Assembly: GCA_963663765.2 (NCBI GenBank)
Contig: CAXXUA010000003.1
Location: 544,001 to 608,000 of the forward strand
DNA from: Candidatus Poribacteria bacterium
Lineage (GTDB): Bacteria > Poribacteria > WGA-4E > WGA-3G
Length of the DNA stretch: 64,000 bases
Direction: 5' to 3'
In this document: positions 1 to 64,000 of the stretch, in pieces
How the letters are laid out: every line of letters begins with the position of its first letter
Position numbering within the stretch: position 1 is the stretch's first letter
Position numbers and translations under genes: made by a program
The notes under the pieces: generated by a model
Told to the model about the DNA's origin: nothing
Database searches by the model: none
The model's input: only the letters and a program-made list of their open reading frames with translations

Positions 1-432
1 ACACCAATCCCACAATCACATATTGATGGATACAAGGAGATAAAACAACAAATAGACATCCCAATAACCATTCATTTCGGAAACCCAGATCCAGTTAAAG
101 CAATCCGAGCAAAGATGAACGATTCATTCATTATCGCATATCCCGACTCACGCGCTGCCAATGCAAAACGGGAAGCAATAATCTCTGATTCAGCACATCT
201 ACCTGTCTGGATACAGATAGTCGGGCTCGGTATCACAACATGTTATGTCATGCATCTCGCAGCAGTCATGCGTAATGCGACGATGCCATCAATTACACTA
301 AACGCATTGCGCGCCTTTGACATCGTTACACCCTCAACGATACCTCTTGAAAACGGATACGCAACCATACCCGACAAACCGGGTTTAGGCGTTGAACTGG
401 ACGAAGACACGTTAGACAACTGCCGATTTTGA
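1..432 (+). CDS. Mandelate racemase/muconate lactonizing (enolase superfamily) enzyme, C-terminal part; 5' end lies outside the window
   Basis: Frame is open from base 1 (TPIPQSHIDGYKEIKQQIDIPI...); ends with the family motif GYATIPDKPGLGVELDE. Confidence 0.75.
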   Translation, partial: TPIPQSHIDGYKEIKQQIDIPITIHFGNPDPVKAIRAKMNDSFIIAYPDSRAANAKREAIISDSAHLPVWIQIVGLGITTCYVMHLAAVMRNATMPSITLNALRAFDIVTPSTIPLENGYATIPDKPGLGVELDEDTLDNCRF

Positions 433-443
433 TAAGTATGTAT

Positions 444-1220
444 ATGAAAAAAATAACTTTATTTTTATCCCTAACAATTCTTATCCAATGCACTATTATT
501 ACCGCACATGCCGGAAAACTGGGATTAGTCAGCGCATGGCTTTTTGAAGAAAGAAACGGAACAGTAGCTAAAGATGTCGTCGGCAAGAATGATGGGGAAA
601 TAATAGGAAAATTAAGCTGGTTTACTTACGGAAAATTTGGAAGATGTCTGAGATTCTTAGGTAACGCTGATAGTTACCTACGCATTCCTCACAATGATGT
701 ATTCAACGCAGACCCCTACACATTCGTCGCTTGGGTCAAGTTAAAACCTGAATCATGGCAATATATCATCTGGAGAAACGGAGATGTGTGGCCCGAGCCC
801 AAAGAAAATCGCCACATAGATATATGGATACACGCCGATGGATTTCCAGTTTTCATGTGGACCGCTGGTAACAATAGTGGTCAAATTGATGGAAAAACCA
901 TTATCACTGATGATAAATGGCATCATATCGCTAAAGTCTATGATGGAAATAGTATAAAAATGTTCATTGATGGAATACTGGATACTGAAATGTCAAGTCA
1001 AGGCACACTGGATACAAATGAATCACCCATCTGGTTAGGTGCCAACCCTAACAACATCGCTGCAACCGGACTCTTCGACGAAGTCGGTTTCTTTACAAAT
1101 GTACTTACAAAGAATGAAATTAACGATGTCATGTCTATTGGATTAGCAGATTACGCCACTGTGGAAGCAACAGGAAAAGTTACAACAACTTGGGGCACAT
1201 TAAAAGGAGAAACAAAATGA
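444..1220 (+). CDS. Secreted LamG/concanavalin-like jellyroll protein
   Basis: Signal peptide MKKITLFLSL...; LamG motifs W.FEE..G, GKFG, WHHIA.VYDG..KMFIDG; tail GKVTTTWGTLK. Start may be 438 or 444. Confidence 0.85.
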   Translation: MKKITLFLSLTILIQCTIITAHAGKLGLVSAWLFEERNGTVAKDVVGKNDGEIIGKLSWFTYGKFGRCLRFLGNADSYLRIPHNDVFNADPYTFVAWVKLKPESWQYIIWRNGDVWPEPKENRHIDIWIHADGFPVFMWTAGNNSGQIDGKTIITDDKWHHIAKVYDGNSIKMFIDGILDTEMSSQGTLDTNESPIWLGANPNNIAATGLFDEVGFFTNVLTKNEINDVMSIGLADYATVEATGKVTTTWGTLKGETK

Positions 1221-1984
1221 AAACAACTATAATTAGTTTGACAATACTTGTCATCATCGCAACTTCTTATGCACACGCAGTAAAACTTGGATTAGCAAGC
1301 GCATGGTTATTTGAAGAAAATGGTGGAAATGTTGTCAAAGACATTGTCAGTGGTCACGATGGTGATATCAACGGGTCTTTGACATGGGTCAATGACGGTA
1401 AATTCGGCAAAGCTTTGGACTTCCCTGGACAGGGTGATAGTTATGTCCGTATACCTCATAACGATGTATTCAACGCTGACCCTTACACTTTTGTCGCATG
1501 GGTCAAGTTACAAGAAGCCTCATGGCAGTATGTTGTCTGGCGGAATGGTGATGTTTGGCCCGAACCAAAAAACGTACGCCATCTCGATATCTGGATTCAT
1601 GAAAATGACTTTCCAGTCTTTATGTGGCACGCCAACGGTGTAGAAGGACGAATTGAAGGTAGTACGATCGTTGCTGATGGTGATTGGCATCACATCGCCA
1701 AAGTTTATGATGGGCAAAATGTGCAAATGTTTATTGATGGAAAATTAGAAGGTGAAAGTCCGAGTGGTGGAACACTTGACACTAGTGAATCACCAATTTG
1801 GATCGGGGCACGTCCCGGTCCCGTCGCCGCAACTGGTCTCTTTGACGAAGTCGGTTTTTTTACACAAGCACTAACTCATGATGAAATCAACGACGTAATG
1901 TCTATCGGATTAGCAGAATACGCCGCTGTAGAAGCAACAGGAAAAGCAACAACAACTTGGGGATTACTAAAGTCTAAAAAGTAA
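1217..1984 (+). CDS. Secreted LamG/concanavalin-like jellyroll protein, tandem paralog of 444-1220
   Basis: RBS AAGGAGA at 1204-1210; ATGA overlap with the upstream stop; same motifs; tail GKATTTWGLLK. Confidence 0.85.
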   Translation: MKTTIISLTILVIIATSYAHAVKLGLASAWLFEENGGNVVKDIVSGHDGDINGSLTWVNDGKFGKALDFPGQGDSYVRIPHNDVFNADPYTFVAWVKLQEASWQYVVWRNGDVWPEPKNVRHLDIWIHENDFPVFMWHANGVEGRIEGSTIVADGDWHHIAKVYDGQNVQMFIDGKLEGESPSGGTLDTSESPIWIGARPGPVAATGLFDEVGFFTQALTHDEINDVMSIGLAEYAAVEATGKATTTWGLLKSKK

Positions 1985-2032
1985 TAGTCGCACGCACTAC
2001 GCGTGCATAAACAGAAATGGAGAATACGTTCT

Positions 2033-3451
2033 ATGCAAATGCATGTTGGTGGAAAATGGATTGACAAGTCAAATAAAATTGATGTCTTAAGTCCTTTTGA
2101 CGGTTCAGTTGTTGACACCGTTCCAAAAGGAGACGCAAGCGACGTTGAAACCGCTATTCAGACCGCAGAACGCGGCGCAAAGATCATGGCAGACCTAACT
2201 GGTTATGAACGTTATGAAATCTTACGAAAAGTCGCTGATTTGATGGTGGAAAAAGCAGGTGAATTGGCAGAAGTTATCACCCGTGAAGAAGGAAAAATAA
2301 TAGCCGAGGCAACCGGCGAAGCAACACGCGCTTCAGAAATCATCGCACTCTCTGCTGAGGAAGCAAAACGTCTAACAGGTGAAACAATCCCACTTGAAGG
2401 GGCACCTGGCGTAAAAAACAAACTTGGGTTCACTGTACGCGTACCTTGCGGTATCGTTGCTGGAATTAGTCCTTTCAACTTTCCACTACACCTTGTATGC
2501 CACAAAGCAGGTCCAGCAATTGCCGGTGGAAACGCTATCATCATCAAACCCGCAACGGATACACCCCTCTCTGCACTAAAATTAGTTGAACTCTTCTTAG
2601 AAGCAGGCACACCACCAGAAGCAATTCAGTGTGTTACAGGTCCAGGTGGTGAAATCGGTGATACACTCTGTGCAGACCGGCGCGTCAGAAAAATCACTTT
2701 CACTGGCAGCCGGGATGTCGGAGAACACATCTGTAAAGTTGCAGGATTAAAACGGGTCACTATGGAACTCGGCTCCAACTCGCCCCTCATCGTTATGCCC
2801 GATGCGGACCCAGAGAAGGTCGCACGTGCTGCAGCCGCATCAGGTTATTCCAACGCTGGACAAGTCTGTATCTCAACGCAACGTGTCATCGCTCACGAAA
2901 AAATATATGCGGATTTCTTGGATGCGTTCAAAGCAGAAGTTTCACAAATAGGCATCGGTAACCCACTGGAAGACGGAGTCCGTATGGGACCGATGATTAG
3001 AGAAGGAGACGCAACACGTGTCACCGAATGGATTAACGAAGCAGTATCAGATGGTGCAGAACTCCTCATGGGAGGCGAAAAACATGACCAGTTTGTCACA
3101 CCTGCAATCCTCGCAAACGTCAAACCTGAGATGAAAATCTCTTGTGATGAAATCTTCGGGCCCGCTGTCGGTGTGACGCGTGTCAACGACATTGACGAAG
3201 CAATTGCACTCGCAAACGACACGAACTACGGCTTAAGTGCAGCCATCTTCACACAAAACATTGATTGGGCAATGCGGTTTGTCCGTGAAGTTGATTCTGG
3301 TAACCTCATGGTCAACTGGGGTACACAGTGGCGCGCAGACCTTATGCCTTATGGTGGTGTGAAAGAAAGCGGGATGGGAAAAGAAGGTCCAAAATACGCC
3401 ATTGAAGAAATGACTGAACTCAAAATGGCTGTCTTCCACTTGGATAATTAG
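2033..3451 (+). CDS. NAD(P)-dependent aldehyde dehydrogenase
   Basis: Motifs PFNFPL, KPA, FTGS, MELGSN, GQVCIS (catalytic Cys), EIFGP, YGLSA, PYGGVKESG; RBS GGAGA before ATG 2033. Confidence 0.95.
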   Translation: MQMHVGGKWIDKSNKIDVLSPFDGSVVDTVPKGDASDVETAIQTAERGAKIMADLTGYERYEILRKVADLMVEKAGELAEVITREEGKIIAEATGEATRASEIIALSAEEAKRLTGETIPLEGAPGVKNKLGFTVRVPCGIVAGISPFNFPLHLVCHKAGPAIAGGNAIIIKPATDTPLSALKLVELFLEAGTPPEAIQCVTGPGGEIGDTLCADRRVRKITFTGSRDVGEHICKVAGLKRVTMELGSNSPLIVMPDADPEKVARAAAASGYSNAGQVCISTQRVIAHEKIYADFLDAFKAEVSQIGIGNPLEDGVRMGPMIREGDATRVTEWINEAVSDGAELLMGGEKHDQFVTPAILANVKPEMKISCDEIFGPAVGVTRVNDIDEAIALANDTNYGLSAAIFTQNIDWAMRFVREVDSGNLMVNWGTQWRADLMPYGGVKESGMGKEGPKYAIEEMTELKMAVFHLDN

Positions 3452-3473
3452 TAATGAGATATTTTGAATTTAA

Positions 3474-3506
3474 CACATTAGGTGCTTGATTCCAGCACCT
3501 AATGTG
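3474..3506 (+). terminator. Stem-loop after the aldehyde dehydrogenase gene, probable terminator
   Basis: 13-bp perfect stem CACATTAGGTGCT/AGCACCTAATGTG with a 7-nt loop; no clear U-tract. Confidence 0.5.
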
Positions 3507-3552
3507 ATAGGAAAACAGATTCTCCTTACAAGGTCTAATACCCAAATAACGT

Positions 3553-3921
3553 CAGGACTTACGCAGTTTTCATGATCCAATCAAGAATTAAGACGAAAAC
3601 GATGTAATTTTCAGCATTTTTTTGGTTTCCGGCGCGCTTACAAAGCACGTCTACCATTGGGGGCGCGCATACAAAGCACCAAATCAACGGTATGAATGCC
3701 ATTTAGGCATTCCCCGCCTACCATTGGGGGCGCGCTTACAAAGCACCAAATCAACGGTATGAATGCCATTTAGGCATTCCCCGCCTACCATTGGGGGCGC
3801 GCTTACAAAGCACGCCTACCATTGGGGCGCGCTTACAAAGCATCAAATCAAGAAATCAAGAAATCAACGGTATGAATGCCATTTTGGCATTCCCCGCCTA
3901 CCGTTTAATGCGTAAGTCCTG
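3553..3921. mobile_element. MITE family A (TIR CAGGACTTACGCA) with an expanded internal REP array
   Basis: 13-bp TIRs; 5-bp direct repeat AACGT at 3548-3552 and 3922-3926; about five copies of GGCGCGCTTACAAAGCACGCCTACC inside, three interrupted by a 36-bp element. Confidence 0.85.
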
Positions 3922-3960
3922 AACGTAATCCGTTTTGGTAGGTGAGGTATCCTAACCGTA

Positions 3961-4137
3961 ATAAAAGTGTCAATTTAAGAAAAAAGTGTTGGTGTTTCTA
4001 TTGTGGGAGGGGTTTTCAACCCCGATTTGAGAGGAAAAGCGCATAAAATCCAAATCAACGTCAGAAGCGCGTTTGGCTTCTGTCGGGGTTGAAAACCCCT
4101 CCCACAATACGTCAAAATACTTAAATTGACGCTTATG
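3961..4137. mobile_element. Degenerate IS231-like-ended MITE carrying a REP doublet, inserted in a GTAGGTGCGG-type REP
   Basis: Ends GTGTCAATTTAAG...CTTAAATTGACGCTTATG; internal inverted pair GTGGGAGGGGTTTTCAACCCCGA/TCGGGGTTGAAAACCCCTCCCAC; imperfect flanking duplication of about 16 bp. Confidence 0.6.
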
Positions 4138-4250
4138 GTGTGGTTACCTAACCGCATTTGTCTTCAACAGAACAAGGTAAATCCTGTTAATATGATATGA
4201 TAGGATAGGATCACTTCAAATTAGTTTTGTTCTATCGTTCGGGATCTTTT

Positions 4251-4400
4251 TCAGTCTTGGTCTTTCTCACGATTACCGATTAACTTATCCAAATGATCGC
4301 TAATCTCACCAATCGTCTTATATATTCGGTCTAACGCTAATGTAATACCGAGCAATCCCATTGAAAGCACTACAATTCCAATACCAACTACAATTTCCAT
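4251..4400 (-). CDS. Small single-pass membrane protein (49 aa), below the ORF-track cutoff
   Basis: MEIVVGIGIVVLSMGLLGITLALDRIYKTIGEISDHLDKLIGNREKDQD*; AAGGAG upstream. Confidence 0.55.
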   Translation of the reverse strand: MEIVVGIGIVVLSMGLLGITLALDRIYKTIGEISDHLDKLIGNREKDQD

Positions 4401-4435
4401 TTCAACACATTACTCCTTACTGATGAAAACTCTCA

Positions 4436-4648
4436 CAGGACTTACGCAGTTTTCATGATTTAATGAAGAATTATGACAAAAATGGTGTAATTTTCAGCAT
4501 TTGTTCGGTTTCCAGCGCGCTTACAAAGCGCGCCTACCGTTAGGTGCGTAATACCGAATTAACGTGAGTCGTCTTGCTAAGTGTGCGGTTAGGAAACCGC
4601 ACCTACCGTTGGAAAAAGATAAATTACGTTAATTTGGTATAAGTCCTG
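4436..4648. mobile_element. MITE family A copy with an 88-bp second MITE (4552-4639, TIR TACCGAATTAACGT) nested in its right TIR
   Basis: TCTCA duplication at 4431-4435 and 4649-4653; nested element is flanked by TAA/TAA and contains REP GTAGGTGCGGTTTCCTAACCGCAC (minus strand). Confidence 0.8.
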
Positions 4649-4662
4649 TCTCAAATTGATGT

Positions 4663-5469
4663 TTACCACTGCACTTGACAGAATTCCTCGTAATCAATTA
4701 GTTCCGTTATCGTCCGATTCTCACCACACATTGCACAATCATCTTGTTGACGGAGTTTCAGTCGTTTGAAGTCCATTGACAAAGCGTTAAAAAGAAGGAG
4801 GGTACCAATCAAAGATTCACCAATGTCAAGCAGGATTTTTATTGCTTCAACAGCTTGAATTGTACCGATGATACCGGGTAACACACCGAACACACCAGCC
4901 TCTTGACAGTTTGGCACCATGCCTGGTGGTGGCGGTTCAGAAAATATGCAGCGATAACACGGCCCCTTCCCAGGATAAAGCACGGTGACTTGTCCCTCAA
5001 ACTGAGAAATGCTACCATGCACAATCGGCTTACCAAGCATCACGCACGCATCGTTCAGCAGATAACGTGTAGGAAAATTGTCACATCCATCCACAATCAG
5101 ATCGTACTGTTCCAGCAACGTAAAAGCATTCTCAGAACTGATACGATCATTGTGCGGGATAACCTTTACATCCGGATTCATCTCAGCAATCGTTGCTGCT
5201 GCAGACTTCGTTTTTGGTATACCGATATCACTTGTACCATGCAGTATCTGACGTTGTAGATTGCTGAGGTCAACCACATCGTCATCCACAATACCGAGTG
5301 TGCCAACTCCCGCGGCAGCAAGGTAAACACCGATAGGCGAACCGAGACCTCCTGCACCAATTAGCAACACTTTGGACTCAAGCAGCTTCGTCTGCCCCAT
5401 GCCACCGACTTCATCAAGAATAATATGGCGACTATATCGCTCAATCTGTTCGTTGGTAAAATTATACAT
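4663..5469 (-). CDS. moeB: MoeB/ThiF family sulfur-carrier adenylyltransferase (no rhodanese domain)
   Basis: ERYSRHIIL, GAGGLGSP, SNLQRQ, DGCDNF.TRY, CYRC, GVLPGIIG, C-terminal CxxC; start 5469 with RBS GAGGA. Confidence 0.88.
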   Translation of the reverse strand: MYNFTNEQIERYSRHIILDEVGGMGQTKLLESKVLLIGAGGLGSPIGVYLAAAGVGTLGIVDDDVVDLSNLQRQILHGTSDIGIPKTKSAAATIAEMNPDVKVIPHNDRISSENAFTLLEQYDLIVDGCDNFPTRYLLNDACVMLGKPIVHGSISQFEGQVTVLYPGKGPCYRCIFSEPPPPGMVPNCQEAGVFGVLPGIIGTIQAVEAIKILLDIGESLIGTLLLFNALSMDFKRLKLRQQDDCAMCGENRTITELIDYEEFCQVQW

Positions 5470-5470
5470 A

Positions 5471-6049
5471 CTATCCTCTAAGATTGGAGAGAAGTTCTGA
5501 AATCGGCTTTTCGGAATTCGCAGAGATTCGCACAGCAAAACGTTCACGCGCATCCTCTGAAGTGCGTTCTATCTTGAAACCATCATTACCATACATCTGT
5601 TGTAACATAGGTTCAAGGTCTGCCTGAATGGCTGCTGCAGTATCCGCAGTATTTGGAGCAAGGTTGCGATTGTTTATCATAAATAAAATGTCAGAAACAT
5701 TGAATTGGATAGCGTTTTCCAATTCCGCCGATGCTTCAAGAAGCTCACATTTTGATAGCACTTCCGTGAATGCTTGACGAATCTTCTCGGCATTTTCACC
5801 ATCCACTTCATGTTTCCGGTTGTAAAGAAATCCCGGTTCATGAAATGCGTTGTCAATGCTATAATTCGCTTGCTTCAAAATCAATAACACACCCGGACCA
5901 GCATCCACATGCGAATAGTCCGCATAGTTCAAATAATCATCAGAATCTGCCTCCTCCATCCAGCGGTTGAAGACTTTGATGAAGTTCGTATAGTTGACCG
6001 TACTATCTTCGGTCACAAAAACCTTAATATTTATCTGCTGTAAATCCAT
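5471..6049 (-). CDS. Hypothetical protein, co-transcribed with moeB
   Basis: 192-aa ORF with RBS AAAGGA; motif ADYSHVxxGPGVLL; ends 2 bp before the moeB start. Confidence 0.75.
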   Translation of the reverse strand: MDLQQINIKVFVTEDSTVNYTNFIKVFNRWMEEADSDDYLNYADYSHVDAGPGVLLILKQANYSIDNAFHEPGFLYNRKHEVDGENAEKIRQAFTEVLSKCELLEASAELENAIQFNVSDILFMINNRNLAPNTADTAAAIQADLEPMLQQMYGNDGFKIERTSEDARERFAVRISANSEKPISELLSNLRG

Positions 6050-6121
6050 TCGATGAAACGTTCCTTTCGTGAAAAGACTGTTAGATAGAGGAGCCTACCT
6101 GGGGTAAAAAATAAGAATCAA

Positions 6122-6367
6122 TCATGCAAGCGATAATTCACTAACGTTTTGTCCATCAACACTTACAACGGTAACATCCTCCGCATCTATCCAAAAAACC
6201 TTACCCGCACTATCGCATACACAAACCATAGCATATTGTCCTTCGTCTACTTCAGCCATCAAATTCCCTAAAAAGAAATGGGGTTTTTTGGACTGAAATG
6301 CACCGAATCCTGTACCGAGTAAGCAATAAGTTTTGCTTGTCGTGTCATGTCTTACAATCGTTGCCAT
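6122..6367 (-). CDS. Hypothetical protein
   Basis: 81-aa ORF with RBS AAAGGA, in the same orientation as its neighbours. Confidence 0.65.
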   Translation of the reverse strand: MATIVRHDTTSKTYCLLGTGFGAFQSKKPHFFLGNLMAEVDEGQYAMVCVCDSAGKVFWIDAEDVTVVSVDGQNVSELSLA

Positions 6368-6400
6368 ATATATTCCTTTAAGTATTATTTTCTAAGGTAT

Positions 6401-6700
6401 TTAACTTGGAACCCATATCTTTTTCGCTTGTACTACTTCAGCATCGGACGGTAACTTAATGGGTACTTCCGATTTACAATAGAAGTGCAGCCCCTTGTAG
6501 TTCGTAAGGTACTGATGGTTTTTTGTAAAAACACCACCCAATGCTGTCACAACAAGTGGTGCTTCACTCTTTGACATAATTTTCATAAACTCCTCTGGTT
6601 CAAGCCGAATGATTGCTCCAGAGGCTTTGATAGCCTGTACAATCGCTGCGGCAGCAGCCGTTGAACCACCCGCAGCAACACCTGCTTCTGCACCTGTCAT
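6401..6700 (-). CDS. Hypothetical protein with an Ala/Gly-rich N-terminus
   Basis: MTGAEAGVAAGGSTAAAAAIVQAIKASGAII...; start chosen at ATG 6700. Confidence 0.65.
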   Translation of the reverse strand: MTGAEAGVAAGGSTAAAAAIVQAIKASGAIIRLEPEEFMKIMSKSEAPLVVTALGGVFTKNHQYLTNYKGLHFYCKSEVPIKLPSDAEVVQAKKIWVPS

Positions 6701-6842
6701 GAGTATACACCCCACTGTTATGCTATAAGTTATTACATAGGCAAAAACAACATCACACTCTGATTCTTTATTATAATGCAAGTTGATAGTTAAGTCAATT
6801 CTTATTTCTCATCACTTCCCTATTCAATACATCTTAAAATAT

Positions 6843-6961
6843 CAGGGTTATTCAGTTTTAGGTAATTTAGCTGTTTCGTGAGAAAATCGCGGCCGGGAGG
6901 TCGCTCCTACCGGGTGGTTATTTTTTTAAAATTCAATTATTAGGAAAACTGAATAACCTTG
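6843..6961. mobile_element. MITE family B (ISAs1-type TIR CAGGGTTATTCAGTTTT) carrying a REP hairpin
   Basis: TIRs of about 17 bp; 9-bp direct repeat TTAAAATAT on both flanks; central GTAGGAGCGACCTCCCGG.CGCGAT on the minus strand. Confidence 0.85.
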
Positions 6962-6969
6962 TTAAAATA

Positions 6970-6998
6970 TTGATAAAAAACACATATTTTGCTAAATT
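6970..6998 (+). promoter_or_regulatory. Putative sigma70-type promoter for 7032-8891
   Basis: TTGATA-17 bp-TAAATT with an extended TG. Confidence 0.45.
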
Positions 6999-7031
6999 AA
7001 ACCATCACACATTTTCAAAAAGGAGCAATGT

Positions 7032-8072
7032 ATGTTAAATTGGGGAGTTATAGGAGCAGGTGGCATCGCTTACGTATTCTGTAACGGAATGCGTTTTACC
7101 GACACAGGTCAAATCTGCGCAATGGCAAGCCGCACAAAAAATAAGGCAGACAGATTCGTCAATGACTTTGAAATTCCACGCCAATACAGTACCTACGAAG
7201 AACTCTTAGCAGACGACGAAATTGACGCAGTTTATATCGCTACAATACACCCACTCCACGCGGAGTTGGCAATCAAAGCTGCCAAAGCAAAGAAACATAT
7301 TCTGGTAGAAAAACCGATCAGTATGAGTCACACCGAAGCAACAGCAATGGTTGACGCTGCCCGTGAAAATGACGTATTTCTGATGGAGGCATTTATGTAC
7401 CGTTGCCACCCGCAAATACAGCGCATGGTGGAACTCATACAAGATGGAGAAATCGGGGAAGTCCGCTATATCCGATCTACATTCGGATTTCAATCTAACT
7501 TCAATCCACAAAGCCGTCTTTTCAATCGTGAAATGGGAGGTGGTGGTATCCTGGACATCGGATGTTATACTGCATCAATGGCACGAAAAGTCGCTGGGGC
7601 AGCCGCAGGTGAGTTGTTCTTAAATCCGATCTCGGTCAAAGCAAATGGAAAAGTAGGGCCCACAGGGGTTGACCATATCACAACCGCGACACTCAAATTT
7701 GAGAACGATATTATCGCTGAAATAGCAACTGCAGTGGAGTGTAACCTCGGCAGCAGCACTACCATCATCGGTTCTGGTGGAACGATAACGATCCCAAATC
7801 CATGGCTACCATCATCACCATGCCGCGGCGCACGTAAACCTTTGCCACCAGATACAACTATTCCACCAAGTCAAATAGTCCTAAACTCCTATCAACGTAG
7901 AGAAACAACCGAGATCACCATTGAAGCAGACAGAGACCTCTTTACCTACGAAGCAGACATGGTCGCGAACCATATCTCACAACGACAAGCACCGGCAATG
8001 TCATGGGACGACACACTCGGAAATATGCTACTATTAGACAAATGGCGTGACGAAATCGGTGTTGCGTATTGA
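7032..8072 (+). CDS. Gfo/Idh/MocA family oxidoreductase
   Basis: WGVIGAGGIA, AVYIAT, EKP, EAFMYR.HPQ, GGGILDIGCY; RBS AAGGAG. Confidence 0.93.
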   Translation: MLNWGVIGAGGIAYVFCNGMRFTDTGQICAMASRTKNKADRFVNDFEIPRQYSTYEELLADDEIDAVYIATIHPLHAELAIKAAKAKKHILVEKPISMSHTEATAMVDAARENDVFLMEAFMYRCHPQIQRMVELIQDGEIGEVRYIRSTFGFQSNFNPQSRLFNREMGGGGILDIGCYTASMARKVAGAAAGELFLNPISVKANGKVGPTGVDHITTATLKFENDIIAEIATAVECNLGSSTTIIGSGGTITIPNPWLPSSPCRGARKPLPPDTTIPPSQIVLNSYQRRETTEITIEADRDLFTYEADMVANHISQRQAPAMSWDDTLGNMLLLDKWRDEIGVAY

Positions 8073-8117
8073 CATCGATAACAGTAAACCAAATCACAAC
8101 AAAACCGGAAAAATACT

Positions 8118-8891
8118 ATGCTACCAATATGTTACGACCCTTATGTAGGTACATTAGGAAGATTTTCACGTGCAGAAATCTTTGACCTCGTCGCTGATGC
8201 AGGATACGAAGGCATTAACATTCCTGTCAATACAGCTTTTCTCGGTAAACTTTCAACCGCAGAAATAAAGGACGCAGTGAAACTCGCTCAGAAGCACAAC
8301 CTCATCGCTCCCACAATAGGTTTTGGAAACCATATCTTGACAACACCTACGCAAAAAGATGCAGCACTAAAGCATTTTGCAACCGTGCTTGAAGTGGCAC
8401 GTCAGTTTAACGCAGAGATTATCGGTGTTTGGGTGAATCCATCACAAGGTGTGTCGCGTCAAGACTCTTTGGAAACACTTGCAGAGAACTTGTCTCAAAT
8501 GCTCCCACCATGTCAGGAACACAACATCAAAATTGCTCTTGAATTCCAAAAGGGATGTCCTCTTGATAACTATAGAGAAGCTGTTACATTTATTTCAGAT
8601 ACCGACTTACCTGTTTATTTGACATGCGACACCTACCATCTATTCAACGACGGTGCAGATCCGCATGCTGCAGCATTCACTATGCAGGAGTGTTTGGGAG
8701 ATGTTCATATATCAGGAAGCAATCGTAGTGAACCATGGAGCGGAATATTTGACTTTGAGACCTTCGCAAAAGGTTTGAAGGAGATCAACTATACAGGACC
8801 CTTGGTCATCCAGTATAAAATGGAAGATGTTGCAAGCATAAAACGTAGTTGTGAATTCACACAGCAGTTTCGCGAGATGATGCAATCATAA
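8118..8891 (+). CDS. Sugar-phosphate isomerase/epimerase (xylose-isomerase-like TIM barrel)
   Basis: AGYEGI, IALE, DTYHL, VHISGSNR, LKEINYTGPLVI. Confidence 0.85.
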   Translation: MLPICYDPYVGTLGRFSRAEIFDLVADAGYEGINIPVNTAFLGKLSTAEIKDAVKLAQKHNLIAPTIGFGNHILTTPTQKDAALKHFATVLEVARQFNAEIIGVWVNPSQGVSRQDSLETLAENLSQMLPPCQEHNIKIALEFQKGCPLDNYREAVTFISDTDLPVYLTCDTYHLFNDGADPHAAAFTMQECLGDVHISGSNRSEPWSGIFDFETFAKGLKEINYTGPLVIQYKMEDVASIKRSCEFTQQFREMMQS

Positions 8892-8921
8892 ATCGTAAGA
8901 TTTTCTCGGTTCCTTCAATTG

Positions 8922-10337
8922 TTAATTCAATAGGCGTTCAACTTCTGTTGCAATTTCGGGATCTATTTCTTTAAGAAGTTGAGTACCTTTAACTCCAGGA
9001 TGCCGTGTTGTGATCTCATAAGCGCGAACAATACGTTCAGGTTCAAACAATAAGTCTTTACCTTTAAGATGAGCATCTATCTCTCTTACGAGAAAATTGT
9101 TTCTGTCAAAAAAGTATCCTTTTTTTGCGATACCATTGATCCAATCCCGGAATTGATAAAACTCCTGGATTTCTCTTTTCTGCTCTGCATTAGCAGCCAA
9201 AAAAGTTCGAACTCTACGATTGCCTTTACCGTTTGGATTGGGTAATGTACGAATCTCTGATTTCCAGAAATCTCCGCTTTCAATAGCATACATATTATCG
9301 CTATCAATATAAACAGATAATATACAAATTCGAGGAGGAGGAAATCTTCTTTTTCTTTTTTCTTCACGATTCCGAAGTGTTACACTCTTTTTGTAGCAAA
9401 ACCATGCAGTTTTGAGATCACCGAGTTTTTCATAAGCTATACCTAAGCTGACGAGTCCAATTGAAGCATCAAGTCGATTCGCTTTATTGAGGTATACAAT
9501 CGCATCTTCCGGTGATTTTTCAAGCAGACGGTATCCTAACGCACTAAGCGTATTCGGATGATTGGGGTGCTTCGTGAGAATTTGGTGGTATCGATCAATG
9601 ACTTTAGTCTCATCTTTTTCATCACGCACCAAATATAATAATGCATCAGGGTTGTCCGGATCTTTAGCAAGGAGTTGGTCAACATAAGCTTTTACTATTT
9701 TCATGTATCTGGTTTCTGACAAAGATACAGATACTGTGTTGAGGTATTTAAATGCACGGCGAGACTCCAGTTTTTCTAAAATATCCGGGTGATAGATGTA
9801 TTGCGATTCAAGGAAGTCAACAGCATAATCAAGGTCTATCTTTCCCCGAGAATACATATTCATTATATATATAGAATGTCTTTCTGGATCTGATGATGAC
9901 AAATATGCATGAATATCCAGATTAACTTGTAGGGTTGGTTCTATTGCCTTAACATCCAATGGTAAAGATGGAAGATTAAAATCGTTGACATAGGATTGTT
10001 GTGAATGCTCTTGTGAGATTAGACGTCTTGGATCTATTGCATTAACATCCATTGGTAAAGATGACGGCTGTGCCCCGTTGACATAAGATTGTTGTGAATG
10101 CTCAGTAGGAATGACCTGTTGACGTACGTTCTGTTTGACCAACATAGGTCGTCTATTAAGTGTTTTATTAGTCTGTTGTTCTTCATGTAAGGAAGAATCA
10201 GTTTCTACTTGTTGACTTATACTTGGAATTGTCACAACATTTTTAGGTTCTGTCATCTTTTTCCAAAGCGCAATGACACCAATTACCAGAACACAGATGC
10301 AAATTATACTCATAAGTACTTTGAGAATATTTGACAT
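8922..10337 (-). CDS. Membrane-anchored TPR-like hypothetical protein
   Basis: N-terminal TM helix; TPR-like helices (LSALGYRLL, LGIAYEKLGDLKTAWFCYKKS); internal duplication EHSQQSYVN...LPxDVxAIxP. Confidence 0.7.
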   Translation of the reverse strand: MSNILKVLMSIICICVLVIGVIALWKKMTEPKNVVTIPSISQQVETDSSLHEEQQTNKTLNRRPMLVKQNVRQQVIPTEHSQQSYVNGAQPSSLPMDVNAIDPRRLISQEHSQQSYVNDFNLPSLPLDVKAIEPTLQVNLDIHAYLSSSDPERHSIYIMNMYSRGKIDLDYAVDFLESQYIYHPDILEKLESRRAFKYLNTVSVSLSETRYMKIVKAYVDQLLAKDPDNPDALLYLVRDEKDETKVIDRYHQILTKHPNHPNTLSALGYRLLEKSPEDAIVYLNKANRLDASIGLVSLGIAYEKLGDLKTAWFCYKKSVTLRNREEKRKRRFPPPRICILSVYIDSDNMYAIESGDFWKSEIRTLPNPNGKGNRRVRTFLAANAEQKREIQEFYQFRDWINGIAKKGYFFDRNNFLVREIDAHLKGKDLLFEPERIVRAYEITTRHPGVKGTQLLKEIDPEIATEVERLLN

Positions 10338-10383
10338 AGTACACCTACTGCAACTTGATGATGGTACCTTTATAAATTGTAAG

Positions 10384-10609
10384 CAGGACTTACGCAGTTT
10401 TCATGATCCAATCAAGAATTAAGACGATGTAATTTTCAGCATTTTTTAGGTTTCCGGCGCGCTTACAAAGCACGCCTACCGTTGGGTGCGTAAGTCCTGT
10501 CAGGACTTACGCAGTTTTCATGATCCAATCAAGAATTAAGACGAAAACGATGTAATTTTCAGCATTTTTTAGGTTTCCGGCGCGCTTACAAAGCACGCCT
10601 ACCGTTGGG
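10384..10609. mobile_element. Two head-to-tail MITE family A copies; the second is truncated at the tnpB junction
   Basis: 10384-10499 is complete with both TIRs; 10501-10609 lacks the right TIR. Confidence 0.85.
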
Positions 10610-11621
10610 ATTGACTGCAGTGATACATTCTTTCTGAAAGTGTAAGGTCTTTCTTTTTGTGTCCACAACCGGAACAGGTTTTACTACTTGCAAAGAACAT
10701 ATCTGCTTCTTTGACAGGTATACCGCGCACTTCCGCTTTTGTCTTGAGTTTTAGCAGGAAACCGCCTAATGCTGAATCTGACAATACTTTTGCGAGGTTT
10801 CTGTTCTTCAGCATATTAGTAACCTTGAGTGTCTCAATACCGATCGCAGCGGCACGGTTGACAATCTCTGTAGTTGCTTTGTGATGTGCATCGTTTCGGA
10901 TACAAGCGATACGATAGTGGATACGTTGTAACTCGTGCTTCTGCTTGAACCAGTTTTTAGACTTGAAAACACACCGGCTCAACTTGCGTTGTTCTCCCTT
11001 TAGCTTCCGCTCATAACGTTTTAGCGGTCGGGGATTATCATATTTCGTGCCATTACTCAAGGTGGCAAGTGTGTTGATGCCTACATCTACACCAATCATA
11101 GGGTGCGTTGAATTATCAACTGCTTCGGTGTCCTCGGTTTCTACGGTGATAGATACAAACCAACGATGTGTTGTCCTTGAGATCGTCACTTTCATAATCT
11201 TACCCACAAAACGCAATGATTCAAACATTCTAATCCAACCAATCTTAGGAAGTTTGATACGCTTGCCTTCAACTTCTACAGATTGATTATTTGTGGTGAA
11301 TGCGTCCTTTTTACCACGCTTCTTGAACTTCGGAAACTTCGCACGTTTACCAACCCAATTCGCAAGCGCAGCCGATAAGTTGCCAAATATGCTTTTGTTG
11401 GCTACAACCTGATCCATATCTTTTGTCCAAGCATGTTCTTTCTTAGCAACATTAAACCGCTTGTTTAACTTAGCAGCTGATAAGAACTCATCTTATGACA
11501 ATGCAGACTTGAAATCTGCTAATGCATGATTATATGCAAATCTCGCATAGCCACACTGTTGTGCAAACCATTTTCGCTGATTGTTATTTGGATTCAATGC
11601 AATCTTATGTGTTTTTAGCAT
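10599..11621 (-). pseudogene. tnpB: IS200/IS605-family TnpB, in-frame stop after about 42 codons and 3' truncated
   Basis: MLKTHKIALNP...ARFAYNHAL..KSALS*; RuvC-I GVDVG, RuvC-II IETL, zinc finger SSKTCSGCG; the DRDxNAA motif is lost at the MITE. Confidence 0.88.
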
Positions 11622-11947
11622 GATGATATTCCAGTCCTATGAAGATGTCAGTTCCCTATACTAAAGGTGTGTAGGTGTTAGTAGCACCTACACTGAACTG
11701 GTATAATGAGTATATCATGTTTTAAACCAAAAATCAAGTTTTTTCTTGACACAAGCACTTAGCACGACTACATCCCACTACCTAATGAGTTTTGACGTTC
11801 AAGTTGTGTATTCGTAGGGGTGTGGTTTCCACACATGATCTACGCAAACTCAAAAACCAAACGGGTTGGGGAACCCAACCCCTACGAATTCAACTACCGA
11901 TTTTGATTGTCAAACTTCATAAGGTAGGGGTTTCGTCGTGATTCTTG
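11622..11947 (-). mobile_element. Left end and leader of the TnpB-only element
   Basis: Minus strand reads TTTAT|CAAGAATC, then a subterminal hairpin (split by a MITE); promoter TTGATT-17-TATACT at 11737-11709; hairpin GTGTAGGTG/CACCTACAC. Confidence 0.6.
11786..11919. mobile_element. MITE family C (TG...CA ends, TIR TGAAGTTTGAC) carrying a REP doublet
   Basis: TAA duplicated on both sides; inserted in the hairpin loop of the tnpB left end; near-identical copy at 12060-12194. Confidence 0.8.
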
Positions 11948-11983
11948 ATAAACATATTGCTCCTATATGGCAATAGTACCTTA

Positions 11984-12580
11984 ACGACTTGTGCCAGTTA
12001 ACTAAATGTTTATACTAAATTCATATATTGGGTTTGGTATATAAACATTTCGTCCCTAATGAAGTTTGACGTTCAAGTTGTGTATTCGTAGGGGCGTGGT
12101 TTCCACACATGTATCTACGCAAACCCAGAAACCAAACGGGTTGGGGAACCCAACCCCTACGAATTCAACTACCGATTTTGATTGTCAAACTTCATAAGGA
12201 CTGAAGATCATTCAAAGGGAGAAGAAGTATGGTTAAATCCTCTTATCTATGTGAAGTAATTTTTAATAATAGTTATTTAGCACAAGTCGCTACTTTCAGG
12301 CAATTGGTAATTTTTTCTGTACACGAATCTTGTCTATGACTGGGTTTTTCCGAAGATAAAGTTACCAATTTTACCAATTAGTAACTTAACGTAAATTGAG
12401 CAATATCCTGATTTGTGCCAGTTAACTAAATTTTTATATTAAATTCACTTATGTTGGGTATGATATATAAACATTTCGTCCCTACAGGACTGAAGATCGT
12501 TTCAACCTATGAGGGACATGTTCAAAACGTTATGCTTATGTGAAACAATGGTTTACATAAAGTCATTTAGCACAACTCGT
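11984..12580. mobile_element. Two MITE family D copies (TIR ACGACTTGTGC): 11984-12290, which contains the family C copy at 12060-12194, and about 12408-12580
   Basis: Inverted ends ACGACTTGTGCCAGTTAAC/TTTAGCACAAGTCG; the whole block is flanked by TACCTTA on both sides. Confidence 0.7.
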
Positions 12581-12584
12581 TACC

Positions 12585-13553
12585 TTACGTCAAATGTATC
12601 GGGTTACCTGTAGCCAAAGACTCATTTGCAGCGATGGACAAAATAGCCGTGTTCACAGCATCAGCATAAGGAGAACGAATCGTACTCCCATCACCAGAAC
12701 GCACCGCTTCAATAAACGTACGATCCATCTCAATCGTGCAGTTATTTTCGTTCTTCCAAGTCTCTTGACCATCACCAGTGGAAAGCACAACAGCTCGACG
12801 CAAATGATATTCTATTGATCCATCCTGACAGAAAATGTCTAACCCAGAACGTCGCAGTCCCTTAGTCGTAAAGCACGCAGAGAACATAATACCAAACACG
12901 CCGCTGTCAAATTGCAGCGAGACAGCAGATGCCTCCTCAATATCATAATCCATATCAGGAATCAGGTCATATCTTGCAACTGCATAGACACTTTTGACTT
13001 CCCCAAACAGATAACGTGCCATATCAAATTCGTGAGTCGTCTGTTCCATCAGTTGACCACCAGATTTTGCCTTCTCCCGCCACCATCCACCGGGCATACC
13101 CCCCATCCAATAACCCATAAAAAACCCAACACGTCGGGAGGCAAGCAATTCTTGTGCTTTGTCAATGATGTCAAGATAACGTTCCTGATATCCGCAGGCA
13201 GTGATGATGCCTTTATCTTCAATTTCTGCAGCAATCTCCTTTGCGTCATCAGCATCCATGTGAACAGGTTTTTCTACGAACATCGGTAAACCAGCAGCTA
13301 CAACAGCCTTTTCTGGTGCACCATGTGCAAACGGTGGAATTGAGATATAAACAGCATCCAATTCCTCTTTGGCGATCATATCATTATAGTCCGAGTATGC
13401 TTTACCACCGTATTGTTCAACGGCACGTTCCGCTTTTTCAATGACTATATCACAAAAGCCGACAAACTTGCTACCACCGATTTGCGTTAATTCACGTAGG
13501 TGACGATTCATGTTCCCACCTGTCCCGATGAAACCTAATCTTACGTCCGACAT
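12585..13553 (-). CDS. Gfo/Idh/MocA family oxidoreductase
   Basis: LGFIGTGG, DAVYISIPPFAH, FVEKP, SGGQLMEQTTH; RBS AGGAG. Confidence 0.93.
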   Translation of the reverse strand: MSDVRLGFIGTGGNMNRHLRELTQIGGSKFVGFCDIVIEKAERAVEQYGGKAYSDYNDMIAKEELDAVYISIPPFAHGAPEKAVVAAGLPMFVEKPVHMDADDAKEIAAEIEDKGIITACGYQERYLDIIDKAQELLASRRVGFFMGYWMGGMPGGWWREKAKSGGQLMEQTTHEFDMARYLFGEVKSVYAVARYDLIPDMDYDIEEASAVSLQFDSGVFGIMFSACFTTKGLRRSGLDIFCQDGSIEYHLRRAVVLSTGDGQETWKNENNCTIEMDRTFIEAVRSGDGSTIRSPYADAVNTAILSIAANESLATGNPIHLT

Positions 13554-13563
13554 ATATTCTCCT

Positions 13564-14330
13564 TTGACATCCCTCCCTGCTAAAGCATGGAGGGATTCCT
13601 AATTCTTATATTGGAAACAAACTCGGTTGTATCCAAACACTTTTCCTGGTTCCGTGTCTCATACCTCCACTTGAGGTCTTACTTGCACATCACAAGCGTT
13701 TTGTGTCTCGGTATGCCCTACCTCGACATTTCTTAAGTTTATTGCAGCGTTGACACCTCTATCTATTGAGATACCACATTCGCTACAATGATACGTTCTT
13801 TCTGAAAGGTCTAAGTCTTTCTTTTTCTGTCCACAACTGCTACACGTTTTGCTTCTTGCATAAAACTGGTCTGCTTCTTTCGGTTTTATCCCGCGTGCTT
13901 CCGCTTTGTTTATTAGCATAGTCAGAAACCCACCTAACGCACTGTCAGAAAACGCCTTTGCAAAGTTTTCTATTTTCTTTAGCATGTTGGTTACCTGTAG
14001 TGTTTCTATGCCGATAGCAGAAGCGTTATTGACAATATCTGTTGATACTTTATGGTGTGCATCAAATCGATTGCAGACTATCTAATAGTGTATCCTTGCA
14101 ACTTTCCATTTTTGCTTTATCCAATTTTTAGATTTAAACTCCTTACGGCTCAACTTACGATGTTCTCGTTTGAGTATTCGCTCGTGGCGTTTCAAGGGTC
14201 TGGAATTATCGTATTTCTTACCATCACTCAGGGTTACCAATGTGTTGATACCAACATCTATATCAATTAATAAGGTGCGTTGCGTTATCAACTGCTTCGG
14301 TGACCTTCCTCTGTGTCTACGGTGATGATG
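13564..14330 (-). pseudogene. tnpB: 3' half of a TnpB element (frameshifted) with an intact right end/omega-RNA region
   Basis: IDVGINTL, SKTCSSCG, CSECG, DRGVNAAIN; right-end hairpin GAATCCCTCC...GGAGGGATG followed by TCAA at 13567-13564. Confidence 0.85.
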
Positions 14331-14936
14331 TTTGTGTAGGATTCAATTCCCACAGCAGCACCGTCCCGTCCGAACTCCCACTTGCGATTGTATTGCCATC
14401 CGGAGTAAAAGAGATGCATTCGACCGAACCCGTATGCCCTGTGAGAGTTCTGAGATGCTTTCCTGTTTTTGCGTCCCACAAGCGGATGGTCTCGTCCGAA
14501 CTCCCACTTGCGATTGTGTTGTTGCCAACCGGACTAAAAGAAACGCTGTAAACCGAACCCGTATGTCCTGTGAGAGTTCTGAGATGCTTCCTGTTTTTGC
14601 GTCCCATAAGCGGATAGTCTCATCCGAACTGCCACTTGCGATTGTGTTGTTGTCATCCGGACTAAACGAGACGCTGGAGACCGGACTCGTATGCCCGGTG
14701 AGGAGATTAAGTTCTTCACCTGTCTGAGCATCGTAAATCCATATACCGATACTACTCGCTACTGCCAACTTGGTGCCATCGGGTGAATACATAATTTCAT
14801 AGATCCGACCTTTGCCGAGTCGGACTTTTGCTCCATCCGGTAGACTCAATTTTGTATAGTCTTGGGCAAAACTGTTCGGTGCTACCGCAAAGATTACAAA
14901 CAGAACGGTTAAAATCAAAAGTAAGATGTTTTTCAT
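14317..14936 (-). pseudogene. Secreted WD40-repeat protein, frameshifted near 14590 and truncated
   Basis: Signal peptide, LPDGAKVRLGKG, GH...SFSPDG.TIASGS.D.TIRLWD repeats; one A lost compared with the next repeat. Confidence 0.82.
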
Positions 14937-15090
14937 TATAAAATCGCTCTCTTGATACACTTATTTCTGTTTTTTCCTAATGTTTTCCAATCTCAAATAA
15001 AAAATGAAAATAATTAATTCCCCGCGTCATACTAAAAAACAGATAGGACGACACAGGGGAACATATCATTCAAATCCGTTTACTTCAACA

Positions 15091-16050
15091 TTACCATTCA
15101 AACACGGTACCCAGTAATCGCATCGGTTCATCACGTAGCCAACGGTATATCTGAGGTGCTTCAGTAACATTGACTCGGTGCCGAATTAGCGGTGTGATCC
15201 TTACTGACTCTTGACGAACAAATCGACAAAGATTTTCAAGATCATCGCGAGTAAAATGGCTACAATGTAAAATACTGATCTCCTTGAATTGCCCGACATT
15301 GAAGGTATAGTTCACATCAAACCTACCAGCAACCAATAGCAAACGTCCACGGGTTTTGCATGCTTGAATCATCGGTGAAATCATATCTGTAGCACCGGCA
15401 AAATCCATCACCGCATCAAAACTGCCATCAGCAATAAGTTTTCTCCACCCATCACCACTTGTATTGAGAACCAATTCAGCGATACCAAGTTCACGAACTT
15501 GTTCCAAACGGGACTCATCAATATCACACACGGATACGCGTGCTCCCATTGCATACATAATCTGCGCAGCAAACATGCCGATACATCCTTGTCCAACGAT
15601 AAGCACGCGTTCTCCAATACGCGGATCAACACGTCGACAACAGTGCATTGCTACACCCGATATACCGAATAACGCTGCCGCCGCAGGATCAATATCCTCA
15701 GGCAATTTCAACAATAACCCGTTTTCTGCAATACTGAACCGTTCAACATGATCCACACTTGCATAAATGAGATCTCCAATCTCAAGTTGTGTGACATCTG
15801 GTCCAGTTTCAATTACACGTCCAACGTTCTGATAACCACCGCCACAGGGCAAACTCTCGTCTGCGGGAGCATAGTTCCCACTGATCAACTGGTTGCGTTC
15901 CGTGCCGTTTGTTAGTCCCGTGAAAACTGCTTCACATAATACCTCGTTACCCACAGGCGACGCAGGTTCTTTCCAGTCAAAAACCACAGTTTTCTCACGG
16001 CGTTTATCCGGCAATAGTTTGATGACAATTGCTCTCACAGGTTTAATCAA
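15091..16050 (-). CDS. Medium-chain (zinc-binding-type) dehydrogenase/reductase
   Basis: GTER, GYQNVGRV, GD.I, VLIVGQGCIG Rossmann motif. Confidence 0.85.
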   Translation of the reverse strand: MIKPVRAIVIKLLPDKRREKTVVFDWKEPASPVGNEVLCEAVFTGLTNGTERNQLISGNYAPADESLPCGGGYQNVGRVIETGPDVTQLEIGDLIYASVDHVERFSIAENGLLLKLPEDIDPAAAALFGISGVAMHCCRRVDPRIGERVLIVGQGCIGMFAAQIMYAMGARVSVCDIDESRLEQVRELGIAELVLNTSGDGWRKLIADGSFDAVMDFAGATDMISPMIQACKTRGRLLLVAGRFDVNYTFNVGQFKEISILHCSHFTRDDLENLCRFVRQESVRITPLIRHRVNVTEAPQIYRWLRDEPMRLLGTVFEW

Positions 16051-16236
16051 TCCTACAGAATAATGCTAAACAAACAAGATAATTCTACCACACATTGTTA
16101 ACTTACCTTATTCATACTAAATTGTCAAGTGTGTTGATCTTTCAGGGTGTGTAAAGTTTTCAATTTATTGAGTAAAATTTTATCACAGTCGCTTGTCCTT
16201 GAGTTAGCTTATTTTTGGGAGTTAACTCATTCTTTG

Positions 16237-16415
16237 TCTGAACCAGGATTTTCAGGATTACCAGATTTTCAGGATTTACCTCGTCAAGGGTTTTTGATAT
16301 GTGTTTATGCCCTCTTTTGGAATAGGATCTGATGAGAAATATCTTGATAATCTACTAATCCCGGTGAATGCCATAAGGCATTCATACCGTTGATTTGAAA
16401 ATCCTAGTTCAGACC
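16237..16415. repeat. Degenerate AGGATT-type inverted repeat element containing a 35-bp hairpin insert
   Basis: GTCTGAACCAGGATTTT...AAAATCCTAGTTCAGAC; insert at 16363-16397. Confidence 0.55.
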
Positions 16416-16495
16416 AAAATCAAGAATACCATAAAAATCCTATATAATTGCTAATCTTAACCCAAAGTTAACTGGCATTACGATATATTCTTAAG

Positions 16496-17460
16496 ACTGA
16501 ATAACCCTGCCTTTTTAGCGTTTGCTATCTCCCTTTATATTTCCGTGCTACAATAACCTTTTATCAGGGTTATTCAGTTTTAGGGATTTTAGCTGTTTCC
16601 TGAGAAAATCGCGACCGGGAGGTCGCTCCTACCGCGTGGTTATTTTTTTGAAAAATTCAAACATTAGGTAAACTGAATAAAACTGCCTTTTTAGCGTTTA
16701 CTATCTCCCTTTATATTTCCGTGCTACAAAAACCTTTTATCAGGGTTATTCAGTTTTAGGGATTTTAGCTGTTTCCTGAGAAAATCGCGACCGGGAGGTC
16801 GCTCCTACCGCGTGGTTATTTTTTTGAAAAATTCAAACATTAGGTAAACTGAATAAAACTGCCTTTTTAGCGTTTACTATCTCCCTTTATATTTCCGTGC
16901 TACAAAAACCTTTTATCAGGGTTATTCAGTTTTAGGGATTTTAGCTGTTTCCTGAGAAAATCGCGACCGGGAGGTCGCTCCTACCGCGTGGTTATTTTTT
17001 TGAAAAATTCAAACATTAGGTAAACTGAATAAAACTGCCTTTTTAGCGTTTACTATCTCCCTTTATATTTCCGTGCTACAAAAACCTTTTATCAGGGTTA
17101 TTCAGTTTTAGGGATTTTAGCTGTTTCCTGAGAAAATCGCGACCGGGAGGTCGCTCCTACCGCGTGGTTATTTTTTTGAAAAATTCAAACATTAGGTAAA
17201 CTGAATAAAACTGCCTTTTCAGCGTTTACTATCTCCCTTTATATTTCCGTGCTACAAAAACCTTTTATCAGAGTTACTCAGTTTTAGGTATTTTAGCTTT
17301 TTTCTGAGAAAATCGCGACCGGCAAATCAAGAAATCAACGGTATGAATGCGCGTATGGCATTCACCGGGTATGAATGCCTGTTGGCATTCCCCGGGTCGC
17401 TCCTACCGCGTGGTTAATTTCTTTGAAAAATTCAAACATTAGGAAAACTGAATAACCCTG
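16496..17460. repeat. 176-bp tandem array: five family B MITEs separated by a near-identical spacer of about 56 bp
   Basis: MITE starts at 16565, 16741, 16917, 17093 and 17269 (exact period 176); the last copy is divergent and carries an insertion. Confidence 0.92.
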
Positions 17461-17476
17461 ACCTTTTTAACTCCTA

Positions 17477-17505
17477 TTGACATTGTTTATTTTTACAAGT
17501 ATACT
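17477..17505 (+). promoter_or_regulatory. Near-consensus sigma70 promoter with no sense gene downstream
   Basis: TTGACA-17 bp-TATACT. Confidence 0.45.
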
Positions 17506-17580
17506 ATCGTCAGATAAACGGACTTATACAATGCTATTTACGGTGTTTGGACATTTCATTTAGCAAATTGGAAAGACCGC

Positions 17581-19926
17581 TTACTGCAATATTTTCCAAT
17601 CCGCCCACGAAGTGGTGAGTTTTCCTTTTGCCGACACAAGCCCTCTCAACCGAACCTTTGCTAACTGCTCTCGAACCCCAGCATGCGATACGTCCTCTAT
17701 TCGATAATAGTAGACTGTATTCGGTTTAGCCGTGGTATCTGTCAATGTATACTCATTTTGTTCACCTGTGGTGCCAGCACCTTGGACCATTGTCGGATTG
17801 ACGACTTTGAATTCACCATCCTTTGTTTCACTGCGGTAGATATAAAAACCTGCGTTGTCTACCTCTGATTCAGTTGTCCAGTTGAGGATAACACCTGCAT
17901 CGGTGTGTTCTGCTCGGAACAGAGATAAGGTGACGGGTAATATACCTCCAAGCGTATAACTCGGATTACCCACATCTGTCGGATCACCAAAATAGGTAGA
18001 CTTACCGAGTTTGACATCTACAGCGCGCTGCCAACTTGATGCTTCCCTGCCAACAAGCGGTCTCCGAGTTTCATGATGATAAAGCCGGAGCATAGAAATT
18101 CGCGCACCGTTCTCCGTTATCCCAGAGGGTAATTCCCATATAGGTGTATCCTGTGTTTCGCTATCACCATCAAGGTTGCCAACTGTATCAACTACAGTGC
18201 CAGTCGGTGTTGTCAGCTGCAGAAACAAACCATCCGGACTTAGAACGTTATTGCTTCCGAACTTAATAATATCCGCAAGATGGTGCTCAAAAAGATTGTA
18301 AACGCGTCTATCAGGAATGTTTTCTGCGTTCTGCGCTGTCCCCGTCACCCAAAGTGCCGTTTGCTTAGGCAAGATAACCAAATCTTTTAGTGTGAGAACT
18401 GCATGCCGATTCTGTTTACCGTGCCGTGACTCAATTGTCACTTCCCATCCGGTGAGATCAACCGCCTCTATAGGGGAGTTGTTGTATAGTTCTATCCACT
18501 GGGGCACCGTTCGGTTGCCGATTTTGTTGGTGAACATCATCTCGCTGAAACTTATCTGTCCGGTGTATTTTTGTCGGACTAACGGATTATTTGGGTAACC
18601 GGGTGTGCCGAGGCTTGTGTCTTTCGGTGCTGTCGGTTGATACCCGATCCCTGCTTGATACCTACTTTCACGCCACGCCTCTACATCATATCCGACATAC
18701 GATATTGTTGCGCGTTGCCATGCAGTTCCTTGTGTTAGCGGTTGGTCTGCTGTTAACTTGTCAAGGAAATACGTTCCTGCCACATCCTCAATTGCTTCCT
18801 GTGTGCCGTTTCTATCCAACGCACTTCGCAATATCAGCATATATGGCTTATTAGTTAATTGGAGTTTATTCGTCACTAAATAATCGTGCTGCGCACCGTT
18901 TCTAATATCTGGCGTTCTGATATTCTGTCCGCGCAGCAGTGTTGTTTCTCTCGGATCAGTATTGGTTATCAGCAAGATGCCACCAACGGGTAGGGTGTAG
19001 TCAGGAAACGAGACGACAACAACTTCCGGGTTCACCGTTTTATCTTCACGAGTAAGCATGCTAATCTCCCACTCCTTGAGAGAAATGTCCGTATTTCCGA
19101 TGTTCCTGAGCTCTATCCAGTCATTTCTGTCATCAGCAGCGTTGCGTACCTCATTGAAAAACACCCGTGTCAACGCAACTTGTGATTCGTGCGGCACTGA
19201 AGTTTCAAGGTCAACCGATATGCCCGCGGCAATTAGTTCATGGATTTGAAAAATATCTGTAATCGGGTTATCTGTAATATATAATTCCTCTAAATTGGTT
19301 AATGAGTAAAGCGAATGTATACTTTCTACTTTGTTAGAACTAATGTTTAATATCTCCAGTTGTAGTAAGGCATTGAGTGGGGTTACGGTACTAATCTGAT
19401 TATCTGCAAGGTATAATTCTACTAATTGCGTTAACCCACGTAACGGCACAAGATTGCTTAGCTGGTTAGAATTAAGAAACAACTCCTCTAATTGTGTCAA
19501 ACCTGAAAGTGGTTTTAGGTCACTGATGATATTGTCATTAAGCCATAATATAGATAAATTCGCTAACGTTGAAAGTGGGGTGATGTCCTTAATCTTGTTC
19601 GAGCCGAGTGATAGTAGTTCAAGTTGGGTCAAGTCTGCTAACACACTAATGTCACTAATTTGATTTGACTTTAGATTTAGGATTTCCAAATTCGTTGCGT
19701 GTTCCAATCCTGTTAAATCGGTAATTTCTGAATTGCTACCATTCAGTGCTGTCATCTGCAGCATCAATTGTTGTGTGATAGGTACGTTTTGAGACAACCT
19801 AAAATGTTCCCGTATAGCTGATGCTAAATTCGGGTCGGGTATGTACACCTCTTGTGCATAAGTAATTCGGTTCAATCCGATAATAACAATTAGAACACAA
19901 CATATCGTATAAATTCGTTTTATCAT
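17581..19926 (-). CDS. Secreted internalin-type LRR protein with two lamin-tail-like domains and a C-terminal LPVTLS Ig-like module with TTSW tail
   Basis: IPDPNL cap, 22-aa LRRs, FNEV..DWIELRN and FSEMM..QWIELYN, tail GKLTTSWADWK; RBS AGGAGG. Confidence 0.85.
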   Translation of the reverse strand: MIKRIYTICCVLIVIIGLNRITYAQEVYIPDPNLASAIREHFRLSQNVPITQQLMLQMTALNGSNSEITDLTGLEHATNLEILNLKSNQISDISVLADLTQLELLSLGSNKIKDITPLSTLANLSILWLNDNIISDLKPLSGLTQLEELFLNSNQLSNLVPLRGLTQLVELYLADNQISTVTPLNALLQLEILNISSNKVESIHSLYSLTNLEELYITDNPITDIFQIHELIAAGISVDLETSVPHESQVALTRVFFNEVRNAADDRNDWIELRNIGNTDISLKEWEISMLTREDKTVNPEVVVVSFPDYTLPVGGILLITNTDPRETTLLRGQNIRTPDIRNGAQHDYLVTNKLQLTNKPYMLILRSALDRNGTQEAIEDVAGTYFLDKLTADQPLTQGTAWQRATISYVGYDVEAWRESRYQAGIGYQPTAPKDTSLGTPGYPNNPLVRQKYTGQISFSEMMFTNKIGNRTVPQWIELYNNSPIEAVDLTGWEVTIESRHGKQNRHAVLTLKDLVILPKQTALWVTGTAQNAENIPDRRVYNLFEHHLADIIKFGSNNVLSPDGLFLQLTTPTGTVVDTVGNLDGDSETQDTPIWELPSGITENGARISMLRLYHHETRRPLVGREASSWQRAVDVKLGKSTYFGDPTDVGNPSYTLGGILPVTLSLFRAEHTDAGVILNWTTESEVDNAGFYIYRSETKDGEFKVVNPTMVQGAGTTGEQNEYTLTDTTAKPNTVYYYRIEDVSHAGVREQLAKVRLRGLVSAKGKLTTSWADWKILQ

Positions 19927-19954
19927 ATCTTTCCTCCTTTTAGACAATCCATTT

Positions 19955-22900
19955 CTACTTCCTTATCAACATCTTTCGTATTTTCGTATAATTACCCGCC
20001 TTGAATTTGACAAAATAGAGACCTCCCGCCACCTTCTCACCGAGATTGTTTTTACCATCCCAATATGCCGCGCGGCTCTGACTATAATAGACTCCTGCAT
20101 CACGATGCCCCAACGTTATCTGTCTAACCACAACACCCCTCACATCATAGAACGTCAGTGTAACATCCGCGGATTTTGCTAACTGGTAAGGTATCCACGT
20201 CTCCGGGTTGAACGGGTTGGGATAGTTGGGTAGGAGTGCAGTTTTGGCAGGATTTGCTTGTGCTGACGGGGCAGCACTAATATCAACGTCTATGCTGATA
20301 GTTTGTGTTGTTTTTGCTTGAAGTCTGCGAAGTGGAGCTAAATCCGAAATCGGATTGCCACCAATACCCAGCCCGGTAAGAGCTGTTAAATCTTCAAGAG
20401 GTGTGACGTTGCTGATGGAATTGCTAACCAGATTGAGATATGTCAGCGAAGTCAACCCAGAAAGTGCAGATATATCACTGATGGAATTGTTATACAGATA
20501 GAGCTCCGTCAGCGAAGCCAACCCAGAAACCGCTGATATATCGCTGATGGAATTGTCAGACAACCCCAACCTTATCAGTGAAGTCAACCCTGATACCACT
20601 GATATATCACTGATGGAATTATCAGGCAGATGGAGCCCTGTCAGCGAGGTCAACCCAGAAAGTGCAGATATATCACTGATGGAATTGCTATTCAGAAAGA
20701 GATATGTCAGCGAAGTCAACCCAGAAAGTGCAGATATATCACTGATAGAATTGAAATGTAGTTCAAGACCTGTCAACGAAGTCAACCCAGAAAGTGCAGA
20801 TATATCGCTGATGGAATTGTGATCCAGCCTAGATATTGTAAGCGAAGTCAACCCAGAAAGTGCAGATATATCGCTGATGGAATTGTTATACAGAAAGAGA
20901 TATGTCAGCGAAGTTAACCCTGAAATCGCGGATATATCACTGATGGAATTGCTACCCAGATTGAGCGATGTCAACGAAGTCAACTCCGAAACCGCAGATA
21001 TATCACTGATGGAATTGTCATACAGATAGAGCGTTGTTAGACTCGTTGCATGTTCCAATCCTGATATATTGCTTATATTAGACTCAATGGCAGATAGACT
21101 TGTTAATCTTTTCATCGTTTCTTGTGTAAGTGCATCACCTTCCTGTAGTCCGAGTGCGGTGCGCACCTTTGCACGTAAGTTCGCATCCGGCATCCACTCC
21201 TCTTCAGACAGGTCAGTTGATGTACCATTGTTGGGATCTTGTGTAATATCAATATCTATGCTGATGGTATGTGTTGTTTTTGCCTGCAGCCTGCGGAGTG
21301 GAGCGTAATCTGTAATCGGATTGCCTGAAAGATATAATTCTGTGAGTGCTGTTAAATTTTCAATAGGTGATACATCGCTGATGGAATTGCCATTCAGATA
21401 GAGCAAGGTTAACGAAGTCAATCCTGAAACCGCAGATATATCGCTGATGGAATTGTTCTACAGCCCGAGCGTTGTCAACGAAGTCAAGCCTGAAACCGCA
21501 GATATATCGCTGATGGAATTGCCAGCCAGACTGAGCCAGGTTAACGAAGTCAATCCTGAAACAGCTGATAAATCGCTGATGGAATTGTGGCCCAACCCGA
21601 GCGTTGTCAACGAAGTCAACCCTGAAACAGCTGATATATCACTGATGGAATTGAAAAGCAGATCGAGGAATGTCAACGAAGTCAATCCAGAAACAGCTGA
21701 TATATCGCTGATGGAATTGCCAACCAGACTGAGCGAGGTTAACGAAGTCAACCCTGAAACAGCTGATATATCGCTGATTTGATTCTCCGAGAGATCTAAG
21801 GATTGTAGTTGTGTTGCATATTCTAATCCGGTGATGTCGGTTATCTCTGAACCTATAGCAGATAGCCTCGTCAATCCTTGCAGTGTTTCTTGTGTAAGTG
21901 CATCACCTTCCTGCAGTCCGAGTGCGGTGCGCACCTTTACACGTAAATTCGCATCTGGCATCCACTCCTCTTCAGACAGGTCATCAGTTGATGTATCATT
22001 GTTGGGATCTTGTGTAATATCAATATCTATGCTGATAGTTTGTGTTGTTTTTGCTTGAAGTCTGCGGAGTGGAGCTAAATCTGTAATCGGATTGCCTGAA
22101 AGATATAATTCTGTGAGTGCTGTTAAATTTTCAATAGGTGATACATCGCTGATGGAATTGTGGACCAGACTGAGCGTTGTCAACGAAGTCAACCCTGAGA
22201 CCACGGATATATCGCTGATGGAATTGTTACCCAGCCCGAGCGTTGTCAACGAAGTCAACCCTTCAACGGGTGTGATGTCGCTGATTTGGTTCAAATCAAG
22301 ATTTAATGACCGTAAATTCGTTGCATGTTCCAATCCGGTAAGATCACTTATTTGACTTCTAGGAGCACTTAACGATGTCAATCCTTGCAGTGTTTCTTGT
22401 GTAAGTGCATTATGTTCCTGTAGTCCGAGTGCGGTGCGCACCGTCGCACGTAAATTCACATCCGGCATCCACGTTTCCTCAGAAACAGCAGCAGTATTAA
22501 CAGTTACTGTAATAGTTTGTGTAGCCGTCAACTCACCATCATCTGCTTCAACGGTAATAGTTGCGTTTCCCTCACTCACAGGTGTAATTGTCACCGTGGA
22601 TTCAGAAGCTTGTGCGGTTGCAACACTTGTATTACTGGAGTTTAACGTAAAGATAAGGGTATCATTGTTCGCATCTGTGAAGTAACCAGAAACGTCAAGA
22701 GACGTTGGAGTTCCGACATTCAACGTCTGTGCAGCAATCGTCCCTTGAGCACGAGGTGCCACATTTACTGTATCTATGATTAGGTCGGATCCACGAACAT
22801 TGATTATGATAATGTTAGAACAGTTATTGTCTGTATGTTCTTCATCCGTTACACTGTCTACGCACGCATAGTAATAGTATATACCGGACTGATTCGGTGC

Positions 22901-25900
22901 ACGGACACTATGAATTTCTTCATCCGAGTTACCTTTTCTTATACGTCGGACAGAATCTGTGCCAATTTGTTGATCATCCGGTGAAATTGCTGCATCTGCA
23001 GAAAGATAGTAACGGACCGTCGTAGAATTTGACGCATCTGCTGTTCCTTGATTTCGGACAGTGGCTTCTAAATTGATAGATGCATTTGAATCAACGAGAC
23101 TCTTGTTTGATGAAAGCGTGATAACCAAATCAGGCGATTCAGAAATGGTAACGGGAATTGGGTTAACCGTAACAGAGAAGGTCTGTGTAGCCGTCAACTC
23201 GCCATCGCTTGCCGTTATTGTAATCGTCGCGCTGCCTTCTGCAATAGGACGGATCGTTAAAATTGAACCTGACACCCCTGCTGCCTCTGCAACGACTATG
23301 CTGGTATCAGAGGAAATTGCTGTGTAGGTAAGTGAAGTATTGTTTGGATCAGAGAAATACGTTGATACGTCCAGTCTAATATGGGTATCCGTTACAGAGA
23401 GGGTCTGACTCGATATTGTGCCGACAGTTGTTGGTGCCCGGTTTTGAACAGTAATTGTAATAGCATAAGAACAGTTATCACCTGTATCGCTTTCATCTGT
23501 GATACTCTCCACACATCCGCCGTAATAGTAGGTACCAGATTCCATAGGTGCTGTCAGATTGATTTGCTGTGTTACCCTTCCACCGACATTAAGTGAACTG
23601 ACGTTAGCACTTCCAATTTCCGTATCATTCATGGATATATTTGAGTTAGGTGAGCGATACCATCGGAACGTTGTAGCAGATGAGTTCGCTGTGCCATTGT
23701 TACGTACAGTGGCATTCAGCGTAAAACTTTCACCTGGTCCTAAGGTCGCAGCACTTGTCGTCGGGGTCTCGACGACTAAATTTGGTAATGCAGGTTCATC
23801 CGGATCCGGGGCTTGCACAGTGATTGCAACTGCTGCGGAGCAATTGTTGTTTGAATTACTCTCATTGTCCACATCTGATACACATGCCCCATAATAGTAG
23901 ACACCCGGCTCGGTCGGTGCAGTTAGACTAATTGATTCCCTGCCAGTTTCATCTGCATCCAATCTTGTCACAGAGTCATCGCCAACCCGTCTGTCACTTG
24001 GTGATATACGTGCATCTGATGAACGGTAATAATCCAGATCAGCAGAAGATGTCGGCTCACCTAATCCTTGATTACGAACAGTAGCTCTCAGCGTAAAACT
24101 TTCACCAGGGTCAAGAGTCGTCTTACTTACCGAAATGGACTCAACGATATAGTCGGGGTATCCTGTTACCTGAACCTGCTCCTCGCCGGCAAGGTTGTTA
24201 GTAAGCATAGAGACCGTGAGATCGTCTTGGTAATCTGTATCATGAACATTAGATGGCAAAAATGCGCCATAATAGTAGCGATCAGGGATATTGAGTGCAT
24301 TCACTCTGAGTGTTAACGTAGTGCTTTCGCGTTGTCGTAAGGAAGGCACGCTTAGTTTCCCCGCACTTCGTAAATCCCGTTCTTCGCTTAATTCCTCAAG
24401 GTCATCGTTACGACTGCCCGAATGATAGTAAAAATAAATATCTGTCGCAGCGGACTCACCGGGACCGTTGTTTCGAATATCTACTTCCAACTCTATTTCT
24501 TCACCTATGCCAACTTGACTTTCATTGAGATCAAAATCGCGAATTTCCAAGTCTGGCGGGCGGCGGAATAGTAACTGATCACCACCAAAGGCTTCTACAC
24601 TCCAAGCTTCTATATCCACTTGATCCCATTCTATTTTCCACCAAGTATAACCGTTGTTTTCCTCCGGTCCATCTGTGATAATTCCTGTCCCACCATTCCA
24701 TAATTCTCTTATCACGTTATTGCCAATCCATGGGTTTGATCTTAAGTTAAGACCGTCGCCTGTCAATGGTACATTTTGAATGATAACAGAAACGCCTTCT
24801 CTAAGTCCTTCAGCGCGAGGATTACTACCGTTGGGAACAGAAAAGATTTGATCATTATTAGGTGGATGGACAGTACTAGTTTGTCTCACTACCACATAGA
24901 TAGTTTGTGTAGCAGTTAAGTTCGTGACCGTATCGCGTGCTAAGACTATTACTGTCGCAGTTCCTGCTTCCACGGGTCTAATCGTGACTCGCGAACCAGA
25001 AACAGATGCTGTTGCGATATTGCTGGGATTTGTACTTACTTCATATTTTAGGCTGTTTGAAGATGAAAAATATTGTGCAACGTTTACTGTTGTACCAGAA
25101 CCGTCGTCTGACAATGATTGAAAAGGAATCGCACCTTGTGGCACTGGAGCCTGAACCGTTGATGTTTGTGCGATTGGAAAAGTCGTTTGATTTGATGTGA
25201 AATTCAGATCAACTTCCTGCTCGGAAACAATAGGGGTTATTGGGAGTTCGCCAATCACCTTTTCATAATTCCATATAGGTATCCCTAAAGGATTGAACTC
25301 AAGCGTGACATCACTGGTTGCAGCAAGATCAAGCTTATACGTGAATTTTTCATTGTAGCTGCTATTTACCGTGTAAGAGTTCTGTGACATATCTAATCCA
25401 GGCGCTTTAATAGTTTGATTTTCGCGTGTTATCTTTACACCATTCACGGTGATGGATTCACCAGAAAGGGTAGCAGTGCTTAAAAAACCAAGATTGGCAC
25501 TAATTGCAGCGTTGCCTATCCCCTTTTCAACTATGGTTGCAGCAGGTTTTGATAATGAAGGTGGTATTGCAGTTAGTGCAGTAACAATCAGTTGGGTTAC
25601 CTCAACAGCAGTAAGTTCTGCCTGCACAAGTTTACGAATCCCGCCTCTTACGACAACATCATCATCCAGAAGAAGGGTACTAAATGGTTCAGACTCATCC
25701 CAAGTTTGATAAGGATTAACTGTAAGGGAACCGATGGGAATTAATTCGCTAAGTAATTGGGAAAGATCTAAGCCCCCAGGTTCAAAAACTGTCACTTCAT
25801 CTTTTACGAGTAATGGGAAATCAACCAATTGGTTGATTGCGAATACGGCAACCAAAAGAGTTGGCTCAAGAGTTAAATAAGGCACACTTTCTATTACAAA

Positions 25901-26251
25901 CGCGATTTTTACAACACCTTTAAGGGTCAGTCCACCTTTACTTTGAAGATTACCGTCTTTGCCACGAAGCTGAATTGTCCCATTCTCTTGGTCAAAGGTC
26001 ATAGTTCCCGTGACATCTGCCTCTATCTGCTCAGGCGTTAAGTCAAAAGTAAATACAATTTGAAAGTGGTTGTCAGGATCAACATTATTAGGAAATGCAT
26101 ACTCCTTTTGGATACCATCGCTAAAAGGAGTATACTCAGCATTGTAGTTTACAATTTTGGAAACTTGTTGTGAATAGCAAACTGAGTAGCACATTAATAT
26201 TAAAAGTGGGATAACTATGCTGCACGTTATTTTTTTATGTTTCGATGTCAT
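19955..26251 (-). pseudogene. Large secreted protein (unknown N-domain, Ig-like, SH3-like, CARDB repeats, LRR blocks, FlgD-Ig/T9SS-like CTD) split by one in-frame TAG at 21458-21460
   Basis: ORFs 21458-26251 and 19955-21421 share a frame; the LRR reads LTTLGL*NNSISDIS across the stop. Confidence 0.82.
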
Positions 26252-26272
26252 TTATGTCCTCCGTTACTTGCG

Positions 26273-26977
26273 TTACCTGGATTGTTTCTTGGTTTCTTTT
26301 TTCTTGAAGATTTCAGGAGGGATAACTGTATTGATCTTGTAATCCGTTATGCGATTGATAAGCACTTGTTTTGTCAAGGGAAAGAAACTCCGAGTTTCTA
26401 CAGGCAAACCACGTTTTCTTCCCGCTCCTATATATTTAAACTGTGTAACGGCTATTTCAAGAGAAGCCATAGAAATAGAGAATTGCACGACACGCCAATC
26501 TCTCTGTGAAACCCATAACTTTGCTAACTCCCCTGGACGTTCAGCCGATGAGATTTCTAACACATAACATTTTTTCCCTAATATAGACTCTCTGTCCTTA
26601 AGTTCTATATCTAAGTCTTTCAGGGTCCCAAGCGCACTCAATAACTCTATCCTAAATATCCCGTATTTTGTTAGTCCGATCTCTTTAACTACATGCTCAT
26701 CCGGCTTCCAAAAAAATAAATTAAAGGATATTATCGGTTCTCGCGCTTCAAAGGTACTCTCTGAAGCATACATTGAATCTGTCTCGTAGGTTTGAACAAC
26801 TGCCGTATAATTTTCAATATCTTCATAAACTTCTAAGGCGTTTTCCATCACTTCCTGTGCGGTGATGGCTGAAACGTTGCTGGGGGTTATGCCTACAAAA
26901 AGAAACAGGCTTAATATAAAAAAAATGTTTTGGGTGTGTTCTTTACTAACTTTTGATAAAAAACAACAATATAGCAT
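26273..26977 (-). CDS. LolA-like/outer-membrane lipoprotein-sorting-type periplasmic protein
   Basis: Signal-like N-terminus, ITAQEVM, CYVLEI, KLWVSQRDW, DYKINT.IPPEIF; RBS AAGGAG. Confidence 0.6.
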   Translation of the reverse strand: MLYCCFLSKVSKEHTQNIFFILSLFLFVGITPSNVSAITAQEVMENALEVYEDIENYTAVVQTYETDSMYASESTFEAREPIISFNLFFWKPDEHVVKEIGLTKYGIFRIELLSALGTLKDLDIELKDRESILGKKCYVLEISSAERPGELAKLWVSQRDWRVVQFSISMASLEIAVTQFKYIGAGRKRGLPVETRSFFPLTKQVLINRITDYKINTVIPPEIFKKKETKKQSR

Positions 26978-27319
26978 AAATATTCTCCTTAGTGTTTGAT
27001 AAATCAAAAAATACATGTCCGTTTATGATGTCACGTTGTTCTACCATTGCGTTGTTCCCGATACGGTTCGGTAGGGACCACCTCAAGCAAGGTGGATCGT
27101 ATTCCCTCCAACAACGCTGCGGAAAGTGTATAATAGACCTTATCTCATAAAACTTATGTAGGGATATGTCCCTGTGCCTCGCCATCTCTCACAATGAAAC
27201 TTTAGTTATAATAACCTAAGTTGCGACCTAATCAATTTGAAGGTTCAATCTCACAAATACCGTATTAAGACAGTTTAATTTTATTATATATACATTATTA
27301 TATTGTCTTTATATGTATA

Positions 27320-27348
27320 TTTATACATAAATTCAACATATTTGTCAA
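27320..27348 (-). promoter_or_regulatory. Putative sigma70 promoter for the 26977-17581 operon
   Basis: TTGACA-17 bp-TATAAA on the minus strand. Confidence 0.45.
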
Positions 27349-27368
27349 ATTATTTCGTAAAATATTGT

Positions 27369-27489
27369 CAGGGTTATTCAGTTATAGGTATTTTGACTGT
27401 TTCCTGAGAAAATCGCGACTGGGAGGTTGCTTTTACCGCGGGGTTATTTTTTTGAAAAATCCAAATATTAGGAAAACTGAATAATCCTG
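27369..27489. mobile_element. MITE family B copy (degenerate)
   Basis: CAGGGTTATTCAGTT...AACTGAATAATCCTG; flanks AAATATTGT/AAATATTCT. Confidence 0.8.
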
Positions 27490-27538
27490 AAATATTCTGA
27501 ATTAAACTTGACATATTTATCCATTAGTATTATTATCT

Positions 27539-27660
27539 CAGGACTTACGCATTATTCTTGATTAAATCAAGAATAATGATGAAAATGATATAATTATCAG
27601 TATTTTTCTGGTTTTCCGGCGCGCTTACAAAGCACGCCTATCGTTGTGTGCGTAAGTCCT
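27539..27660. mobile_element. MITE family A copy
   Basis: CAGGACTTACGCA...TGCGTAAGTCCT with the internal REP. Confidence 0.8.
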
Positions 27661-28044
27661 TCTACAGTCAAACGTGACATTCGTCAGTTGAAACAGGAAG
27701 GATATTTCGTTATGACGCGCGGGACGAAACACGATATGGGCCCCGGCACTTCTCATAAGACACAGATCATGGATCTGTATTTCAAAGGCTAAACCTTCAC
27801 CGAAATCGAGCAAAAAACAAACCACAGCGAACGGGCTGTCTACCGCTACTTGAGAGATTTCACACAAGTTGCCACGCTCCATCATCAAGGCTTCCCTAAT
27901 GCACAGATACGCCTGATTTCTCATCTCTCTGACCGGTTGATACGCGAGTATCTTTCGCTGTCCAAGGAATATCAACACACCGATCGCATGACCCAACTCC
28001 TTCACCCAGAACCATAGGACACAAAAAAGGGGGATCTCTCATGA
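27661..28044 (+). pseudogene. DUF1670-like HTH protein 1, 5' truncated, with in-frame stops
   Basis: TVKRDIRQL..TRG..HDMGPGTSHKTQI..LY..G*...HSERAVYRYL; stops at 27790 and 28015; ATGA overlap with the next gene. Confidence 0.65.
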
Positions 28045-28925
28045 GTAAACCACTAACACGCACGCAAATCAACGAGAAAATATTCAGACGCATCAACGAT
28101 AAATCCCTACGACAGTTGCTTATCCATCGCTTTCTCAATGACTACGGGTATGACAAAGGCGAAGTCACTGCCACCGCCATTGTTGATGATATTCTCAAGA
28201 CCGTTGAGGACTATTTCGTAATTACCCTCCCCTTGGGGAAACTCGCCACCGGCGATCAACTCACAGATGAGCGTTTCCTGAGTTATGGACAACTCGTTTG
28301 GATGGCCATCCCTATTGATGAACATCCAGAAAGAGGGAAGTCCATCGTCAAAACTCGGATGAAACCCATCATCTTGACCTATCTCGCTACCGAGGATATT
28401 GAATCTTTTCGAAACGGATTTACCTCCCGACAACTGTAAATCAATCGCTTAGTCCGCTGGTGTCATCAAGCCTATGACCAAGGTGCTTTATTGACACAAC
28501 TCGATTTAGCCGTCTTGCTGAACGTCTGCGATGCTGTTGTCTGTGATTATGTCAATGAATGGCAAAAAACCACTGGTGACATCTTGCCCACTCGCGGCAA
28601 CATCCATGATTTATCAGGTGCTATTACCCACAAGAAAGAGATCATCACCCTCTATCTTCAAGGACATCTCACCCCCAGAATTGCCGCAAAGACCAAACAC
28701 TCTAAAGAGGCAGTTGACCGATACATTCGCGATTATGAGAGCGTCAAAGTCGTTCGCAACGCAACTGCAGATATTGATACAATCTCACAGATTACACGAC
28801 TTTCTAAACGCGTTATCACTCAATATCTTGACCTTATTCCACAGCACCAACTTCAAACTATGGATGCAAACCTTGCCAATTCATCTGCAAACGATGCAAC
28901 AACACGCCAAGGAGAAGAACAATGA
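28041..28925 (+). pseudogene. DUF1670-like HTH protein 2 with an in-frame TAA at 28437-28439
   Basis: GQLVWMAI...RQL*INRLVRWCHQAYDQGALLTQLDLA...PTRGNIHDLSGAITHKKEII.LY..G...HSKEAVDRYI. Confidence 0.72.
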
Positions 28926-28994
28926 TACTAAACCTCCTGTTCCACCAGACGAACATTATTCAGAAAAACCGAGGCAGTTTCCTTGAACATAGGA

Positions 28995-29023
28995 TTGACA
29001 ACTGCTACTTGTTTTGCTATACT
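28995..29023 (+). promoter_or_regulatory. Near-consensus sigma70 promoter facing the end of the convergent LRR-cadherin gene
   Basis: TTGACA-17 bp-TATACT with an extended TG. Confidence 0.45.
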
Positions 29024-29154
29024 CTAAGAATGTTTACCGTTAATCGCATCATTTCTCAAAGAGAATGATAGTTATTCCAACTTAACCCACTCATCAACGA
29101 TGGTTGCGAAGCTAATAAACATCAGCATTCCAGCTATCCTATGGTCATTTGATA

Positions 29155-32100
29155 CTATTTTAAAATAACCATTTTACGCAGGAAAGACACACTGTCTGCC
29201 TGCAGTTGATAAACATAGATACCGTTTGCCACTCGTTCACCGAGATTGTTCCGACCATCCCAATGCGCAGCACTGCTTCGGGTTTTGTAGTATCCTGCCC
29301 GCTGATGCCCCAAGTCCAGTCGACGCACAATAACGCCACGAGCATCGTAAATCGTAATCTGCACGTTGCTGGCATTTGCCAACTGATACGGTATCCACGT
29401 CTCAGGATTGAACGGATTGGGAAAGTTTGACAGCAAGGCGGTATTATCAGGAATTTCAGGTGATGTTTGAACGGATGGCGCAGCATTGGCTACATCGGTG
29501 ACATTGATTGTAACGGTGATGATATCAAGACCGTTTTTCCCATCATCAACAGATACTGTTACCGTATAGGATGTCTTTATTTCATAATCAAGTGTAGCCT
29601 TCGTTTGTAGCTGCCCGCTTGTGCTAACAATATCAAACGAAGCAGCATCCGTGCCGCTGAGTGAATATGTAAGTGTATCACTGGTATCTGAATCCGTTGC
29701 AGCCACTGGTGTGCCGATGCTTTGACCGGCTTCTGTATTTTCTGCAACGGATCGGGTGGTGCTGTCTCCGTCAGGAAACACAGGCGGGTTGTTATTAATG
29801 TCAATATTAATGTCAATATTAGGATTATTTTCCTTGAGTCTGCGGAGCGGACCGTAATCTGAAATCGGGTTTCCGATGATATATAATGTATTCAGTGAAG
29901 TCAAACCTTCAAGTTCAGAGACATCACTGATTTGGTTACTGCTGAGAGATAATTTTTTCAGTTTTGTGTTATTATCAAACACACCAGTGGGTAATGAGGT
30001 CAGAGCATTACTGCCTATCCAAAGATCTTTCAGTTTTGTGTTATTGTCAAACACACCAGTAGGTAACGAAGTCAGATCATTGCTGCCCAGCGCAAGTTCT
30101 CTTAGATTTGTGTTATTATCAAACACATTAGCAGGCAACGAAGTCAGCGCGTTGCTGCCCAGCACAAGCCATTCCAGTTTTGTGTTATTGTCAAACACAT
30201 TAGTGGGTAACGAAGTCAGCTCGTTGCGGCTTAGCCAAAGATCTTTCAGTTCAGTGTTATTGTCAAACACATTAGCGGGCAAAGAGGTCAGATCGTTGTT
30301 GTTCAGCGTAAGCCATTCCAGTTTTGTATTGTTGTTAAACACATTAGCGGGTAATGCGGTCAGATCGTTATTGTTCAGAGCTAGGTCTGTCAGATTTATG
30401 TTATTGTCAAACACATTAGCGGGTAATGCGGTCAGATCGTTATTGTCCAGAGATAGGTATGTCAGATTTGTGTTATTGTCAAACACATTAGCGGGTAACG
30501 AAGTCAGATCGTTATGATACAGGTAGAGATCTGTTAGTTTTGTGTTATTGTCAAACACATTAGCGGACAATGCGGTCAGATCGTTATCAGACAGGTAGAG
30601 GTCTGTCAGTTTTGTATTATTGTCAAACACATTAGCGGGTAAAGAGGTCAGACCGTTATGATACAGGTAGAGTTCTGTCAGTTTTGTGTTATTGTCAAAC
30701 ACACCAGCGGGTAACGAGGTCAGACCGTTAAAATGCAGCAATAGAGTTTTCAGTTTTGTATTATTGTCAAAGACACCAGCGGGTAACGAGGTCAGATCGT
30801 TTTTATACAGACTGATCCCTGTGAGTTTCGTGAGTTTGCCGAATACATCAGATCGCAACGAATTCAGTCCACTCCCACCAAACGAAAGGTATGTCAGTTT
30901 TGTGTTATTGTCAAACACTCCAGCGGGTAACGTTGTAAAATAGCATCCACCCAGTTCAATGGATCTCAGTTCAGTGTTTTCGTCAAAGACACCAGCGGGT
31001 AAAGATTTTAGACCGGTGTAGTAAAGACTAAGAGTTCTTAGCGCGGTCATACCGGAGAAATCACCTACTTTCAATGTGTTCATTTTTTTGTTATAAAGAT
31101 TCAGATCATCAATCTGCTGAAGATGTTCTGATGTCACATCTTCAGCAGAATCCACACCTGCTGCCTTCACGATTGCATTCCGCACATGTGATGTGCGTTC
31201 ACTGATTGGGACAATTATAGTTTCTGTCACGTCAGTGACATTGATAGTGACCGTGATTTCATCCTCGCCACTATTGCCATCAGAGACAGAAATGGTTACC
31301 GTATAAGAGGTTTTTGTTTCATAATCAAGTGCAGCATTCGTCTGTAGCTGCCCGCTCGTGTTGACGATGCTAAACGATGTCGCATCCGTACCACTGAGAG
31401 TATATGTAAGCGTATCGTTATCCGCATCGGTTGCAGCAACAGGGTCTCCGATGTTCTGCTCAGATTCCGTATTTTCCACAACTGACCGGGTTGTGCTATC
31501 GCCATCGGTGAATTCAGGGGTACGGTTTTCGTCCACATCAGTGACACTAATAGTGACCGTGATACTATCTCTACCACCATTCCCATCAGACACTGTGATT
31601 GTCAAGGAATAAGATGTCTTGGTTTCATAATTTATGGCTGATCTTGTTAGCAGCTGCCCGTTTGTAGTGTTAATGCTAAATGAGGCAGCATCCGTCCCAC
31701 TGAAACTATAAGTAAGATCATCGTCATCTGCATCGGTTGCCCCAATCGCACTCCCGATATTCACGCCGGATCCCGTATTCTCCGCAACAGAGCGGGTTAT
31801 GCTATCGCCATCTGTAAACACAGGTGCGCGGTTCTCGTCCACATCCGCCACATTGATTGTAATATCAATTTCGTCTGTGAGTGTTCCATCAGACACAGTG
31901 ATTGTGACAGAATAGGAGTCTTTTGTTTCGTAATCCAGAGCGGCTTTCGTTCGCAAATGTCCTGAGCTGCTATCAATGCCAAACGAGGCAGCATCCGTTC
32001 CACCGAGACTATAAGTAAGCGTATCGTCATCTGCATCGGTTGCCCCAATCGCACTCCCGATATTCACGCCGGACCCCGTATTCTCCGCAACAGAGCGGGT

Positions 32101-35100
32101 TGTGCTATCGCCATCTGTAAACACAGGTGCGCGGTTCTCATCCACATCCGCCACATTGATGGTAATATCGATTTCGTCTGTGAGTGTTCCATCAGACACG
32201 GTGATTGTGACAGAATAGGAGTCTTTTGTTTCGTAATCCAGAGCGGCTTTCGTTCGCAACTGTCCTGAGCTACTATCAATGCTAAATGAGGCAGCATCCG
32301 TCCCACCGAGACTATAAGTAAGATCATCGTCATCTGCATCGGTTGCCCCAATCACACTCCCGATATTCACGCCGGACCCCGTATTTTCCGCAACGGAACG
32401 CGTTGTGCTATCGCCATCTGTAAACACGGGTGCGCGGTTCTCGTCCACATCCGCCACATTGATTGTAATGCTATCGCCATCTGTAAACACAGGCTCGCGA
32501 TTCTCGTCTACATCACTCACATTGATGGTAATGTCAATCGTATCTGTGAGTGTGCCATCGGAGACAATGATTGTTACTAAATAACGAGCTTTGGTTTCAT
32601 AATCCAAGGCAGTTTTAGTTTGCAGTTGTCCTGTCGTGTTAACAATGTCAAACGACGATGCATCCGTGCCACCGAGTGAATATGTCAAGGTATCGCCATC
32701 GTCCGGATCGGTTGCTGATAACGCTCCACCGATATTCACTCTAGCCGCCGTATTCTCCGCGATAGACAGGGTAGTGTCGGTATTAGCAGCAATGACAGGT
32801 GCTTCATTGACATCCGTGACGTTAATTGTGACTGTGATTGTGTCTGTGTCACTACCATCTGTTACGGTGACAACAACTGTATAAGACGATTTCGTTTCAT
32901 GGTTCAGGGCAGCGTTCGTTTTCAGTTGCCCGTTTGTGTCGTCAATGCTAAACGAGGACGCATCTGTTCCACTCAGCAGGTACGCGAGCCTATTGTTATC
33001 CGCGTCTGTCGCAGCAATAGGTGTACCGATGTTTTTGTCTGCTGCTGTATTCTCAACAATAGATCGCTTTGTGCTTGTCCCATCTGTAAATACGGGTGGG
33101 TTGTTTGATGGTGTCTCGTCAAGGTTCGTGATGTTGATGGTAACTGTAATGGAGTCCGTAAGACTTCCATCAGAGACAGTAATTGTCACCGAGTAGACTT
33201 TTTTGGATTCATAGTCAAGCGTCGCTTTCGTCTTTAACTGTCCTTTTGTGCTGTCTAAACTAAACGACGCTATATCCGTGCCGCCCAGCGTATAGGTCAG
33301 TTTACTCCCTTCTGGATCAACAGCAGAAACAGCACTTCCGATGTTTATGTCTGCAGCAACATTCTCAGCGATTGAGCGGGTTGTGCTATCGCCATCAGAA
33401 ATCGCAGGTGCTTCGTTGACATTGGTAACGTTAATGGTAACGGAGATGCTATCTGTGTCCGTACCGTCTGAGGCAGTGACAGATACCGAGTAGGAGGATT
33501 TGCTCTCATAGTCCAACGTTTCGCTGGTTTTCAGTTGTCCTGAATAGCTATCAATGCTAAAAGAAGACGCATCGGTGCCACTGAGACTATAAGTCAATTC
33601 ATCATTGTCCGCATCAGTCGCAGCAACAGCACCACCGATGTCTACACCCGGACCCGTATTCTCTGTTACAGTGAGGGTCGTGCTACTCCCTCCTGTAAAC
33701 TCCGGTGCGGTGTTTGTTGGCGTTTCGTCTACATCGGAAACATTTATCGTTACGGTGATACTATCACTACCACCGTTGCCATCAGATACACTGATTGTCA
33801 CCGAATAGGAGAACTTCGTTTCATAGTCCAGCGATGCACTTGTCCGCAACTGCCCCGAACTGCTATCAATGCTAAATGCCCCTGCATCTGTGCCGCTAAG
33901 GGTATAGGTGAGTGTATCACCATCCGTATCTGAAGCAGATACCGCAGTGCCGATATTGACACCAGAGCCTGTGTTTTCAGTGATGGAACGTGTTGTGCTA
34001 TCGCCGTCTGAAAACACAGGGACGTTATTTAGAGGCGTTTCGTCTACGTCCGTAACATTAATTGTGACCGAGATACTATCAGTCCCGTTATTGCCATCAG
34101 ACACAGTGATTGTCACGGAATACGACGACTTCGTTTCATAGTCAAGGGACGCATCGGTTCGCAGTTGTCCTGTTGTGCTATCAATACTAAACGAGCCCTT
34201 ATCCAGACCACCCAGTGTATAAGTCAATGTATGTCCGTCCGTATCGGTGGCTGATACAGCTTTCCCAATGTCAACACCAGCACCAGTGTTTTCCGCAACT
34301 GAGCGGGTGATGCTATCGCCATCTGTGAACTCTGGCGCGTTGTTTGTTGATGTGGTTTCAGGTTCCCCCGTTGTTATACGACTATCCGTTACGGTTTTCT
34401 CATCCACATCTGTGACGTAGATTGTGACGTTAATCGTATCTGTGAGATTGCCATCTGAGACAGTTACCACCACTGAGTATGAGTTTTTAGTTTCATAATC
34501 AAGGGACGCTTTTGTTTTCAACTGTCCCGTTGCGGTATCAATGGCAAATGATGAGGCATCTGTACCCCCGATGCTGTAGGTAAGTGGATCGTCATTCGTA
34601 TCAGTTGCAGCAACCGGTTCACCAATATTTTCTCCTGCAGCCGTGTTCTCTGCGATGGGTCGCGTTGCGCTTGTGCCTTCTGTAAACACAGGTGCGCGGT
34701 TTTCATCCACATCCGTGACGTTGATTGTGACGTTAATCGTATCTGTGAGATTGCCATCTGAGACAGTTATCATCACCGAGTATGAGTTTTTAATTTCATA
34801 ATCAAGGGACGCTTTTGTTTTCAACTGTCCCGTTGCGGAATCAATGGCAAATGCTGTTGCGTCTGTTCCACCAAGGCTATAGGTGAGCGTATCGTCATCC
34901 GCATCAGTTGCAGCAACCGGTTCACCAATATTTTCTCCTGTAGCCGTATTCTCTGCAATAGATCGAGTTGTACTTGTACCTTCCGTAAACACCGGTGCGC
35001 GGTTTTCATCTACATCCGTGACGTTGATTGTGATGTTAATCGTATCTGTGAGACTACCGTCTGAGACAGTTATCATCACCGAGTATGAGTTTTTGGTTTC

Positions 35101-37479
35101 ATAATCAAGGGACGCTTTTGTTTTCAACTGTCCCGTTGCGGTTTCAATGGCAAATGATGATGCATCTGTCCCACCCAGTGAATAAGTCAGAGTGTCGTCG
35201 TTAGCATCTGTGGCAGTGATCGCAGTGCTAATATCTATGCCTGCCGCCGTGTTCTCTGCGATTACGCGCGTAGTAGATGACCCATCTGTAAACATAGGTG
35301 CTACATTTATACGTTTGAATATTTCCAGAGGTAAACCATCAGGTTTCACAAGTGTGTAACCACTATGTGTTGCGGGTAAACTCGGCATCGTTTCAATATC
35401 TACCGTAACTGCATCCGTCGTCCCGGCAGTGCGGTTCACGAGGAAAGGGACACTCACCGCACTACCTTTTGAGATCATGATGTTGTCTACACCAATACTC
35501 CCATTTTCGACGGAGATTTGTAGATTCATATCAAACGGTGCACCTGGTGGCACAACAGCTCTCACTTGGTTTTCACCGACTTTTTCCAGTGTTACAGTCA
35601 AAGGTATAGATGAAACCGAATTCCCACTCAAGTTGAGATGATCTAATGATGTCAATCCAACAAAAATACCATTGGGTAGGTTTGTGAGTTGATTATTACT
35701 GAGATTAAGCGTTGTAAGTGAAAGCAGACCAGAGAAATCGCTTGCATCCAATGATGTGATTGACGTGCCACTGAGATTGAGAGTGGTTATTGTTGCAAGG
35801 TGGATGTTGCTTACATTACGGCAATCGGTTACATCCGGCACTGCATCGGTAATCGCTTCAATAACTTGGAGCGTGCGGTTACAAACATCAGATTTGGCAA
35901 GTATATAACCGAAATGGTTGGCTGGCAATACCGGTAACTCCCCGATGCTTGGCGTGCCTACATACGTAAAACTTTCACTTGTCACGCTGCCTTTTGGGAT
36001 CGTGACCATCAGGGAATTGTTGATAGGCAAAACAATGTCAAACGGCGCACCTGTTGATATAACAGCTCGGAACTGATTGTCTGACACCTGTTGTAATGAC
36101 ACAAGGAGTGGCATCGGAGCAACGGTGTTGCCTCCTAATCGGAGCGTCGTCAGCGATATAAGACCTTCAAATATACCATTCGGCAGAATGCTCAGCAGGT
36201 TACCATACAGATTTAAACTTGTGAGTCCTGTCAAACCGGCAAAATCACCTGATTTTAGCTCAGAAATACCCGCAGATCGTAAATTCAGGCTTGTAATTGC
36301 TGCGAGATGTGCACCAGTTACTTCCTCAGCAGAAGTTATTCCGGAGACCGCAGCAACAATAGCATCACGCACTTGCGGTGTACGCTTACTGACAGGCAGT
36401 GATGTTGCGGCTAAATCCATATCCGCTACGTCTATGACACTGACAATAACAGTGATGGTATTTGTGAGACTACCGTCAGATACAGTGACTGCCACCGTAT
36501 AGATGCTCTTTATTTCATAATCCAATGATGCACTTGTTTTCAACTGTCCTGTCGCACTATCGATCTCAAAAGCTGCTGCGTCAGTCCCGCTAAGTGTATA
36601 GCTCAAGGAGTCGTCATTGGCATCAGTTGCAGCAATCGCTGTGCCGATATTGACATCTGATGCAGTATTCTCTACTACTGATCGGATGGCGATTATGCCA
36701 TCTGTGAACACTGGCACGGCAGCTTCCTTTACTGGCAGCGGGGTGACTTCATCAGGTGGATCTACTGGGTCAACAGGCGGTGTAATAACTACTGCACCTA
36801 TAACTTCAATCGGGAGATCGTCTGATTTAGATAAAGTATAGCCGTAATGATTACTCGGCAGATTTGGCAATGTCCCGATGTCCGCAGTAACAGCATCGGT
36901 AGTGCCTGCGGTGCGAGTAACCGTCAAAGTATCGCTTTCCACGCTCCCCTTGGCAATCGTGAGTGTCGTTGCACTGTCAACTATACTGCCGTTAGTGACA
37001 CTAACCGGCAAGACAATATCAAATGGTGACCCTGTTGGTACAACTGCTTTGAACCGACCACCACTGTCTCCGACCCTTTCAAGCGAAACTGTTATTGGTA
37101 AAGGATGAACTGTGTTACCACCTAATCGAAGCGTTGTTAAAGCAGTCAATCCTTCAAAGATACCATCTGGAAGCTTGCTTAGCATATTACCGTATAGATT
37201 TAGGGTTGTTAGCCCAGTTAGCCCCGAAAGATCGCCTGATTTTAGGGCAGTAATCCCTTTGGAGCGTAGGTTGAGACTGGTGATGGTGGTGAGGTGTGTT
37301 TCGGTTACATCCGTAGCAGAAGTAACACCTGCTGCCGCTATGATCGCTTCACGCACCTGCGGCGTGCGATCATTGACAGGTGGTATCTCAGCATACACCA
37401 TGAGAAATGGACTAAATACTATCAATAGTGACCTGAAAATAGATATAGTATACTTGAGATTTACCGCCTGCGTTTTCAT
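29155..37479 (-). CDS. Giant secreted LRR + cadherin-repeat protein 1 (about 2770 aa) with FlgD-Ig/T9SS-like CTD
   Basis: Signal peptide; ERTPQVRDAI-capped LRR/Ig modules; many cadherin repeats (ENT..ATD.D..LDYE..DVDEN.APVF); about sixteen 24-aa LRRs; NFPNPFNPETWIPYQL. Confidence 0.92.
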   Translation of the reverse strand: MKTQAVNLKYTISIFRSLLIVFSPFLMVYAEIPPVNDRTPQVREAIIAAAGVTSATDVTETHLTTITSLNLRSKGITALKSGDLSGLTGLTTLNLYGNMLSKLPDGIFEGLTALTTLRLGGNTVHPLPITVSLERVGDSGGRFKAVVPTGSPFDIVLPVSVTNGSIVDSATTLTIAKGSVESDTLTVTRTAGTTDAVTADIGTLPNLPSNHYGYTLSKSDDLPIEVIGAVVITPPVDPVDPPDEVTPLPVKEAAVPVFTDGIIAIRSVVENTASDVNIGTAIAATDANDDSLSYTLSGTDAAAFEIDSATGQLKTSASLDYEIKSIYTVAVTVSDGSLTNTITVIVSVIDVADMDLAATSLPVSKRTPQVRDAIVAAVSGITSAEEVTGAHLAAITSLNLRSAGISELKSGDFAGLTGLTSLNLYGNLLSILPNGIFEGLISLTTLRLGGNTVAPMPLLVSLQQVSDNQFRAVISTGAPFDIVLPINNSLMVTIPKGSVTSESFTYVGTPSIGELPVLPANHFGYILAKSDVCNRTLQVIEAITDAVPDVTDCRNVSNIHLATITTLNLSGTSITSLDASDFSGLLSLTTLNLSNNQLTNLPNGIFVGLTSLDHLNLSGNSVSSIPLTVTLEKVGENQVRAVVPPGAPFDMNLQISVENGSIGVDNIMISKGSAVSVPFLVNRTAGTTDAVTVDIETMPSLPATHSGYTLVKPDGLPLEIFKRINVAPMFTDGSSTTRVIAENTAAGIDISTAITATDANDDTLTYSLGGTDASSFAIETATGQLKTKASLDYETKNSYSVMITVSDGSLTDTINITINVTDVDENRAPVFTEGTSTTRSIAENTATGENIGEPVAATDADDDTLTYSLGGTDATAFAIDSATGQLKTKASLDYEIKNSYSVMITVSDGNLTDTINVTINVTDVDENRAPVFTEGTSATRPIAENTAAGENIGEPVAATDTNDDPLTYSIGGTDASSFAIDTATGQLKTKASLDYETKNSYSVVVTVSDGNLTDTINVTIYVTDVDEKTVTDSRITTGEPETTSTNNAPEFTDGDSITRSVAENTGAGVDIGKAVSATDTDGHTLTYTLGGLDKGSFSIDSTTGQLRTDASLDYETKSSYSVTITVSDGNNGTDSISVTINVTDVDETPLNNVPVFSDGDSTTRSITENTGSGVNIGTAVSASDTDGDTLTYTLSGTDAGAFSIDSSSGQLRTSASLDYETKFSYSVTISVSDGNGGSDSITVTINVSDVDETPTNTAPEFTGGSSTTLTVTENTGPGVDIGGAVAATDADNDELTYSLSGTDASSFSIDSYSGQLKTSETLDYESKSSYSVSVTASDGTDTDSISVTINVTNVNEAPAISDGDSTTRSIAENVAADINIGSAVSAVDPEGSKLTYTLGGTDIASFSLDSTKGQLKTKATLDYESKKVYSVTITVSDGSLTDSITVTINITNLDETPSNNPPVFTDGTSTKRSIVENTAADKNIGTPIAATDADNNRLAYLLSGTDASSFSIDDTNGQLKTNAALNHETKSSYTVVVTVTDGSDTDTITVTINVTDVNEAPVIAANTDTTLSIAENTAARVNIGGALSATDPDDGDTLTYSLGGTDASSFDIVNTTGQLQTKTALDYETKARYLVTIIVSDGTLTDTIDITINVSDVDENREPVFTDGDSITINVADVDENRAPVFTDGDSTTRSVAENTGSGVNIGSVIGATDADDDDLTYSLGGTDAASFSIDSSSGQLRTKAALDYETKDSYSVTITVSDGTLTDEIDITINVADVDENRAPVFTDGDSTTRSVAENTGSGVNIGSAIGATDADDDTLTYSLGGTDAASFGIDSSSGHLRTKAALDYETKDSYSVTITVSDGTLTDEIDITINVADVDENRAPVFTDGDSITRSVAENTGSGVNIGSAIGATDADDDDLTYSFSGTDAASFSINTTNGQLLTRSAINYETKTSYSLTITVSDGNGGRDSITVTISVTDVDENRTPEFTDGDSTTRSVVENTESEQNIGDPVAATDADNDTLTYTLSGTDATSFSIVNTSGQLQTNAALDYETKTSYTVTISVSDGNSGEDEITVTINVTDVTETIIVPISERTSHVRNAIVKAAGVDSAEDVTSEHLQQIDDLNLYNKKMNTLKVGDFSGMTALRTLSLYYTGLKSLPAGVFDENTELRSIELGGCYFTTLPAGVFDNNTKLTYLSFGGSGLNSLRSDVFGKLTKLTGISLYKNDLTSLPAGVFDNNTKLKTLLLHFNGLTSLPAGVFDNNTKLTELYLYHNGLTSLPANVFDNNTKLTDLYLSDNDLTALSANVFDNNTKLTDLYLYHNDLTSLPANVFDNNTNLTYLSLDNNDLTALPANVFDNNINLTDLALNNNDLTALPANVFNNNTKLEWLTLNNNDLTSLPANVFDNNTELKDLWLSRNELTSLPTNVFDNNTKLEWLVLGSNALTSLPANVFDNNTNLRELALGSNDLTSLPTGVFDNNTKLKDLWIGSNALTSLPTGVFDNNTKLKKLSLSSNQISDVSELEGLTSLNTLYIIGNPISDYGPLRRLKENNPNIDINIDINNNPPVFPDGDSTTRSVAENTEAGQSIGTPVAATDSDTSDTLTYSLSGTDAASFDIVSTSGQLQTKATLDYEIKTSYTVTVSVDDGKNGLDIITVTINVTDVANAAPSVQTSPEIPDNTALLSNFPNPFNPETWIPYQLANASNVQITIYDARGVIVRRLDLGHQRAGYYKTRSSAAHWDGRNNLGERVANGIYVYQLQADSVSFLRKMVILK

Positions 37480-37700
37480 GTTCAACTCCTTTCCTTAAAT
37501 ATTGTTGTTTCGTGGTAGAATGACTATAAAGAACATATAACCAGCAATTAATATTAATAAATCAACAGTTAATAGTATTGACTTAATATGGCTATTAGAA
37601 TAAAATAACTTGATTTGTAGTGCGGAGTCTCTGATACTCTGCACAGCAATAAAGGTGAGACGTGTCATGGAAAAGGTAAAAACCCACGTCCCATAAGTTT

Positions 37701-38500
37701 TTACATACGCTTAATTTTACCCCAAGTAGTTGTAAGTTTTTCTAAAGGAGTAACCGACGTAACGTTTACCCTCAACATTTCAATCTCTCTTTCACTTAAA
37801 CTTCTATTATACAAACGAAATTCATCAACTAATCCCAACCAAGAACCATTTGTATCTTTAGCACCTTTACCGACTATGAGTTTTACAACATCAGACACTT
37901 CGCCTTCAGTCGCATCACTATTATGCGTAGGGTGTCATCAAATATACCATTGATATACATAGACAGTTTTTGACCGCTTTTCCAAGAATATGCGATGTGC
38001 TGCCATTCCGTTGTTTGCGCATCTCTTTTACTTTCATAGGTTTGCGTGCCGCCCGTTGTTGTCAAGGACGCTTTGATAAAGTTTACACCACCCTTAACAT
38101 CCCAACTTGATTTGTCATAACGAAGACCGAAAATCCTGTCTTGACCGTCCGGTTCAATACCCATGACGAACCCTCTGTCATGATTGATTTCACTTGCTTT
38201 CACCCAAACAGAAACAGTGAAAGCAGTAAGACCATTGATATAGTCCGAACCGTTTTCATTTTCAACACAGCTATCATTACCATTAAAATTAAGAGTGCCT
38301 CCATGCCTGCCTTCCGTAGTGAGCCATTCAGCACCGCCTATCAGTTCAGCATTGTTGTGGTTTCCACTATTATCAGACACATCGTTACCTTTCCCTTCGT
38401 CAAACGGATAGTGAACGATTAAACCATCCTGTAGGTCTGCTGCCACAACAGAGCAGAGCAGAGACATAATAATCACCAAAAACACTAATTGCTTTAACAT
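37701..38500 (-). pseudogene. LamG protein with a frameshift near 37935, paralog of 53429-54226
   Basis: The two ORF pieces join to give DDxxTHNSDATEGEVSDVVKLIVGKG...KLTTTWGKIK. Confidence 0.85.
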
Positions 38501-38574
38501 AAGTTAACTCTTTTTTTAGAATCGAGAGGTACAACTTGCCCTCTCGCGTTAGTTGTAGTGGAATGTCCATTCGG

Positions 38575-38662
38575 ACATTGTAGGTAGAGTAGAACGTTCG
38601 AAACCTGATACGCATTTACTTATCATCAGTAAAGTCAGGTTTCGTGCCCCTACCCTACAGTA
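38575..38662. repeat. Degenerate REP doublet
   Basis: TGTAGGTAGAG...CGAAACCTGA/TCAGGTTTCG...CTACCCTACA inverted arrangement. Confidence 0.5.
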
Positions 38663-38691
38663 TAGGAATAGACAGACCAGTAGGTTACTTC

Positions 38692-40821
38692 TTACTTCAA
38701 AATCAACATCTTACGCGTAGCAGAAAACTGTCCTGCTGATAATGTATAGAAATACACGCCGCTTGCGACGTGTTCTCCTTGTGCATTTTTGCCATCCCAA
38801 TGGGCAGCGTGGTTCCGATAATGATATGTGCCGATGGGTTGGTGTCCTAAGTCTAATGTGCGTATCAACTTACCATCTGTTGTATATATGGAAATACTAA
38901 CATCAGCGGGGGTTGCTAACTGATAAGGTATCCACGTCTCTGGGTTGAATGGGTTAGGGTAGTTCGGCAACAAAGCAGTCTCTTTCGGTGTAAGCGAGGC
39001 GAGTAGTTGTTCCAATACCAATATACCACGTTGGAAATCGAGATCAGTTAGGTTGAGTTGCCGTGCTTCGTTTAGCCATGCTTCTACATCTGCTCTTGTA
39101 AGACCGATCTCCGAATTGCGACTCCACGCAAGAGGTGCGGCCGCAGTATTCCCAAACGCTGCTGCTACCAATGTCAAGTCAACGATATTGACAACGCCAT
39201 CCCCATTTACATCTGCAGCATTGGTGCCTGTTGCACCAAAGTTAGTTGCGACGAGTGTGAGATCAACGATATTCACTACACCATCCTCATTCACATCTTC
39301 AGACAGAAATATAGGTTCGGTAATTTCTGCGTTCTCTGTTTGTGGATTTGTGGTTTCTCCAGAACTATCAGTCAATATCACATCAGAAAGCATCACGGTA
39401 GAGGCTTTAACCGAGACGACCTCAAATGTGATGGTGGCAAGTGTGCCATCTCCCATCGTTTCCCCAGCAAGTGATGTTGCTGCCAGTTGGACAGAGTTGC
39501 CTTCAACTTGTGGTGGAATAAAGAATGCACCTGAAGGTAGATAAGAACCATTGTCGCTTTGCACATAACTGAGGGTAGTGGTGTCAAACTGCACTGTGGC
39601 TTGGTAGCCCGCGACGTTTTGACCTTCTGCTATATTGAGTGAGAAAGTGAGTTGTTCACCGACATCCGGAGACACAACACTCTCTGGTGAAAGACTCACA
39701 ACGGTGGGTGATGTTGGCGTCGGGATGAGATCCCACAGCAGCACGGTGTCATCAGAACTCCCACTTGCGAATGTGGTGCCATCAGGACTAAAAGATACGC
39801 TACTGACCGAATCCGTATGCCCCGATATTGTTCGTATGTGTGTGCCTGTGTCTGCCTCCCACAAACGGATGGTACCGTCCGAACTCCCACTTGCGATTGT
39901 GCTCCCATCAGTACTAAAAAATACGCTAAAGACATAAGACGTATGCCCTGTGAGTGTTCGTATGTGTGTGCCGGTGTCTGCTTCCCACATACGGATGGTT
40001 CTGTCCGCACTCCCACTTACGAGTGTGGTGCCATCAGGACTAAAAGATACGCTATAGACCCAACCCGTATGCCCTGTGAGTGTTCGTATGTGTGTGCCTG
40101 TGTCTGCCTCCCACATACGGATCGTTCTGTCCGAACTCCCACTGGCGATAGTGGTGCCATCAGGACTAAAAGATACGCTAAAGACATCCCACGTATGCCC
40201 TGATAGTGTTCGTATGTGTGTGCCTGTGTCTGCATCCCACAAACGGATGGTTCTGTCCGAACTCCCACTGGCGATAGTGGTGCCATCAGGACTAAAAGAT
40301 ACGCTTCTGACATCATCCGTATGCCCTGAGAGTGTTCGTATGTGTGTGTCGGTGTCTGCATCCCACAAACGGATCGTGCTGTCAAAACTCCCACTTGCGA
40401 TAGTGCTCCCATCAGGACTAAAAGATACGCTATAGACCCAACCCGTATGTCCTGATAGTGTTCGTATGTGTGTGCCGGTGTCTGCATCCCACAAACGGAT
40501 CGTGCTGTCAAAACTCCCACTTGCGATAGTGCTCCCATCAGGACTAAAAGATACGCTAAAGACATCATCCGTATGCCCTGAGAGGAGGTCAAGTTCTTCA
40601 CCTGTCTGTGCGTCGTATATCCAAACACCTATGCTGCTTGCCACTGCCAACTTGCTGCCATCGGGAGAATAGGCAACATTCCCAGTAATCTCTCCTTTCC
40701 CGAGACGTGCTTTTGCACCTTCGGGTAGATGCCATTGCGATGAGTCTTGGGCGCGGGTGTTGGTGGTAAAGATTAGTGTTATGAATAGTGTTATCAAGAT
40801 TGAATACAATATGTTTTTCAT
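38692..40821 (-). CDS. Secreted WD40 beta-propeller + cohesin + dockerin + FlgD-Ig/T9SS-like CTD protein
   Basis: Start MKNILYS; seven near-identical 42-aa WD40 repeats; VAGYQATVQFD...GTLATITF (cohesin); DVNEDGVVNIVDL x2 (dockerin); PNYPNPFNPETW. Confidence 0.9.
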   Translation of the reverse strand: MKNILYSILITLFITLIFTTNTRAQDSSQWHLPEGAKARLGKGEITGNVAYSPDGSKLAVASSIGVWIYDAQTGEELDLLSGHTDDVFSVSFSPDGSTIASGSFDSTIRLWDADTGTHIRTLSGHTGWVYSVSFSPDGSTIASGSFDSTIRLWDADTDTHIRTLSGHTDDVRSVSFSPDGTTIASGSSDRTIRLWDADTGTHIRTLSGHTWDVFSVSFSPDGTTIASGSSDRTIRMWEADTGTHIRTLTGHTGWVYSVSFSPDGTTLVSGSADRTIRMWEADTGTHIRTLTGHTSYVFSVFFSTDGSTIASGSSDGTIRLWEADTGTHIRTISGHTDSVSSVSFSPDGTTFASGSSDDTVLLWDLIPTPTSPTVVSLSPESVVSPDVGEQLTFSLNIAEGQNVAGYQATVQFDTTTLSYVQSDNGSYLPSGAFFIPPQVEGNSVQLAATSLAGETMGDGTLATITFEVVSVKASTVMLSDVILTDSSGETTNPQTENAEITEPIFLSEDVNEDGVVNIVDLTLVATNFGATGTNAADVNGDGVVNIVDLTLVAAAFGNTAAAPLAWSRNSEIGLTRADVEAWLNEARQLNLTDLDFQRGILVLEQLLASLTPKETALLPNYPNPFNPETWIPYQLATPADVSISIYTTDGKLIRTLDLGHQPIGTYHYRNHAAHWDGKNAQGEHVASGVYFYTLSAGQFSATRKMLILK

Positions 40822-40844
40822 TATTATTTTCCTTATGTTGACTG

Positions 40845-40985
40845 CTATTTCCGTATTAACATTTTGCGCGTAGTTGAGACCTTGCCAGCGGTGAATGTAT
40901 AGAAATACACGCCGCTTGCGACAGGTTCTCCTTGTCCGTTTTTGCCATCCCAATCGGCAGCACGGCTACGCTGATGATACATCTC
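40845..40985 (-). pseudogene. Orphan CTD remnant
   Basis: YHQRSRAADWDGKNGQGEPVASGVYFYTFTAGKVSTTRKMLIRK*. Confidence 0.75.
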
Positions 40986-41014
40986 TATTAGTACTGTTAG
41001 GAAACCGCACCTAT

Positions 41015-41310
41015 AGTTACTGAGTATGAGTTCTTTTTTTCATAATCAAGAGACATTTTTGTTTTCAACTGTCCCGTTGCGGTATCAATGGCAAATGATG
41101 ATGCATCCGTTCTGCGAACACAGGTGCTACATTTTTGGCAAGTATATAACCGAAATGGTTGGATGGTAATGCTGTCATCAAACCATTCAATCGGAGAATA
41201 TACGCCACATATTACCGCAACGATTGCATCAGAACTTCCGAAGTGCGCTCACTGACTGATGCGACATCTGCATAACTGGTAACAAGCACGCCAAACATTA
41301 CTAAAATTCA
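41015..41310 (-). pseudogene. Collapsed skeleton of an LRR-cadherin gene
   Basis: Colinear short patches: ILVMFGVLVTSYADVASVSERTSEV / DAIVA / LPSNHFGYILAK / NVAPVF / TDASSFAIDTATGQLKTK.SLDYE. Confidence 0.75.
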
Positions 41311-41331
41311 TAAATGATGTATTCTATTGAG

Positions 41332-41360
41332 ATAGTGAGTATTCAAGAAATACTCACTAT
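41332..41360. promoter_or_regulatory. Palindrome next to a minus-strand TTGACA; repeated at 50753-50781
   Basis: ATAGTGAGTATT-CAAGA-AATACTCACTAT, followed by AATGTCAAATATAAT at both sites. Confidence 0.55.
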
Positions 41361-41381
41361 GTTTTGATAATGTCAAATATA

Positions 41382-41594
41382 ATGACTTGTGCTAGTTATC
41401 TGATAGTTTTGTTGGTTTTCACAAGTGTCTATATTCTGTATGAGCGATTTCCGAATCGCGATTTTTTATTATCGGGAATTGGAGTTCACTCCTACATTTT
41501 AGACTGACATCCGCCTGAAATTAAAGGAATTTAAACATAAATGTGACGGATATGTGAAATATAGACATACTAAATGTTAACTAGCACAAGTCGT
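41382..41594. mobile_element. MITE family D copy with a REP doublet
   Basis: ATGACTTGTGCTAGTTA...TAACTAGCACAAGTCGT; internal GTATGAGCGA...ACTCCTAC. Confidence 0.75.
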
Positions 41595-42539
41595 TATTTT
41601 AAAATCACCATTTTACGCAGGAAAGACACACTGTCTGCCTGCAGTTGATAAACATAGATACCGTTTGCCACTCGTTCACCGAACTCGTTCCTACCATTCC
41701 AATACACCGCACGACTCCGACTCTTATAGAACCCTATTTGTTGATGCCCGAGACCTAATTTACGCACAACATTTCCGCCTATATCATAGATAGTGACACT
41801 CACATCACTCGGCTTTGCCAACTGATACGGTATCCACGTCTCCGGATTGAACGGGTTGGGATAGTTGGGTAGTAATCCTGTTACTGTTGGCACATTTGGA
41901 ATACTATTGGGAGCACCACCTATTGCAGGAATGACTTCCAAAGGAAGATTGCTGGATTTGACGGGTCTATAGCCAAAATGGAAATGAGAGTCTGGCCTCG
42001 GCAACGTTCCAATATTTACGGTGACAGCCTCGGTCGTTCCAGTAGTGCGGACCACTGTCAGAGTATCGTCGCTTTCCACTTTACCTTTGCCGACAGTGAT
42101 AGTGGTAGCCTCTCCACTGATACTACCATTGGTCACACTGAACGGTAATACAATTTTATAGGTTGCACCTGTGTTGACTGTTGCTTTGAACTGTCCTTCC
42201 GCGATCTTTTTGAGTGACACAACGATTGTCAAAGGGTTCTGTGAATTGGAAGAAAGGTTAAGCAGGTTTAAGGAGGACAAGCCCTCAAATACACCCGCAG
42301 GAAGACTCGACAACGAGTTGCCTGCAAGATTAAGTGTTCTCAAGGAGGACAAGTCCTCAAATACACCCGTAGGAAGACTCGACAACGAATTGGCCACAAG
42401 TCTGAGTGTAGTCAAGGAGGACAAATTCTCAAATACATTTTCTGGAAGACTCGAAATAGAATTAAATCTTAGGTCTAATTCTCTCAAAGAAGCCAACCCA
42501 CTAAAATCTCCGTTTTGCAATGATCCAATTGATTTACTA

Positions 42540-43788
42540 GTAGATAGTCCATTCTAATTGTTCGGGTATAGATGTTTTAATCGTACGCGTGCATCGTCCG
42601 TTGTAAATTGCCAGTTTACCTGCTTTTGCTCTGCATTTCGCCGTTTTTGCCAGGCTTGTGTCTCTCTATGGAGTGTCTCTATATCTGGGATACGCCGACA
42701 CAAACATTGACGCGTAAGGACACTCAGTTCTATTTCCGCTATATTCAACCAACTTCCATGTACTGGCGTATGCACGATTTCTAAACGCTTACGCAACCTA
42801 TTTGCTTCCTCATCTCCAAACACTTTATTGAGCGTCGAAAGTTTGTGTATATTCAGGTTGTCACAAACTAAAATCACACTTTTTGCTGATGAGTAGTCCT
42901 GATCCAATAGTATTTTTACTTCTTCTGCCCAATCCTCTGCCTTTCTGCGCGTCCGAACAGACACACGCCTCCATCCCGATAATGCTTCTGTGAATAGGAA
43001 GATATTTGCCGTGCCTTTGCGTTTATACTCATTATCTACACGCTTGACTTGCCCCGGTTTCACAGGATGCGGATCCCGAACATCATCCCTAAGCGTGACA
43101 GATTGTTCGTCCATGTTCACAACAGGTATTTCTGTATCTAAAGGTTTCTGGTAAAGATCAAGCACTTCTTCCATCGACTTTACAAACTCAGCATCTTTTT
43201 CAGGGGGAATCACCCACTGTTGCTGAAGGTGCGGCTTCAAAGCGTTTTTTTTAGTGTCTGTCTTACCGTTTCTGGAGAAATGCTTTCCACGATTTCAAGT
43301 CTTACCAATTCTGACGCAAGTAGGCGTAAAGTCCATTTAGCAGCACCTTCGGGAGGTTCGCTACAACTCAGTGCTATCAAGCGTGCTTCAGCTTCACCAT
43401 CAAGTTTACGAGGTGTGGGAGGATGCTCTCGCTTAGCACGAAATAAGACACGAGAAAAACCACCTACAGCAAAACGCTTACGCACTTTCGCGACTGTCCT
43501 ATCAGTGCACTCATACGCTTCAGCTATTTTCCCATCAGTCCAACCGGGACCATTGACATCTGATTTCAGCAAAATATGAGCATTCCTTATCTTATACGCC
43601 TCTTTTTTACCTGTGTTTATACAATCTAACAACTCCTGCCGCTCCGAATCAGTGAGTTTTACAACATATTTCTTAGTCAAGGTTGTGTTCCTCCTTAAGT
43701 TTTGCTATACTATAAGAGAAAAACTCTTGTTTGTCAAGATACTAAGAAACAAAAAAATAAATACAAACTTTTAGTATGGACTATCTAC
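42540..43788 (-). mobile_element. Complete IS630-family insertion sequence
   Basis: TIR GTAGATAGTCCA/TGGACTATCTAC; TA duplication at a CTAG target; promoter TTGACA-17-TATAGT. Confidence 0.93.
42554..43680 (-). CDS. IS630 transposase in two ORFs (HTH 43237-43680, DDE 42554-43240), probably joined by a -1 frameshift at an A8 tract
   Basis: KWTLRLLA, ETVRQTLKK; MDE, CDNLN.H, HTP.HGSWLN.AE. Confidence 0.9.
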
Positions 43789-46700
43789 TAGATAGATCTA
43801 GTGATCTGATTGATGTAAGGTGTTCTGTTGTCACATCGTCAGGTGAGTCCACACCATTTATAGCGGCAACGATAGCATTACGCACTTGCCATGTGCGGTC
43901 ACTGACCGGAGTAACAGTGGTTTCGGTCACATCAGTGACACTGATAGTGACCGTGATTTCATCTTCACCTCCATTCCCGTCGGACACGGTCACATCTACC
44001 GTATAGGATGTCTTGGTTTCATAATCAAGTGCTACATTCGTCTGTAGCTGCCCGCTTGTGCTAACAATACTAAACGAGGACATATCTGTTCCACCAAGAG
44101 TATACGTCAATGAATCATCGTCCGCATCCGTTGCACCCACAGCACTGCCAATGTCTTCTCCTGCCTCAGTATTCTCAGCAACATCACGGGTTGTGCTATC
44201 ACCATCAGCGAACACAGGTGCACGGTTCTCGTCTACATCCGTGATATTGATAGTAACCGTGATTTCATCTTCACCTCCATTCCCGTCGGACACGGTCACA
44301 TCTACCTTATAGGATGTCTTGGTTTCATAATCAAGTGCTACATTCGTCTGTAGCTGCCCGCTTGTGCTAACAATACTAAACGAGGACACATCTGTGCCAC
44401 CAAGAGTATACGTCAATGAATCATCGTCCGCATCCGTTGCACCCACAGCACTGCCAATGTCTTCTCCTGCCTCAGTATTCTCAGCAACATCACGGGTTGT
44501 GCTATCACCATCAGCGAACACAGGTGCACGGTTCTCGTCTACATCCGTGATATTGATAGTAACCGTGATTTCATCTTCACCTCCATTCCCGTCGGACACG
44601 GTCACATCTACCTTATAGGATGTCTTGGTTTCATAATCAAGTGCTACATTCGTCTGTAGCTGCCCGCTTGTGCTAACAATACTAAATGAGGACACATCTG
44701 TGCCACCAAGAGTATACGTCAATGAATCATCGTCCGCATCCGTTGCACCCACAGCACTGCCAATGTCTTCTCCTACCTCAGTATTTTCAGCTACAGACCG
44801 CGTTGTGCTACTTCCATCCGTGAATACGGGTGCGCGGTTCTCGTCTACATCTGTCACATTGATAGTAACCTTGATTTCATCTTCACCACCATTCCCATCA
44901 GAGACAGTGATTGTCACGGTGTAAGATGTCTTGGATTCATAATCAAGTGCAGCACTTGTTCGTAGCTGCCCATTCGTACTATTGATGGTAAACGATGATG
45001 CATTCGTACCACCAAGTGTGTAGGTAAGGTCATCGTTGTCGGCATCGGTTGCCCCAACGGCACTACCGATGTTCACACCCGAACCCGTGTTCTCAGCAAT
45101 AGACCGGGTTGTGCTATCCCCATCCGTGAAAACTGGCGCGCGATTCTCGTCTACATCTGTCACGTTGATAGTAACCATGATGTCATCTTCACCACCATTC
45201 CCATCAGAGACGGTGATTGTTACGGTGTAAGATGTCTTGGATTCATAATCAAGTGCAGCACTTGTCCGCAATTGCCCTTTTGTGCTGTTAATACTAAACA
45301 ATGATGCATTCGTACCACCAAGTGTATAGGTAAGCTCATCGTTGTCGGCATCGGTTGCCCCAACGGCACTACCGATGTTCACACCGGAGCCAGTATTCTC
45401 CGCAACAGACCGGGTTGTGCTATCCCCATCCGTGAAAACTGGCGCGCGGTTCTCGTCTACATCACTCACATTGATGGTAATGTCAATCGTATCCGTGAGT
45501 GTGCTGTCAGAGACCGTGATTGTGACCGAGTAAGATGTCTTGGATTCATAATCAAGTGCAGCACTTGTCCGCAATTGCCCTTTTGTGCTGTTAATGCTAA
45601 ACGATGACGCATCTGTCCCACCGAGTGAATATGTCAAGGTATCGCCATCGTCCGGATCAGTTGCTGATAACGCTCCACCGATATTCACACCTGCTGGCGT
45701 ATTCTCTGCGATTGACAGAGTCGTTTTGGCATCAGCTGCTATGACAGGTGCCTCATTCACATCTGTGACGTTAATCGTGACCGTGATACTATCTGTTTCG
45801 CTTCCATCCGAAACAGTGACAGTGACATTATAAGAGGTTTTAGCCTCATGATTAAGCGCAGCACTTGTTTTCAACTGCCCGTTTGTGCTGTCAATCGCAA
45901 ACGATGCCGCATCCGTCCCACTCAACAGATACACAAGTGTGTTTTTGTCGGCATCTGTGGCAGCGATAGGCGTACCGATGTTGGAAACTGTTGCCGTGTT
46001 CTCTGGAACAGACCTTGTCGTGCTAGTGCCATCGGTAAACACAGGTGGATTGTTAGAAGGTGTTTCGTCAAGGTTCGTAACGTTGATTGTGACCGTGATT
46101 GTATCTGTGAGAGTTCCATCGGAGACGGAGATTGTCACCGAATAGGTTGTCTTTTTTTCATAATCAAGTGTTATCTTCGTTTTCACTTGTCCCGAATTGT
46201 TATCAATACTGAATGACGCTGCATCGGTACCACCGAGTGTATAAGTGAGGGAGTTACTCTCTGGGTCGGTTGCAGATACAGCACTGCCGATGTTTACGTC
46301 TGCGGCTACATTCTCAGCAATCACACGCGTCGTGCTGTCACCATCTGTAAACATAGGTGCTTCATTGACATCTGTAACATTGATCGTAACACTGATGCTG
46401 TCAGTACCACCGTTACCATCAGAGACGTTGACGGTTACCGAATACGAAGATTTGCTCTCATAATTCAATGCTGCACTGTTACTCACTTGTCCTGAACTCG
46501 TATCAATGCTAAACGAGTCTGCATCCGTGTCACTAAGACTGTAGGTCAGCGCATCGTTATCCGCATCGGTGGCAGAAACAGCATCACCGATGTCAACACC
46601 GGAACCGGTGTTCTCCGCAACTGAGCGGGTGGTGCTTTCACCATCGGTGAACTCAGGCGCGTTGTTCGTGGGACTTTCATCTACATCTGTGACGTTAATC

Positions 46701-49700
46701 GTCACGTTAATTGTGTCTGTCAGACTGCCATCAGAAACATTAATTGAAACTGAATACGATGACTTCGTTTCATAGTCAAAGGACGCATCGGTTCGCAGCT
46801 GCCCACTTGTGCTATCAATGCTGAATGAGGACGCATCCGTACCACCAAGGCTGTAGGTCAGCACATCGTTATCCGCATCGGTCGCAGAAACGGATGAACC
46901 GATGTCTAAACCGGAACCAGTATTTTCCGCAACTGAGCGGGTGGTGCTTTCGCCATCGGTGAACTCAGGTGCGCTGTTTGCGGGCGTTTCGTCTATATCC
47001 GTAACATTAATCGTGACGCTAATCGTATCGCTACCTTCGTTGCCATCAGACACAGTGATTGTCACAGAGTAAGATGACTTCGTTTCGTAGTCTAACACTG
47101 CACTTGTTCGCAGTTGTCCAGTTGTGCTGTCAATGCTGAACGAGGACGCATCTGTGCCACCAAGACTGTAGGTCAGCGCATCGTTATCTGCATCGGTCGC
47201 AGAAACAGCATTACCGATGTCTATACCGGAACCGGTGTTCTCCGCAACTGAGCGGATGGTGCTTTCACCATCAGTGAACTCTGGCGCGTTGTTCGTGGGA
47301 CTTTCATCTACATCTGTGACGTTAATCGTCACGTTAATTGTGTCTGTCAGACTGCCATCAGAAACATTTATTGTAACTGAATACGATGTCTTTGTTTCAT
47401 AGTCAAGGGACGCATCGGTTCGCAGTTGTCCAGTTGTGTTGTCAATGCTAAACGAGTCTGCATCCGTTCCACTAAGACTGTAGGTCAGCGCATCGTTATC
47501 CGCATCGGTCGCAGACACCGCAGAACCGATGTCTATACCGGAACCGGTGTTCTCCGCAACTGAGCGGGTGGTGCTTTCAGCATCGGTGAACACTGGCGCG
47601 TTGTTCGTTGGACTTTCATCTACATCTGTGACGTTAATCGTCGCGTTAATTGTGTCTGTCAGACTGCCATCAGAAACATTTATTGTAACTGAATACGATG
47701 ACTTCGTTTCATAGTCAAGGGACGCTTTTGTTTTCAACTGTCCGGTAGCACTATCAATGTCAAATGATGCTGCATCTGTCCCACCCAGTGAATAAGTCAA
47801 TGTATCGTTATTGTTAACATCCGTTGCAGCAACCGGTTCACCAATATTTTCATCTGCAGCCGTATTCTCTGTGATAGCACGCATAGTAGAAGCACCTTCT
47901 GTGAAGATAGGTGCTACATTTATTCTTTTGAATATTTCCAGAGGTAACCCATCAGGTTTCACAAGCTCGTAGCCACTATGTGTTGTGGGTAAACTCGGCA
48001 TCGTTTTAATATCTACTGTGACCGGCTCCGTCGTATTGGCAGTGCGAGACACGGTGAGAGAGTTACTCGCCGCACTGCCTTTTGGGATCATGATGTTGTC
48101 TACACTAAGACTCCCATTTGCTACAGAGACTTGTAGATTCATATCAAACGGTGCACCTGTTGGCACAACGGTTCTAATCTGGTTCTCACCGACTTTCTGT
48201 AGCAATACAGTAAGCGGTAATGGTGAAACCGAATTCCCACTCAAGTTCAGATGATTCAATGATGTCAATCCAATAAAAATACCATTGGGTAGGTTTGTGA
48301 GTTGATTATTACTGAGATTAAGCGTTGTGAGTGAGAAAAGACCAGAGAAATCGCCTGCATCCAATGATGTGATTAACTTGCTACTGAGATTGAGGGTTGT
48401 TGTTGTTGCAAGTTGGATTTCGCTTACATTACGGCAATCGGTTACTTCCGGCACTGCTTCGGTAATCGCTTCTGCCACTTGGAGCGTGCGGTTACAAACA
48501 TCAGATTTGGCAAGTATATAACCGAAATGGTTGGATGGCAATACCGGTAACTCCCCGATGCTTGGCGTGCCTACATACGTAAAACTTTCACTTGTCACGC
48601 TGCCTTTTGGGATCGTGACCATCAGAGAATCGTTGATAGGCAAAACAATGTCAAACGGCGCACCAATGTGTATAAACGCTTGGAATTGATTGTCTGACAC
48701 CTGTTGTAATGACACAAGGAGTGGCATCGGAGCAACGGTGTTGCCTCCTAATCGGAGCGTCGTCAGCGATATAAGACCTTTAAATAGACCATTTGGCAGA
48801 CTTCTGAGCATATTCCCATACAGATTAAGACTCGTCAACCCACTCAAACCACCAAAATCGCCTGATTTCAGTTCGGTAATCCCGTTAGAACGCAGATCCA
48901 TACTGCTAATTGCTGCAAGATGCACATCTGTTACTGCTGTAGCATCCGTTATACCCGGTATTGCAGCCACAATCGCATCGCGCACTTGCGGTGTCCGCTC
49001 ACTCACAGGAAGTGATGCAGAAACCAAATCTGTATCGTTGACATCAATGACGACGATAATTACGATGATACTGTCTGTGAGAGTGCCATCAGAAACGGTG
49101 ATAGTAACTGTGTAAAAACGTTTGGTTTCATAGTCCAACGCTGCCTGTGTTTTCAACTGTCCCGTGCTGTTATCAATACTAAATGACGATGCGTCTATAC
49201 CACTAAGCGTATACGATAATGTGTCATTATTTGCATCGGTTGCGCCGACAGCAACACCGATATTGACATTTGCGTTCGTATTTTCTGCAACTGGACGGGC
49301 AGCGACTGACCCATCGGTGAACACGGGCGCGATCGCTTCCTGAACAATAGGAGGTTCTACTGGCTGCGTGACCATAGGCGGTTCTACTGGGTCAACAGGA
49401 GTTGTAATAGTTTCTTCACCGATAACTTCAATCGGCAGTGTATCGGATTTGGTAAGCGTATAGCCGTAATGGTTTTTAGGTAAACCTGGCAATGTGCCGA
49501 TATTCGCAGTAACAGCAGCAGTAGTACCAGCAGTGCGGGTAAACGTCAATGTATCACTTTCTACACGACCTCTCGCAATTGTAATTGTCGTTGCACTGTC
49601 AGCGTTACTACCATTCACTACACCGATAGGTAAAACGATAGCAAACGGTGCACCTGTCGGTACAACTGCTTTCAACTGTCCATCACTCTCACTGCCACCG

Positions 49701-50203
49701 ACCTTTTCTAGCGAAACACTAATCACCATCGGATCAACTGTGTTGCTTCCTAAACGGAGCGTTGTTAAAGCAGTCAATCCTTCAAAGATGCCATCGGGTA
49801 AACTGCTCAGTTCGTTGTTATACAGATTGAGATTAGTTAGTGCGGTTAACCCCGAAAAATCGCCTGACTTAAGTGCTATAATACCTATGCCGCGTAGGTC
49901 GAGACTTGTAATCGCGGCAAGATGTGCTTCGGTAACATCACCTGCATTGTCCACACCGGGTACTGTCGTAATGATCTTATCGCGCACTTCAGATGTACGT
50001 TCACTCACTGCGGTGGCATCCGCAAAACTCATAAAATTTGTTCCAATGATTGTCAAAATAACCAATAAAATATATATAACCAGTTTGTTCTGAAAAGATA
50101 ACGTGTTCACATAATCTCCTTTTTATAGTAATAGTTAGCGCATTTTACAGGTTTCTTGTTAGTTCGAAAGTTGGGTTTCGCTGTCAGTCTATCCAACTTA
50201 CAT

Positions 50204-50754
50204 CTACATTTTCAAATCTGTCCAACGGGTGGTGAATTTACCGGAGGCGGATACAAGCCCTCTCAAACGAACAGTCGCCAACTGTTTGCGTTCTCCAGCA
50301 TGCGATACATCCTCTATCCGATAATAATAGACAATATTCGTTTTAGCAGTGGTATCTGTCCACGTATACGCATTGCGTTCACCTGTGGTACCTGCACCTT
50401 TTTTCATTGTGGGTTTAACGACTTTGAACTCACCATCTTTTGTTTGACTACGATAGATGTAGAAGCCTGCATTGTCAACTTCTGATTCTGTCGTCCATTT
50501 AATGATAATGCCTGCATTAGTATGTTCTGCGCGGAAACTGGATAAGTTAACAGGCAAAGGTTCATCAAGTAAGAAGTAACGAGCATCAAGCGATGGTGAT
50601 GTTTGCGTAGGGTTGAGATCCCACAGCAGCACGGTGCCATCCCTACTCCCACTTGCAATTGTGTGTTCCCATCAGGAGTAAAAGATACGCTATAGACCAA
50701 ACCCGTATGTCCTGAGAGTGTTCGTATGTGTCTGCCATCGGTTACATTCCACAT
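50204..50754 (-). pseudogene. Remnant: one WD40 repeat fused to an LPVNLS Ig-like module with TTRW tail
   Basis: WNVTDGRHIRTLSGHTG..., frameshift, LLWDLNPTQTSPS...PLPVNLSSFRAE...GKFTTRWTDLKM; no signal peptide. Confidence 0.75.
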
Positions 50755-51673
50755 AGTGAGTATTCAAGAAATACTCACTATGTGGAATGTCAAATATAAT
50801 AATTATATTTATATAGTCCTATTAAGTCAAGTTATAATATATATATTTATTAAATATATTATGATTATTTATTACTCTATTGTCAGCGGATGTATCAATT
50901 CAGATATACGGTCCATCTGGCAGAGCGTATCAAAGCGGCAAGTCTTCTATCTCATTGTAGCAGCTTGTAGCGGTGGTTCTCTGTACCAGCCGTTGTTGTA
51001 TGTCTGACATGGTGTGGCGTAGAGAACCGTTTTACACTGTGGTGTCTATAGGGTTATTTAGTTTTATGAATTGTCCGTTGAAGGATATTACTTATCAGTC
51101 CGATCTGCCATATAGGTTTGTGAACAGTTACAGCGAATCTCATAAATATTAGTTGGTGTGTTTTTTCTTTTAAGCGTTAATCATCTCTGTTAAACTATTT
51201 CTACTAAGAGCATTGAAATCAATCCTCGGACTTAACATTATTGTTCTTATGACTGGACATAAAGGATATACATCCATCGCAACTTGAGCCCGAACCCAAC
51301 CCGACCTCGCAAGAGACCTCGCAAGAACACTCGGTTTTACACACAAGAAAACACCTTGTCTCGCAACATTACATAATGATCTAAAATATTTAGATGCTGA
51401 TGCTGTTGAAAATACATTTACAGACTGGGTAGAAGACGTTTGTAAAAGTCGACCTGATTTAGAAGGTTGTCTTGACGCTGTTGCCATAGGCGGTAAAACG
51501 ATGCGTGCCAGTAAGAAAAGTGGTGCGACAATAAGCCATTTACTCTCGGTTGTTTCTCATGAGTTAGGGGTTACACTGATACAACAAGATGTCAGTGGCA
51601 AAACCAACGAAATACCGATTTCAACAGAGATTCTCAATAACATTGATGTAAAGTGTAAAGTTATCACAACAGA

Positions 51674-52473
51674 GGGTGTGTAAAGTTTTTGCACAGAGGT
51701 ACAAACTTTTGTTCTCTTTAGTCCCGTAGGTACGATATATCTATAGAAAGACGTTATCACCCTCTCTTGAGTTCCATAGGAATGACATAGAAGAATAAAC
51801 ATATCGTCCCTACGGGACTAAAAAGGCGTGTGAACTCGTATTCTATAAACATATCGTCCCTACGGGACTGAAGAGTATGGTTGATATTAACAATATTTCC
51901 TTATGTTGACAACACCTATGGGTCCTGTTCCCGCAATCTCTAATTTAATCAGTTGCGGCGTGGCACAGAGACCCATAGGTGTCAACTTAAGAAAAAGTCA
52001 AGTGCTAAATACCCCATCCCGGTAGGCGTGCTTTGTAAGTGCGCCGATAAATAAAGGATTGGCAACGGCGCGCTTACAAAGCACCAAATCAACGGTATGA
52101 ATGCCGTTTAGGCATTCCCCGCCTACCTTGAGTGAGAAAATCGGGGTTTCAAGGTTTCCCTCCTATTGGCAACGGCGCGCTTACAAAGCACGCCTGCGGG
52201 TGAGTGCGGGTGAGTGCGGGGCGCGCTTACAAAGCACGCCTGCGGGTGAGTGCGGGTGAGTGCGTGGCGCGCTTACAAAGCACGACTGCAGGTGAGTTTG
52301 GGTCAGTGCGTGGCGCGCTTACAAAGTACGCCTACCTTGAGTGAGAAAATCGGGGTTTCAAGGTTTCCCTCCTACAATAATATGAATCGCTAAGTTGACA
52401 CCTATGCGGCGGGGCACAAAGACCCCGCCCTACAATGGAGAATGAACAGTGTGTGCAAAAACTTTACACACCC
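51674..52473. mobile_element. 800-bp non-coding MITE (IS256-like ends) inserted in the ISAs1 transposase
   Basis: 22-bp TIR GGGTGTGTAAAGTTTTTGCACA; 8-bp duplication ACAACAGA at 51666-51673 and 52474-52481; removal restores VITT|DTLLTQ. Confidence 0.88.
51974..52406. mobile_element. IS231-like-ended MITE with an internal REP array, nested in a REP
   Basis: TIR CATAGGTGTCAACTTA; 18-bp imperfect duplication CGGCG(T/G)GGCACA(G/A)AGACC. Confidence 0.75.
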
Positions 52474-53428
52474 ACAACAGACACTCTCTTGACACAGAAT
52501 ACTTTCTGTGTCAAGAGAGAGGCGGAAACTATCTACTTCCTGTCAAAAGAAATCATCCTGACCTCTTTAGTGAGATTGAGGACCTTTTTCAGAACATTCC
52601 TGACACACTCGCTGAGGATACAATACATCCTATTTTGAAAGAACCCATTGACGTTTATGAGACAGTTGAAAAATCACATGGTAGAATCCAAACAAGGTGT
52701 TTGAATGCAAGCACAAGTCTAAATGCATCCCTGGACTGGCGAGGGTTAGCACAAGTTCTCCAATATCGTTATACGTATAAGAACCTAAACACAGGAGAAG
52801 AAACACACAAAATCTCCTATGGTATTACAAGTCTAAATCCCAAAGAAACAACTGCCGAACGCTTACTCACTTTACGGCGTGGACATTGGTCTATAGAGAA
52901 CAAATCTCACTGGATGCGGGATACGCTGCTTGGAGAAGATGCCTCGTCTGTCCGATGCGGTGCTATTCCACAAATAATGGCTGCTTTGCGAAATACAGCA
53001 TTAGCAGTGCTGCGATTTGCTGGGATAACGCGTATAGCTGACGAGATAAAATACTTAGCTTCAAAACCTAAACTCCCAGTTAACTTGATAACTGAGAGTT
53101 TTTTAAACTAAATAACCCTGCCTTGCATTTGACACACAAGGCACTTTCAAAAAACTTAAATGCTCGTGACATCATCCGCGTTGTCTTGCGCGTTGTCGTT
53201 CGCGTTGTCTGATGTCACTTCTGTTGTAGATGTAATATCAATTGTTGTAGATTCAATTGTGTTTTCTAAAGTCACATTGATAATAAGATTTATAGGTAGG
53301 TCATCTTCACATTCTTCCTCTACCTCGTGAGAAATAACAACCAATTACATGATAACCTTTTACATGCATTTACCAAAATGGTGGGGCGCGTCATTTAATA
53401 GGTTTAGAAAACCCCACGCCCATAAGGT

Positions 53429-54226
53429 CTATTCAATCTTCAATGTCCCCCAAGTAGTTGCAAGTTTGTCATGGAGTTCAACCGAAAGCACACCGCCTGC
53501 AATTCTCGTAATTTCTTCTTCGGTTAAGACCCTATTATATAAACGAAAATCATCAATGAGGCCTAACCATGAACTACTTGTATCTTTTGCCCCTTTACCG
53601 ATAATGAGTTTTACAACATTAGACACCTTGCCTTCAGTTGCATCACTATTATGGGTTGCATTATCGTCAAGTATGCCATCAATATAAAGTGACAACTGCT
53701 TACCGCTTTCCCAAGAATATGTGATATGTTGCCATTCCGTTGTCTGCATATTGCTTTGACTTTCATAGGTTTGCTTGCCACCTGTAGTTGTCAAGGATGC
53801 CTTGATAACATCTACGCTACCTTTGACATCCCAACTGTCTTTGTCATAACGAAGACCGAATATGCTGTCACTGTCGTCAGGGTCAATCCCCATCAGAAAA
53901 CCTCTATCGTGATTTGTTTCAGTTGCTTTTATCCAAACAGACATAGTAAAAGCAGTGAGTCCGTTGATATAATCCGCACCATTCTCATCAACGATACAAC
54001 TATCGTTGCCGTCTAAACTGATAGCACCGCGATACCTGCCTTCTGCAGATGCCCATTCAGCACCACCCATCAGTTTAGCGTTGTGGTTGTTACCACTATC
54101 ATCAGACACAGCGTTACCACTGATTTCGTCAAATGGATAATAAACGATTAACCCGTCCTGTAGACTTGCAATAACAGAGCCGCACAGGGACATAAGAATT
54201 ACCATAAACATTAGTAGATTACGCAC
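53429..54226 (-). CDS. Secreted LamG/concanavalin-like protein
   Basis: GLIVYYPFDE, AFTMSVWIK, WQHITYSW, GLIDDFRLYNRVL, tail KLATTWGTLK; RBS AAGGAG. Confidence 0.88.
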   Translation of the reverse strand: MRNLLMFMVILMSLCGSVIASLQDGLIVYYPFDEISGNAVSDDSGNNHNAKLMGGAEWASAEGRYRGAISLDGNDSCIVDENGADYINGLTAFTMSVWIKATETNHDRGFLMGIDPDDSDSIFGLRYDKDSWDVKGSVDVIKASLTTTGGKQTYESQSNMQTTEWQHITYSWESGKQLSLYIDGILDDNATHNSDATEGKVSNVVKLIIGKGAKDTSSSWLGLIDDFRLYNRVLTEEEITRIAGGVLSVELHDKLATTWGTLKIE

Positions 54227-54285
54227 AATTTAACTCCTTTTTTTGGATAAAGGGGAGCAACATGCACCCCTTAGGTTTGTTATAT

Positions 54286-57200
54286 TTACTTCAGTATCAC
54301 CATCTTCCGAAGGATGGAAATTTTGTCCGCCTGCAGTTGATAAAAATAAACACCATTCGCCACACCCTCACCATAAGCGTTTCGACCATCCCAATGTGCC
54401 GCACGGCTTCTATTTGTATAGATTCCCGCAGGCTGACGACCAAGACCTAATTGACGTACAACGTTTCCGCGGACATCGTAGATCGTGATGCTAACTTCAC
54501 TCGGATTCGCCAACTGATACGGTATCCACGTCTCAGGGTTGAACGGATTGGGATAGTTAGAAAACAAGGCAGTATCATCAGGTGACGCAGAAGGCGGCTG
54601 AACAGAAGGCGCAGCACCTGCTACATCGGTGACATTGATCGTAACGGTGATGATATCAGTACCACTATGATTTCTCGGTCTACCATAATGAATATCCAGA
54701 ATATCCCGTACAAAGATTGAGAACGTATATGAGGACTTGGTTTCAAAATCCAATGCCTCCTTCGTTCTCAACTGCCCACTATATTTATCAAGACCGAAGG
54801 GTTCAGCATCACCCAAGTAATTAGTCGAGGAATCACCCGAGTAATCATTGAAATACATTAAGGTATTACCATCCGCATCTGTTGCGGACAGAGGATTACC
54901 GATGTTTGTACCGACTTCAGTATTCTCTGCAACCGAGCGGGTAGTGCTTGCACCTTCGGTAAATATAGGCGGATTATTATCAATGTTTAGATCAATATCA
55001 ATATCCGTATTATTCTTCTTGAGGGTGCGGAGCGGACCGTAATCGGAAATCGGATTACGATAGAGATATAATTTATCTATTGATGTTAGATTTTCAAATT
55101 CTGAGGCATCAGTAAGCAGATTGTCACCGATGTTGATTGTCTTTAAAGATGATAGTCCATCAAATACGTCAGAAGGTAGACTGGACAAGTCGTTATCCGC
55201 AAGTCTGATCAATTCTATAGATGCGAGTCCTTCAAACACATCAGCAGAGAGGCTTGATATGGAGTTGTGACCCACGAAGAGGTCTTGTAGTGATGAGAGC
55301 CCATCGAACGTACTATCAGATAGACTTGTGATGGCGTTGAACTTTAGATCAAGCTCTGTCAGTGCTGAGAGTTCATCAAAAATATTATCAGGGATACTCG
55401 TTACGTTGCTATCAACGATCCTTAACCGCTCAAGTGCTGTTAACCCATCAAACAAACCATCAGGTAGACTTGTCATACTTCCATTATCGTAAATAGAGAG
55501 ATCGGTGAGACCTGTAAGTCCATCAAAATCGTTAGCTGACAATGATGTTATACCTTGACTGCTGAAACTAAGAGACGTAATAGCAGCAAGATGTGCTGCT
55601 GTTACATTGGCTGCAGCATCCACACCATCTATGTTTTCAACGATAGCATCTTGCACTTGCGATGTGCGTCCGCTTAACACATTTGTGTTCATTAGTTGTT
55701 GTGGTGGCTCAATCGCTACGTTCGTGATGTTGATCGTAACAGCAATAGAGTCGCTACCGCCTTTGTTATCGGAAACGGAGACCGTTACCGAATAGGTATC
55801 CTTCTGTTCATAATTCAAGGGGGCTTTGGTTTTCAGTTGTCCTGATGTGGTAACAAGCGCAAATGATGCCGCATCGGTACCACCTAGGCTATAGGTAAGC
55901 GTATCACTACTATCAGCATCGGTTGCAGATACCGGATCACCGATTTCTGTGCTTGATGCCGTATTCTCTTCGATAGACCGCGTTGCGGTTTCACCTTCAG
56001 TGAACATCGGAAGGTTCTCGTTTAAATCCGTGATATTGATCGTCACGCTAATGTTATCTTCACCGCCATTACCATCAGAGACAGTGATTGTGACCGAATA
56101 GAATTTCTTTGCTTCATAATCCAAAGCAGCCTTGGTTTGCAGCTGCCCAGATGTGCTCACAATACTAAACGAATCTGCATCGGTGCCCCCCAGTGTGTAG
56201 GTGAGCGTATCACTACTATCTGCATCAGTCGCAGATACAGCCGTACCTACATTCATGTTTGCTGCCGTATTCTCTGCAACAGAGCGAGTCGTGCTTTCAC
56301 CATCTGTGAACGCGGGGATACTGTTTTCCGCCACATCCGTGACTTTTATCGTTACGTCAATGGTATCGCTTTTACCATTGCCATCGGCAACAGTGATTGT
56401 CACTGAATAAGAGTTCTTCATCTCATAATCAAGTGCTGCATTTGTTTGCAGTTGTCCACTTGTGCTAACGATGCTAAATGAACTTGCATCTGTCCCACCG
56501 AGCGTGTATGTAAGGTCATCGTCATCTGCATCCGTCGCAGAAGCAGCATCACCGATGTTCGCACCTGAACCAGTATTCTCAGCGACTTCGCGCGATGTAG
56601 TTTCGCCATCCGTGAACACAGGTGCGCGGTTCTCATCTACATCTGACACATTGATTGTCACCGCAATCTCATCAGTAAGTTTGCCATCGGAGACAGTGAT
56701 TTCAACAGCGTAGGATTTCTTGGTTTCATAATCAAGTGCTGCACTTGTGCGCAGCTGCCCATTAGTGCTGTTAATGCTAAACGAAGTTGCGTCTGTCCCA
56801 CCAAGCGTGTATGTAAGGTCATCGTCATCTGCATCCGTCGCAGAAACAGCATCACCGATGTTCGCACCTGAACCAGTATTCTCAGCGACTTCGCGCGATG
56901 TAGTTTCGCCATCCGTGAACACAGGTGCACGGTTCTCATCTACATCTGACACATTGATTGTCACCGCAATCTCATCAGTAAGTTTGCCATCGGAAACAGT
57001 GATTTCAACAGAGTAGGATTTCTTGGTTTCATAGTCAAGGGCTCCACTTGTGCGCAGCTGCCCATTAGTGCTGTTGATGCTAAACGATGATGCGTCTGTC
57101 CCACCAAGGGTGTATGTAAGGTCATCGTCATCAGCATCCGTCGCAGAAACAGCATCACCGATGTTCGCACCTGAGCCAGTATTCTCAGCGACCTCGCGCG

Positions 57201-60200
57201 ATGTAGTTTCGCCATCTGTGAACACAGGTGCACGGTTCTCATCTACATCTGACACATTGATTGTCACCGCAATCTCATCAGTAAGTTTGCCATCGGAAAC
57301 AGTGATTTCAACAGAGTAGGATTTCTTGGTTTCATAGTCAAGGGCTCCACTTGTGCGCAGCTGCCCATTAGTGCTGTTGATGCTAAACGATGATGCGTCT
57401 GTCCCACCAAGGGTGTATGTAAGGTCATCGTCATCAGCATCCGTCGCAGAAACAGCACTACCGATGTTCACACCTGAGCCAGTATTCTCAGCGACTTCGC
57501 GCGATGTAGTTTCGCCATCTGTGAACACAGGTGCGCGGTTCTCATCTACATCTGACACATTGATTGTCACCGCAATCTCATCAGTAAGTTTGCCATCGGA
57601 GACAGTGATTTCAACAGCATAGGATTTCTTGGTTTCATAATCAAGTGCTGCACTTGTGCGCAGCTGCCCATTAGTGCTGTTAATGCTAAACGAAGTTGCG
57701 TCTGTCCCACCGAGCGTGTATGTAAGGTCATCGTCATCAGCATCCGTCGCAGAAACAGCACTACCGATGTTCACACCTGAGCCAGTATTCTCAGCGACTT
57801 CACGCGATGTAGTTTCGCCATCCGTGAACACTGGTGCACGGTTCTCATCTACATTCAACACATTGATTGTAATATCAATTTCATCTGAGAGCGTCCCGTC
57901 TGAGACAGTGATTGTCACTAAATAGGACTTTTTGGTTTCATAGTCAAGTGAGGTTTTTGTTTGAAGCTGTCCACTTGTGCCAACAATGTCAAATGACGCT
58001 GCATCTGTCCCACCAAGGGTATATGTCAAAGTGTCACCATCATCAGGATCCGTTGCGGATACCGTCCCGCCGATATTCATACCTGCTGCCGTATTCTCTG
58101 CAATAGACAAGCTTATTTCTGTATTGGCTGGGATAATAGGTGCTTCATTCACATCAGTGACGCTAATCGTGACGGTGATACTATCAGTTCCGCTCCCATC
58201 AGAGACAGTGACAGTGACCGTATAAGAGGCTTTCGCCTCATGATTAAGAGCAGCCCTTGTTTTCAATTGCCCGTTAGCACTGTCAATACTAAACGATGCC
58301 GCATCTGTGCCGCTTAGCAGATACGCAAGCGTGTTTTTATCCGCATCTGTTGCACTAATAGGTGTGCCGATGTTGGAACCTGCATCAGTATTTTCAGCGA
58401 CAGAACGTGTTGTGCTTGTACCCTCAGAGAATACTGGGGGGTTGTTAGAAGGCGTTTCATCTAAGTTCGTGATGCTGATTGTTACCGTGATTATATCTGT
58501 CAAACTACCATCGGAGACAGAGATTGTCACCGAATAGGCTGTCTTTTTTTCATAATCAAGGGTAGTTTTTGTTTTCAACTGTCCAGTCTCACCCTCAATA
58601 CTGAATGATACTGCATCCGTTCCACCGAGGGTATATGTCAGGTCGTCCCCTTCCGGGTCGTTGGCAGAAACCGCACGACCTACATTGATGTCTGCAGGAA
58701 CGTTCTCTGCAATAGCGCGCGTTGTGGTAGTACCATCCAAGAAGACAGGTGCTTCATTGACATCCGTAACTTTAATCGTAACGCTGATGCTGTCGGTGCC
58801 TCCGTTACCATCGGAAGCATTGACGGTCAGCGAATACGAAGATTTGCTCTCATAATTCAATACAGCACTGGTTTTCACTTGTCCTGAACGACTATCAATG
58901 CTGAACGAAGACGCATCTGTGCCACTGAGTCTATATGTCAACGTATCGTCATCCGCATCGGTTGCTGTGATTGGACTGCCGATATTGACGTCGGAACCTG
59001 TATTCTCAGCAACAGTGAGCGTCAGGCTGCTTCCATCCGTAAACTCAGGGGCATTGTTTGTCGGCGATTCGTCTACATCCGTTACATTTACTGTGACAGA
59101 TATACTATCACTACCACCATTCCCATCAGAAACAGTAATCGTAACTGAATATGATGACTTCGTTTCAAAGTCTAACGCTGTACTTGTTCGCAGCTGCCCA
59201 TTAGTGCTGTCAATAGTGAATGAAGACGCATCGGTACCGCTAAGACCATAAGTCAAAGTATCATTATCTGAATCTGTCGCAGAAACGGCTGAACCGATGT
59301 CAGCACCAGAACCCGTATTCTCCGGCACGCTAAGGGTCGTGCTTTCTCCTGCTGTGAACACAGGTTCGTTGTTTGTCGGCGATTCGTCTACATCCGTTAC
59401 ATTGATCGTAACAGATATACTATCACTACCACCATTCCCATCAGAAACAGTAATCGCAACTGAATACGAGGACTTCGTTTCATAGTCAAGGGACGTATCG
59501 GTTCGCAGCTGCCCGGTTGTGCTGTCAATACTAAATGAGGACGCATCGGCACCGCTAAGACCGTAAGCCAAAGTATCGTTATCTGAATCTGTCGCAGAAA
59601 CGGCTGAACCGATGTCAGCACCAGAACCCGTATTCTCCGCCACGCTAAGGGTTGTGCTTTCTCCTGCTGTGAACACAGGTGCGTTGTTATCGGGATTTTC
59701 ATCTACATCCGTTACATTAATCGTCACGTTTATGGCATCGTTTCCCGTGTTGCCATCAGATACGGTGACTATAACAGAGTAGGACGACTTCGTTTCATAA
59801 TCTAACGCTGCACTTGTTCGCAGCTGCCCGGTTGTGCTGTCAATACTAAATGAGGACGCATCGGTGCCGCTAAGACCGTAAGTCAAAGTATCGTTATCTG
59901 AATCTGTCGCAGAAACGGCTGAACCGATGTTAGCACCAGAACCCGTATTCTCCGGCACGCTAAGGGTCGTGCTTTCTCCTGCTGTGAACACAGGTGCGTT
60001 GTTTGTCGGCGATTCGTCTACATCCGTTACATTTATTGTAACAGATATACTATCACTACCACCATTCCCATCTGAAACAGTAATCGTAACTGAATATGAT
60101 GACTTCGTTTCATAGTCAAGGGACGTATCGGTTCGCAGCTGCCCGGTTGTGCTGTCAATACTGAATGAGGACGCATCGGTGCTGCTAAGGCTGTAAGTCA

Positions 60201-63123
60201 AAGTGTCGTTATCTGAATCTGTCGCAGAAACGGCTGAACCGATGTCAGCACCAGAACCCGTATTCTCCGGCACGCTAAGGGTCGTGCTTTCTCCTGCTGT
60301 GAACACAGGTGCGTTGTTATCGGGATTTTCATCTACATCCGTCACGTTAATCGTCACGCTTATGGCATCGTTTCCTTTGTTTCCATCGGATACGGTGACT
60401 ATAACAGAGTAGGACGACTTCGTTTCGAAGTCTAACGCTCCACTTGTTCGAAGCTGTCCGGTTGTGCTATCAATACTGAATGATGAAGCATCGGTACCGC
60501 TAAGACCATAAGTCAACGTATCGTCATCTGCATCCGTAGCACCGATAGCCGCGCCGATATTTTCACCTGATGATGTGTTTTCTGCGACAGAACGAGTTGT
60601 GCTATCGCCATCAGTAAACACAGGCGCGCGGTTCTCGTCTACATCGGTGACGTTGATTGTAACGGAAATGCTATCACTACCACCATTCCCATCAGATACA
60701 TCCACAGTTACCGAGTAAGTAGTTTTAGTTTCATAATCCAACGCATCTTTTGTCTGGAGTTGTCCTGACGTGCTAACAATGCTAAACGACGACGTATCTG
60801 TCCCACTCAACACATAGGTAAGCGTATCATCATCAACATCTGTAGCAGCAATCGCCGCACCAATATTTGTGCCTGATTCCGTATTCTCAGCAATAGAACG
60901 TGTCGTGGTGGCACCTTCTGTAAATATTGGTGCGGAGTTGATACTACTAAACACCTCAACAGGTAAACCATCTGATTTCACAAGTGCATATCCAGTATGG
61001 GTTGTAGGTAGAATCGGCAGGTTACCAATATCTGCAGTAACCGCAGCGGTCGTATCAGCAGTACGAGTAACCTCGTGTATTTGGCTTTCCCTACTGCCCT
61101 GCGGGATTGTAAGGGTGATTGTGTTAGTTAGAGTCGTGCCTGTCCTGATGTTTATCGGCACTGAAATATCAAAAAGCGCACCTGTTGAGACGACTGTTTT
61201 GAGCATGTTCGTACCGAACTTCTCCAACGACACAGTAAGCGGCAATGGCGAGACCGAATTGCCACTCAAGTCAACCGTTGTCAACGAATGCAGATTGTCA
61301 AAAATACCATCTGGAAGGCTACTGAGTTGGTTATTACTCAGGTTAAGTGTTGTCAGTGAAAGCATGCCAGCGAAATCATCACTGTGCAACGTGCTAATCC
61401 CTCTGCTACTTAAGTCAAGGTTTGTGATGAGTGTAAGTTGCCAATCGTTTACATTACGACAATCGGTGACACCTGGCACTGCATCGGTAATGGCTTCAGT
61501 TACTTGGAGCGTTCGGTTGCAGACTGTAGATCTAGAAAGAACATAGCCGAAGTGGTTCGCAGGCAATGCAGGTAAACCACCAATAATGGGTACTATGGTT
61601 GAGGTAAATGTCTCACTTATCACGTTTCCTTTCGGTATTGTTTTATTACCGATTCCGCCAAACGGCACAACAACGTCAAAAGGTGCACCGACAGGTATCA
61701 CTGCTTGATATTGATCCACACCTACCTGCTGCAACGATACGATAATCGGCAGTGGGGCAACAACGTTACCACCCAGTCGCAGTGAAGTCAGTGAAGTTAA
61801 ACCTTTAAATAGACCATTCGGCAGACTGCTGAGCATATTCCCATACAGATTAAGACTCGTCAACCCACTCAAACCACCAAAATCACCCGATTTCAGTTCG
61901 GTAATCCCGTTAGAACGCAGGTCTAGACTTCTAATTGCTGCAAGATGTACATCTGTTACCGCAGTAGCATCTGTTATGCCCGGTATTGCAGCCACAATCG
62001 CATCGCGCACTTGCGGTGTCCGCTCACTCACAGGAAGCGATGCAGAAACCAAATCTGTATCGTTGACATCAATGACGACGATAATAACGGTGATACTGTC
62101 GATGAGAGTACCATCGGAAACGGTGATAGTAACTGTGTAAAAACGTTTGGTTTCATAGTCCAACGCTGCCTGTGTTTTCAACTGTCCCGTGCTGTTATCG
62201 ATATTAAATGACGATGCATCTATTCCACTAAGCGTATACGATAATTTGTCATTATTTGCATCGGTTGCGCCGACAGCAACACCGATATTGACATCTGCGT
62301 TTGTATTTTCTGCCACTGTACGGGCAGCAACTGATCCATCGGTGAACACGGGCGCGATCGCTTCCTGAACAACAGGTGGCTCTATTGGTTGCGTGACCAT
62401 AGGCGGTTCTACTGGGTCAACAGTTTCTTCACCTAAAACTTCAATCGGCAGTGTCTCGGATTTGGTAAGCGTATAGCCGTAATGGTTTTTAGGTAAACCC
62501 GGCAATGAGCCGATATTCACAGTAACAGCATCGGTAGTACCAGTAGTGCGAGTAACCGTCAAAGCATCGCTTTCCACACTGCCCTTGGCAATCGTGAGTG
62601 TCGTTGCACTGTCAGCGATACTGCCGTTGAGTGCACTAATCGGCACCAAAATATCAAACGGTGCACCTGTCAGTGCGACTGCTTTGAACTGCCCACCACT
62701 CTCACTGCCACCGACTTTTTCAAGCGAAACACTAATAGGCAACGGGTCAACCGTGTTGCCACCCAAACGCAACGTTGTCAATGCTGTCAATCCCTCAAAA
62801 ATGCCATCAGGAAGGCTACTAAGTTCGTTGTTATACAGATTTAGATTAGTTAGTGCGGTTAACCCAGAAAAGTCGCCTGATTTCAACGTTGTAATGCCTT
62901 TGGCGCGTAGGTTGAGGCTGGTAATTGCTGCGAGGTGTGCTTCGGTAACATCACCTGCAGTGTCCACACCGGGTACTGCCGCAATGATCGCATCGCGCAC
63001 TTCAGATGTACGCTCACTTACTGCCGTGACATCTGCAAAACTCATAAAATTCGTTCCAATGATTGTCAAGATAACAAAAAAAACATAGATAACCTGTTTA
63101 TTCTTAACCGTTAATATCTGCAT
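54286..63123 (-). CDS. Giant secreted LRR + cadherin-repeat protein 3 (2945 aa) with FlgD-Ig/T9SS-like CTD
   Basis: Same architecture as protein 1; near-identical 303-bp cadherin repeats at about 56400-57850; NYPNPFNPETWIPYQL. Confidence 0.92.
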   Translation of the reverse strand: MQILTVKNKQVIYVFFVILTIIGTNFMSFADVTAVSERTSEVRDAIIAAVPGVDTAGDVTEAHLAAITSLNLRAKGITTLKSGDFSGLTALTNLNLYNNELSSLPDGIFEGLTALTTLRLGGNTVDPLPISVSLEKVGGSESGGQFKAVALTGAPFDILVPISALNGSIADSATTLTIAKGSVESDALTVTRTTGTTDAVTVNIGSLPGLPKNHYGYTLTKSETLPIEVLGEETVDPVEPPMVTQPIEPPVVQEAIAPVFTDGSVAARTVAENTNADVNIGVAVGATDANNDKLSYTLSGIDASSFNIDNSTGQLKTQAALDYETKRFYTVTITVSDGTLIDSITVIIVVIDVNDTDLVSASLPVSERTPQVRDAIVAAIPGITDATAVTDVHLAAIRSLDLRSNGITELKSGDFGGLSGLTSLNLYGNMLSSLPNGLFKGLTSLTSLRLGGNVVAPLPIIVSLQQVGVDQYQAVIPVGAPFDVVVPFGGIGNKTIPKGNVISETFTSTIVPIIGGLPALPANHFGYVLSRSTVCNRTLQVTEAITDAVPGVTDCRNVNDWQLTLITNLDLSSRGISTLHSDDFAGMLSLTTLNLSNNQLSSLPDGIFDNLHSLTTVDLSGNSVSPLPLTVSLEKFGTNMLKTVVSTGALFDISVPINIRTGTTLTNTITLTIPQGSRESQIHEVTRTADTTAAVTADIGNLPILPTTHTGYALVKSDGLPVEVFSSINSAPIFTEGATTTRSIAENTESGTNIGAAIAATDVDDDTLTYVLSGTDTSSFSIVSTSGQLQTKDALDYETKTTYSVTVDVSDGNGGSDSISVTINVTDVDENRAPVFTDGDSTTRSVAENTSSGENIGAAIGATDADDDTLTYGLSGTDASSFSIDSTTGQLRTSGALDFETKSSYSVIVTVSDGNKGNDAISVTINVTDVDENPDNNAPVFTAGESTTLSVPENTGSGADIGSAVSATDSDNDTLTYSLSSTDASSFSIDSTTGQLRTDTSLDYETKSSYSVTITVSDGNGGSDSISVTINVTDVDESPTNNAPVFTAGESTTLSVPENTGSGANIGSAVSATDSDNDTLTYGLSGTDASSFSIDSTTGQLRTSAALDYETKSSYSVIVTVSDGNTGNDAINVTINVTDVDENPDNNAPVFTAGESTTLSVAENTGSGADIGSAVSATDSDNDTLAYGLSGADASSFSIDSTTGQLRTDTSLDYETKSSYSVAITVSDGNGGSDSISVTINVTDVDESPTNNEPVFTAGESTTLSVPENTGSGADIGSAVSATDSDNDTLTYGLSGTDASSFTIDSTNGQLRTSTALDFETKSSYSVTITVSDGNGGSDSISVTVNVTDVDESPTNNAPEFTDGSSLTLTVAENTGSDVNIGSPITATDADDDTLTYRLSGTDASSFSIDSRSGQVKTSAVLNYESKSSYSLTVNASDGNGGTDSISVTIKVTDVNEAPVFLDGTTTTRAIAENVPADINVGRAVSANDPEGDDLTYTLGGTDAVSFSIEGETGQLKTKTTLDYEKKTAYSVTISVSDGSLTDIITVTISITNLDETPSNNPPVFSEGTSTTRSVAENTDAGSNIGTPISATDADKNTLAYLLSGTDAASFSIDSANGQLKTRAALNHEAKASYTVTVTVSDGSGTDSITVTISVTDVNEAPIIPANTEISLSIAENTAAGMNIGGTVSATDPDDGDTLTYTLGGTDAASFDIVGTSGQLQTKTSLDYETKKSYLVTITVSDGTLSDEIDITINVLNVDENRAPVFTDGETTSREVAENTGSGVNIGSAVSATDADDDDLTYTLGGTDATSFSINSTNGQLRTSAALDYETKKSYAVEITVSDGKLTDEIAVTINVSDVDENRAPVFTDGETTSREVAENTGSGVNIGSAVSATDADDDDLTYTLGGTDASSFSINSTNGQLRTSGALDYETKKSYSVEITVSDGKLTDEIAVTINVSDVDENRAPVFTDGETTSREVAENTGSGANIGDAVSATDADDDDLTYTLGGTDASSFSINSTNGQLRTSGALDYETKKSYSVEITVSDGKLTDEIAVTINVSDVDENRAPVFTDGETTSREVAENTGSGANIGDAVSATDADDDDLTYTLGGTDATSFSINSTNGQLRTSAALDYETKKSYAVEITVSDGKLTDEIAVTINVSDVDENRAPVFTDGETTSREVAENTGSGANIGDAASATDADDDDLTYTLGGTDASSFSIVSTSGQLQTNAALDYEMKNSYSVTITVADGNGKSDTIDVTIKVTDVAENSIPAFTDGESTTRSVAENTAANMNVGTAVSATDADSSDTLTYTLGGTDADSFSIVSTSGQLQTKAALDYEAKKFYSVTITVSDGNGGEDNISVTINITDLNENLPMFTEGETATRSIEENTASSTEIGDPVSATDADSSDTLTYSLGGTDAASFALVTTSGQLKTKAPLNYEQKDTYSVTVSVSDNKGGSDSIAVTINITNVAIEPPQQLMNTNVLSGRTSQVQDAIVENIDGVDAAANVTAAHLAAITSLSFSSQGITSLSANDFDGLTGLTDLSIYDNGSMTSLPDGLFDGLTALERLRIVDSNVTSIPDNIFDELSALTELDLKFNAITSLSDSTFDGLSSLQDLFVGHNSISSLSADVFEGLASIELIRLADNDLSSLPSDVFDGLSSLKTINIGDNLLTDASEFENLTSIDKLYLYRNPISDYGPLRTLKKNNTDIDIDLNIDNNPPIFTEGASTTRSVAENTEVGTNIGNPLSATDADGNTLMYFNDYSGDSSTNYLGDAEPFGLDKYSGQLRTKEALDFETKSSYTFSIFVRDILDIHYGRPRNHSGTDIITVTINVTDVAGAAPSVQPPSASPDDTALFSNYPNPFNPETWIPYQLANPSEVSITIYDVRGNVVRQLGLGRQPAGIYTNRSRAAHWDGRNAYGEGVANGVYFYQLQADKISILRKMVILK

Positions 63124-63217
63124 AAAATCTCCCCTTTTTAGTAATAGTTAGCGCATTTTACGCGCTTTCTTGTTAGTTCGAAAGTTGGGTTTCGCTGTCG
63201 GTCTATCCAACTTACAT

Positions 63218-63342
63218 CTACATTTTCAAATCTGCCCAACGAGTGGTAAATTTACCGGAGGCGGATACAAGTCCTCTCAGAAACAAGTAATAGTTGCGAA
63301 TGTAAATAGAATCACAAACAGACATGACACATAAAATCTCAT
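63218..63342 (-). pseudogene. Collapsed gene: signal peptide joined directly to a TTRW tail
   Basis: RBS AGGAG, MRFYVSCLFVILFTFATITCF, then (frame shifted) LRGLVSASGKFTTRWADLKM*. Confidence 0.7.
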
Positions 63343-63794
63343 TTTAAATTCTCCTGTAAAGTTAAAAGTTGAAATTATTTACCAATATTTGAACCTGCGG
63401 GTAACTCCACAGGAGCATTCTTTTAATACCCAATTAACTGGATTAATCTTATTTTTCGACTTTAGGTACGGTTTCCTAACCAATGACCAAAGAATTGTCC
63501 AGCGAGGATTCCGCACCCGTGAAAACAAGACGAATCATGTTAATCTGGTATAACACGGTCACAAGCGTCCAAATGCTATTTCTGTTGACACAATTCACAG
63601 AACGTACATCGTACACATATCGCTCGTAAGCCGTTTGATTTTGGTGGATTATTTTTTTCTCTACGCGCGTCCACCTGTCGCGAGGTCCTAAACCAATCGT
63701 GATTGTTAATGAAGTTTGCAACTGCTCCGGTTTTCTTGCCAACGGTTATTGATAGGTATGGTTTTGAACAATGTCTACAGTTATGAAGTACCCA

Positions 63795-63973
63795 CTATTT
63801 CAAAATCAACATTTTACGCAAGGCAGAATAATCCCCTGCCTTGAACTGATAAGAATACACGCCACTCGCCACAAGTTCTCCCTGCGCGTTTTTACCATAC
63901 CAATGGGCACCGTTGCTACGATAAGGTGTTTGATAAGTAAAATGTTGACATCCGTAAACAGTTTTCTTTTCAT
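63795..63973 (-). pseudogene. Collapsed gene: N-terminus joined to the end of a CTD
   Basis: RBS AAGGAG, MKRKLFTDVNILLIKHL, then (frame shifted) YRSNGAHWYGKNAQGELVASGVYSYQFKAGDYSALRKMLILK*. Confidence 0.7.
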
Positions 63974-64000
63974 TAGAAAATTCTCCTTTTCAATCATTAA

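Follow-up and report, generated by a model that had tools for sequence, protein, structure and literature searches.

A gene-less 36-nt hairpin element nested in other repeats of a Candidatus Poribacteria genome, and its likeness to the SDRs of Nostocaceae

The smallest DNA units for which mobility has been claimed are repeats of the SDR type. As Elhai et al. reportedly described in 2008, SDR1-8 of Nostoc punctiforme and other Nostocaceae are 21-27 nt long and associated with heptamer tandem repeats. They are said to lie within other repeats, within minitransposons and within one another, and to form hairpins with compensatory changes, and an RNA intermediate is said to have been proposed for them. 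According to passages in two papers, SDR5 inserts precisely into HIP1 and no SDR has been observed outside the Nostocaceae (PMC4390886, PMC5861425), while a passage in a third lists the SDRs among short repeats with origins yet to be elucidated (PMC3116915). Neither a resolution of the SDR mechanism since 2008 nor a description of such repeats in Poribacteria was found in the literature searched, which comprised main texts.

Here, we describe a hairpin repeat, termed alpha, in a window of 64,000 nt (that is, the whole stretch of DNA that was analysed) from the genome of a sponge-symbiont Poribacteria, which comprises 6.35 Mb in 15 contigs with ~41% G+C and is 97.8% complete. An initial annotation of the window had placed such an element at six positions. 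The alpha core, GGTATGAATGCC-N3-8-GGCATTC, has 6 matches in the window compared with 0.00 expected from 100 dinucleotide-preserving shuffles, and all six places do hold the element (Table 1).

Table 1. Alpha copies, related elements and their repeat hosts in the window (a vertical bar marks the insertion point).
Feature	Position	Strand	Basis
Alpha copy, leader CAAATCAAC + hairpin GGTATGAATGCC-ATTTA-GGCATTC + CCCC, in REP-A unit	3680..3715	+	sequence, AAAGCAC|GCCTAC site
Alpha copy, next REP-A unit of the same MITE, AAAGCAC|GCCTAC site	3747..3782	+	sequence
Alpha copy, two extra AAATCAAG octamers ahead of the leader	3844..3895	+	sequence
Host MITE, 13-bp TIR CAGGACTTACGCA, tandem of ~31-nt REP-A units inside	3553..3921	.	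sequence
Delta element: leader CAAATCAAC + hairpin GTCAGAAGC-GCGTTTG-GCTTCTGTC, within fold-back repeat	4051..4088	+	sequence, fold
Alpha copy, loop TTAT, 3' ACCG, in CAGGATTTTC-type octamer repeat (host E)	16362..16397	-	sequence
Array: extra octamer + leader + alpha' module (loop GCGTATG) + alpha module (loop TGTT)	17323..17393	+	sequence
Four empty REP-C sites GCGACCGGGAGGTCGC at 16611, 16787, 16963, 17139	16611..17154	+	sequence
Alpha copy, loop GTTTA, at AAAGCAC|GCCTAC	52085..52120	+	sequence

Filled and empty versions of the same site lie side by side, as the initial annotation had pointed out. Within the MITE at 3553-3921, AAAGCAC|GCCTAC is filled at 3680, 3747 and 3844 and empty at 3637-3654 and 3802-3819, and near the copy at 52085 empty REP-A sites are found at 52180-52197, 52226-52243 and 52272-52289 on the plus strand and at 52022-52039 on the minus strand. 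A ~176-bp tandem repeat at 16480-17460 consists of five units, whose REP-C hairpin is empty in four and filled in the fifth. There the array at 17323-17393 is placed in the hairpin loop, and the GA of the empty loop is absent from the filled copy. The distinct hosts in the window are three, namely REP-A, the CAGGATTT repeat and REP-C, in agreement with the three that had been claimed, and the extra octamers reported earlier are also present, two at 3844-3895 and one at 17323-17393. Folded as single-stranded DNA, the copy at 3680-3715 gives -7.2 kcal/mol (z -3.46), and the fold of the array has -18 kcal/mol (z -4.24). Short-read contigs from four sequencing runs end at these repeats (e.g. at 3580, 4089, 16225 and 17422), so they are uninformative on filled/empty polymorphism at the loci of the window. 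One read joint skips 4048-4083, which corresponds to the delta element; its host is itself repeated, and the assignment to this locus is ambiguous.

The alpha unit can be written as (C)AAATCAAC + GG-TAT-GAATGCC-(4-5 nt)-GGCATTC-CC-CC and is 35-36 nt long; its bulged 7-bp hairpin stands between the 9-nt leader, (C)AAATCAAC, and CCCC. Genome-wide there are 412 exact cores, and parsing the genome by a looser grammar than the exact core yields 536 arrays. The leader octamer AAATCAA(G/C) is absent from 47 of these arrays and is present once in 276, twice in 162, three times in 32, four times in 15, five times in 3 and six times in 1. Hairpin modules are single in 435 arrays and number two in 90, three in 9, four in 1 and five in 1; the multi-module arrays (2-5 modules, 101/536) are direct tandems, and tandem arrays of whole units are also present. 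Arrays without leader mostly follow another hairpin module, and no leader-only insertion was found in hosts A, B and C. Alpha carries no gene. Its ends (CAAATC... and ...CCCC) do not form an inverted repeat and its filled/empty pairs show no duplication, which bears out the earlier statement that it lacks both TIR and TSD. Within the stem, the compensated variants GAATGCT/AGCATTC and GAATACC/GGTATTC occur 31 and 27 times, compared with 7-11 times for each one-sided variant, and the alpha hairpin is under constraint.

The genome was also searched for a long version with a recombinase gene between the alpha ends, as the initial annotation had proposed, and this expectation failed. Each half-site proved to be an alpha copy that contains another repeat, either a MITE with the TIR ATGAAGATTAAT in the alpha loop (11 sites) or an antisense hairpin of 28-32 nt (74 copies). 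Of the latter, 37 stand after the leader and 24 after another hairpin module, and this antisense-hairpin derivative has the same kinds of flanks as alpha. Together with the absence of leader-only insertions, this shows that the unit is defined by its ends. Readings as attC, dif or CRISPR-like elements, considered from sequence only, were rejected, as there is no second core site, there are no spacers and there is no duplication.

What are the hosts of alpha? Tabulating the flanks throughout the genome, another suggestion of the initial annotation, shows that the 40-nt flank recurs more than 5 times in the genome on the left of 476/536 arrays and on the right of 471/536 (~89%), while both flanks are unique for 10/536. 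The description as an ultra-small insertional element residing almost only within repeats therefore stands. By host class, 139 arrays occupy the 3' site of REP-A (A3), 43 its 5' site (A5) and 25 REP-C; a further 63 lie in the loop of a beta-type hairpin (B/H), where alpha and beta are nested modules, 29 in CAGGATTT repeats, 18 in host F, 11 in D and 5 in G, and the remainder either abut another module (94) or belong to other contexts (109). When left and right hosts are cross-tabulated over ten host classes, 324 arrays are concordant and 17 chimeric. At the chimeric joints, long stretches of two unlike repeat elements are fused at alpha, and alpha consequently also acts as portable homology for rearrangements. 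For the ten host classes with matching left and right flanks, filled and empty versions are seen. Alpha hence behaves as a discrete inserted unit, devoid of genes, in no fewer than ten kinds of repeat host.

These counts bear on a passive explanation, in which a few ancient insertions were spread by the host MITEs and tandem REP arrays and reshuffled by recombination or gene conversion. Large host families do dominate (A3, A5 and B/H), the compared A5 copies have a single loop, as do the F copies, and the 17 chimeric joints as well as the whole-unit tandem arrays are of the kind that such a process leaves. However, ten concordant host classes, filled and empty, require at least that many true insertions, and the copies cannot derive from one or two ancestral insertions, an origin that the initial annotation had named as fatal to its proposal. 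There are, besides, 138 distinct 6+6-nt contexts and the 10 arrays with both flanks unique at 40 nt. As the comparison of genomes below also speaks against it, we consider the passive process quite unlikely as the whole explanation. As a contribution it is real: alpha also spreads passively with host MITEs and REP arrays, and many copies are explained in this way. The independent insertions that can be demonstrated number about ten host classes, and passive copying may account for most of the 536 arrays.

The position of alpha within its hosts is not uniform. When the empty hosts are folded, only the beta and H hairpins have the insertion site in their apical loop; REP-A, REP-C and F have it in an arm of the stem close to the foot, in REP-A two bases from it. 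The idea that the element parasitises REP hairpins is accordingly right as to the hosts, but the site is not always the loop. No array lies in a real gene, and the open frames over copies are spurious ORFs spanning repeat arrays. Alpha, REP-A and REP-C have a common orientation across blocks of 0.3-1 Mb, and the same blocky pattern of alpha is seen in the single-contig genome G022. No flip of orientation occurs at dnaA, and GC skew is too weak for replichore assignment; replication-strand bias was rejected as the cause of a polarity that is real but blocky.

The junctions provide further information. The same genome also contains the empty version of 81/260 distinct 12+12-nt contexts. Precise filled/empty pairs are AAAGCAC|GCCTAC, GCGC|GTATGG (the beta hairpin loop), GTAGGTC|GGGTAG and GGGCG|GGGTCTC, at the last of which the element begins at AAATC and the leading C is absent. 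Others are imprecise: REP-C loses GA and its other arm (C2) loses C, host E shares or loses A, and host F loses CT. Insertion is thus clean at AAAGCAC|GCCTAC and other sites, but not in the REP-C copy in the window with its two missing loop bases. At A5, filled copies read GCCTAC and empty ones GCTTAC in 135/141 of the commonest context, and the GCCTAC of the filled copies is what the commonest donor has in its flank. GCCTAC is, however, already present in one empty A5 copy, and in the context comparison the A5 copies all have a TTTT loop and the F copies all a TATT loop. Therefore, prior target variants could explain these anomalies, and the A5 and F junction anomalies may each represent one event that later spread.

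The two boundaries of alpha are of different character. The 5' boundary is constant within 1 nt and is followed by 0-6 reiterated octamers. Ahead of the octamer leader AAATCAA, the three bases vary among the 138 distinct 6+6-nt contexts (GCC 31, ACC 27, GCG 8, TTC 8, GGT 8), and no constant 4-5-nt target word was found 5' of alpha in these contexts. On the 3' side the pattern is CCCC-G-N-N-T, with G at +1 in 110/138 and T at +4 in 107/138 contexts, the commonest words being GGGT (34), GCCT (21) and GTAT (10). In short, the 5' boundary is fixed and reiterated, and the 3' boundary has the look of flanking donor sequence that was resolved at microhomology. This asymmetry suggests that a single-stranded template is copied in a target-primed manner, and it is from the junction anatomy alone that we infer copying rather than cut-and-paste.

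A search of database contigs gave at least 80 alpha matches, and those listed are all in records of Candidatus Poribacteria or uncultured-bacterium MAGs; viral contigs gave 0 matches. Leader plus alpha occurs in 38/39 genomes of its own genus (0-310 copies, the highest number being in the present genome), in 23/65 of the sister genus (0-53 copies) and in 1/20 of one further genus, and 0 copies were found in the other 51 genomes of the phylum that were searched. The leader word is enriched in 39/39 genomes of the genus (13-519 copies compared with 0-10 of a control word) and is near background outside it. The genome G003 has 42 leader elements of gamma/beta type and 0 alpha. Orthologous genes of these species are only 73-80% identical, and the alpha sequence is exact across them. 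Among 82 alpha sites from other MAGs, 0 are shared sites; 66 flank pairs were matched between arrays of the present genome and those 82 sites, and alpha was found at the same place or host in 0/7 inspected flank-homologous pairs. A master or orthologous locus was rejected on these counts. The comparison indicates that alpha has been active since the species split. An exact sequence at positions that are not shared, together with a copy number that ranges from 0 to 310 within one genus, is the second argument against purely passive spread.

Could alpha instead be a selected protein-binding hairpin or a terminator, which is kept by its function and not by mobility? The exact conservation across species and the structural covariation would be in keeping with such a role. 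On the other hand, positions are non-orthologous, 89% of the arrays lie within other repeats, and orientation is unrelated to genes, since 114 arrays are co-oriented with the neighbouring genes and 114 opposite. Divergent spacers are favoured over convergent ones (99 vs 37, with a background of 452 vs 453), and there is no U-tract on the plus strand. A terminator role was rejected because of the gene-independent orientation and the bias to divergent spacers, and a cis-acting site of any kind seems to us the least probable of the explanations.

Alpha has relatives that share its leader. The stems following AAATCAAC are GGTATGAAT (alpha) in 466 cases, GCCAAATGC (beta) in 126, GTCAGAAGC (delta) in 15 and GCCGAATGC (gamma) in 12. 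These families differ by compensated pairs, and the loop GCGTATG is common among them. A perfect stem of at least 6 bp follows the leader at 555/1279 leader sites, compared with 33/413 for the control word. When 25 elements of beta/gamma/delta type, drawn from the window and from further genomes, were aligned, 5/9 stem pairs were seen to change on both sides (19 cells), 0/500 shuffles match this, and slid controls score far lower; the elements had been pre-filtered for at least 7/9 paired positions, which inflates the share of paired cells and not the two-sided changes. We regard alpha as one subfamily of a family in which the constant 9-nt leader (C)AAATCAAC precedes a hairpin of small size, with a C/G-rich tail behind it.

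Which enzyme could move it? The initial annotation had thought of HUH transposases, and in this explanation a Y1 enzyme (RAYT or IS200/IS605 TnpA) acting in trans would excise and insert the hairpin-bearing single strand. The genome has 6 Y1_Tnp hits, comprising 4 IS200/IS605 tnpA copies and 2 RAYT-like genes. Of the RAYT-like genes, the intact one (C4) is flanked by other REPs; the other (C10), truncated by the contig end, has arrays of REP-A, the main host, on its flanks and one alpha variant ~600 bp upstream. In REP-A, alpha lies on the minus strand 2 nt from the host GTAG tag, like a GTAG-tagged REP under the rules given in passages of PMC8266576 and PMC3733652. The bulged hairpin with its short 5' word, the absence of TSD, the orientation fixed relative to the host and the strand polarity common to alpha, REP-A and REP-C would all be expected of such an enzyme. 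The distribution among genomes, however, speaks against it. Y1_Tnp is found in 36/40 genomes of the genus, and the four without any hit (G024, G001, G010 and G042) hold 25-91 alpha copies. Three of these are 92-97% complete, namely G024 (one contig, 71-91 copies), G001 (62-65) and G010 (67-76). Conversely, G003 has 3 Y1 hits and 0 alpha, and G009 has 21 Y1 hits and 3 alpha. RAYT is present in 89/112 genomes of the family, in 57/65 of the sister genus, where only 23/65 have alpha, and in 28/39 of its own genus. Y1/RAYT genes are thus neither necessary nor sufficient for alpha. Moreover, no alpha was found in the flanks of 11 RAYT loci of relatives or of the 4 IS200/IS605 copies, a constant target word is lacking, the blocks of common polarity show no reversal at dnaA, alpha has one hairpin and not the two different end hairpins of IS200/IS605, and the 1-2 target bases lost or changed at the 3' junction are not predicted by HUH cut-and-paste. 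Mobilization by a Y1 enzyme, as first proposed, is therefore considered unlikely.

Other candidates gave no match. The IS110 DEDD transposase (PF01548) has 0 matches in the 97.8%-complete genome, and the reverse transcriptase RVT_1 (PF00078) has 0 matches at E <= 0.001. The only genes that are over-represented within 400 bp of arrays are spurious repeat ORFs and members of large paralogous families. By distribution or by absence, then, neither a Y1/RAYT HUH enzyme, nor an IS110 enzyme, nor a detectable reverse transcriptase fits as the catalyst. The absence of RVT_1 from the genome with the most copies weighs in particular on retro-insertion, whereby a small transcript starting at the leader would be reverse-transcribed into nicked targets. 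There is indeed a resemblance to target-primed reverse transcription in the fixed 5' end, the octamer reiteration and a 3' flank that varies and shows microhomology, but no Rfam family matches alpha either, and we regard an RNA route of this kind as very unlikely.

It is instructive to compare alpha with the known systems. Passages in PMC3116915, PMC8266576 and PMC3733652 describe the REP/REPIN-RAYT systems, to which alpha is similar in its small bulged hairpin and short conserved 5' word and in being intergenic, clustered and of high copy number; it also lives among genuine GTAG-tagged REPs in a genome with RAYT genes. However, it has no GTAG/CGTC tag of its own in the sense of the rule stated in a passage of PMC3733652, a host GTAG being 2 nt away only in REP-A on the minus strand. 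It forms direct tandems and not inverted doublets, no RAYT is flanked by it except for the variant upstream of the truncated C10, and RAYT presence does not track it. With the IS200/IS605 family (IS608, ISDra2 and miniature derivatives) it shares a hairpin-bearing end, the lack of TSD and a fixed orientation at asymmetric targets, and the short 5' word beside the hairpin could act as a guide. It differs in the single hairpin instead of LE and RE, in having no fixed tetra- or pentanucleotide target, in the loss of target bases at its junctions and in its presence in genomes without Y1. Classical MITEs have the terminal inverted repeats and target-site duplication that alpha lacks, and IS110/IS1111 elements and retroelements are set apart from it by the results for PF01548 and PF00078 given above. 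Non-LTR retrotransposons offer an analogy only: in both, the 5' end is defined, a simple repeat is reiterated at one of the ends, spread is by copy-and-paste, and the priming end shows microhomology with small target deletions, whereas alpha is 36 nt and non-coding, no reverse transcriptase was found, and its tandem repeat is at the plus-strand 5' end.

The SDRs are the best match. Like them, alpha is a very small, gene-less, dispersed repeat of high copy number (412 cores and 536 arrays in 6.35 Mb) that inserts precisely into other repeats and into its own copies (94 arrays abut another module). Both are associated with short tandem repeats, heptamers in the SDRs and octamers in alpha, both comprise several families with a common hairpin shape and compensatory changes, and both have no TIR, no TSD and no known enzyme. 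Differences exist too. Alpha occurs in a different phylum, its unit of 35-36 nt (a 27-28-nt module plus leader) exceeds the 21-27 nt of the SDRs, one constant 9-nt leader is found across all its hairpin families, and there is no HIP1 target; the comparison with SDR1-8 is one of description and not of sequence. The analogy suggests that alpha works like the SDRs of Nostocaceae in a new phylum.

Taken together, we favour the reading that alpha is a subfamily of genus-wide, non-autonomous, SDR-like hairpin modules, whose new copies arise by copying and not by cut-and-paste, with a probability of about 50%. In this process, repeat DNA with a 3' end at a short S|G-N-N-T site would prime synthesis on a single-stranded donor, either DNA or RNA. 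Synthesis would enter by microhomology in the 3' flank of the donor and run through the hairpin, and copying would stop at the fixed 5' end at the leader, where terminal slippage would reiterate the octamer. Such a model explains why the 5' boundary is fixed, why the octamer is reiterated, why the 3' flanks resemble those of donors and why small target losses occur. Neither an enzyme nor a template molecule for it was found. Since random template switching would not give so constant a 5' boundary, a sequence-specific factor would still be needed, and RNA as the template is weakened because no RVT_1 gene was detected. More tentatively, alpha could belong to a genus-wide class of mobile DNA of no more than 36 nt, with one constant 9-nt leader and interchangeable hairpins, which multiplies without any known transposase family via target-primed copying at S|GNNT sites of repeats, the catalyst being either a leader-specific nickase/ligase or the replication/repair machinery.

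The Poribacteria genome is an independent and very clean instance of SDR-type repeats, with hundreds of copies and ten host classes in which filled and empty sites are seen. It also provides a comparative setting, with sister families that share one leader and related genomes that range from 0 to more than 300 copies, some of them in a single contig. Mechanistic constraints can be drawn from it, because none of Y1/RAYT, IS110 and reverse transcriptase fits and the junctions indicate that a template with a fixed 5' end is copied. In addition, repeats of the alpha type break short-read assemblies, which bears on the quality of symbiont MAGs. If target-primed copying without a known transposase is true, the SDR phenomenon would be a general and mechanistically new way in which tiny selfish DNA spreads, and not a cyanobacterial oddity.

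The 36-nt leader-plus-hairpin element alpha, which is nested in other repeats, itself carries other elements. Throughout the source genome, an antisense hairpin of 28-32 nt was identified within 74 copies of alpha, always at the same internal position, after GGTATGAAT, and the inserts are of two types, namely GAGCATGC/GCATGCTTC and GGCGAATGC/GCATTCGCC. The composite is preceded by the leader (the constant 9-nt 5' word) in 37 copies and by another module, that is, another hairpin part, in 24, and its flanks are of the same kinds as those of plain alpha. In addition, at 11 sites with differing alpha contexts, the alpha loop is occupied by a MITE with the terminal inverted repeat ATGAAGATTAAT..., for which the loop is either the target, or the MITE is cargo carried by alpha.

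Tandem arrangements involve both alpha and its hosts. At 16480-17460 of the window, a repeat of roughly 176 bp occurs as a tandem of five units; a hairpin of the host repeat REP-C closes every unit, and the alpha array is present in the last unit only. Elsewhere there are minisatellite-like tandems, one type with the complete 36-nt unit repeated at least 6 times, the other with 5 or more copies of the 27-nt module without its leader. As for delta, the sister element with the same leader and a different hairpin, its host is a fold-back repeat, a form of which lacking 4048-4083 occurs in metagenome contigs whose locus of origin is not assignable to the window repeat.

Locations of the repeats, composites and Y1-type genes (C2-C15, contigs of the source genome)
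Feature	Location	Remarks
Tandems of alpha unit/leaderless module	C6:362582-362788; C3:369303-369440	minisatellite-like
Alpha with antisense hairpin	C3:13,6xx; C2:137,8xx	examples
MITE in alpha loop	C2 near 89,680-89,850; C4 near 1,092,700; C13 near 648,560	examples, outside the window
Chimeric joints at alpha	C15 near 94,621; C5 near 83,661	examples
Fold-back repeat (GTGGGAGGGGTTTTCAACCCC ... GGGGTTGAAAACCCCTCCCAC)	window 3990-4115	with delta
RAYT-like gene (L092/L093)	C10:24997-25277	cut by contig end; frameshift in A run
IS200/IS605 (tnpA + tnpB)	C5:688634; C3:287718; C5:550867; C5:353059	four copies, near-identical

Upstream of the RAYT-like gene are about 10 tandem units of REP-A, another host repeat, and one alpha variant. 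Among the IS200/IS605 copies, the fourth of which is cut off after tnpA, the conserved sequence begins at TTAACACTATTCCG, which makes TTAAC a possible target word for these copies.

On contigs C3, C4, C5 and C6, alpha, REP-A and REP-C lie in a common orientation across blocks of 0.3-1 Mb that flip several times, and alpha shows this pattern over the whole chromosome of the single-contig relative G022 too; none of the flips is at dnaA, and the blocks bear no relation to gene direction. Genome-wide, 99 alpha arrays are located in divergent versus 37 in convergent intergenic regions (~2.7x), while the two kinds of region are themselves equally common.

Finally, 17 chimeric joints were found in the source genome, with alpha at the fusion point. 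Since the left and right flanks joined there come from different repeat families, these joints suggest alpha-mediated rearrangement.
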